Below are positions 1 to 47,006 of a DNA stretch of 47,006 bases, one piece after another. The number at the start of each line of letters is the position of its first letter. Within the stretch, counting starts at the first letter, position 1. Origin of the DNA: a virus (lineage: Duplodnaviria; Heunggongvirae; Uroviricota; Caudoviricetes); IMG/VR virus record IMGVR_UViG_2925903241_000004; one strand, given 5' to 3'. The notes below the pieces were generated by a model that was given only the letters and a program-made list of their open reading frames with translations, did no database searches and was not told the DNA's origin. Both the position numbers and the translations under genes were made by a program.

Positions 1-1119
1 TCAAATAACCAACTTAACCCATTCCTGACCTCGAGTATCGTTATAGCGATCGGTGGTTGCCTGGACTTTATGTCCTAGTAATGTTTTTGTATCGATACCC
101 TGTGCACGGTACAGCCGTTCTGATAGAGAGCGTTGTTCATGAAATGTTGGCGGAGTTTTTCCTGCTGGTGGAATTATCCCAGCCAGATCCCGTGCTTTGG
201 CAAAGTAGTCGCTCAGGTTGTCTTTACTCATCGGCTTCGGTTGTTTCTGGTGCCGACTATGGATTAGATATGGACTTAATATTCTGTCTCGGCACCCATC
301 AATAACTTCTTTTAACGTTATCCCAATGGCATCACAGCGTAGTGTAAGCGGTAACGCCAGACGCATTCCGGTTTTTCCCTGGGTGATATGCAAGTGTTCG
401 TTCCACACATCTGAAAAACGCATGTGGCAAATGTCATCACGGCGCTGACCAGTAACAATCGCAAGAAGCATTGCGTTACGGATAAAGTGTTTTTCAGGCG
501 TTGCATTGTAAATTTTTTGCCAGTCTTCCATGGTGAGCCTGGCTCTGGTTACTTTAGGGATCGGTTTACGGGTAGCCTCCGGAGGATTCCATCCAGGAGG
601 AACTTCCCCTGCATGCTGTGCTTCTTTATAAATATCAACCCATAATCCACGATTTACTCTCGCTGTGCTGACCATGTCTTTATCCAGCCACTCATCCAGT
701 ATTAATGCAAAGTCTCTTACTTCCAGTTCTTTCAATGGGTGGTTTCCCAGACGGGAAACCAGGTATGCAGCCATTCGAGTTTTTTCTTTGTGAGTTGTAG
801 CTGCAATATCTCCATTTTTCAGTCGCGTGTCCTGTATTTTCAGATATCGATCAACCCATGCCTTTAATCTGATACCCCGACGTTTTGTTGCTGACAGACT
901 TTCATCAATTTTGCGCATGAAATATTCAGCTTCTGCTGCAGCTATTCGCTGATTGGCTGTGGAAGCGATTTTTTCTGCCTTACCTTTGTCTGTTCCGAGT
1001 CCGTGAAATTTTCCAGTCACAGGATTTTTATACTGGTAGTAAACTCTGCCAGTTCTGCGATCAAACTTTTCGTAAAGACCGGCTACGTCAGTGCTGTTTT
1101 TTCGTGGCCTCGGTGACAT
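1..1119 (-). CDS. int: Phage integrase, tyrosine recombinase (lambda Int family)
   Basis: 372-aa ORF from the track; ATG at 1119, stop at window position 1-3; C-terminal region typical of tyrosine recombinases; sits at the prophage left end followed by an excisionase-like gene. Confidence 0.9.
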   Translation of the reverse strand: MSPRPRKNSTDVAGLYEKFDRRTGRVYYQYKNPVTGKFHGLGTDKGKAEKIASTANQRIAAAEAEYFMRKIDESLSATKRRGIRLKAWVDRYLKIQDTRLKNGDIAATTHKEKTRMAAYLVSRLGNHPLKELEVRDFALILDEWLDKDMVSTARVNRGLWVDIYKEAQHAGEVPPGWNPPEATRKPIPKVTRARLTMEDWQKIYNATPEKHFIRNAMLLAIVTGQRRDDICHMRFSDVWNEHLHITQGKTGMRLALPLTLRCDAIGITLKEVIDGCRDRILSPYLIHSRHQKQPKPMSKDNLSDYFAKARDLAGIIPPAGKTPPTFHEQRSLSERLYRAQGIDTKTLLGHKVQATTDRYNDTRGQEWVKLVI

Positions 1120-1357
1120 GAGTTAAAATCTCCTTCAGTGCATCATCATCGCCAGTATGAATTTCCGGCGCAATTCCCGTTTCACCAGGCCCAACAAATA
1201 CTGCTCGGCGATCTATCAGCCAACGCCCACGAATTTTTTGTGGCCTTGGAACGATGTATCCTAGTTTTCCGTATTTCACCAGGGTAGTGTTTGTTATTGG
1301 GAGACTGAACCGTTTTGGTTTCCACTCGTCGAGCGTTATCAGGTACTGTTCGCTCAT
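1088..1357 (-). CDS. Excisionase-like protein
   Basis: Small ORF directly upstream of and overlapping the integrase start; ATG at 1357 preceded by GGAG; position and size fit an Xis-like protein. Confidence 0.6.
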   Translation of the reverse strand: MSEQYLITLDEWKPKRFSLPITNTTLVKYGKLGYIVPRPQKIRGRWLIDRRAVFVGPGETGIAPEIHTGDDDALKEILTHVTEATKKQH

Positions 1358-1418
1358 GGCTATCACTCCGGAACGCGCCAGTTGCAGAATATCAACGACA
1401 ACTGGCGACGGTTGAACA

Positions 1419-3860
1419 TTAAAAATCAGCCTGACTCGGGATCAGTTTTTGCCAGATAACTGAAACGTATTTTGCCTGGTAACGGGCGTCATCAAGTGCA
1501 TTATGGCGCTCACCTTCGAATGGAATAGCCGTTCTGGCATCGAAGTCTATGGCTTTCCCCAGCTCAACGATTGTGCGTACATCGCGATCGTTGTAGTAAC
1601 GCCACGGGCAGGGGATCCCCTGCCGTTCGTATGAACGGCGCAAAATCGTGTTGTCGAAGTTGGCTCCATTTCCCCAGACCTGAACAAAAAATTCACCGGA
1701 GTTTTCGTCGATAAATTCCCGCAATTGTAACAGTGCATCATCTAACGGGATTTCATCGGTCATAATGGCAGATTGCGCTTCGCGTGATTGCTTAAGCCAC
1801 CATTTAATGGTGTCCCGATCAATGACTCCGCCAGCAGTTTCCAGATCGATAGTCTTACTAAATTCCGGTCCCATATCTCCGGTTTGCGGATCGAAAAATA
1901 TTGCACCTATTGAGATGATCGGGGCATCAGGATTTTTTCCCATGGTTTCAAGGTCGATCATTAGATGGTCACACGTCCTGCTGGTGGATGTGATTTCTTG
2001 ATGACCGTTCACCTTAATTGAGTGATCTGCCGTCTCGCCAGTTTCATTATCGCTATCGTGATGCTGATTGCCGCCAGTGTTCTCCTTGTGTGGATGTTCA
2101 GCGCCTTCCATTTCCTCCGGATCATCTTCCTGAACTTCAACCTGATACTCTTCATCGAATGTTTCCTGGTATGTTGCGTCGCCCATCACCGCGCCACAAT
2201 CAGGGCAGTTGCCGCCGCCGGTCTGACCGCAGGCGGTGCAGACTTTTTCCACTTCCTGTTGCGCCACTGGTTCGGATTGTTTCGTTTCTGGCTCGTTTTG
2301 TAACGCATTTGGGCTGTTTTGTTCCGCTTTTTGGTCGTTCCGTTCCGATTCATGCTGGTTCTGGTTCACAGAATCGCGAGTCTGGATCCCTTTGACCCAT
2401 TTCGGATCATTAGGGTCGCTAATCCCCTCAACAAATTCACCACGCGATACAGCAAGTAACTTATCGGCGTCAGGCTGGCTGATATTGGCTGCCTGCATAA
2501 TTTTGTTTACTTCGTCAGCGGTGACTTTTACTTGGTTAGCGGAACTCACCTGCGACTGAGCATCCAGCGACTGCGCGTTCTGGCCATGTTCAGTTGTATC
2601 CGGTTCCATTGTTTCAGTTGTTGCCTGTTCACCTGCCATTGCGTCAGATGGTTGTGGTTTTTCTTCTTCTGTTTCACGCTCAGTAACCACCTCGCGGTTA
2701 ATTTCTTCCAGGATATCTTTTTCCGGCGTATGCCGGGCAGCTGTGAGAGTTTCCTTGCTGGGGTTCTCGTGATCAGTTTCCGTCAAATAGGCGTTGATAT
2801 ACCCCTGAAGGCGTCCCGGGTAGTGATAAAATTCAGGGTGTGCGCTTCGGATAAGTGCAAAAATAGCGGCGCGGGAATAGTCCAGAATACCCGGGGTTGC
2901 ACGAAGTGCTGCGGACCATTCTTTGAACGGACTTTCTTTGTTCAGGACTACTTCTTTTGCGCGACGATAAACGCTGCCCGGAATTTCATAAATATTAAAA
3001 TCCATCGGAAGTGTGGCTGCTGCAATCTCCACATCCAGTGTGTCGAGGGTGTGTACTAAATTCGGATTGCGATCGGTTTTGTTCCCACCGCCAGCATTAG
3101 CACCGGAAGCCGTGCGGGTGATGCGTGAAACACGATTTCCTTTCATCCACTCTTTTGTCAGCAGACCCCGATCAGTGTAGTCAGCGTCTAGGTATGCTTC
3201 GAAAAAAGCAGTTATTAGTCCCAGGTCTGAATTACCAGGATTAGGGAAAACTTTGTCAGTGTCACGAACCAGTTTGTGGAGGTCGCGAATCTCCAGCGAG
3301 TCGAGCAGACTGGTTTTATGCGAAATAGCCAGGGCAGTAACAGCCGGTAGTTCTTCAGCCCGTGCAATGTGTAATGCCTGGAGTTCGTCGCGTGAAACGT
3401 GCGTTACTGGTTTTTCGCTGCCGTGTTGAGCAAGCCAACGAATGGGCAGTTCCTGACCGGAGACAGGCAGAAGCATGCTCTCCTCAATCTCAGTCATGGC
3501 TTCGCCGTTGATGTTGGTATTGTCAGTGCTGGCTGGTTTGTCCTGAACAGAGGGGGAAGGGCCGATAAATGTCATTGTGATGCCATCTTTCCCGCCTTTT
3601 TCATAGCGGTTGCAGAATTCAGTATCAAACACGCCTTCTGGCGGAAGGTCGTCAACAACGGGCAAATTGACGCGGACGGGTTTTTTAAAGTCGTCTTCAT
3701 CATAATCGTTGTCATCCATTGCGGTAATGCAGCGGGAGATTGCAACAGATAATTTTTTTGCTGTAGTCCAGTAAAAACCACCTTTAATTCCTAGGCGTTT
3801 TCTTACTTTGTCATTTTTTGCTTCGCAATATAGTGCAAATTCTTCTTTATCAGTGCTCAT
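1419..3860 (-). CDS. Prophage exonuclease with C-terminal DnaQ-like 3'-5' exonuclease domain (YdfE-like position)
   Basis: 813-aa ORF; C-terminus shows DEDDh-type motifs ([25 protein letters not shown]); acidic low-complexity linker in the middle; N-terminal ~330 aa of unknown function. Confidence 0.8.
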
Positions 3861-3953
3861 TATTGGTAAACCTCATCACAGATTTAAGGGTGAACAAATC
3901 TCTGCCATTGCTGACATATAAGAATGAAACTGGATATTTATTACGGTGCTGTT

Positions 3954-4145
3954 TTAAAATCCTGCCGGGATTTCGTTATTATCCTGGTGAATAACTTTAT
4001 CGACCGGATAACAGTTGCCTGGAATTTTCTGTTCGGTTGCTGCTGCCATACATTCCTGCATTGTTCTGTGAACACTGACTGCAATATCAACTGGCTCTCC
4101 GGAAACAAGAAAAACCGTCAGAATAAGTGCAAATACTGGATTCAT
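3954..4145 (-). CDS. ydfD: YdfD-like small protein (Qin prophage lysis protein homolog)
   Basis: 63-aa ORF from internal ATG at 4145 with AGGATG-type RBS; ATGA start/stop overlap with the upstream DicB gene; hydrophobic N-terminus; length and position match ydfD of the dicB operon. Confidence 0.6.
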   Translation of the reverse strand: MNPVFALILTVFLVSGEPVDIAVSVHRTMQECMAAATEQKIPGNCYPVDKVIHQDNNEIPAGF

Positions 4146-4330
4146 TGTGCACATCCTTTTGGCATCAGACGTAAACGGGCCAGCATTGAAACAATGCATA
4201 CTTTATTTAATAACTCCCGTTCGTGTTTTCTTTTGTTAATGGCATCTTCAGTAAATACAGGATTACTGATAGTGACACCAATTTCAAAACAACCTTCAGA
4301 CGTATTAACGTTTGGTAATAACGTTTTCAT
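4142..4330 (-). CDS. dicB: Cell division inhibitor DicB
   Basis: 62-aa product MKTLLPNVNTSEGCFEIGVTISNPVFTEDAINKRK... closely matches my recollection of E. coli K-12 DicB; located just downstream of the DicF sequence as in the Qin dicB operon. Confidence 0.75.
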   Translation of the reverse strand: MKTLLPNVNTSEGCFEIGVTISNPVFTEDAINKRKHERELLNKVCIVSMLARLRLMPKGCAQ

Positions 4331-4499
4331 TATCGCGCCCTCAACAATGAGTTTTGTGATGCGGTGCCTGGTGCCTCCAGGTGACGTTAACCAGTTAACA
4401 ATTAACGCCGGATACAGAGAATCCACCCATAACACTGTTTTTGGTTTTAACTGTTCCGCGTGCGCTTAGCCGCATTCACCGCATCACAAAATTCACTTT

Positions 4500-4557
4500 A
4501 AAAAGGGCGGCAGAGCAGTCACGGAGTAAAACTGATACCGCCAAACGTCACCAGAAA
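4500..4557 (-). ncRNA. dicF: DicF small regulatory RNA (ftsZ-targeting sRNA)
   Basis: Reverse complement of 4500-4557 reads TTTCTGGTGACGTTTGGCGGTATCAGTTTTACTCCGTGACTGCTCTGCCGCCCTTTTT, matching the DicF sequence as I recall it, including its 3' hairpin and U-tract. Confidence 0.75.
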
Positions 4558-4898
4558 ATTGATAACAGAGGGCGTTGCAGTGGGGTTGTCACTTAAGCGT
4601 ATGGTCAACCTGACAACCCGGTGTCCTCAACGGGGGAAGGAATAACCCCGCCATACTTACCGCCGCGCCATTTCGCGGATTGCCACAACCGGAAGCGCAC
4701 GGTCGACGAAAATTTAACGACAGGCTATCTATGAACCAGCTACCTCGCCGTGCGCTTTCGCGTTATGGCCTGACTTTTCAGGGAAATATCCTTTCAGTAA
4801 ACTGTCAGTGCCGGATGCTCACCCGTGTCCGGCGCACGCACTCCACCTCACCCGTGGAGAACTCCTTAATTACCAACCTTAGCTTCGTTGGTTATCTA

Positions 4899-5117
4899 TT
4901 AACGCGGGTATGTAATCATTCTGGCAATGCTTAATGCCGCTGCTTTTTCCAGCCTGGTGATATCCTGCTCCAGAGCGGACAGATTTTCAGCCTGCTTAGC
5001 CCTGGCTTCATTGGCCCATTTCAAATCCTGCGCTGCATTAATTTTCTGGCGCATCCACTCATAAAGTTCATCATCGGTATAGTCTGGCGCGATGATGACG
5101 GGTTCTCGTTTCTGCAT
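4899..5117 (-). CDS. YdfC-like hypothetical protein
   Basis: 72-aa ORF with strong RBS (AAGGAG 6 nt upstream of ATG at 5117); position upstream of dicF/dicB matches ydfC of the dicB operon. Confidence 0.55.
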   Translation of the reverse strand: MQKREPVIIAPDYTDDELYEWMRQKINAAQDLKWANEARAKQAENLSALEQDITRLEKAAALSIARMITYPR

Positions 5118-5209
5118 GTCGGCTCCTTGTGGTTAGCGTTGCCTGCTTTTAACCACGTCAGGCGAGGTGGTATCCTCTGAGGGGTCTGTTACTCGAGAGG
5201 AAATTGGTT

Positions 5210-5410
5210 ATGAATACAATCAAGTTTTCTTGCCCAGAATGTGGTGGCGAAGTCTTTGACACATCCTTTAAACCGCAGGGCTCTGACAGTTTCGCGGGAG
5301 CCATCTGCAAAAATTGTGGTCACCTTGTAACTGAAGATGAGTCCTCGCAGTTTGATGACGAAATCGTTGACAATATCTTCGGTGCACTCACCAGAGACTT
5401 TCTGAAGTAA
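5210..5410 (+). CDS. Small zinc-ribbon protein (CPECGG...CKNCGH)
   Basis: 66-aa ORF from ATG 5210 with two CxxC pairs about 20 residues apart; antisense to the surrounding dicB-operon direction; overlaps an open minus-strand frame (5189-5545), so strand assignment is uncertain. Confidence 0.4.
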   Translation: MNTIKFSCPECGGEVFDTSFKPQGSDSFAGAICKNCGHLVTEDESSQFDDEIVDNIFGALTRDFLK

Positions 5411-5841
5411 AGGCGCATACCGCTTAGTTACCGCTCTGATAATTCTTACCTGTCCGGCAATGGCGCTGATATCAATATAAAGCGCCATCGCTGTTTCTTT
5501 GCTGATCCCTGGACGCCTTCCATTCTGATGTTTGACTTCGCCCACTGAGAAATCCTCTGTTTCCCCTTAACGCCGGGGTAGCGGAACAAAAACCTGCTGC
5601 ATAGTTATTAAAGTTGAACCCTGCCGTCATGTTCTTACGCCTCGGGCTGGCTACTTAACCCCTGACCACTGCCTGGTAACTCGAAGTATTGCCCTGCATT
5701 CTGTAGGATGGGGTGAGGGAATGAATGAAGTTTAGAAAAACGAACTTTTCAGGTCAATGTTTTTTTATCAAAACATTTTAAGCAGGCAGCTGTTAAGCCA
5801 TCACCACGATGGCATACAGTTAATCAAATAGATGAGGTTGG

Positions 5842-6480
5842 TTAAATATCTTGTTGAATTTTAAAGCATACGCCCAATATGCAAGATAGATCATCCAGCA
5901 TAATTGAAGGGTAGCGAGGATTCGTGGGGACTAAAAGAATATCCGGCCCTTCTATCTCCAGTTTACGAATGACAGGTGTTGTGGTCCCTTTGGGTAAGGC
6001 AAGGACAATATTTCCTGGTTGTACGGTTCGATCGGGATCAACAAAAACTGTTGAACCATTTGGGATGGAAACTCCCCCACCAGATGTTGACATACTGTCA
6101 CTCTCTAGAACAACTGCAAAGGTATTGACCGGGATTTCTCCGACAAGCTGCACACAAGAGGTTATTGAGGAATTTTTCATATAATCACTCCAGCTTGCTG
6201 CCTGCTGAAGTGATAGTAGCGGAACCGTTTTTATCGGCGGTAAAGATAGATCAAGCGAATCACCTGTATTTAACTCTCCTCCATTAAGAAGCCAATTTTC
6301 GTTTACTTTCAATATTTTTGCCAGTGAACTTATGTAACGCGAGGACGGCGCTCCTCCACCGTTCATCCATTGACTTACGGAGCCTTTTGATGCGCCAGTG
6401 CCATTGACAAGGTCTTTGCCTTTCAGGTTTAGCGCATGCATACGTTGGGTTATGCGTTCAGATATAGTTTGCTTGCTCAT
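5842..6480 (-). CDS. CI-like repressor with N-terminal HTH and C-terminal S24 (LexA-like) peptidase domain
   Basis: 212-aa ORF; N-terminal helix-turn-helix-like region and C-terminal region resembling LexA/CI autopeptidase domains; divergent from the Cro-like gene; no Shine-Dalgarno before ATG 6480 (possibly leaderless, as lambda cI from pRM). Confidence 0.85.
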   Translation of the reverse strand: MSKQTISERITQRMHALNLKGKDLVNGTGASKGSVSQWMNGGGAPSSRYISSLAKILKVNENWLLNGGELNTGDSLDLSLPPIKTVPLLSLQQAASWSDYMKNSSITSCVQLVGEIPVNTFAVVLESDSMSTSGGGVSIPNGSTVFVDPDRTVQPGNIVLALPKGTTTPVIRKLEIEGPDILLVPTNPRYPSIMLDDLSCILGVCFKIQQDI

Positions 6481-6571
6481 GTTTTGATTTTAAAACACAG
6501 ATGGTTTTGTTTCTTGACTTTCTTTGGTTTTGATTATTAAACTTTTGACGTTCAGTTTTATGGAGCGACTC
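6481..6571. promoter_or_regulatory. Repressor/Cro intergenic operator-promoter region
   Basis: 91-bp AT-rich divergent intergenic region with four TTTTGA-containing repeats (ttttgatttt, ggttttgtttc, ggttttgatt, cttttgacg) and a TTGACT -35-like hexamer at 6513-6518. Confidence 0.5.
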
Positions 6572-6814
6572 ATGAAAAAATCAGAAGTATTAGGCTATTT
6601 TGGCGGAGTTGTTAAAACAGCCGCAGCTCTAGGAACGTCAAAAACCACAGTCAGCATGTGGGGGGAAGAGGTTCCGTGGAAATGGGCGTTGCTAATTCAG
6701 GCAGTCACTGCCGGGGCGCTCAAATATGAGTTACACATACCGACGGTTGTCATTCCCGGTTCTGATCATAATCCGCCTTCTAACCAAGGGGGGATTCATG
6801 AAAATCAAGCATGA
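6572..6814 (+). CDS. Cro/DicC-like DNA-binding protein (YdaS-like)
   Basis: 80-aa ORF from ATG 6572 with GGAG RBS; MKKSEVLGYFGGVVKTAAALGTSKTTVSMW resembles small Cro/YdaS-family HTH proteins; divergent from the repressor. Confidence 0.7.
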   Translation: MKKSEVLGYFGGVVKTAAALGTSKTTVSMWGEEVPWKWALLIQAVTAGALKYELHIPTVVIPGSDHNPPSNQGGIHENQA

Positions 6815-7223
6815 ACACATCCGCATGGCGATGAATGCCTGGGCGCATCCGGACGGCGAAAAAGTACCGGCTGCGAAAATTACCAAAGCGTATTTCGAGC
6901 TGGGAATGACGTTCCCGGAACTGTATGACGACAGCCATCCGGAAGCCCTGGCTCGCAATACCCAGAAAATTTTCCGCTGGGTGGAGAAAGACACCCCTGA
7001 TGCAGTTGAAAAAATTCAGGCGTTGTTACCAGCGATCGAAAAGGCAATGCCACCTTTGCTGGTGGCCAGAATGCGCAGCCACAGTTCAGCTTATTTTCGG
7101 GAGTTGGTGGAGACGCGGGAGCGACTGGTGAGAGACGCTGATGATTTTGTCGCAGTGGCAATCGCCGGTTTCAATCAGATGAACCGTGGTGGCCCGGCAG
7201 GAAATGCTGTGGCAGTACATTGA
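6798..7223 (+). CDS. YdaT/CII-like regulatory protein
   Basis: 141-aa ORF from ATG 6798 (RBS AAGGGGGG); MKIKHEHI... N-terminus and position after Cro resemble YdaT-family prophage regulators. Confidence 0.5.
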   Translation: MKIKHEHIRMAMNAWAHPDGEKVPAAKITKAYFELGMTFPELYDDSHPEALARNTQKIFRWVEKDTPDAVEKIQALLPAIEKAMPPLLVARMRSHSSAYFRELVETRERLVRDADDFVAVAIAGFNQMNRGGPAGNAVAVH

Positions 7224-7294
7224 CTGACAATAGTCATATCGAATCGCTTCCGGCAACTCGTGAGTAAAAAGATTCGGTATCAGAAGAGGTGAGT

Positions 7295-8365
7295 ATGGCT
7301 AACGCCTGGCTCAGATTATGGCATGACATGCCAAATGACCCTAAGTGGCGAACAATTGCCAGGGTGTCAGGGCAGCCAATTGCAACAGTGATGGCAGTGT
7401 ATATCCACCTCCTGGTGAGCGCGTCACGAAATGTCACGCGAGGTCACATTGATGTCACGACAGAAGATTTGGCAAGTGCGCTCGACGTGACAGAAGAGGT
7501 AATTGATTCAATTTTGCAGACGATGCAGGGGCGGGTACTTGATGGTGATTTAATCACTGGATGGGAAAAACGCCAGGTGCTGAAAGAGGACAACGGCAAT
7601 ATTTCGCAAACCGCAAAATCTCCGGCAGAGCGCAAGAGGGCGCAGCGAGAGAGGGAAAGAAAGCGGGAACAAAATGGCGATTGTCACGGCGAGTCACGAA
7701 ATGTCACGCACATGTCACGACGAGTCACGACAGATAAAGATACAGATAAAGATACAGATCAAGAAGATCAAAACACTATGGTCCATGGCGTAAAAAACGC
7801 CACGAACCAGGCAGGGGATGTTCAGACCGTCACTCCTGGCCAGCCCGCAGGCACGACACCGGAAGCCGATTCAGCGTATGCGCTGAAAGCCGATTCGGGC
7901 GCTGTGCAGCAGGTGATGACCGCAAGGCAGGAGCAATCACACCAACTTCAGCAGCCTGAAGCCGATTCCGCCATTCAGCGGGAAGCCGATCGGGTAGTCC
8001 CGGAAAACACCGGGCAGCCTGTGGGACGAGTGGATTATCCTGATGTGTTCGAACAGGTCTGGCGGGAATACCCGTTGCGTGCCGGGGCAAACCCGAAGAA
8101 ATCCGCTTTCAGTGCCTGGAAAGCCAGATTACGCGAGGGGGTGCCACCAGAGGCCATGCTGGATGGCGTGAGGCGTTACGCAAGATACCTTGCGGCTACC
8201 GGGAAAACGGGAACGGAATTTGTTCAGCGAGCGACGACGTTTTTTGGACCGGACCGGAATTTTGAAAACCCCTGGCTGCTCCCGGTAAGCGGCACGAACA
8301 ACCAGCGTTGTGTGAATCATATTTCTGAACCGGATAACGAAATTCCGCCGGGCTTCAGGGGGTAA
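7295..8365 (+). CDS. Phage replication initiation protein (O-like), contains internal origin iterons
   Basis: 356-aa ORF from ATG 7295 (GAGG RBS); conserved N-terminal region common to lambdoid replication initiators; iterons and an AT-rich tract lie inside the coding sequence, as ori-lambda lies inside O. Confidence 0.6.
   Translation: MANAWLRLWHDMPNDPKWRTIARVSGQPIATVMAVYIHLLVSASRNVTRGHIDVTTEDLASALDVTEEVIDSILQTMQGRVLDGDLITGWEKRQVLKEDNGNISQTAKSPAERKRAQRERERKREQNGDCHGESRNVTHMSRRVTTDKDTDKDTDQEDQNTMVHGVKNATNQAGDVQTVTPGQPAGTTPEADSAYALKADSGAVQQVMTARQEQSHQLQQPEADSAIQREADRVVPENTGQPVGRVDYPDVFEQVWREYPLRAGANPKKSAFSAWKARLREGVPPEAMLDGVRRYARYLAATGKTGTEFVQRATTFFGPDRNFENPWLLPVSGTNNQRCVNHISEPDNEIPPGFRG
7423..7463 (+). 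repeat. Origin iteron set 1 (4 x GTCACR at ~10-bp phasing)
   Basis: GTCACG at 7423 and 7433, GTCACA at 7443, GTCACG at 7454; helically phased direct repeats inside the replication gene. Confidence 0.6.
7683..7780 (+). repeat. Origin iteron set 2 (5 x GTCACG at ~10-bp phasing) plus adjacent AT-rich tandem repeat
   Basis: GTCACG at 7683, 7693, 7703, 7714, 7724, followed by tandem acagataaagat x2 and an A/T-rich stretch (7731-7780) that could act as a DNA-unwinding element. Confidence 0.6.
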
Positions 8366-8405
8366 GTGTTAATTTCTGGTCATGAGGTAATTTTCAGGAG
8401 GGCTT

Positions 8406-8828
8406 GTGGCAAAAGTTTTTACACAAGAAGAGCGGGAAAAAATTAAAGGACAGGTTCTTGAACTCGTACGCCAGAGTGGGCGCGAGACGTTACGACAACT
8501 GGAAGCTAAAACTGGGGCAACAAGATATCTGATGAGCGTTCTGGCCAGAGAGCTGGTTGCCAGTGGCGATGTATACAATTCTGGCTACGGGTTATTCCCG
8601 TCTGAACAGGCTCGTAAAGACTGGCAAAATGCCCGCAAAAAATTATCGAGGGCAAAGCTGAAGAAACCGGTTGTGGTTGATCCGGACCTTATCTGGTCGT
8701 TACCTGACGGAGAAATACGTCGCTACGACAGTCGCCTAAACATAATCTGTCGCGAGTGCCGGAAGAGTGAAGCTATGCAGCGTGTACTGGCTTTCTATCA
8801 GGGTAATTTTCAGGAGGCGGTACTGTGA
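8406..8828 (+). CDS. Hypothetical early-region protein
   Basis: 140-aa ORF with GTG start preceded by AGGAGG; no recognisable family from sequence alone. Confidence 0.5.
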   Translation: MAKVFTQEEREKIKGQVLELVRQSGRETLRQLEAKTGATRYLMSVLARELVASGDVYNSGYGLFPSEQARKDWQNARKKLSRAKLKKPVVVDPDLIWSLPDGEIRRYDSRLNIICRECRKSEAMQRVLAFYQGNFQEAVL

Positions 8829-8885
8829 GTGAAATTAGCTATCAGGCTTCAATTACCGCTGGCATTCGCATCAAAGGAGAGGAGC

Positions 8886-9242
8886 ATGGAAATAAAACCA
8901 GAGGATGAGTTAAGCAATATCGTTTTATTTCCGGTAAAAGAGGATGACCCTCGTAATCAGGTTAATTTTCTTTATGAGCCATCGGAAAGACCATATTGTC
9001 ATCACGCCTCTGTCCGGGTTGACGAAAAAGAGCGTCAGGTCCGCTGTAAAATCTGCGGTGCAGTTGTGGAGCCATTTGACTGGATGCTCTCTGTGGCGAA
9101 AAGAGAAACCAGACTGGCAGATGATGTAAGGCTCTTGCGTCAGGAGGAGCGGGAAAGGCGAAAAAATATAGAAAAGCTAATTCAGATTGAGCGTAACGCG
9201 AAAGCGCGGATACGCAGGGCGACAAAATCCAGAACTGAATAA
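8886..9242 (+). CDS. Hypothetical protein with CxxC...CxxC motif and basic C-terminal helix
   Basis: 118-aa ORF from ATG 8886 with AGGAGAGGAG RBS; CHH...CKICG cysteine/histidine cluster; Arg/Glu-rich C-terminus. Confidence 0.5.
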   Translation: MEIKPEDELSNIVLFPVKEDDPRNQVNFLYEPSERPYCHHASVRVDEKERQVRCKICGAVVEPFDWMLSVAKRETRLADDVRLLRQEERERRKNIEKLIQIERNAKARIRRATKSRTE

Positions 9243-9335
9243 TTAAATTTAGCTCTGTTAAAAATTTAATCCTTAACCGGAGGGATTTCTGCACCCTCAG
9301 AACATCAGGAGGCCGCCCGAAAGGGCGGTAGTTAA

Positions 9336-9518
9336 ATGCGAAAGTTTAAAATAATTATTGAAACGGGAATAGCCGGTGGAGATTTCGAGGATGAATTCGA
9401 AGTGGATGATGATGCGACGCCTGATGAAATACATGACGAAGCAAAAGATATTTTCTTTAACTACTGCAATTACTCATATCACGAAATAAAAGACGAAGAG
9501 GAAGAACAAAATGGCTGA
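9336..9518 (+). CDS. Small highly acidic protein
   Basis: 60-aa ORF, very rich in Asp/Glu (EDEFEVDDDATPDEIHDE...DEEEEQNG); a stem-loop (ggccgcccgaaagggcgg) lies between an AGGAGG and the ATG. Confidence 0.45.
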   Translation: MRKFKIIIETGIAGGDFEDEFEVDDDATPDEIHDEAKDIFFNYCNYSYHEIKDEEEEQNG

Positions 9519-9687
9519 TTTTGGTTCAACTAAATACAACGTCAGTTTTGAAGAATGGCATGAACTGTTAATGGACTATGCAGAGTTACGTGGTGGCAGT
9601 GCTGCTGATGCTGAAGCATGGCGTGATGATTATGAAGCAGGAAAAACTCCGGTCGAAGCATATTGTGATGAGTGGGGCGATGAATGA
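9511..9687 (+). CDS. Small acidic protein
   Basis: 58-aa ORF found by eye (below the track's length cutoff): MADFGSTKYNVSFEEWHELLMDYAELRGGSAADAEAWRDDYEAGKTPVEAYCDEWGDE; AGAGGAAG RBS; start overlaps the previous stop. Confidence 0.4.
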   Translation: MADFGSTKYNVSFEEWHELLMDYAELRGGSAADAEAWRDDYEAGKTPVEAYCDEWGDE

Positions 9688-9885
9688 GCGAGGTTAATTA
9701 TCAGGAAGGGCATGAAACGGCGGGGCAAGCAAAAACAGTGGCATGGCGATATCGCTACGTGAAAAAAAAGGCGTTACGGACTTTCAGGAGAAGTAGTGGT
9801 TGCGTATTACCGTGAAGGAGATCGGTGAGTAACATCGATGGAGATCGGTTCGTGTCACTTTCACAGAACCGTTTTTAAATTACCT

Positions 9886-10635
9886 TCACTGATCTCCTTC
9901 GGTCAACGGAGATTGTATTTTCCGCATTGATTCTCCTTTAAGTTCGATCTTGATACTGCCATGAACCAGTCGATCTAGGATGGCATCCGCATGTGTGGAG
10001 TCTCCGATCATTTTGTACCAGTTTTCCACCGGCAACTGGCTCACTACGATGATTGAGCCTCGTTGGTACATCAGATCCACTATTTCCAGCAGGTCGCTAC
10101 GCTGTTCTGATGAGAGAGGTTCCAGCCCCCAGTCATCCAGAAGCAGCAGATCGCTATTATTCAGCCTGGTCAAAAGTTTGCTGTATCTTCCATCAGCATG
10201 CCCCTGATAGCACTGTTCCATCAGCGCTTTAAGGCGATAATAGTAGACCTTGTATCCCTGTCGGCAGGCATTATGACCAAGTGCACATGCCAGGAACGTT
10301 TTACCGCTGCCGGTGGCCCCGGTCAGTAAAATATTTTGTTTCAGGGTTAACCAGTTTCCCTGACTGAGTGAACGGATGAGGGCCCTGTCCAGCCCTCTAT
10401 TGTTACGATAATCCAGCTTTGATAACTCAGCATTAAGTCTGAACCGTGCATGTTTGATCAGACGCTCTGCCTTCCTGTTTTCACGGCAGGTTAGTTCTTC
10501 TGCTGTCAGTAATGACAGGCGTTCTTCGAAGCCCAGCTCCTGGTATGTGCCCGGTTGAGCAAGTTGCTTTTTAAGCGCATCACGGAAGCCGGTGAGTTTA
10601 AGTGCGGTCAGTTGTTCGTAAAGATGATTCATCAT
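9886..10635 (-). CDS. istB: IS21-family helper ATPase IstB
   Basis: 249-aa ORF with Walker A (GATGSGKT) and DnaC/IstB-like layout; immediately downstream of istA. Confidence 0.9.
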   Translation of the reverse strand: MMNHLYEQLTALKLTGFRDALKKQLAQPGTYQELGFEERLSLLTAEELTCRENRKAERLIKHARFRLNAELSKLDYRNNRGLDRALIRSLSQGNWLTLKQNILLTGATGSGKTFLACALGHNACRQGYKVYYYRLKALMEQCYQGHADGRYSKLLTRLNNSDLLLLDDWGLEPLSSEQRSDLLEIVDLMYQRGSIIVVSQLPVENWYKMIGDSTHADAILDRLVHGSIKIELKGESMRKIQSPLTEGDQ

Positions 10636-10646
10636 TGGATCCCGTA

Positions 10647-12188
10647 TCAGTGGTAATACTCACTGCCGCGTACGTTTTCGTGTTCCATCGTGGATAACAG
10701 ATCTGGTTTTGGATCCTGAACAGGTTGTTTATCCAGACCTTTTTCCAGGATCGATTTAATACCTGACAGACGCCATACCTTTGTTTCCAGAGCTCTTGCA
10801 CATGCTGCATTAAGTCTGGCTTTACTGTATTTTTTATGAAGGTTCAGGAGTCCAAGGCAGAAGCGATAGCTTTGTTCCGGATGTGGACGAGAGTTCAGTA
10901 TATGAAGCACATAACTATGAGTTTCACTGCCTATGTGCCCCGCCCATTCCAGAAGACGCTCTGGCGTCCAGGTGGCATGCTGTCGATGAGCTTCAGGCAT
11001 GTGCTCGTTGCGGGTACTGTAGCCATAAGTACGCTTGCGCGGGTGCACAGCAACCTCCTGCCCCTGATTGAAGAGTCTTACCAGTTCTCCGGAGATCCAT
11101 GCTTCCAGTTGCTGGCCTAACAGCGAACATGGAACCGAGTAGTAATGTTTGTCGATTTCCACGTGGTAATCGGCATGAACTCTGACTTTCTTCACCAGGG
11201 TGTAACTGTAACTGGCTTCAGGAAGAGGCTTCAGTGCGGGTTTATCAAGCTGGATGAAGAGTTCTGCACGTGAATAACCCAACTTCTGCATTATTTTGTT
11301 ATTCAGTCTTTCCAGCAACTCCCGAATGCGCTGATTAAGCGATGCAAGGCTGTAGAAGATCTCATGCCTGATTCGGGCCATGATCCAGCGTTCAACAACC
11401 TGAACGCCAACTTCAGCTTTGGCTTTATCTTTCGGTTTACGTGGCCGCGCAGGCAAAACTGCGACATTATAATGCTCAAGCATCTGCTGGTAGGTAGGGT
11501 TAACGTCAGGATCATACTTACATGCCCTGGATGTGGCGCTTTTCAGATTGTCCGGAACAACAAGTTCAGGAACGCCACCCAACCACTGGAAGCAGCGAAC
11601 ATGACTCATCACCCAGTCTTCAAGCTGCTGAGACCAGGTGGCCTCTGCCCATGTGTAACTTGATGCCCCGAGAACAGCTACGATGACCTGAGCAGTTCTT
11701 ATTTCTCCGGTCTCAGGGTCGGTAACGCCAACGGTAGGTCCACAGTAATCAACGAAAAGTTTTTCGCCAGCTTTATGTACCTGACGCATTGATGGTGAAG
11801 TGGTTTTGAGCCATTCACGGTACATCCGGCAGTAATGGTTATAGCTGTAAAAACCGCCTGGATTACGCTCACAGTATTCTTCCCAGAGTAGCTGCAGCGT
11901 CACGCATTTATTACGCAGTTCCCGGTGTACTGTAGCCCAGTCAGGCAGAGAGTGCTTCTTCATCTTAACCTGGGTCTGAAGGAACGCATGTTTTAGTTTT
12001 GTATCATCCCATCCTGTAGGTAAGGGCCACTGCTTTATGCCAAGTTGAGCCGCCCGATTAGCATATCTGGATACAACGGAAGGGGAGATTGCAAGACTAC
12101 GACCAATTTGTCGATGGCTGAGTCCAACACCGTATTTAAGCCTAAGAATTTCTTTAAGTTTTCTCATAGAAATTGGAACTGTTGGCAT
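10647..12188 (-). CDS. istA: IS21-family transposase IstA
   Basis: 513-aa ORF with N-terminal HTH and DDE integrase-core-like region; paired with istB as in IS21-family elements. Confidence 0.9.
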   Translation of the reverse strand: MPTVPISMRKLKEILRLKYGVGLSHRQIGRSLAISPSVVSRYANRAAQLGIKQWPLPTGWDDTKLKHAFLQTQVKMKKHSLPDWATVHRELRNKCVTLQLLWEEYCERNPGGFYSYNHYCRMYREWLKTTSPSMRQVHKAGEKLFVDYCGPTVGVTDPETGEIRTAQVIVAVLGASSYTWAEATWSQQLEDWVMSHVRCFQWLGGVPELVVPDNLKSATSRACKYDPDVNPTYQQMLEHYNVAVLPARPRKPKDKAKAEVGVQVVERWIMARIRHEIFYSLASLNQRIRELLERLNNKIMQKLGYSRAELFIQLDKPALKPLPEASYSYTLVKKVRVHADYHVEIDKHYYSVPCSLLGQQLEAWISGELVRLFNQGQEVAVHPRKRTYGYSTRNEHMPEAHRQHATWTPERLLEWAGHIGSETHSYVLHILNSRPHPEQSYRFCLGLLNLHKKYSKARLNAACARALETKVWRLSGIKSILEKGLDKQPVQDPKPDLLSTMEHENVRGSEYYH

Positions 12189-12759
12189 AGGTATCCTTTA
12201 CCGGAATGGCAAAAGATACAGATCAACACACCTGTGAAGTTCCAATAACATTGATGGAGATCACTGAATAACAAAATGAGTCAAAAGTGATCTCCATCGA
12301 TGTTATTCAGCGATCTGTTCAAATGTTATTACCCGATCTCGATGGAAGTTATTGAGTGATCTCCTTTCATGAAAATACGCAGTAGTGGTCTGGTGACTGG
12401 AAATATGTACCGAAAAAAGAGGATTGTAACGACAGGCCGAACTATGAAATTCAGGCCTTATTCACTGCCCCGCCAGTCCCGGTTACATCAGAAGAACTGG
12501 TTAAAGCTGTGCACTTTTATGAACAACTAAAACGCGAAAATCCACCAGCATCCGGAAACCTGATTACAGATTCCCAGATAAGGCAATGAGCTACCTGGCG
12601 CAGAACGGGCTGATAAGTATGGGGAATGTTTTACGATGAATATTTAGACTAAAGAGTTTGTAACGCTATGTAAGTGATTTTTTCTGGTTTAGATATTTAT
12701 ATGTTCGGCCAAATTGAGGTGTGTTTAAATGTAATTGCACATTGATTGTAGGAGGAATA

Positions 12760-12939
12760 ATGAAAAACGCATTGCAGTTTTTGTTTGTTGCGTTCTGGTT
12801 GTTCGTATCATGTATGCCCATCATCTTCACAGCAAGGTATATGGAAAAAGTTGATGTTTTGATATTAATATTTGGATATATAAATGCCCTTTTTTTAGGG
12901 GTGTTCATGGCGGTCATGTGCATTGAATACTGGCGGTAA
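12760..12939 (+). CDS. Small membrane protein (two predicted TM helices) in AT-rich moron
   Basis: 59-aa ORF from ATG 12760 with AGGAGG RBS; strongly hydrophobic; local GC clearly lower than the flanking prophage DNA. Confidence 0.45.
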   Translation: MKNALQFLFVAFWLFVSCMPIIFTARYMEKVDVLILIFGYINALFLGVFMAVMCIEYWR

Positions 12940-13198
12940 ATACAGCGAACGCCATTGGTTTAGTTGGATATTTACTGTGCCGGACAAAAACGGTTTGCGG
13001 GGAAATCTTAGTTAAGTAGAATGACTGCGGGTGCTTGAGGCTATCTGTCTCAGGCATGAACACCAAAAGGCAGATAGAGAAAAGCCCCAGTTAACATTAC
13101 GCGTCCTGCAAGACGCTTAACATTAATCTGAGGCTCAATCTATGAACGGCAAATCTAGGTTAGCCTCTTACGTGCCGAAAGGCAAGGAGAAGCAGGCT

Positions 13199-13354
13199 AT
13201 GAAGCAGCAAAAGGCGATGTTAATCGCCCTGATCGTCATCTGTTTAACCGTCATTGTGACGGCACTGGTAACGAGGAAAGACCTCTGCGAGGTACGAATC
13301 CGAACCGGCCAGACGGAGGTCGCTGTCTTCACAGCTTACGAACCTGAGGAGTAA
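13199..13354 (+). CDS. hok: Hok/Gef-family type I toxin (HokD/RelF-like)
   Basis: 51-aa product MKQQKAMLIALIVICLTVIVTALVTRKDLCEVRIRTGQTEVAVFTAYEPEE matches the Hok family; AGGAGA RBS; an in-frame upstream extension (from 13142) is open. Confidence 0.85.
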   Translation: MKQQKAMLIALIVICLTVIVTALVTRKDLCEVRIRTGQTEVAVFTAYEPEE

Positions 13355-13521
13355 GAGACCTGGCGGGGGAGAAATCCCTCGCCACCTCTGATGTGTCAGG
13401 CATCCTCAACGCACCCGCACGTAACCCGCTTCGGCGGGTTTTGTTTTTTCCTGGCATTCTGGTTTACAATTCGCACGCCAGCCTGAACAACTGGCACCTG
13501 CTGCGCCAGCAGAGACAACCG

Positions 13522-13800
13522 ATGGCGCACGATACCAAATTACACAATTCTAATGATTCTGCCGTCTTTGCCAGTAGGTGCGGACGGCGTTTTCACGCAT
13601 TCAAATCAGACTGGTTCCAGCATCCTCCATGCACTGAAGAGCAGGCGGAATGGATAATTCAGTGTTACCGCAGGCGCGGATACGAGGTTAAGAAAGCTCT
13701 TAGCCTCGACTACCGTCACTGGATAATCTCAGTCAGACTCCCTTACTCCGAACGCCCACCGCGTTCATCCCGCACATACCAGCAACGGATCTGGAGGTAA
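13522..13800 (+). CDS. Hypothetical protein (Rem-like position between hok and DUF968)
   Basis: ORF open from 13393; first ATG at 13522 gives 92 aa; start codon uncertain (no clear RBS); gene order hok - small gene - DUF968 - Q mirrors Qin hokD-rem-ydfU-quuQ. Confidence 0.4.
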   Translation: MAHDTKLHNSNDSAVFASRCGRRFHAFKSDWFQHPPCTEEQAEWIIQCYRRRGYEVKKALSLDYRHWIISVRLPYSERPPRSSRTYQQRIWR

Positions 13801-13801
13801 C

Positions 13802-14860
13802 GTGCGGATATTACTTCGACCTGTTCTGGTACCGGAACTCGGGCTGGTGGTCCTTAGGCCGGGCCGTGAATCCATGCAAGTATTTCATAACCCTCGAGTG
13901 CTGGTGGAGCCTGAACCGAAAAGCATGCGCGGTCTGCCGTCCGGAGTCGTCCCTGCCGTTCGCCAGCCGCTGGCGGAGGATAAATCATTACTGCCATTTT
14001 TCAGCGATGATCGGGTGATTCGTGCTGCTGGCGGCGCTGGGGCACTGTCTGACTGGCTGTTGCGTCATGTCAAATCCTGCCAGTGGCCTCATGGTGACTA
14101 TCATCACAGTGAAACCGTCATTCACCGTTACGGTACCGGCGCGATGGTGTTGTGCTGGCACTGTGACAACCAGTTGCGGGACCAGACATCAGAATCACTC
14201 GGGCAACTTGCTCATCAAAACTTGTCAGCATGGATGATTGACGTCATCCGTCACGCAATCAGCGGTACGCAGGAGAGGGAGTTATCGCTGGCCGAATTAT
14301 CCTGGTGGGCGGTCTGCAATCAGGTGGCTGATGCGCTTCCGGAGTCTGTATTGTGTCGTTCACTGGGATTACCGGTGGAAAAAATCCGCTCCGTATACCG
14401 TGAGAGTGACATCGTACCGGGAGAACAGACTGCCACCAGCATACTGAAGCAGCGCACAAAAAATATTGCGCTGCCACTTCACGTCCACCAGCAACAGCCC
14501 CCACTCCAGGAAAAGACGTTAGTAAGCATCGCCGTTGATCCGGAGTCTCCGGTTCAGTATCTCCAGCGCCAGAAACCACAACGGGAAGAGATGCCTGTAT
14601 ACACGCGCTGGGTAAAAACGCAGAAATGCATGACGTGCGGTAATCAGGCAGATGATCCGCATCACATCATTGGTCATGGCCTGGGAGGTATGGGAACAAA
14701 GGCTGATGATTTGTTTGTTATTCCGCTGTGCCGTAAATGTCATAACGAACTGCACGCCGGGGTAAAAGATTTTGAAGAAAAACACGGCAGCCAGCTGTTG
14801 TTGCTGATTCGTTTTTTAATGCACGCGAGAAATTCGGGTGTCCTGAAGTGGAAAGCATGA
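13802..14860 (+). CDS. DUF968-family prophage protein (YdfU-like) with C-terminal HNH-like Cys/His motif
   Basis: 352-aa ORF with GTG start overlapping the previous stop; C-terminal CMTCG...PHHIIGHG...CRKCHNELH resembles an HNH/zinc-binding motif. Confidence 0.7.
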   Translation: MRILLRPVLVPELGLVVLRPGRESMQVFHNPRVLVEPEPKSMRGLPSGVVPAVRQPLAEDKSLLPFFSDDRVIRAAGGAGALSDWLLRHVKSCQWPHGDYHHSETVIHRYGTGAMVLCWHCDNQLRDQTSESLGQLAHQNLSAWMIDVIRHAISGTQERELSLAELSWWAVCNQVADALPESVLCRSLGLPVEKIRSVYRESDIVPGEQTATSILKQRTKNIALPLHVHQQQPPLQEKTLVSIAVDPESPVQYLQRQKPQREEMPVYTRWVKTQKCMTCGNQADDPHHIIGHGLGGMGTKADDLFVIPLCRKCHNELHAGVKDFEEKHGSQLLLLIRFLMHARNSGVLKWKA

Positions 14861-15241
14861 ATGACTGAACGCATAGAATTTGTTTTGCCTTACCCGCCGA
14901 CGGTGAATACCTACTGGCGACGTCATGGCAATACGTATTTCATCTCGGAGGCCGGAAAGCGTTATCGCCGTGATGTGGCGCTAATTGTTCGCCAGCAGCG
15001 GCTGAAATTAAACCTGTCCGGAAGGCTGGCGATAAAGGTGATTGCAGAGCCACCGGATAAGCGTCGTCGCGACCTGGACAATATCCTGAAAGCACCGCTG
15101 GATGCGCTGACGCATGCGGGAGTGTTAATGGACGATGAGCAGTTTGATGAAATCAATATCGTTCGTGGTCAGCCAGTATCTGGTGGACGTCTGGGGGTGA
15201 AGATTTACCCCATAATGCATGAAGAGCAGGTCAAAAAATGA
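14861..15241 (+). CDS. rusA: Holliday junction resolvase RusA
   Basis: 126-aa ORF; LPYPPTVNTYWR ... RRRDLDN motifs match the RusA family; start immediately follows the previous stop. Confidence 0.8.
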   Translation: MTERIEFVLPYPPTVNTYWRRHGNTYFISEAGKRYRRDVALIVRQQRLKLNLSGRLAIKVIAEPPDKRRRDLDNILKAPLDALTHAGVLMDDEQFDEINIVRGQPVSGGRLGVKIYPIMHEEQVKK

Positions 15242-16059
15242 AACTGGAAGATTTACCGAAATACTACTCCCCAAAATCCCCTGGCCTGACCGATGCATCG
15301 GCCTCAACGTCAAAAGATGCGCTGAGTATCACTGATGTGATGGCCGCGCAGGGCATGACACAGAATCGGGCTGAGATGGGGTTTTCTGCGTTCCTGGGGA
15401 AAATGGGCATCAGTATGAATGACAGGGCGCGGGCAACAGAATTACTGGCAGATTATGCACTCAGTCGGTGCGATCGTGTTGCGGCGTTGAGAAAACTTCC
15501 GGCAGAAATAAAACCGTTAGTGATGCGCATTATGGCTTCGTACGCTTTTGAGGATTATGCCCGCAGCGCAGCGAGTAAAAAGCAGTGCCCTTGTTGCTAT
15601 GGGGAAAAATTTATTGAAAGCGTAGTTTTTACAAACAAGGTCCAGTATCCGGATGGTAAGCCGCCGGTATGGGCAAAGTGTACGAAAGGTGTGTATTCGT
15701 CTTACTGGGAAGAATGGAAAAAAGTCAGGGAGGTGGTAAAAGTTGCCTGTCCGGAGTGTGGCGGAAAGGGTGAGGTTTCCACCGCCTGTAAGGATTGCCG
15801 TGGGCGTGGTGTCGCCATTCATCGTGAAGAGTCGGTAAAACGTGGTATGCCTGTTATCAGAGACTGCCAGCGTTGTGGTGGTCGTGGCTATGAAAGACTA
15901 CCATCAACGGAGACATTTAATGCTATATGCGAGGTGACAAACCAGATAACACGCGCGTCATGGGAAAAAACAGTTAAGAAATTCTATGATGCGCTGGTGA
16001 CCCGGTTTGATATTGAAGAAGCATGGGCTGAGCGGCAGTTAAAAAAGGTAACTAGGTAA
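15238..16059 (+). CDS. Late-gene antiterminator Q-like protein (QuuQ-like) with CxxCxGxG zinc-finger repeats
   Basis: 273-aa ORF overlapping the rusA stop (ATGA); last regulatory gene before pR'/tR', the tRNA and the lysis genes; several CxxC pairs (CPECGGKG, CKDCRGRG, CQRCGGRG). Confidence 0.65.
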   Translation: MKLEDLPKYYSPKSPGLTDASASTSKDALSITDVMAAQGMTQNRAEMGFSAFLGKMGISMNDRARATELLADYALSRCDRVAALRKLPAEIKPLVMRIMASYAFEDYARSAASKKQCPCCYGEKFIESVVFTNKVQYPDGKPPVWAKCTKGVYSSYWEEWKKVREVVKVACPECGGKGEVSTACKDCRGRGVAIHREESVKRGMPVIRDCQRCGGRGYERLPSTETFNAICEVTNQITRASWEKTVKKFYDALVTRFDIEEAWAERQLKKVTR

Positions 16060-16065
16060 CAAGGT

Positions 16066-16094
16066 TGATTTTTCCGGAATCTGTGGTAAATTCG
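16066..16094 (+). promoter_or_regulatory. Putative late promoter pR' (TTGATT-16-TAAATT)
   Basis: -35 TTGATT at 16066-16071 and -10 TAAATT at 16088-16093 immediately downstream of Q; lambda pR' also uses a TAAATT -10 as I recall. Confidence 0.4.
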
Positions 16095-16141
16095 TCATAA
16101 TAATGGGCTTTTTATGCCTGACGTTAGAAGAGTTTCTACAA

Positions 16142-16170
16142 CCCGCCGCCGAGCGGGTTTTTTATTGCGG
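16142..16170 (+). terminator. Putative tR'-like intrinsic terminator
   Basis: CCCGC-loop-GCGGG hairpin followed by TTTTTTATT, about 50 nt downstream of the putative pR'. Confidence 0.5.
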
Positions 16171-16202
16171 AATTAATTACGGACCGTTATTATTCTACTC
16201 CC

Positions 16203-16278
16203 GGCCCTTTAGCTCAGTGGTGAGAGCGAGCGACTCATAATCGCCAGGTCGCTGGTTCAAATCCAGCAAGGGCCACCA
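16203..16278 (+). tRNA. ileZ: tRNA with anticodon CAT, tRNA-Ile2 (ileZ/ileX-like) by similarity
   Basis: 76-nt cloverleaf folded by hand: acceptor GGCCCTT/AAGGGCC, D-stem GCTC/GAGC, anticodon loop CTCATAA, T-arm GCTGG-TTCAAAT-CCAGC, discriminator A and encoded CCA. Confidence 0.9.
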
Positions 16279-16383
16279 TCACAAACCGCCATTAGCTTAT
16301 CAGGAAGAGCAGACGACACGATAACAGGGTTGTTGGTGCGGGGGCGGGTCCCCGATGGCGGTCCATTATCGGTATTCAGCGTT

Positions 16384-16450
16384 GTTAGCTCAGCCGGGCA
16401 GAGCAATTGCCTTCTAAGCAGCTGTGGTTGCACTCCTGTTGTTTCTGGTG
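16384..16450 (+). other. Degenerate tRNA-Arg(UCU)-like remnant
   Basis: TAGCTCAGCCGGGCAGAGCA D-arm and CCTTCTAAG anticodon loop resemble tRNA-Arg, but no acceptor 3' strand or canonical T-arm (GGTTCGAATCC) could be paired by hand. Confidence 0.3.
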
Positions 16451-16599
16451 GTGATGGTGGACTTCAGCAGCCGGATAATGTCGGTGCTGTCTGATGGTGT
16501 TTTGGTGGCGGGTGTGTGGTTGTTGCTTTCCCGTTGCTGAAAAAGAAAGCATCAGGCGATTAGCAGGGTATCAGTTACCCGTTGAAATTTTTAAATACC

Positions 16600-16820
16600 T
16601 CACAATTCCACAGCTTGATGATTGTCTGGCTGCCGGAGAATTTGTTAAAAATTACATCGCATGGTGAATCCCCCTCAGCGGCGGGGCATCTGGCAAAGTG
16701 TATGATCCAGAGAACATGCAAATTCAGTAGACAGGCTGAATTTACCGGGAGGCCCCTGGCACCATGCGACAGACAGAAATTAGGCTATACTTCAGCCCCT
16801 CTCCGGAGGGGCTTTTCTGT
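16600..16820 (+). repeat. Repeat unit A (promoter-like element ... strong terminator)
   Basis: Shares with unit B the blocks attgtctggc..cgg.ga.tttgttaaaaa..cgcatggtgaatccccct, gaattcaccgggaggc.cc.ggcaccatgc and terminal cagcccctctccggaggggct hairpin plus T-run. Confidence 0.5.
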
Positions 16821-17069
16821 GCAGGATGTGTCACAGTTTCCTGAATTCTGAGTACTGTCCTGTTACTCAGGGTGCTATATTTTCTGACGTGATGAAAGTC
16901 TGCCGGAAGGCGGAACGTATCGGAAATGACCCAGTAGAGAAAACGTTGACTCAGATACCGATGCTGAGTTACCGGGAAACCGGCATCACATGACCGCTAT
17001 CCTTCCAGGCTCGCTCCGGCGGGCCTTTTTACTGCAGAAAACAGTTTTCCCGTAAAATGCCACGTTGCT

Positions 17070-17285
17070 CATAATTCAGGCTGGCGATTATTGTCTGGCC
17101 GGCGGGAAGTTTGTTAAAAAATTTCGCATGGTGAATCCCCCTGTGCGGAGGGGTAATCAGCGAGTAGGTATATGGGATAATCGCGGATTCAGGTGCTGGT
17201 ACTGAATTCACCGGGAGGCACCCGGCACCATGCAATGGCACATAGCGCCACTCTCCAGCCCCTCTCCGGAGGGGCTGTTTATATT
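17070..17285 (+). repeat. Repeat unit B (second diverged copy of unit A)
   Basis: Same conserved blocks as unit A with different internal sequence; ends in an identical GCCCCTC-TCCG-GAGGGGC hairpin at 17258-17282. Confidence 0.5.
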
Positions 17286-17311
17286 GATTTTGTCAGATGT
17301 GAGTAAACTCC

Positions 17312-17647
17312 TTATGGACTTTGTTGTTTTAGTCCATAAGGACATATTTGCAGAATGCAACGGTTATTAAAGCATTCATTCAATACGTTATCTGTATTTG
17401 TAGGGCATTCCTGGCTGTTTTTGATTAAATTCCAGAATGTTTTATTGAATGGTACTACGTTGTAAATGGTTACAGGTAGCACTTTGTTATTGAGCATGAT
17501 ACCTGTGTGAGTCAGTGTAAATATACTTTCAGGAGGTAAGAAAGCATCCGATTGATACCAGATTATTAATTTTACTTTACTCCATATGACTGAAAAAGAT
17601 ATTCCGCATGATGGCTGGATAACTGTATCAATTACAATCCACTTCAT
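17312..17647 (-). CDS. Hypothetical Cys-rich protein encoded in AT-rich moron
   Basis: 111-aa ORF; ATG at 17647 preceded by AAGGAAG; low GC by eye (~35%) against ~50% flanks; six Cys concentrated in the C-terminal half; transcribed opposite to the late operon. Confidence 0.45.
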
Positions 17648-17907
17648 TTAGCTTCCTTGTTTATGCCTTGCTGGTGATGTTCTGAAAAGTATAAATGATA
17701 TTTTTGAATATAAACCATAGAGCAGAATTATTTTTCTGATGTTGTTTATTGTTTATTTAAATGCAGGGTGGTTTATATCTCGTCTTGTAGTTTATCCATG
17801 CATATCTGCTTGATGATCAGGTTTCTATTTAAGGTATGGTTTTGTGTTTTTTCTGTGTTACATGTCTGGTATTTTAAAGAATTATTTTTCAGATGGTGGA
17901 AAGAACC

Positions 17908-18096
17908 ATGGCATTTAAACACTATGATGTTGTCAGGGCGGCGCCGCCGTCAGATCTTGCGGAAAAGCTGACACATAAACTGAAAGAGGGCTGGCAGCCG
18001 TTTGGTAGTCCGGTGGCCATAACCCCTTATACCCTGATGCAGGCGATTGCAGCAGAAGGTGATGTGGTGGTCAGTGGTGCAACTGAGCCGGAGTGA
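17908..18096 (+). CDS. DUF1737-like small protein upstream of lysis genes
   Basis: 62-aa ORF (MAFKHYDVVRAAPPSDLAEKL...) in the position where such small proteins precede the holin in lambdoid prophages; an alternative ATG lies at 17893. Confidence 0.5.
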   Translation: MAFKHYDVVRAAPPSDLAEKLTHKLKEGWQPFGSPVAITPYTLMQAIAAEGDVVVSGATEPE

Positions 18097-18403
18097 TACT
18101 ACGTCATCGTACTGGCCCGGCATTCCAGACCATAAAAGACGGTCTGGCAGTGGGACTAAATGCACTGACGCTGACGGATATTACCAAAAATGCAACGTAT
18201 GGCGTTGAGATAGAAAGTCTGGTGCTGGAGATAAATACACCGGCATCATCATAAAAAGTGAGCCAGTCAAATGGAAGGTATCGTTAAACTCACCGGTAGT
18301 GTCAGTGGATCGTCTGAGACGCTTGCATGAGTTATCAGAGCCATCAGTAGTTAACTGGTGGCTTTTTTATTGTTGTCAGCTTCCGGATAACGGGAGACGG
18401 GGT

Positions 18404-18619
18404 ATGGACCAGATGGAAAAAATCACAACAGGTGTGTCATACACCACGTCAGCGGTGGGAACGGGCTACTGGTTCCTGCAGTTGCTGGACAGGGTTTCCC
18501 CGTCTCAGTGGGCGGCAATAGGCGTGCTGGGGAGTCTGCTGTTTGGGCTGCTGACATATCTGACTAACCTGTATTTCAAAATCAGAGAGGACCGTCGTAA
18601 GGCGGCACGGGGAGAGTAA
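18404..18619 (+). CDS. Class II holin / pinholin (S21-like) with dual-start motif
   Basis: 71-aa product [71 protein letters not shown] matches phage 21 S-type pinholins; two Met within the first four codons. Confidence 0.85.
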
Positions 18620-18623
18620 TTCA

Positions 18624-18974
18624 ATGACTCAAAACTATGAACTGATTGTGAAAGGGATCCGCAATTTTGAGAATAAAGTTACGGTAACTTTAGCGTTACG
18701 GGACAAAAAACGCTTTGACGGTGAAATTTTTGACCTGGACATCTCGCTGGACCGTGTTGAAGGTGCCGCGCTGGAGTTTTATGAGGCAGCAGCCAGAATG
18801 AGTATCAGACAGGTCTTCCTGGATGTTGCTGCCGGGTTATGTGAAGGGGATGAGCAGTCGCCGGAAAAGCGCCCCGTAATTTTAGAGGCGCAGAATGTAT
18901 GGATAACCTACAAAGGAAAGCTACCGGGAAGAATTACTGGTTCTCTGAAGACTCCTCCGGAATCACAACCTTAA
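18624..18974 (+). CDS. Hypothetical protein inserted between holin and endolysin
   Basis: 116-aa ORF with GGGAGAG RBS 7 nt before ATG 18624; no recognisable family; unusual position inside the lysis cassette. Confidence 0.5.
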   Translation: MTQNYELIVKGIRNFENKVTVTLALRDKKRFDGEIFDLDISLDRVEGAALEFYEAAARMSIRQVFLDVAAGLCEGDEQSPEKRPVILEAQNVWITYKGKLPGRITGSLKTPPESQP

Positions 18975-19037
18975 GTCACTGACCGGAACAGATAAACCTG
19001 TCCGTGGGCAGAAACCGATAAATCCTGATAAATATCC

Positions 19038-19571
19038 ATGAACGCAAAAATCAGATACGGCCTGTCGGCTGCCGTTCTGGCACTGATTGCCGTCGGTGCG
19101 CCCGCGCCTGATATTCTCGACCAGTTTCTGGATGAAAAAGAAGGTAACCACACAACGGCATACCGCGATGGGTCCGGCATCTGGACCATCTGTCGGGGTG
19201 CCACGATGGTGGATGGAAAACCCGTTTTTCCCGGTATGAAACTGTCGAAGGAAAAATGCGACCAGGTCAACGCCATTGAGCGTGATAAGGCGCTGGCATG
19301 GGTGGAGCGCAATATTAAAGTACTACTGACCGAACCACAAAAAGCGGGTATAGCGTCATTCTGTCCCTATAACATTGGCCCCGGTAAGTGTTTCCCGTCG
19401 ACGTTTTATAAGCGGCTGAATGCCGGTGATCGTAAGGGCGCATGCGAGGCGATTCGCTGGTGGATAAAAGATGGTGGGCGCGATTGCCGCATACGTTCAA
19501 ATAACTGCTATGGACAGGTTATTCGTCGTGACCAGGAAAGCGCATTAGCCTGTTGGGGGATAGAGCAGTGA
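19038..19571 (+). CDS. SAR endolysin (lysozyme, R21-like)
   Basis: 177-aa ORF; N-terminal hydrophobic, Gly/Ala-rich signal-anchor-release segment followed by a phage lysozyme-like domain; follows the pinholin. Confidence 0.85.
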
Positions 19572-20029
19572 GCAGAGTCGCCGCGATTATTTATGCTTTG
19601 GTTATCTGCATCATCGTCTGCCTGTCGTGGGCGGTCAATCATTACCGTGATAACGCCATCGCCTACAAAGAACAGCGTGATAAAAAAGTCAGTGAGCTGA
19701 AGCAGGCGATCGCCACTATCGCTGACATGCAGCAGCGTCAGCGTGATGTTGCTGCACTCGATGCAAAGTACTCGAGAGAATTAGCCAATGCGAAAGCTGA
19801 AAATGAAACTCTGCGCGCTGATGTTGCCGCTGGTCGTCGTCGGTTGCACATCAAAGCAGTCTGTCAGTCAGTGCGTGAAGCCACCACCGCCTCCGGCGTG
19901 GATAATGCAACCAGCCCCCGACTGGCAGACACCGCTGAACGGGATTATTTCACCCTCAGAGAGAGGCTGATCACAATGCAAAAACAACTGGAAGGAACCC
20001 AGAAGTATATTAATGAGCAGTGCAGATAG
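19568..20029 (+). CDS. rz: Spanin inner-membrane subunit Rz
   Basis: GTG start overlapping the endolysin stop; product [36 protein letters not shown]... is near-identical to lambda Rz as I recall it. Confidence 0.9.
19788..19970 (+). CDS. rz1: Spanin outer-membrane lipoprotein Rz1 (embedded in Rz, +1 frame)
   Basis: 60-aa ORF wholly inside Rz; lipobox VVVGC; proline-rich [12 protein letters not shown] as in lambda Rz1. Confidence 0.85.
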
Positions 20030-20060
20030 AGCTGCCCATATCGATGGGCAACTCATGCAA

Positions 20061-20354
20061 TTATTGTGAGCAATACACACGCGCTTCCAGTGGAGTATAA
20101 ATGCCTAAAGTAATAAAACCGAGAAATCCATTTACGAATGTTTGCTGGGTTTCTGTTTTAACAACATTTTCTGCGCCGCCACAAATTTTGGCTGCATCAA
20201 CAGTTTTCTCCTGTCCAATTCCCGAAACGAAGAAATGATGGGTGATGGTTTCCTTTGGTGTTACTGCTGTCGGTTTGTTTCCAACAGTAAACGTCTGTTG
20301 AGCACATCCTGTAATAAGCATTGCCAGAGCGGCAGAAAACAACATTTTTTTCAT
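20061..20354 (-). CDS. bor: Bor lipoprotein (serum-resistance-associated)
   Basis: 97-aa product MKKMLFSAALAMLITGCAQQTFTVGNKP... closely matches lambda Bor; lipobox LITGC. Confidence 0.9.
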   Translation of the reverse strand: MKKMLFSAALAMLITGCAQQTFTVGNKPTAVTPKETITHHFFVSGIGQEKTVDAAKICGGAENVVKTETQQTFVNGFLGFITLGIYTPLEARVYCSQ

Positions 20355-20879
20355 CTTATTATCCTGCATTGTTAAAAACGGCAGAATCCTATGTGACAAC
20401 AATTAAACGATAGTTAAATGGATTGATGAAAATTAAAACTATATAGGTGGATGCTCAGCCTATTGGAGGTAGTCAGGATTTGAATGTCAGTCTGTTGTCG
20501 GCATTCTGGCAATGCAATTTGGATAAAGCGGGGATTAAAAAGATAGAGGCGAGCCGGTCAGGTAGAAATGAATCAGGCTCAAAGTGAAGCGGAAAAGGTC
20601 TGTGGCACAAGCTGATGCAGCCATAATTACAGCCTGATGATTTGTGGAATGAAACATGTTGAACCTCCTTAATTGATGTTATTCGAGTGATGAAGGCATT
20701 CTGTCCTTCTATAGTGTCCAGTAAATCAAACAGGAAACTTGTCCAACGTGTTGGACAAGCCTCTCCATTAGTGAGTTGTATTGATCACAACTCTACAAAG
20801 AATTCATTACTGGGTAGATGAAAATAGTTTCACTATGAATGGAGGAGGCTATGTCGGTGGCTTCTTCATTGGAGTACAT

Positions 20880-21230
20880 ATGCCCCCACGAATCCCACGC
20901 GCCTGCCGTAAGCGTGGATGTGCAGGTACAACCACAGACAGTTCTGGTTACTGCGATAAACATCGTGGCGAAGGATGGGTACAGCATCAACGCGGACTGA
21001 GCCGCCACCAGCGTGGCTATGGCTCGAAATGGGATGCCATACGTGCGCGCATACTGAAGCGTGATAATCATCTGTGTCAGAACTGCCTGCGCAATGGGAG
21101 AGCCGTTGAAGCCAGAACTGTGGACCACATCATTCCGAAAGCTCATGGTGGCACGGATGCAGACAGTAACCTGCAGAGTCTGTGCTGGCCCTGTCATAAA
21201 GCAAAAACAGCGCGCGAACGCCTCAATTGA
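20880..21230 (+). CDS. HNH endonuclease (terminase-associated)
   Basis: 116-aa ORF from ATG 20880 (GGAG RBS); conserved H-N-H/Cys motifs (DHIIPKAHGG, CWPCH); sits directly upstream of the terminase small subunit as in HK97-like cos phages. Confidence 0.8.
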   Translation: MPPRIPRACRKRGCAGTTTDSSGYCDKHRGEGWVQHQRGLSRHQRGYGSKWDAIRARILKRDNHLCQNCLRNGRAVEARTVDHIIPKAHGGTDADSNLQSLCWPCHKAKTARERLN

Positions 21231-21377
21231 TAACAGTTCCCATCTGTAGGGGAGGGGCAGGTCAAATCTCTGCAACCCTGGCTGCTCAGTACCGCCGCCT
21301 GACCTTTCCTCGCATCGCCGCAGGTTCGAAAACTTTTTTTTGGAATGTGATTAAATGATTGATAGGTAAAATCGATT

Positions 21378-21860
21378 ATGTCTGGACCCCCGAAAACCCC
21401 GCCACGCCTGCATTTGATACGAGGTAACCCCTCAAAGCGGCCAGTTAAAGACTCCAAAAAAACCGCTAAAAAGGATGAAAAAGGTCTCCCTAAAATTCCG
21501 CAACATTTAGGGGCGCAGGGGAAGTACTGGTTCAGGCGAATGGCGGAAGAGCTGAATGCGGAAGGGATCATTTCTCAGCTCGATGCACGTGCGCTCGAGT
21601 TACTGGTGGAAGCCTACACCGAATACCGGCATCACTGCGAAATACTCGATGTTGAGGGTTATACCTACCGCACGGAAACGCAGAATGGCGATGTGCTGAT
21701 CAAGGCACACCCGGCTGCTGCGATGAAGGCTGATGCCTGGAAGCGGATTCGGGCGATGCTTGCAGAGTTTGGTATGTCACCGGCAAGCCGGGCGAAAGTA
21801 AATACCGCCGGACCGGATGATGTTGATCCGCTGGCAGAGCTTTTAAAAGCGAGAGACTGA
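21378..21860 (+). CDS. Terminase small subunit
   Basis: 160-aa ORF directly upstream of and overlapping the terminase large subunit; basic N-terminus; P27/HK97-like small terminase layout. Confidence 0.7.
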   Translation: MSGPPKTPPRLHLIRGNPSKRPVKDSKKTAKKDEKGLPKIPQHLGAQGKYWFRRMAEELNAEGIISQLDARALELLVEAYTEYRHHCEILDVEGYTYRTETQNGDVLIKAHPAAAMKADAWKRIRAMLAEFGMSPASRAKVNTAGPDDVDPLAELLKARD

Positions 21861-23617
21861 TGGCAAAAGTGGCTGACGGGATCCGCTACGCCGAACGTGT
21901 TGTTGCAGGAGAAATTGTTGCTGGCGAATTTGTCCGTCTGGCCTGCCAGCGTTTTCTTGATGATCTGAAGTACGGCGAAGAGCGGGGGATTTATTTCAGT
22001 GAACCCCGTGCACAGCACATCCTTAATTTCTACAAATTTGTACCCCATGTGAAAGGGGCGCTGGCAGGTCAGCCCATTGAGTTGATGGACTGGCATGTGT
22101 TTATCCTCATTAATATTTTTGGTTTTGTCATTCCGCTGGTGAATGAAGAAACCGGGGAAGTTGTCATGCGCAGCGATGGCAGTGGACGCCCGGTGATGGT
22201 GCGCCGGTTCCGGACAGCATACAACGAAGTTGCCCGTAAAAACGCAAAATCAACCCTGTCATCGGGTATCGGTCTGTATATGACGGGGGCAGATGGTGAA
22301 GGCGGGGCTGAGGTGTATTCAGCCGCAACCACGCGTGACCAGGCCAGAATTGTGTTTGAAGACGCCAAAAATATGGTCAGAAAAGCCCGGTCGACACTCG
22401 GGCGGTTGTTTGATTTCAACAAGCTGGCGATTTACCAGGAGCAGAGCGCATCAAAATTTGAACCGCTTTCCTCGGATGCAAACAACCTGGACGGTCTGAA
22501 CATCCACTGCGCCATTATTGATGAGCTGCATGCTCATAAAACCCGTGACGTGTGGGACGTTCTGGAAACGGCAACCGGTGCCCGTCTGCAGTCTCTGTTA
22601 TTTGGCATCACCACGGCTGGCTTTAACAAGGAAGGGATTTGCTACGAGCAGCGCGATTACGCCATTAAGGTATTGCGAGGCTATAACAGCGACGTGGAGG
22701 GCGCGGTAAAAGACGACTCCTACTTTGCGATCATTTACACGCTCGATGAGGGAGATGATCCGTTTGATGAAACGGTCTGGCAGAAAGCGAATCCTGGCCT
22801 GGGCATCTGTAAACGCTGGGATGATCTGCGTCGTCTGGCGAAAAAAGCGAAGGAGCAGGTCTCTGCGCGGGTGAATTTTTTTACCAAACACATGAATGTG
22901 TGGGTCACTGCCGAATCTGCCTGGATGGATATGATTAAGTGGGAGAAGTGCGAATACATTGCTCCACAACATGAGCTGAAAACATATCCCATGTGGGTCG
23001 GCGTCGACCTTGCTCATAAGATTGATATCTGTGCGGCGGCAAAACTCTGGCGAACCGATAACGGACATGTTCATGCTGATTTTAAATTCTGGCTTCCGGA
23101 AGGACGGCTGGAGCGATGCTCGCGGCAGCAGGCAGAACTTTACCGGAAGTGGGCGGAGATGGATAAGCTCATCCTGACGGATGGTGATGTTATCGATCAT
23201 GCTCAGATAAAAAGTGACTTACTGGAATGGATTGGCGGTGAAAACCTCAGGGAACTGGGATTTGACCCGTGGAGCGCAATGCAGTTCAGCCTGGCACTGG
23301 CTGAAGAAGGGATACCGCTGGTGGAGGTTCCGCAGACGGTCCGCAATCTGTCAGAGGCCATGAAGGAAACGGAATCACTGGTTTATGCCGGGCGTTTCCA
23401 TCACAGCAATCATCCGGTCATGAACTGGATGATGTCTAACGTTACGGTAAAACCGGACAAAAACGACAACATCTTCCCGAATAAATCCACGCCTGAAGCC
23501 AAAATCGACGGCCCTGTTGCGCTTTTTACGGCCATGAGCCGCTTTCTGGTAAATGGCGGGGGCGTGAATGACTTTCTGTCCACGCTTGATCCTGATGAGG
23601 ACCTGTTAATTCTGTGA
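21860..23617 (+). CDS. Terminase large subunit
   Basis: 585-aa ORF, start overlaps the terS stop; ATPase and nuclease-domain organisation typical of HK97-family TerL. Confidence 0.9.
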   Translation: MAKVADGIRYAERVVAGEIVAGEFVRLACQRFLDDLKYGEERGIYFSEPRAQHILNFYKFVPHVKGALAGQPIELMDWHVFILINIFGFVIPLVNEETGEVVMRSDGSGRPVMVRRFRTAYNEVARKNAKSTLSSGIGLYMTGADGEGGAEVYSAATTRDQARIVFEDAKNMVRKARSTLGRLFDFNKLAIYQEQSASKFEPLSSDANNLDGLNIHCAIIDELHAHKTRDVWDVLETATGARLQSLLFGITTAGFNKEGICYEQRDYAIKVLRGYNSDVEGAVKDDSYFAIIYTLDEGDDPFDETVWQKANPGLGICKRWDDLRRLAKKAKEQVSARVNFFTKHMNVWVTAESAWMDMIKWEKCEYIAPQHELKTYPMWVGVDLAHKIDICAAAKLWRTDNGHVHADFKFWLPEGRLERCSRQQAELYRKWAEMDKLILTDGDVIDHAQIKSDLLEWIGGENLRELGFDPWSAMQFSLALAEEGIPLVEVPQTVRNLSEAMKETESLVYAGRFHHSNHPVMNWMMSNVTVKPDKNDNIFPNKSTPEAKIDGPVALFTAMSRFLVNGGGVNDFLSTLDPDEDLLIL

Positions 23618-23764
23618 AACAGCTTATTACTGATATGACCGGGCTGATCGGTTTCGGTTTGCTCACTGCTGGCGTTTATCTGTATGCAGGTCTGCCAGCG
23701 TCTCTGATGCTGTCGGGCTGTTTGTTGCTGCTTTATGCACTGGTAGTGTCCATGAGGAGAAAAC

Positions 23765-24991
23765 ATGCTTCTTGATGCTCTGTTTCGCAGTGAGTCTCTG
23801 GAAAATCCCTCGGTTCCGGTAACCGGAGAGGCCGCTGAGACGGATAATATTTTTGCCCGGGATGTGTATGTCAGTCCGGAAACATCCATGAAGCTGGCTG
23901 CTGTCTATGCCTGTATTTATGTTATTTCATCCAGTGTGGCTCAGATGCCCCTGCATGTGATGCGAAAAACGAATGAGCATGTTCAGCCTGCACGCGATCA
24001 TCCGTTGTTCTGGCTCGTTCATGATGAACCTAATGCCTGGCAGACCAGCTATAAGTGGCGGGAACTGAAGCAGCGTCATGTGCTGGGGTGGGGCAATGGT
24101 TATACGTGGGTAAAACGTAATCGTCGTGGAGAGGTTACCAGCCTTGAATGCTGTATGCCATGGGAAACCACGTTACTTAACACCGGTGGGCGTCATACTT
24201 ACGGGGTGTATAACGAAGAGGGTGCATTTGCGGTAAGTCCGGACGACATGATCCATATCAGGGCGCTGGGAAACAATCAGAAAATGGGACTGAGCCCGAT
24301 CATGCAGCATGCTGAAACCATTGGTATGGGAATGAGTGGCCAGCAGTATACCAGCGCCTTTTTTAACGGTAATGCCCGTCCTGCCGGTATTATTTCTGTG
24401 AAAAATGAACTGAACGAACAGAGCTGGGGCAGGCTTAAAAATATGTGGCAGCGGGCGGTGACAGCGCTTCGCAGCCAGGAAAATAAAACCATGCTGTTGC
24501 CTGCGCAACTGGATTACCGCGCTCTGACAGTTTCTCCGGTGGATGCTCAGATCATTGATATGACCAAGCTGAACAGGTCGATGATTGCAGGGATTTTTAA
24601 TGTCCCGGCGCACATGATTAATGACCTGGAAAAAGCCACATTTTCGAATATTACGCAGCAGGCGATTCAGTTTGTTCGCTACACGATGATGCCCTGGGTT
24701 GCGAACTGGGAGCAGGAGCTTAACCGTCGCCTGTTTACCCGTACAGAACGGGCTGCCGGGTATTACGTTCGTTTTAACCTCACGGGGTTGCTCCGTGGGA
24801 CCCCACAGGAGCGTGCGCAGTTCTATCACTTTGCCATTACAGATGGCTGGATGAGTCGGAATGAAGCCAGGGCATTTGAGGATATGAACCCGGTTGACGG
24901 TCTGGATGAAATGCTGGTCAGCGTAAATGCAGCAAATCCGTTGAATAACTTTAAAGATACGAAAGGCAAAGAGGAAAAGAACGATGAATGA
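23765..24991 (+). CDS. Portal protein (HK97 family)
   Basis: 408-aa ORF following the terminase; size and conserved regions consistent with HK97-family portal proteins. Confidence 0.9.
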   Translation: MLLDALFRSESLENPSVPVTGEAAETDNIFARDVYVSPETSMKLAAVYACIYVISSSVAQMPLHVMRKTNEHVQPARDHPLFWLVHDEPNAWQTSYKWRELKQRHVLGWGNGYTWVKRNRRGEVTSLECCMPWETTLLNTGGRHTYGVYNEEGAFAVSPDDMIHIRALGNNQKMGLSPIMQHAETIGMGMSGQQYTSAFFNGNARPAGIISVKNELNEQSWGRLKNMWQRAVTALRSQENKTMLLPAQLDYRALTVSPVDAQIIDMTKLNRSMIAGIFNVPAHMINDLEKATFSNITQQAIQFVRYTMMPWVANWEQELNRRLFTRTERAAGYYVRFNLTGLLRGTPQERAQFYHFAITDGWMSRNEARAFEDMNPVDGLDEMLVSVNAANPLNNFKDTKGKEEKNDE

Positions 24992-25582
24992 CCGTGAAAC
25001 GCGCTGTTACAGCGGGGAGGTGCGGGCGGAACAATATGATAATGCCCGACCCACATTCTGGGGTATGGCTCGGTATTTAACAGTCGTTCAGAACCTCTGT
25101 GGGGATTTCGTGAAATCATCAAGCCGGGGGCTTTTGATGATGTACTGAATGATGATGTACGTGGCTTGTTTAATCATGATCCTAATTTCATTCTCGGACG
25201 AAGTTCTGCCGGCACATTGTCATTGTCGGTGGATGAACGCGGTTTACGTTATGACATTGTTGCACCGGATACTCCGACTATTTGTGACCTGGTGCTGTCT
25301 CCAATGTTGCGTGGTGACATTAACCAGTCCTCGTTCGCGTTTCGTGTCGCCCGTGACGGAGAGAGCTGGTATGAAGACGACGAGGGGATTGTTATCCGGG
25401 AAATCACGCGCATTTCTCGTCTGTATGACGTCAGCCCGGTGACATATCCGGCCTATCAGGACGCAGACTCCGGTGTCCGCTCAATGAAAGCCTGGCAGGA
25501 AGCGCGGGCGAGTGGTGCGCTGAAGAAAGCTGTTAATGAACGAATGGCGCGTGAGCGCCTTTTGACCCTTCTTAATGCATAA
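24984..25582 (+). pseudogene. Prohead protease (HK97 family), apparent single-base frameshift in a G-run
   Basis: N-terminus (MNDRETRCYSGEVRAEQYDNARPTF, frame 0 from ATG 24984) and the conserved remainder (GYGSVFNSRSEPLWGFREIIKPGAFDD...LGRSSAGTLSL..., frame -1, open 25043-25582) lie in different frames; the switch maps to GGGG at 25060-25063. Confidence 0.7.
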
Positions 25583-25596
25583 GGATACTACTGACG

Positions 25597-26814
25597 ATGA
25601 AACTTCATGAGATGAAGCAAAAACGAAACACCATTGCAAAGGATATGCGTGCACTGCATGAAAAAATTGGTGATAACGCATGGACTGATGAGCAACGGGC
25701 AGAGTGGAACAGGGCGAAAGCTGAGCTGGATGCGCTGGATGAGCAAATCGCCCGTGAAGAAGAGTTGCGCCGTCAGGATCAGGCATATGTGGATGAGTCC
25801 GGGCCGGAAGAGCGCCAGAATAATGAGGCGGAGAACGGGAAAAAGGCGGTGGAAGAGAAGCGTGCTGCGGCATTTAACCGTTTTCTGCGTGCCGGATTTG
25901 CAGAACTGAATGCTGAAGAGCGTAATCTGATGCGTGAACTGCGGGCTCAGAGTGTAACAACGGATTCTCAGGGCGGATATACGGTGCCCACGCAGATGCG
26001 TAACAAAATCATTGACACCATGAAGGCTTATGGCGGGATTGCCAGTGTGGCGCAACTTCTGACCACATCAACCGGGCAGGATATCACCTGGTCAACGTCT
26101 GATGGCACGACTGAAGAGGGCGAACTGCTGGCGGAAAATACAGCCGCAACGGAACAGGATGTGACGTTCGGGACCGCTATTCTGGGGGCTAAAAAGCTGT
26201 CATCAAAAATAATTCGTGTGTCCAATGAGCTGCTCCAGGACAGTGGGGTGGATATTGAATCTTATCTGGCAAACCGTATTGCCCAGCGTATTGGTCGTGG
26301 AGAGGCAAAATATCTGGTTCAGGGGACCGGAACGGGATCACCGTTACAGCCAAAAGGGCTGGCAGCGTCGGTGACGGGAACCATCCAGACTGCAGCCTCT
26401 GCCGCTTTCACCTGGAAAGAAATGAATGCCCTGAAACATGCCATTGATCCGGCATATCGTGGTGGGCCGAAATACCGCTGGGCATTCAATGATGCCACAT
26501 TGCAGACTATTGAAGAGATGGAGGATGGACAGAAACGCCCGTTATGGCTGCCGGATATTGCAGGCGGTACGCCGGCTACTGTGCTGGGGATCCCTTATGT
26601 TATTGATCAGGCTATTGACGGGATTGGTACTGGAAAAAAATTCATTTTCCTGGGGGATTTCAACCGCTTTATCATTCGCCGCGTTACTTATATGGAACTG
26701 AAACGTCTGGTTGAGCGTTATGCTGAGTTTGATCAGGTGGCATTTCTGGCTTTCCATCGTTTTGACTGTGTGCTGGAAGATGTGGCAGCCATCAAGGCGC
26801 TCACTGGCAAATAA
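25597..26814 (+). CDS. Major capsid protein (HK97 fold family)
   Basis: 405-aa ORF following the protease; N-terminal delta-domain-like coiled region then capsid domain; intrinsic terminator directly downstream. Confidence 0.9.
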   Translation: MKLHEMKQKRNTIAKDMRALHEKIGDNAWTDEQRAEWNRAKAELDALDEQIAREEELRRQDQAYVDESGPEERQNNEAENGKKAVEEKRAAAFNRFLRAGFAELNAEERNLMRELRAQSVTTDSQGGYTVPTQMRNKIIDTMKAYGGIASVAQLLTTSTGQDITWSTSDGTTEEGELLAENTAATEQDVTFGTAILGAKKLSSKIIRVSNELLQDSGVDIESYLANRIAQRIGRGEAKYLVQGTGTGSPLQPKGLAASVTGTIQTAASAAFTWKEMNALKHAIDPAYRGGPKYRWAFNDATLQTIEEMEDGQKRPLWLPDIAGGTPATVLGIPYVIDQAIDGIGTGKKFIFLGDFNRFIIRRVTYMELKRLVERYAEFDQVAFLAFHRFDCVLEDVAAIKALTGK

Positions 26815-26835
26815 CCACTCGTTGTTCAGTTACAG

Positions 26836-26857
26836 ACCGCGCCGACGCGGTTTTTTT
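26836..26857 (+). terminator. Intrinsic terminator after major capsid gene
   Basis: ACCGCG-CCGA-CGCGGT hairpin followed by TTTTTTT. Confidence 0.6.
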
Positions 26858-26890
26858 ATGCCCGCACAGTGTTGCGGGCAGGAGTTTCTG

Positions 26891-27208
26891 ATGGCAGCAA
26901 TAGTGGAAAAACTCAGGGCGCAGTGCCGTATTGATACAGATGATGCAACTGATGATGAGTTACTGATGCTGTATTTCCGGGCTGCCTGCCGCAAGGCAGA
27001 AAATTTTATCAACCGTAAGCTTTATGAGGAGACGGTGCCGGAAGGTGATCCTGAAGGGGTGCTTATAGCTGATGATGTTTTGCTGGCGCTCATGTTGCTG
27101 GTCGGGCACTGGTGCGAAAACCGGGAAAATTCCTCAGATGTCAGTAAGGCACCAGTCCCGTTTGGTTTTTCTTCTCTGCTGGAGCCTTATCGTTTTATTC
27201 CTTTGTAG
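26891..27208 (+). CDS. Head-tail connector protein (gp6-like)
   Basis: 105-aa ORF from ATG 26891 (GGCAGGAG RBS); position and size typical of HK97 gp6-like connector. Confidence 0.65.
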   Translation: MAAIVEKLRAQCRIDTDDATDDELLMLYFRAACRKAENFINRKLYEETVPEGDPEGVLIADDVLLALMLLVGHWCENRENSSDVSKAPVPFGFSSLLEPYRFIPL

Positions 27209-27216
27209 GAGGAGAC

Positions 27217-27555
27217 ATGCAGGCGGGCAGATTACGTGATCGCGTAATTATTCTGAATGTCACCACCGCCCGCTCTCCGTCAGGGCATCCGGTGGAGACG
27301 GTGACGGAGGGAGCTACCGTATGGGCAGAAGTTAAGGGTATCAGCGGGAGGGAGATAATCTCAGGCGGAGCAGAAACCGCTCAGGCTACGGTCAGAGTCT
27401 GGATGAGATTCCGGCGCGATGTGACAGCGACTTCACGTCTGAAAGTGCTGACCGGTGCATTTAAAGGGGCCATTCTGGGTATAGAAGGTCCACCAATACC
27501 GGATGCACGCGCTACCCGGCTTGAAATACTCTGCAGCCTGAAGGGGAATGTGTGA
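27217..27555 (+). CDS. Head closure / head-tail adaptor protein
   Basis: 112-aa ORF with strong GGAGGAG RBS; position typical of the head-tail joining protein. Confidence 0.65.
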   Translation: MQAGRLRDRVIILNVTTARSPSGHPVETVTEGATVWAEVKGISGREIISGGAETAQATVRVWMRFRRDVTATSRLKVLTGAFKGAILGIEGPPIPDARATRLEILCSLKGNV

Positions 27556-28001
27556 TGGATTTCAGTCTTGATTTTTCCGGCCTGGCGGATATTGCACGGG
27601 ATTTGGAGACGCTCAGCAGGGCAGAAAACAATAAGGTTCTGCGCGATGCCACCCGTGCCGGTGCTGAAGTTATGCGGGATGCAGTTGTTGAACGTGCGCC
27701 GGAGCGAACCGGGAAACTGAAGAAAAATGTGGTTGTTCTCACTCAGCGTTCAAAGCGTCGGGGGGAAATTATCTCGGGTGTCCACATTCGCGGACGGAAC
27801 CTGCGAACCGGAAACAGTGATAACAGCATGAAAGCCAGCGATCCCCGAAATGCATTTTACTGGCGCTTTGTGGAGCTGGGAACGATAAACATGCCCGCGC
27901 ATCCATTCATTCGCCCGGCTTTCGATACGACAGAGGAGCTGGCGGCGCAGGTTGCCATACAGCGAATGAATCAGGCTATTGATGAGGTCTTAAGTAAATG
28001 A
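27555..28001 (+). CDS. Tail component, HK97 gp10-like
   Basis: ATG at 27555 overlapping the previous stop; size and position consistent with the HK97 gp10 family. Confidence 0.6.
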   Translation: MDFSLDFSGLADIARDLETLSRAENNKVLRDATRAGAEVMRDAVVERAPERTGKLKKNVVVLTQRSKRRGEIISGVHIRGRNLRTGNSDNSMKASDPRNAFYWRFVELGTINMPAHPFIRPAFDTTEELAAQVAIQRMNQAIDEVLSK

Positions 28002-28342
28002 GGGAGGGCACACTGTATTCCCTGTTGTCTCAGCTGGCCGGAGGACAGGTTTATCCTTATGTGGTCCCGCTGACGGAGGGAAAGCCTGCAGTATCTCCGC
28101 CGTGGCTGGTGTTTTCTGTGGTGTCTGACACGGTATCTGATGTGCTTGATGGGCAGGCTGAATCCAGAATTACCGTGCAGATCGATGTCTGGGCGACAGT
28201 ACCTGATGACGCAGATAATATTCGTGAGCAGGCGCTTGATGCGGTAAGAAAACTGGCACCCTCCGTTATTTCTAAAACGCAGGGTTATGATCCTGACTCC
28301 CGTCTGAGCAGAGCCACGCTTGAATTCCAGGTAATAGCCTGA
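27998..28342 (+). CDS. Tail completion protein
   Basis: 114-aa ORF overlapping the previous gene; position before the major tail protein. Confidence 0.6.
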   Translation: MREGTLYSLLSQLAGGQVYPYVVPLTEGKPAVSPPWLVFSVVSDTVSDVLDGQAESRITVQIDVWATVPDDADNIREQALDAVRKLAPSVISKTQGYDPDSRLSRATLEFQVIA

Positions 28343-28363
28343 GGTCATTAATGATTTTACCCA

Positions 28364-28386
28364 CCCGCCGCTGGCGGGTTTTTTTA
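28364..28386 (+). terminator. Intrinsic terminator before major tail gene
   Basis: CCCGCC-GCT-GGCGGG hairpin followed by an 8-T run. Confidence 0.6.
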
Positions 28387-28402
28387 TTTTCAGGAGACGA
28401 GT

Positions 28403-29107
28403 ATGTCCTCTAATTTTGAGCGTTCGCAACTGACGAAAATTATGATTTCGTCTGCACCGGTAACAGCAGAAACCCTGGATTCTGCCAGCTATCTTGGCCT
28501 GAGCTGTACAATCAAAGAGGTGCAGTTTACCGCAGGACAAAAGCAGGATATTGATGTCACCACGCTGTATTCTGTTGAGCAGGAAAATATTAACGGTCTT
28601 GGGGCTGCTTCAGAGATTTCCATGTCAGGCAACTTTTATCTGAATGCTGCCCAGAACGCGTTGCGCAGTGCCTATGACAATGACACCACGTATGGCTTTA
28701 AAGTTATTTTTCCGTCAGGCAACGGATTTACCTTTATGGCAGAGGTGCGTCAGCATACCTGGTCTGCAGGAACCAATGGTGTTGTGGCTGCAACGTTTTC
28801 TCTGCGCCTGAAAGGTAAGCCTGTGCTGACGACAGAGCAGCTGAAAGTGAAGGTCGATTTAAAAAGCACGCTGCGGGTTGCTTCCGGAGCGAAACTTGAA
28901 ATGGCGGTTGAGGCTGTGGGTGGTGTGCCGCCTTATTCTTATGCCTGGAAAAAAGGTGGTTCTCCTGTTTCCGGACAGACGGCGGCAACGTTCAGTAAGG
29001 CATCAGCAGCATCCGGTGATGCCGGTGCGTATACCTGCGAGATTTCTGATTCAGCGAGCCCGGTTAACAAAGTGACCTCCACTTCCTGCACTGTAACCGT
29101 CAGTTAA
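28403..29107 (+). CDS. Major tail protein with C-terminal Ig-like domain
   Basis: 234-aa ORF with GGAG RBS; position before the G/GT chaperone pair; C-terminal ~90 aa resembles bacterial Ig-like domains. Confidence 0.8.
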   Translation: MSSNFERSQLTKIMISSAPVTAETLDSASYLGLSCTIKEVQFTAGQKQDIDVTTLYSVEQENINGLGAASEISMSGNFYLNAAQNALRSAYDNDTTYGFKVIFPSGNGFTFMAEVRQHTWSAGTNGVVAATFSLRLKGKPVLTTEQLKVKVDLKSTLRVASGAKLEMAVEAVGGVPPYSYAWKKGGSPVSGQTAATFSKASAASGDAGAYTCEISDSASPVNKVTSTSCTVTVS

Positions 29108-29493
29108 TGAGGATGGATGTGATGACTAAAAATATCCGTAATCTGGCACTGGCAACGATGTCGGGGTTTCGCCATAAAACCGTTGATGTGCCTGAATGGG
29201 AGGGAGCAACGGTTGTGTTACGGGAACCTTCTGCAGAAGCCTGGTTGCGCTGGCAGGAGATCGTTAAAGCAAAAGATGATGAGACACCGTTATCCGTTGC
29301 GGAGCGCGCCCGCCGAAATCTGGAGGCAGATGTTGAACTGTTCATTGATGTTCTGTGTGATACCGGACTGCAACCCGTATTTTCAGAGGATGATCGTGAA
29401 CAGGTGATTGCCGTGTATGGCCCGGTGCATGCGCGGCTTCTTCGGCAGTCTCTGGAACTGATCAGTGATGCCGGCGAGGTTAAAAAAAAGTAG
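29107..29493 (+). CDS. Tail assembly chaperone G
   Basis: 128-aa ORF ending at TAG 29491-29493 directly after the slippery heptamer A AAA AAG. Confidence 0.7.
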   Translation: MRMDVMTKNIRNLALATMSGFRHKTVDVPEWEGATVVLREPSAEAWLRWQEIVKAKDDETPLSVAERARRNLEADVELFIDVLCDTGLQPVFSEDDREQVIAVYGPVHARLLRQSLELISDAGEVKKK

Positions 29494-29795
29494 CGCTTCC
29501 GGGGATGCGTTTTCTGATGATGCTGGCGCTCAGGATGGGGCGCACATTGTCAGAGTTACGCCGGGAAATGTCCGCATCAGAAATCATGATGTGGGCAGAA
29601 TTTGACAGGTTCAGCCCGCTGGGGGACGAACGGGCTGATTTCCGGGCTGCCCAGATTGTTTCAGCTATTTACGGTGCGCAGGGGGTCAAAGTGTCACTGA
29701 ATGATGCGCTTCTTCAGTGGGAGAAGGAGCAGACAGAAGGCGCTTCAGATCCATTTGCCGGACTGGAAAACGCGCTTTTAATAGTGTCTCAGTGA
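29107..29795 (+). CDS. Tail assembly chaperone GT fusion (predicted -1 programmed frameshift product)
   Basis: A -1 shift at the heptamer (29484-29490) joins G to the downstream frame (...AGEVKKK/VALPGMRFLMMLALRMG...), open to 29795; the downstream ORF has no start or RBS of its own. Confidence 0.65.
29484..29490 (+). promoter_or_regulatory. Programmed -1 ribosomal frameshift slippery site A_AAA_AAG
   Basis: Heptamer in G-frame phasing (codons AAA AAG preceded by A) two codons before the G stop; same heptamer as the E. coli dnaX site. Confidence 0.65.
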
Positions 29796-29803
29796 GTCAA
29801 CAT

Positions 29804-29826
29804 AACCGCTTCGGCGGTTTTTTTTC
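29804..29826 (+). terminator. Intrinsic terminator-like hairpin before tape measure gene
   Basis: AACCGC-TTCG-GCGGTT hairpin followed by TTTTTTTT. Confidence 0.5.
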
Positions 29827-29835
29827 GTCCGGAGA

Positions 29836-32800
29836 ATGAGTGTGGCGACATTACGTGAACTGATTATTAAAATCTCGGCAAACTCCCGGTCATTCCAGTC
29901 AGAGATCTCCCGGGCTTCGCGTATGGGGCAGGATTACTACCGCACCATGCAGAACGGAGGCCAACAGTCTGCTGCTGCCTCCCGTGAAATGCGGCGTGCA
30001 CTGGCAGAAGTGACGGATCAGATAAATACAGCTAAATCTTCGGCACTGAATATGGCGGGGGCATTTGCCGGGGCTTTTGCTACCGGTCATCTTATTTCTC
30101 TCGCCGATGAGTGGAATTCAGTAAATGCCCGTCTGAAGCAGGCCTCACAGTCCAGTGATGATTTTCAGGCATCACAGCGTGAATTAATGGCGATCAGCCA
30201 GAGAACGGGGACGGCGTTTTCTGATAACGCCAGCCTTTTTGCCCGTTCTGCAGCTTCCATGCGGGAGTATGGTTACAGTTCTGAGGAGGTACTGAAAGTC
30301 ACCGAGGCGATCTCCACGGGCCTGAAATTATCCGGTGCCAGTACAGCAGAAGCCAGTTCGGTGATCATGCAGTTCAGTCAGGCACTGGCGCAGGGAGTGC
30401 TGCGCGGTGAAGAGTTTAACTCGGTGAATGAGAACGGCGATCGTGTTATTCGTGCGCTGGCTGCGGGAATGGGGGTTGCCCGTAAGGATCTGAAGGCCAT
30501 GGCGGATAACGGAAAACTGACCGCCGATAAGGTTGTTCCTGCACTGATTAGTCAGCTTGGGGCGTTGCGTGATGAATATGCAGCAATGCCTGATACTGTT
30601 TCATCCTCTGCAACCAAAGTTGAAAACGCCTTTATGGCCTGGGTTGGTGGTGCGAACGAGGCAAGCGGAGTGACAAAGACACTCTCCGGTGTGCTGAATG
30701 GTGTTGCAGACAATATTGATACCGTGGCTGCTGCAGCTGGCGCACTGGTTGCCGTCGGGGTAGCCCGATATTTTGGCAATATGGCGTCGTCTGCTGGATC
30801 TGCAACTGCCGGATTAATTACTGCAGCCAGAAACGAAGTGGCTCTTGCTGAAGCGCAACTTCGGGGGACACAGATAGCAACCGCCAGAGCGCGTGCGGCG
30901 GTTTATCGTGCGCAACAGGCGGTTGTTGCTGCTCGCGGTACCGAAAGGCAGGCCGCAGCAGAAGCGAAGCTGACAGCTGCTCAGGCGTCACTTACCCGTA
31001 ATATTGCGGCCAGAACAGCGGCGCAGACAACGCTGAATACTGTCACGTCAGTGGGGAGTCGTCTGTTAAGTGGTGCGCTGGGGCTGGTTGGTGGTGTGCC
31101 GGGACTCGTCATGCTGGGGGCGACGGCCTGGTACACGATGTATCAGAATCAGGAGCAGGCCAGAGAATCTGCACGCCAGTATGCCGCAACAATCGACGAA
31201 ATTCGCCAGAAAACGTCGGCAATGTCGCTTCCTGAAGCGTCAGATAATGAGGAAAAGACGCGGCAGGCACTTGATGAGCAAAACAGGTTAATTGACGAGC
31301 AGAAAAGTAAGATTAAATCCTTACAGGAAAAAATTGCTGGCTATCAGTATGTGCTGGCAAACCCGGGCTGGACAACCGATAACGGTTTTATGATTAACCA
31401 CATGACGTCGGTAAAAACAGTCACAGAAGGGCTTGCAGAAGCAACAAATCAACTGGCAGTTGAACAGTCCCGTCTCACACAAATGCAGGGCAAAGCGCAA
31501 TCCATTCAGGATGTGCTTGCCGGGCTGGAGGAGCGGCGGGTTGCGTTGATCCGTCAACAGGCGGCGGAACAAAACAAAGCGTATCAGTCCCTGTTGATCA
31601 TGAATGGGCAGCATACCGAGTTTAATCGCCTTCTTGGGCTTGGTAATGAATTACTTCAGCAGCGACAGGGGTTGGTGAATGTACCGTTACGGCTACCACA
31701 GGCAACCCTGGATGATAAACAGCAGACCGCACTGAATAACAGCAAGCGCGAACTGGCTCTGTCCCGCCTTAAGGGGGAAGCGCGTGAGCGTGCTCGACTG
31801 GGCTATGCTGCGGATGATCTTGGCTTTGTGGGAGAGGCGTATCAGACAGCCAGACAGAATTATATCAATAACTCACTGGATGCCTGGCGAAATAACCAGG
31901 CAAATAAACCCAAAGCGCATAAAAAGACCGAAGCGGAAAAAACAGAAGATATTTATAAACGGCTGATTAAACAGCAAAAAGAACAGATAGCACTGGCAGG
32001 GCAGAATACTGAACTGGCTAAGATGAAATATCAGGTCAGTCAGGGCGAATTATCAACCCTGTCAGAAGCGCAGAAAAAAACGCTTTTGCAGAATGCAGCA
32101 CTCATCGACCAGAAAAAGATTCGTGAGCAGCTTGCTGCGTATGAAAGCAGCCTGGCGGACAGTAATGCCAGTACCCGGGCGTCTAACGACGCGCAGTTAC
32201 TGGGATATGGTGAAGGCTCACGGATGCGTGAACGACTCCAGGAAATGTGGAGTATCCGGCATGAGTTTGAGCAGAAAAATAACGAGCTGCTGAGACAGTA
32301 TCAGGCCGGAGAAATTGAAGAAGCCCTGTGGAAACAGGAGAAAGAACTGAATAAAAAATATCTGGAAGAGCGTCTCAGCGATCAGCAGGATTATTATGCA
32401 AAGGCCGATGCTTTACGTAATAACTGGAATGCAGGACTCCAGGAGGGGCTGACCAACTGGGCAGACAGTGCCACCGATTATGCTTCGCAGGCGGCAGATG
32501 CTGTCGTTTCCACTATGGACGGGCTGGTATCAAATATTTCCGATGCACTGGCCGGAAATGTTGTGGACTGGAGGAACTGGGGGAGTTCAGTTCTCCGGGA
32601 AGTTTCAAAAATTCTGATGAATGCAGCCATTGTTAACGGACTGAAATCACTCTCCGGTGCCGGAGGGTGGCTTGGTACGGTCGGCGGATGGATTTCGGGG
32701 GCAGTGGCAAACGCAAAAGGTGGTGTTTACACATCGGCAAATCTGAGTGCTTACAGTAACACTATTGTGGATACACCGACGTATTTTGCTTTTGCGAAGG

Positions 32801-33069
32801 GGGCCGGGTTGATGGGCGAGGCCGGGCCTGAAGCAATCATGCCACTGACACGGGCAGCGGACGGCTCTCTTGGGGTCAGGGCCATTGGAGATGTGAATGG
32901 TGGCGGTGGATTTGTTTATTCTCCCGTGTATCACATCAGCATTCAGAATCAAGGGAGCAATGGCGAGATAGATGCGCGCTCAGCCAGGGGACTGGTGGAT
33001 CTGATCGACAGCAGGGTTGTGTCAATTATGCAGTCATCGCGTCGGGATGGAGGATTGTACAGTGCCTGA
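29836..33069 (+). CDS. Tail tape measure protein
   Basis: 1077-aa ORF after the G/GT pair; long Ala/Gln-rich predicted coiled coil; start may be ATG 29836 or GTG 29842. Confidence 0.9.
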   Translation: MSVATLRELIIKISANSRSFQSEISRASRMGQDYYRTMQNGGQQSAAASREMRRALAEVTDQINTAKSSALNMAGAFAGAFATGHLISLADEWNSVNARLKQASQSSDDFQASQRELMAISQRTGTAFSDNASLFARSAASMREYGYSSEEVLKVTEAISTGLKLSGASTAEASSVIMQFSQALAQGVLRGEEFNSVNENGDRVIRALAAGMGVARKDLKAMADNGKLTADKVVPALISQLGALRDEYAAMPDTVSSSATKVENAFMAWVGGANEASGVTKTLSGVLNGVADNIDTVAAAAGALVAVGVARYFGNMASSAGSATAGLITAARNEVALAEAQLRGTQIATARARAAVYRAQQAVVAARGTERQAAAEAKLTAAQASLTRNIAARTAAQTTLNTVTSVGSRLLSGALGLVGGVPGLVMLGATAWYTMYQNQEQARESARQYAATIDEIRQKTSAMSLPEASDNEEKTRQALDEQNRLIDEQKSKIKSLQEKIAGYQYVLANPGWTTDNGFMINHMTSVKTVTEGLAEATNQLAVEQSRLTQMQGKAQSIQDVLAGLEERRVALIRQQAAEQNKAYQSLLIMNGQHTEFNRLLGLGNELLQQRQGLVNVPLRLPQATLDDKQQTALNNSKRELALSRLKGEARERARLGYAADDLGFVGEAYQTARQNYINNSLDAWRNNQANKPKAHKKTEAEKTEDIYKRLIKQQKEQIALAGQNTELAKMKYQVSQGELSTLSEAQKKTLLQNAALIDQKKIREQLAAYESSLADSNASTRASNDAQLLGYGEGSRMRERLQEMWSIRHEFEQKNNELLRQYQAGEIEEALWKQEKELNKKYLEERLSDQQDYYAKADALRNNWNAGLQEGLTNWADSATDYASQAADAVVSTMDGLVSNISDALAGNVVDWRNWGSSVLREVSKILMNAAIVNGLKSLSGAGGWLGTVGGWISGAVANAKGGVYTSANLSAYSNTIVDTPTYFAFAKGAGLMGEAGPEAIMPLTRAADGSLGVRAIGDVNGGGGFVYSPVYHISIQNQGSNGEIDARSARGLVDLIDSRVVSIMQSSRRDGGLYSA

Positions 33070-33403
33070 GCCTGAAGTTTTTAACTGGATCCCCCGTGAG
33101 GGGATGGAGACGACACGAAAGCCATCAGTTATTACGGTAAAGTTTGGTGACGGATATGAACAGCGACGGGCTGGTGGTCTGAATGCGGATCTGAAAACGT
33201 TTAAACCGGTATTTCGTGTCACAGATGAATATTCCCGTGCCGCGCTGGACAGTTTTTTATCCCGTCATGCCGGGATTCGTGCTTTTTTGTGGCGTCCGCC
33301 AAAACACAACAGGACTGTCCGGGTTGTCTGCAGGGAGTGGAGCATTTCGGATAATGCCATGTATACCGATTTTAACTGTACCTTTGAAGAGGTCACTCAC
33401 TGA
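33062..33403 (+). CDS. Minor tail protein M
   Basis: KFGDGYEQRRAGGLNADLKT... matches lambda gpM; start ambiguous between ATG 33047 and GTG 33062 (GGAGGA 7 nt upstream of the GTG). Confidence 0.8.
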   Translation: MPEPEVFNWIPREGMETTRKPSVITVKFGDGYEQRRAGGLNADLKTFKPVFRVTDEYSRAALDSFLSRHAGIRAFLWRPPKHNRTVRVVCREWSISDNAMYTDFNCTFEEVTH

Positions 33404-34101
33404 TGCAGGATATACAGCAGGAAACACTCAATGAGTGCACTAAAACGGAGCAATCCGCGCTGGTCGTGCTCTGGGAAATTGATCTGACAGAGGTCGGCGG
33501 AGATCGTTATTTCTTCTGTAATGAGCAGAACGAAAAAGGTGAACCAGTCACCTGGCAGGGGCGGCAGTATCAGGCTTATCCCATTCAGGGAAGCGGATTT
33601 GAGATGAACGGCAAAGGAGCCAGTGCAAGGCCAACGCTTAAAGTCTCTAATCTGTACGGCATGGTCACCGGGATGGCGGAAGATATGCAGAGTCTGGTCG
33701 GCGGAACGGTGGTCCGGCGTAAGGTTTACGCCCGTTTTCTGGATGCGGTGAACTTCGTCAACGGAAACAGTTACGCCGATCCGGAGCAGGAGGTGATCAG
33801 CCGCTGGCGCATTGAGCAGTGCAGCGAACTGAGCGCGGTGAGTGCCTCCTTTGTACTGTCCACGCCGACGGAAACGGATGGCGCTGTTTTTCCGGGACGT
33901 ATCATGCTGGCCAACACCTGCACCTGGACCTATCGCGGTGACGAGTGCGGTTATAGCGGTCCGGCTGTCGCGGATGAATATGACCAGCCAACGTCCGATA
34001 TCACGAAGGATAAATGCAGCAAATGCCTGAGCGGTTGTAAGTTCCGCAATAACGTCGGCAACTTTGGCGGCTTCCTTTCCATTAACAAACTTTCGCAGTA
34101 A
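33403..34101 (+). CDS. Minor tail protein L
   Basis: 232-aa ORF with strong similarity to lambda gpL (conserved C-terminal Cys cluster); start overlaps the M stop. Confidence 0.9.
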   Translation: MQDIQQETLNECTKTEQSALVVLWEIDLTEVGGDRYFFCNEQNEKGEPVTWQGRQYQAYPIQGSGFEMNGKGASARPTLKVSNLYGMVTGMAEDMQSLVGGTVVRRKVYARFLDAVNFVNGNSYADPEQEVISRWRIEQCSELSAVSASFVLSTPTETDGAVFPGRIMLANTCTWTYRGDECGYSGPAVADEYDQPTSDITKDKCSKCLSGCKFRNNVGNFGGFLSINKLSQ

Positions 34102-34106
34102 ATCCC

Positions 34107-34850
34107 ATGACACAGACAGAATCAGCGATTCTGGCGCACGCCCGGCGATGTGCGCCAGCGGAGTCGTGCGGCTTCGTGGTAAGCACGCCGGAGGGGGAAA
34201 GATATTTTCCCTGCGTGAATATCTCCGGTGAGCCGGAGGCGTATTTCCGTATGTCGCCGGAAGACTGGCTGCAGGCAGAAATGCAGGGTGAGATTGTGGC
34301 GCTGGTCCACAGCCACCCCGGTGGTCTGCCCTGGCTGAGTGAGGCCGACCGGCGGCTGCAGGTGCAGAGTGATTTGCCGTGGTGGCTGGTCTGCCGGGGG
34401 GCGATTCACAAGTTCCGCTGTGTGCCGCATCTTACCGGGCGGCGCTTTGAGCACGGGGTGACGGACTGTTACACGCTGCTCCGGGATGCTTACCATCTGG
34501 CGGGAATTGAGATGCCTGATTTTCATCGTGAGGATGACTGGTGGCGTAACGGCCAGAATCTCTATCTGGATAATCTGGAGGCGACGGGGCTGTATCAGGT
34601 GCCGTTGTCAGCGGCACAGCCGGGCGATGTGCTGCTGTGCTGTTTTGGTTCATCGGTGCCGAATCACGCCGCAATTTACTGCGGCGACGGCGAGCTGCTG
34701 CACCATATTCCTGAACAACTGAGCAAACGAGAGAGGTACACCGACAAATGGCAGCGACGCACACACTCCCTCTGGCGTCACCGGGCATGGCACGTATCTG
34801 CCTTTACGGGGATTTGCAACGATTTGGCCGCCGCATCGACCTTCGTGTGA
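34107..34850 (+). CDS. Tail assembly protein K (JAB/MPN and NlpC/P60-like domains)
   Basis: 247-aa ORF closely resembling lambda gpK, including the HSHP metal-binding motif. Confidence 0.9.
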   Translation: MTQTESAILAHARRCAPAESCGFVVSTPEGERYFPCVNISGEPEAYFRMSPEDWLQAEMQGEIVALVHSHPGGLPWLSEADRRLQVQSDLPWWLVCRGAIHKFRCVPHLTGRRFEHGVTDCYTLLRDAYHLAGIEMPDFHREDDWWRNGQNLYLDNLEATGLYQVPLSAAQPGDVLLCCFGSSVPNHAAIYCGDGELLHHIPEQLSKRERYTDKWQRRTHSLWRHRAWHVSAFTGICNDLAAASTFV

Positions 34851-35395
34851 AAACGGGGGCCGAAGCCATCCGGGCGCTGGCCATGCAGATCCCGGCGTTT
34901 CGTCAGAAACTGAGCGATGGCTGGTATCAGGTGCGCATTGCCGGGCGTGATGCAGGCGAAAACGAATTATCAGCCCGTCTTAATGAGCCGCTGAAAAATG
35001 GTGCCGTGATCCACATCGTTCCGCGTCTTGCGGGAGCAAAAAGTGGCGGTGTGTTTCAGGCGGTGCTGGGTGCGGCGCTGATTGCAGTGGCGTGGTGGAA
35101 CCCTGTGGGCTGGCTGGGAGCTGCGGCTGTATCGGGCATGTATGCTGCGGGGGCCAGTATGATCCTTGGCGGTGTGGCGCAGATGCTGGCACCGAAAGCC
35201 AGAACTCCCCGTACACAGACAACGGATAACGGTAAGCAGAACACCTATTTCTCCTCACTGGATAACATGGTTGCCCAGGGCAATGTTCTGCCCGTTCTGT
35301 ACGGTGAAATGCGCGTGGGGTCGCGGGTGGCTTCTCAGGAGATCAGCACGGCAGACGAAGGGGACGGTGGTCAGGTTGTGGTGATTGGTCGCTGA
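34748..35395 (+). CDS. Tail assembly protein I
   Basis: 215-aa ORF; N-terminus MAATHTLPLASPGMARICLYGDLQRFGRRIDL matches lambda gpI; overlaps the 3' end of K. Confidence 0.85.
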   Translation: MAATHTLPLASPGMARICLYGDLQRFGRRIDLRVKTGAEAIRALAMQIPAFRQKLSDGWYQVRIAGRDAGENELSARLNEPLKNGAVIHIVPRLAGAKSGGVFQAVLGAALIAVAWWNPVGWLGAAAVSGMYAAGASMILGGVAQMLAPKARTPRTQTTDNGKQNTYFSSLDNMVAQGNVLPVLYGEMRVGSRVASQEISTADEGDGGQVVVIGR

Positions 35396-35455
35396 TGCAA
35401 AACGTTTTATGTGAAACCGCCTCAGGGCGGTTTTGTCGTTTCTGGAGCGTGAGGA

Positions 35456-38400
35456 ATGGGTAAAGGCAGCAGTAAGGGGCATACCCCGCGCGAAGCGAAG
35501 GACAACCTGAAATCATCCCAGATGCTGAGCGTGATAGACGCCATCAGTGAAGGGCCGGTTGAAGGTCCGGTGGATGGATTAAAAAGCGTGCTGCTGAACA
35601 GTACGCCGGTGCTGGACACTGAGGGGAATACCAACATCTCCGGTGTCACGGTGGTGTTCCGTGCCGGTGAGCAGGAGCAGACACCGCCGGAGGGGTTTGA
35701 ATCCTCCGGCTCCGAGACGGTGCTGGGTACGGAAGTGAAATATGACACGCCGATCACCCGCACCATCACGTCTGCAAACATCGACCGTCTGCGCTTTACC
35801 TTCGGTGTGCAGGCACTGGTGGAAACCACCTCAAAGGGGGACCGGAATCCGTCGGAAGTTCGCCTGCTGGTTCAGATACAGCGTAATGGTGGCTGGGTGA
35901 CGGAAAAAGACATCACCATTAAGGGCAAAACCACCTCGCAGTATCTGGCCTCGGTGGTGGTGGATAACCTGCCGCCGCGCCCGTTTAATATCCGGATGCG
36001 CAGGATGACGCCGGACAGCACCACAGACCAGCTGCAGAACAAAACGCTCTGGTCGTCATACACCGAAATCATCGATGTGAAACAGTGCTACCCGAACACG
36101 GCACTGGTCGGCGTACAGGTGGATTCGGAGCAGTTCGGCAGCCAGCAGGTGAGCCGTAATTATCATCTGCGCGGGCGCATTCTGCAGGTGCCGTCGAACT
36201 ATAACCCGCAGACGCGGCAATACAGCGGTATCTGGGACGGAACGTTTAAACCGGCATACAGCAACAACATGGCCTGGTGTCTGTGGGATATGCTGACCCA
36301 TCCGCGCTACGGCATGGGGAAACGTCTTGGTGCGGCGGATGTGGATAAATGGGCGCTGTATGTCATCGGCCAGTACTGCGACCAGTCGGTGCCGGACGGC
36401 TTTGGCGGCACGGAGCCGCGCATCACCTGTAATGCGTACCTGACCACACAGCGCAAGGCGTGGGATGTGCTCAGTGATTTCTGCTCGGCGATGCGCTGTA
36501 TGCCGGTATGGAACGGGCAGACGCTGACGTTCGTGCAGGACCGACCATCAGATAAGGTGTGGACCTATAACCGCAGTAATGTGGTGATGCCGGATGATGG
36601 CGCGCCGTTCCGCTACAGCTTCAGCGCCCTGAAAGACCGCCATAATGCCGTTGAGGTGAACTGGATTGACCCGGACAACGGCTGGGAGACGGCGACAGAG
36701 CTTGTTGAAGATACGCAGGCCATTGCCCGTTACGGTCGTAACGTCACGAAGATGGATGCCTTTGGCTGTACCAGCCGGGGGCAGGCGCACCGCGCCGGGC
36801 TGTGGCTGATTAAAACGGAACTGCTGGAAACGCAGACCGTGGACTTCAGCGTGGGTGCGGAAGGGCTTCGCCATGTACCGGGGGATGTCATTGAAATCTG
36901 CGATGATGACTATGCGGGTATCAGCACCGGCGGGCGCGTGCTGGCGGTGAACAGCCAGACCCGGACGCTGACGCTCGACCGTGAAATCACGCTGCCATCC
37001 TCCGGTACCACGCTGATAAGCCTGGTTGACGGTCAGGGTAATCCGGTCAGCGTGGAGGTCCAGTCCGTCACCGACGGCGTGAAGGTGAAAGTGAGCCGGG
37101 TTCCTGATGGTGTTGCAGAATACAGCGTGTGGGGGCTGAAGTTGCCGACGCTGCGCCAGCGCCTGTTCCGCTGTGTGAGTATCCGTGAGAACGATGACGG
37201 CACGTATGCCATCACCGCCGTGCAGCATGTACCGGAAAAAGAAGCCATCGTGGATAACGGGGCGCACTTTGACGGCGACCAGAGCGGCACGGTGAATGGT
37301 GTCACGCCGCCAGCGGTGCAGCACCTGACTGCCGAAGTCACCGCAGACAGCGGGGAATATCAGGTGCTGGCGCGCTGGGACACGCCGAAGGTGGTGAAGG
37401 GCGTGAGCTTCCTGCTCCGTCTGACCGTAACAGCGGATGACGGCAGTGAGTGGCTGGTCAGCACGGCCCGGACGACGGAAACCACTTACCGCTTCACACA
37501 ACTGGCGCTGGGGAACTACAGGCTGACAGTCCGGGCAGTAAATGCGTGGGGGCAGCAGGGCGATCCGGCGTCGGTATCGTTCCGGATTGCCGCACCGGCA
37601 GCGCCGTCGCGGATTGAGCTGACGCCGGGCTATTTTCAGATAACCGCCACGCCGCATCTTGCGGTTTATGATCCGACGGTACAGTTTGAGTTCTGGTTCT
37701 CGGAAAAGCGGATTACCGATATCAGGCAGGTTGAAACCACAGCACGCTATCTTGGCACGGCGCTGTACTGGATAGCCGCCAGTATCAATATCAAACCGGG
37801 CCATGATTATTACTTTTATATCCGCAGTGTGAACACCGTTGGCAAATCGGCATTCGTGGAGGCTGTTGGTCAGCCGAGTGATGATGCATCCGGTTATCTG
37901 GATTTTTTCAAAGGCGAGATAGGGAAAACCCATCTGGCTCAGGAGCTGTGGACGCAGATTGATAACGGTCAGCTTGCGCCTGACCTGGCTGAAATCAGGA
38001 CGTCCATTACGGATGTCAGCAATGAAATCACGCAGACCGTCAATAAGAAACTGGAAGACCAGAGTGCGGCAATTCAGCAGATACAGAAGGTTCAGGTTGA
38101 TACAAATAATAACCTGAACAGCATGTGGGCTGTGAAGCTGCAGCAGATGCAGGACGGACGCCTTTATATCGCGGGTATTGGTGCCGGTATTGAGAACACC
38201 CCTGACGGCATGCAGAGTCAGGTGCTGCTGGCGGCAGACAGGATTGCGATGATTAATCCTGCGAATGGCAACACAAAGCCGATGTTTGTTGGGCAGGGCG
38301 ATCAGATATTCATGAACGAAGTGTTCCTGAAACGCCTGACGGCTCCCACCATTACCAGCGGCGGTAATCCTCCGGTATTTTCCCTGACACCGGACGGGCG

Positions 38401-38935
38401 GCTGACGGCGAAAAATGCCGATATCAGCGGTAACGTGAATGCGAACGCCGGGACGCTCAACAACGTCACGATTAACGAGAACTGTCGGGTTCTGGGAAAA
38501 CTGTCCGCCAACCAGATTGAAGGCGATCTCGTTAAAACAGTGGGCAAAGCTTTCCCCCGGGACTCCCGTGCACCGGAACGGTGGCCATCAGGGACCATCA
38601 CCGTCAGGGTTTATGACGATCAGCCGTTTGACCGGCAGATTGTTATTCCGGCGGTGGCATTCAGCGGCGCTAAACATGAGCGGGAGAATAACGATATTTA
38701 TTCGTCATGCCGCCTGATAGTACGGAAAAACGGTGCTGAAATTTATAACCGTACCGCGCTGGATAATACGCTGATTTACAGTGGTGTTATTGATATGCCT
38801 GCCGGTCACGGTCACATGACACTGGAGTTTTCGGTGTCAGCATGGCTGGTAAATAACTGGTATCCCACAGCCAGTATCAGCGATTTGCTGGTTGTGGTGA
38901 TGAAGAAAGCCACTGCAGGCATCACGATTAGCTGA
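35456..38935 (+). CDS. Central tail fiber / host specificity protein J
   Basis: 1159-aa ORF following I; size and position of lambda gpJ; terminator immediately downstream. Confidence 0.95.
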
Positions 38936-38954
38936 ATTTTATAACCCAGATACG

Positions 38955-38978
38955 GGCGCCAGAAATGGCGCCTTTTTT
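38955..38978 (+). terminator. Intrinsic terminator after J
   Basis: GGCGCC-AGAAAT-GGCGCC hairpin followed by TTTTTT. Confidence 0.6.
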
Positions 38979-39002
38979 ATTGCAGAAAAGCGAGAGGTAA
39001 TT

Positions 39003-39602
39003 ATGCGTAAAGTTTATGCAGCTATTTTGTCCGCAGCCATCTGTCTGGCCGTATCAGGTACGCCTGCATGGGCGTCTGAACACCAGTCCACACTGAGCGC
39101 AGGGTATCTTCATGCCCGTACGAACGTCCCCGGCAGCGATAATCTGAACGGGATTAACGTGAAATACCGTTATGAATTTACGGACACGCTGGGGCTGGTG
39201 ACGTCATTCAGTTATGCCAATGCCAAAGATGAGCAAAAAACGCATTACAGCGATACCCGCTGGCATGAAGATTCCGTGCGTAACCGCTGGTTCAGCGTGA
39301 TGGCGGGGCCGTCTGTGCGCGTGAATGAATGGTTCAGCGCGTATGCGATGGCGGGTATGGCTTACAGCCGTGTGTCGACTTTCTCCGGGGATTATCTCCG
39401 CGTAACTGACAACAAGGGGAAAACGCACGACGTGCTGACCGGAAGTGATGACGGTCGCCACAGCAACACGTCTCTGGCGTGGGGGGCTGGCGTGCAGTTT
39501 AACCCGACCGAATCCGTGGCCGTTGATGTCGCTTATGAAGGTTCCGGCAGTGGCGACTGGCGCACTGACGGTTTCATCGTGGGTGTCGGTTATAAATTCT
39601 GA
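39003..39602 (+). CDS. lom: Lom outer-membrane protein (Ail/Lom family)
   Basis: 199-aa ORF with signal peptide and beta-barrel-like alternating pattern; close match to lambda Lom; C-terminal F. Confidence 0.9.
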   Translation: MRKVYAAILSAAICLAVSGTPAWASEHQSTLSAGYLHARTNVPGSDNLNGINVKYRYEFTDTLGLVTSFSYANAKDEQKTHYSDTRWHEDSVRNRWFSVMAGPSVRVNEWFSAYAMAGMAYSRVSTFSGDYLRVTDNKGKTHDVLTGSDDGRHSNTSLAWGAGVQFNPTESVAVDVAYEGSGSGDWRTDGFIVGVGYKF

Positions 39603-39628
39603 TTAGCCAGGTAACACAGTGTTATGAC

Positions 39629-39655
39629 AGCCCGCCGGTTCAGGCGGGCTTTTTT
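39629..39655 (+). terminator. Intrinsic terminator after lom
   Basis: AGCCCGCC-GGTTCA-GGCGGGCT hairpin followed by TTTTT. Confidence 0.6.
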
Positions 39656-39666
39656 GTGGGGTGAAT

Positions 39667-42600
39667 ATGGCAGTAAAGATTTCAGGTGTACTGAAAGACG
39701 GCACAGGAAAACCGGTACAGAACTGCACAATCCAGCTGAAAGCAAAACGTAACAGTACCACGGTGGTGGTGAACACGCTGGCCTCAGAAAATCCGGATGA
39801 AGCCGGGCGTTACAGCATGGACGTTGAGTACGGTCAGTACAGCGTTATTCTGTTGGTGGAAGGATTCCCGCCGTCACATGCCGGGACCATCACCGTGTAT
39901 GAAGATTCCCGACCCGGTACGCTGAATGATTTTCTCGGTGCCATGACGGAGGATGATGCCCGTCCTGAGGCACTGCGCCGTTTTGAACTGATGGTGGAAG
40001 AGGTGGCGCGTAACGCGTCCGCGGTGGCACAGAACACGGCAGCCGCGAAGAAGTCAGCCAGCGATGCCAGCACATCAGCCCGTGAGGCGGCAACCCGTGC
40101 GACTGATGCTGCAGGCTCAGCACGTGCAGCCAGCACGTCAGCCGGACAGGCCGCGTCGTCGGCTCAGTCAGCGTCTTCCAGCGCAGGAACGGCATCAACA
40201 AAGGCCACTGAAGCATCAAAAAGTGCTGCCGCCGCAGAGTCTTCAAAAAGCGCGGCAGCCACCAGTGCCGGTGCAGCGAAAACGTCGGAAATGAATGCCG
40301 CAGCATCACAAAAATCTGCGGCCACATCTGCATCCACCGCGACCACGAAAGCGTCAGAAGCTGCCACCTCAGCCCGGGATGCGTCGGCTTCAAAAGTGGC
40401 GGCAAAATCATCAGAAACGAGCGCTGCCTCGAGCGCCGGCAGTGCAGCTTCCTCGGCAACGGCAGCAGGAAATTCCGCGAAGGCCGCAAAAACGTCTGAG
40501 ACGAATGCGGATAACAGCGCACAGGCGGCAGCAGACTCACAAACTGCATCGGCAAACTCCGCGACAGCAGCCAAAAAATCAGAAACCAACGCGAAAAATA
40601 GTGAGGCAGCAGCAAAGGTCAGCGAAACCAACGCTAAAGCGTCAGAGAACAAGGCGAAAGAATATCTCGACAAGGTCGGGGGACTCGTCAGCCCGATGAC
40701 GCAATACGATTGGCCCGTTGTTACTGGTAATGAGTCTTTTTACATAAAGATCGCGAAACTTTCCGATCCCGGAAGCGGCAATTGCCATGTAACGCTAATG
40801 GTTACTAATGCCGGTAACTACGGCTCCCCTTACGGAAACATTGACTTTATCGAGATCTCGGCGCGCGGTCTGCCTTCTTTGCTTAGTGCGGATAATGTTT
40901 CTCGTCATCTGAGTATACGCCGCTTAGGGTCAATCGGGCTGACCGATAACAACCAGATGCGTTACGGCCTGGTTAAAGGTGACGGCTTTATTGAGGTTTG
41001 GGCCTTCCAGCGCGCATTTATCAACGGCGCAAAGGTTGCGGTGCTGGCGCAGACGGCACGCCCGGAATTATACATTCCAGACGGATTTGTTAAGCAAACC
41101 GCCGCGCCTTCTGGATATGTTGAAAGCCCCGTTGTAAGGATTTACGACCAGTTAAACAAGCCGACTAAAGCAGATTTGGGTCTTTCTAATGCTATGCTTA
41201 CAGGCGCTTTCGGTCTTGGCGGTAGCGGGATATCAACAAACGGCAAGATGAGCGATGTAGAGATCTTAAAAGCTCTGCGTGACAAAGGTGGTCATTTCTG
41301 GCGCGGTGATAAGCCGACCGGAAGCACGGCGACCATTTATAGCCACGGTTCTGGTATATTCTCGCGGTGCGGCGATACGTGGTCAGCGATCAATATCGAC
41401 TACTCAACCGCGAAGATTAAGATCTATGCCGGCAACGATGCCCGGCTTAACAACGGGACTTTTAGCATCAATGAGCTATACGGCTCGGCAAACAAGCCGT
41501 CGAAATCGGATGTTGGACTTGGCAACGTAACTAACGATGCGCAGGTGAAAAAATCCGGCGATGTTATGTCTGGTGATCTTGATATATTGAAAGAAACGCC
41601 ATCTATCAGGCTAAAATCAGCAAAAGGAACCGCTCATCTGTGGTTCATGAACAACGACGGAAGCGAGCGCGGCGTTGTTTGGTCGCCTGAAAACAACGAA
41701 TCACTTGGCGAAATCCACATCAGGGCGAAAAACACAAAAGGTGAATCAAGTGGTGATTTTATTGTTCGCCACGACGGGAGGGTTGAGGCCCGCAATCTAA
41801 AAATAACTTACAAAATCAGCGCAGCCACCGCAGAATTTGCAAACACAAGCACCAGTTCCGATAACACTACGGTAAGCATCAAAGGATCTCAGCATACGCC
41901 TTTGGTTTTAACGAGCAACAACACAATTAAAAACTTGTCCATTGGGTTTAAGGTTGATGATGTTGATCAAAAATACCTGGGTATAGCTGGTGACGGTGAT
42001 TTGTATTTTGGTAGTTATTCTGACCACACAAAAAACAGCAAAGTAATCACACAAGCAAAACTCGATAGCGGGGTGACGGTAGGCGGTAAAACAACCTTTT
42101 CTGACTTTGCCACATTTAACGCAGGTATGGCGGGATCTATCGAGCCGGAAACCATTGACAACAAGACTATTGATTTAAACGACTTGATCATTGCTAATAC
42201 AGTGGCTGGATCTGTTAAATACTATCAATGCAAAACTGTTGCAGGTGGTGCATATATTACCAATAAGCCTGACGGCGTAAGCGGTAACTTTTTGCTACGT
42301 GTAGAATCTACTCGTAAAACTACGGGTTCAGATTATGCGATCATGCAAACGCTGATTGGCAGCGACACAAAACGCATATACGTTCGCTTTGTTGTCAATG
42401 GAAACTGGACGGAGTGGAGTCAGGTAGTTGTTTCAGGATGGAATCAGGATGTAACCGTCAGGTCGTTAACCTCGACGACTCCATCAAAATTAGGCGGCGG
42501 GCGTGTTGATGTGCTGGGGAGTACGTCAGATTACAGTAGTATGAATTGTGCTGTGCGCGGTGTTGATAGCACTGGAACCAATTCGGCGTGGTCGGTAGGC

Positions 42601-42990
42601 ACATCAGAAAGCACAGGCAAAATGTTGTTCCTGAAAAACCACAGAAGCAGCGCTCAAGTGCTGTTAAATGGCGATGATGGAGCGGTTCAACTACTAAGTG
42701 GCACTGTTAACGGTGCTACAGCGCAGGCGCTAACCATCAACAAAGATGAGGTTAACTCAACTGCCGATTTAGTAATTAGAAAACAAACAGGGACTGGCAA
42801 TCGTTTTGCTTTACTTAATTCAGGTAATTCAGAACTACCAGTTAGTATCAGGGTGTGGGGTTCCAGTACTCGACAAAACGTTTTTGAGGTTGGAACGTCT
42901 GCTGCGTATCTGTTTTATGCGCAAAAAACAACAGACGGGCAAAACCTTACTGAACCGCCCCGGGTTTCCTGGAGAGTGTTTTATCTGTGA
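39667..42990 (+). pseudogene. stf: Side tail fiber protein, N-terminal portion, interrupted by an IS629-like insertion at 42950/42951
   Basis: N-terminus MAVKISGVLKDGTGKPVQNCTIQLKAKRNSTTVVVNT... matches lambda Stf; long Ala/Ser/Thr-rich low-complexity region; the frame runs 40 nt into the IS terminal repeat before a stop at 42988-42990. Confidence 0.85.
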
Positions 42991-42992
42991 AC

Positions 42993-45735
<2,743 letters not shown>

Positions 45736-46153
45736 CGTAAGTAAAATCAGCCACCCACAGCTGGTCAGGTCGTTCTGCCACGAACTGACGGTTTACGCGG
45801 TCGCCTGCGGCAACGGCTTTCCGGCTGATGGTCGTACGGACCTTTTTACCCCGGAGAACACCGGCAAGTCCCATAACCGCCATGAGACGTGCCACAGTGC
45901 ATCTGGCCACTCTGATACCTTCCCGTAACAACTGACGCCAGACTTTACGCACACCGTATACCTTGTGATTTTCATCGTATACGCGCTGTATCTCTTTCTT
46001 CAGCCAGTCATCGCGCTGCGCACGGGCACTGCGTTTATCCGGATGATGTCGCTGTTGCTGACAGTGGTAATACGTTGACGGGGCAATATGCAGTTCGCTG
46101 CATAGCGGTCCGACCCCGTACTGCTCACGCAGCTTATCCAGCAGTGGCATCAT
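45736..46153 (-). pseudogene. IS3-family transposase OrfB, N-terminal exon (upstream of intron)
   Basis: Encodes ...YGVRKVWRQLLREGIRVARCTVARLM...DQLWVADFTY then runs into intron sequence; overlaps the orfA 3' end as expected for an OrfAB frameshift arrangement. Confidence 0.8.
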
Positions 46154-46475
46154 TTTTTCCAGAGGCGGTCGAACTCCGCCTTCGCAAAATAAGCGGAAGC
46201 CTGGCGAAGGATATCGTTACTGCGGCGCAGTTCACGATTTTCACGTTCCAGCTCTTTCAGACGCTGACGTTCAGCGGTGGTGAGCCCTCCATCACCGCCC
46301 CCGGTATCCCGCTCATGCTGGCGAACCCAGACACGCAGAGTCTCCGGCGTACAGCCAATCTTTGGAGCAATGGAACAAATTGTCGCCCATTGTGAGTCAT
46401 ATTCGCTCTGACTTTCCAGAACCATACGGACTGCCCGTTGACGGACTTCGGGGAAAAACGAGTATTTTTAGTCAT
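46150..46475 (-). pseudogene. IS629-like OrfA, frameshifted near the N-terminus
   Basis: MTKNTRFSP (from ATG 46475) and the rest ([34 protein letters not shown]...) are in different frames; break maps to the G-run 46452-46455; recalled IS629 has one more C here (TTTTCCCCCGAAG). Confidence 0.75.
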
Positions 46476-46532
46476 CCTGTTTACCTCTTTCTCAGGAAGT
46501 TTAGTCTCCAGGATTCCCGGGGCGGTTCATAC

Positions 46533-47006
46533 TGTAAACGGAAGTGTTAACTGCACCACACTGAATCAGTCATCAGACCGCAGACTGAAAGAAAATATCG
46601 AGATTATCGATAACGCGACTGACGCAATCCGCAAAATTAATGGATACACGTACACGCTCAAGGAGAATGGGGCACATTGCGCCGGGTTATAGCCCAGGAA
46701 GTTGAAGAGGCCATCCCGGAGGCCGTTGGTTCATTCATCCATTACGGTGAAGAGTTGCAAGGCCCGACCGTTGACGGCAACGAGCTACGCGAAGAAACGC
46801 GCTATCTTAATGTTGACTACGCCGCCGTGACGGGTTTACTTGTTCAGGTCGCCCGTGAAACAGATGATCGCGTTACCGCGCTGGAAGAGGAAAACACAAC
46901 GCTACGTCAAAATCTGGCAACAGCAGGCACCCGGATCAGCACTCTGGAAAATCAGGTAAGCGAACTGGTTGCACTTGTCCGGCAGTTAACAGGAAGCGAA
47001 CATTAA
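46533..47006 (+). pseudogene. stf: Side tail fiber C-terminal portion with intramolecular chaperone (peptidase S74-like) domain; frameshifted
   Basis: Continues the stf frame across the IS site (...QNLT/VNGSVNCTTLNQSSDRRLKENIEIIDNATDAIRKINGYTYTLKENG...), then shifts frame at the G-run 46684-46686 into ...RRVIAQEVEEAIPEAV...; stop coincides with the window end. Confidence 0.75.

Follow-up and report, generated by a model that had tools for sequence, protein, structure and literature searches.

Three single-base frame breaks in a lambdoid prophage of Escherichia coli ST167: one apparently inherited deletion and two probable assembly artefacts

A prophage in which three genes each change reading frame at a short run of G or C raises the question of whether those genes have really decayed, or whether the assembly has read its homopolymers one base short. 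Such is the case of the lambdoid prophage analysed here, which fills a window of 47,006 nt (the whole stretch of DNA under study). It is bounded by the integrase gene (minus strand, 1-1119) and, at 47006, by the stop codon with which a fragment of a tail-fibre gene ends, and its HK97-type head genes come in the order terminase, portal, protease, major capsid and connector. The first-pass annotation had placed the breaks in the prohead protease, in orfA of an IS629-like element, and in the chaperone domain of a tail fibre, and had offered real decay and systematic homopolymer undercall as the two possible answers. Comparison with orthologous prophages, which it had also proposed, bears out that all three breaks exist, since each of them lacks one base with respect to its orthologues. 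The run lengths compared in this way are equal for the G run at 25060-25063 of the protease, and differ as C4 versus C3 in the same gene, G5 versus G4 in IS629, and G4 versus G3 in the tail fibre.

The reading that we favour, and that we hold as a whole to be likely, is a split one, in which the protease carries an inherited deletion and the other two breaks are probable artefacts. The decay of prophages through IS insertion and frameshift is textbook knowledge, and what this prophage presents is ordinary decay plus assembly noise, with no new biology implied.

The prophage and its relatives

In the close relatives of this prophage, where it adjoins potC/potD, the gene order runs from integrase, excisionase, exonuclease and dicB through the repressor region, hokD/sok, the Q antiterminator and the lysis genes to iss/bor, and continues with HNH, terminase, portal, prohead protease, major capsid, the tail genes, gpJ, lom and the side tail fibre. 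AR216.2b, an E. coli isolate from a dog in Switzerland, is identical to the window across its 47,006 positions except for two single-G deletions, with no substitutions at all. M217 is separated from the window by the same two deletions, by one SNP (8900), and by the 2.6-kb insertion of ISEc12 at 9801-12380. Position 8900 is the sole substitution with respect to M217 in the 44.4 kb that both share, with A in the window and in AR216.2b, and C in M217. As a whole, the prophage region holds too few SNPs to provide a phylogenetic signal on the carriers of CCC and CCCC.

The ISEc12 copy (9801-12380, minus strand; IS21 family with istA/istB, according to the PGAP labels) lies in a small gene of the early region and is absent from M217. 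The same junction is found in 14 RefSeq genomes, which comprise the series of Ec-050 (an ST167 NDM-5 strain), AR216.2b, AR202.2, 'ST167' from a cat, MSB1_8G/1A and strain 361. This insertion, shared by AR216.2b and the Ec-050 series, marks the sub-clade of the window and is a convenient clade marker. The six RefSeq assemblies of Ec-050 and its derivatives T0, T5 and T20 differ in chromosome length by at most 36 bp (4,848,845-4,848,881), which suggests that hybrid assemblies of one clone may often differ by small indels that are mere noise.

The early half of the window also carries several RNA genes. A tRNA with anticodon CAT at 16203-16278 is called tRNA-Met by ARAGORN and in the ON470612 record, and tRNA-Ile by PGAP in M217 and AR216.2b; it is presumably a lysidine-modified tRNA-Ile2. 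Two tandem copies of the STnc100 sRNA are located at 16629-16822 and 17098-17286, the sok antitoxin RNA (13029-13204) adjoins hokD, and DicF (4505-4556) adjoins dicB. This set of STnc100, sok and DicF is a Qin/Rac-like small-RNA cargo, typical for lambdoid prophages.

The prohead protease: position, inheritance and effect of the lesion

The gene for the HK97-family prohead protease (Peptidase_S78) lies on the plus strand at 24984-25582, between the portal and the major capsid genes, and is split in two: an N-terminal ORF of 54 aa, open in the 0 frame from 24984 and stopping at 25148, and a C-terminal remainder at 25166-25582, which reads in the -1 frame up to 25582, as expected from one missing base. 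The break had been assigned to the GGGG run at 25060-25063. However, this run (plus strand) is native to the gene and is not the lesion: the intact orthologues of WCHEC005784, APEC O1 and phage Evi have four Gs as well, and a Klebsiella phage that is 79% identical has GGGC at the same place, the frame CTG GGN TAT being common to all of them (CTG GGC TAT in the Klebsiella phage). Alignments of the orthologues locate the lesion at the CCC of 25045-25047 (plus strand), where the intact genes have CCCC; the loss of one base here, near codon 22, turns GCCCCG into GCCCG, and this position does lie within 25043-25066, the interval indicated at first. A five-G run had also been considered as the intact allele, and was dropped after a 65-nt query containing GGGGG found no exact match in 671 genomes and the alignment moved the lesion to the C run.

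Upon addition of one C at 25045-25047, an ORF of 199 aa is restored that equals WP_000999828.1 exactly. The native peptide across the lesion region is ...YDNAPTHILGYGSVFN..., and the intact protein reads ...NAPTHILGYGSVFN. The restored peptide proposed in the first-pass annotation, RPTFWGYGSVFN, was half wrong, the true peptide at the break being APTHILGYGSVFN. The restored protein matches PF04586 over residues 13-168 and profile positions 5-159 of 165 (E=1.6e-40; 139 bits with a cut-off of 21), and the break, at about codon 22, falls inside this Peptidase_S78 domain, of which the longest downstream ORF, the C-terminal one, covers profile positions 55-159 of 165 only. Its profile match and its location between the portal and the major capsid genes place the gene in the HK97/S78 family; the whole S78 domain is left without an uninterrupted frame, and the gene is a pseudogene member of that family. 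As such it was already known in RefSeq, where the PGAP entry for both M217 and AR216.2b reads 'HK97 family phage prohead protease, frameshifted'.

The case for a real deletion is one of inheritance, since relatives that are otherwise identical carry it as well. Out of 671 complete E. coli genomes of RefSeq, 94 match a 64-nt query for the window's allele exactly, the others aligning over 65 nt. These carriers stem from a wide range of laboratories, countries and hosts, and the top-ranked matches, about 90 of them, are 100% identical to the window across 1401 nt around the gene. The same CCC allele is present in three GenBank 'phage' records (ON470607.1, ON470612.1 and ON470621.1), which are prophage regions extracted with PHASTER from Illumina HiSeq/SPAdes assemblies of UK isolates, and the 54-aa product specific to the frameshift is recorded in 777 blocks of a public protein collection, mostly from contigs of 10-200 kb. 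Illumina data are not prone to errors at runs of four bases. Given the many laboratories, the Illumina assemblies and the records of the 54-aa product, a shared artefact is not credible, and the protease break is, as far as sequence comparison can tell, a genuine one-base deletion inherited within the ST167 lineage. To judge from its carriers, the allele shows a single origin and clonal inheritance: the change from CCCC to CCC would have occurred once in an ancestor, to be passed on clonally from then on.

This distribution also bears on the proposal that a systematic homopolymer undercall lies behind all three breaks, and that the prophage genes are really intact. All three are indeed one-base contractions of G/C runs, and G/C runs that measured at least 4 nt before the deletion hold all of them, although such runs make up only ~1.9% of the bases of the window, which indicates that the placement in runs is non-random. 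However, slippage and sequencing error both favour homopolymers, and placement alone cannot tell them apart. What does tell against a systematic undercall, besides the presence of the protease allele in 94 complete genomes and in Illumina-only assemblies, is the state of the remaining runs: the window has 902 G/C runs of 3 nt or longer, of which only 2 depart from AR216.2b, and outside the last 560 nt not a single run of any base does (2353 runs). By comparison, contractions number ~1.2 per kb, with long A/T runs the most affected, in an assembly of this prophage that really is undercalled. With these data the proposal is effectively refuted, and we give it hardly any credence. The assembly used for that comparison, GCA_949813035.1 (CATKVG010000001.1), is a clear systematic undercall, with five homopolymer contractions in 4.2 kb (T6, T4, A7, G5 and T7) that break the portal, protease and capsid genes.

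Regarding its effect, the deletion cuts the protease off after ~21 native residues, and translation from a start further downstream cannot make up for the ~50 positions with which the Peptidase_S78 profile begins; we infer a loss of protease function. By analogy with HK97-type heads, it is reasonable to expect that a broken protease would block head maturation and render the prophage defective.

The frameshift might instead be tolerated, with an active protease arising through -1 slippage, of the ribosome or in transcription, or through initiation at an internal start codon; the prophage would then still be inducible. The TTG-initiated ORF at 25166-25582 does keep the conserved motifs LFNHD and NQSSFAF, and PHASTER scored the same prophage, split protease included, as 'intact' in UK isolates. 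However, what that internal ORF encodes begins only ~50 positions into the profile, and the PHASTER score is a heuristic of gene content that provides no evidence of function. Between the lesion and the stop codon the 0 frame offers no canonical slippery heptamer (none of the form X_XXY_YYZ was found in that frame in 24984-25148), and a C3 run is far below the length needed for transcriptional slippage. Furthermore, the gene is a single uninterrupted ORF in 577 of the 671 genomes and in related phages, which means that the break is not a conserved site of recoding. The absence of a canonical heptamer, the partial downstream ORF and the 577 uninterrupted orthologues together make a programmed -1 recoding of the protease very unlikely, and we regard a tolerated frameshift in any of its forms as highly improbable. 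Only slightly less remote is the idea that the CCC allele may have been fixed by selection in ST167, a lineage of global success, where it would lock in a prophage with iss/bor, lom, hokD and dicB by abolishing virions and keeping the conversion genes, or that it may be leaky, with traces of protease made through non-canonical slippage.

The three records ON470607.1, ON470612.1 and ON470621.1 were deposited as 'Escherichia phage vB_EcoS-...' with the PHASTER score 'intact', the split protease being present in them, and they carry 13 kb of host flank (mfd, lolCDE and potCD). They were considered as possible evidence of particle formation and rejected, since they are PHASTER extractions with host flanks and not virion DNA. 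The label 'intact' for a prophage with a split maturation protease is misleading, and its combination with a deposition as 'phage' is a practical caution for users of such records.

The severed side tail fibre and the two private contractions

The other two breaks are found where the side tail-fibre gene has been interrupted by IS629. The N-terminal ORF of the fibre, of 1109 aa (39661-42990), is severed by the element from its C-terminus, and enters the IS629 end by ~38 nt, so that its stop codon comes from IS sequence. What is left on the other side is an orphaned C-terminal fragment (46530-47006, plus strand) which corresponds to approximately residues 1101-1258 of 1258, holds the Peptidase_S74 chaperone domain, and is labelled by PGAP as 'tail fiber domain-containing protein, incomplete, missing N-terminus'. 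In the intact 1258-aa fibre of strain 127, to which this fragment is 99.8% identical if the deletion is left aside, PF13884 is found at residues 1115-1166 with 60 bits (cut-off 22). In the window the S74 domain is not joined to its fibre body: IS629 and the intron inside it, 3.6 kb in all, make up the gap between 39661-42990 and 46530-47006. The same N-terminal fibre DNA appears in PGAP as a full CDS in M217 and as a 435-nt pseudogene fragment in AR216.2b.

IS629, of the IS3 family, occupies 42953-46529 on the minus strand, with an uncertainty of about +/-5 nt at the left boundary, and its other end, ...GGGGCGGTTCA, finishes at 46529; these junctions were placed by comparison with strain 127, which has no IS, and with WCHEC005784, which has IS629 without the intron. 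The identity of the element is given by the match of its restored OrfA to PF01527 (HTH_Tnp_1), by the PGAP label, and by an ALIL pseudoknot (RF01497, 120 bits; 46079-46195, minus strand), the signal of the programmed -1 frameshift between orfA and orfB of IS629. This is not an autonomous copy, with orfB interrupted by a group II intron of ~2.27 kb (~43466-45735, with ltrA at 43556-45079 and the Rfam model Intron_gpII at 43466-43552) and orfA lacking one base at codons 9-10. The exact product of the intron-truncated OrfB is recorded in 2235 blocks, at many unrelated loci and in at least six places of GCA_964049245.1, which suggests that the composite of IS629 and intron, or the homing of the intron into IS629 copies, is widespread. 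PGAP reports the programmed frameshift between orfA and orfB as 'frameshifted' in truncated IS629 copies, where it could pass for decay.

The contraction in orfA is a run of GGGG at 46450-46453 (minus strand, codons 9-10) that is ancestrally G5, the orthologous copy and nearly all other IS629 copies having GGGGG (CCCCC in the coding strand). One G is missing here, as had been claimed, and the coordinates are these and not 46452-46455. Its addition restores an OrfA of 108 aa that matches PF01527. An exact 68-mer with the four-G allele occurs in 12 of 4764 records with IS629-like copies, five related plasmids among them. The contraction in the S74 domain, ancestrally G4, is a run of GGG at 46684-46686 (plus strand), precisely where it had been noticed; all orthologues have GGGG, and adding a G restores a continuous fibre C-terminus, ...KENGAHCAGVIAQEVEEAIPEAVG....

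Both contractions are private to the window among its orthologues. The three-G tail-fibre allele is absent from all 348 RefSeq genomes with that segment; exact-pattern scans found it in no IMG/VR contig, versus 13 contigs with GGGG, and in none of the GTDB species representatives or JGI metagenomes. Among 144 genomes that share the IS629/fibre junction none matches the window exactly, and the best 60 of these 144 matches all span 2009 nt, versus 2007 in the window. Exact look-ups of the 109-aa, 72-aa and 84-aa products specific to the private frameshifts returned no record, a result to be read with the reservation that gene callers may choose other starts; an 83-aa product from an internal start is recorded, but at loci with the normal G4/G5 alleles, which makes it uninformative.

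These two private contractions are probably residual consensus errors of long-read assembly and not biology. Both alleles are absent from independently sequenced, otherwise identical relatives, and what favours an artefact is that the window shows two indels and no substitution, that both are contractions of G runs, that only 234 nt separate them (two runs taken at random would be this close with a probability of ~0.01), and that they are in or near a multicopy IS. In mismatch-repair-proficient E. coli, substitutions are said to far outnumber indels at runs of 4-5 nt, as Lee et al. reportedly found in PNAS in 2012, so that two indels with zero substitutions would be an unlikely spectrum of real mutations. 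The window spans both ISEc12 and IS629, each present in 4-6 places per genome, which points to a long-read or hybrid assembly, since a short-read one would normally break there; the Illumina-derived ON470612.1 appears, from extrapolated coordinates, to stop at the IS629 boundary. The residual errors of long-read assemblies are mostly errors of homopolymer length, and they survive short-read polishing in repeats (PMC8812927; Wick and Holt 2022).

Nevertheless, not everything fits an artefact equally well. The IS629 site lies inside the multicopy IS, whereas the tail-fibre site is 155 nt outside it and single-copy (one place per genome record), and polishing that is blind to repeats directly explains the first site only. 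Moreover, the density is as low as 2 per 47 kb, and the affected runs are short (G5 and G4), with longer ones (A8, T8 and G6) untouched, which is not typical of a poorly polished nanopore assembly. A methylation-linked nanopore error was considered for both sites and dropped: a Dcm site (CCAGG) was seen by eye ~7 nt from the fibre run, and no Dam or Dcm site near the IS629 run.

If the contractions were not artefacts, they would be very recent neutral mutations, due to slippage, in remnants that were already dead, and all three breaks would then be real. We regard this as possible but rather unlikely. Both sites lie in non-functional DNA, an intron-split IS629 and a severed fibre fragment, where real neutral mutations would be free of purifying selection; an error at the single-copy fibre site should have been fixed by ordinary polishing; the four-G IS629 allele can exist as a heritable variant, given the 12 other records that have it, some of them apparently by inheritance; and the rest of the window is free of errors with respect to AR216.2b, including runs of 6-8 nt. 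On the other side of the balance stand the two indels without any substitution in 47 kb, the 234 nt between them (p ~0.01), the failure of the three-G fibre allele to appear in any of the four collections searched, and the fact that both changes shorten G runs in a long-read assembly, as consensus errors typically do in direction and context (PMC8812927). It is on these grounds that consensus error appears to us the better reading for the two private sites.

Order of decay and comparison with known systems

The genomes compared show the alleles, how these are distributed, and in what order the insertions came, and the decay of the prophage would have followed five steps. The starting point would be an intact prophage as in strain 127, with an intact protease and an intact 1258-aa fibre with its Peptidase_S74 domain. 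IS629 would then have entered the side tail-fibre gene, as in WCHEC005784, which has the junction of the window, no intron, and an intact protease. The group II intron in IS629 and the protease deletion would come next, as in M217, the two being entered jointly with no order between them. The insertion of ISEc12, as in AR216.2b and the Ec-050 clone, would be the fourth step, and the window would be the last one, adding its two private deletions.

The answer to the question posed at the beginning is thus not the same for the three breaks. Real decay holds for the protease, with its 94 genomes and Illumina assemblies; for the other two, private to the window, an artefact is the likelier explanation; and a systematic undercall finds no place where only 2 of 902 runs differ. 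The useful outcome is that the position of one lesion has been corrected and that one inherited mutation can be told apart from two assembly-private differences. Orthologues are needed to pin a frame break to a given homopolymer: in this protease the G run that caught the eye proved innocent, and a shorter C run 15 nt upstream guilty. In the same way, comparison across a population distinguishes pseudogenes that are inherited from differences that a single assembly shows, and the latter would otherwise raise the counts of pseudogenes, or the indel distances, in the outbreak typing of ST167 NDM-5 clones.

Regarding the protease, the closest known system is WP_000999828.1, an HK97-family prohead protease (Peptidase_S78 / MEROPS S78), which has the same sequence once the ORF is restored and the same placement between portal and capsid; its relatives in phage Evi and in the Klebsiella phage vB_VIPKPNMC05 are colinear proteins of 199 aa. 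Contrary to WP_000999828.1, the window and the 94 RefSeq genomes have one C missing at about codon 22. The IS629 copy shares with the known element (IS3 family, RF01497) the HTH_Tnp_1 of OrfA, the ALIL pseudoknot and the terminal repeat. In known IS629 the change of frame from orfA to orfB is programmed and no sign of decay, and the break at 46450-46453 is a separate event from it. Unlike the orthologous copies in all relatives, that of the window is broken at codons 9-10 of orfA, and unlike the IS629 of WCHEC005784, which is the same insertion without the intron, its orfB is interrupted by a group II intron.

The two single-base contractions of G runs, in or near a multicopy IS, resemble the long-read homopolymer errors of the type described by Wick and Holt, and differ from typical ones in their very low density, in the single-copy nature of the second site, and in the long A/T runs that remain unaffected. 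As for the fibre, a comparison can be made with phage lambda itself. The side tail-fibre gene stf of the laboratory strain lambda PaPa reportedly carries a frameshift, which Hendrix and Duda are said to have described in 1992. There, too, a one-base frameshift affects the tail-fibre gene of a lambdoid phage in a propagated lineage, which illustrates that the loss of side fibres is tolerated, and hence that the death of this prophage does not have to be due to the insertion of IS629 in the fibre. In contrast to lambda PaPa, the fibre gene of the window was first cut by IS629, and its frameshift lies in the orphaned piece and is private to one assembly.
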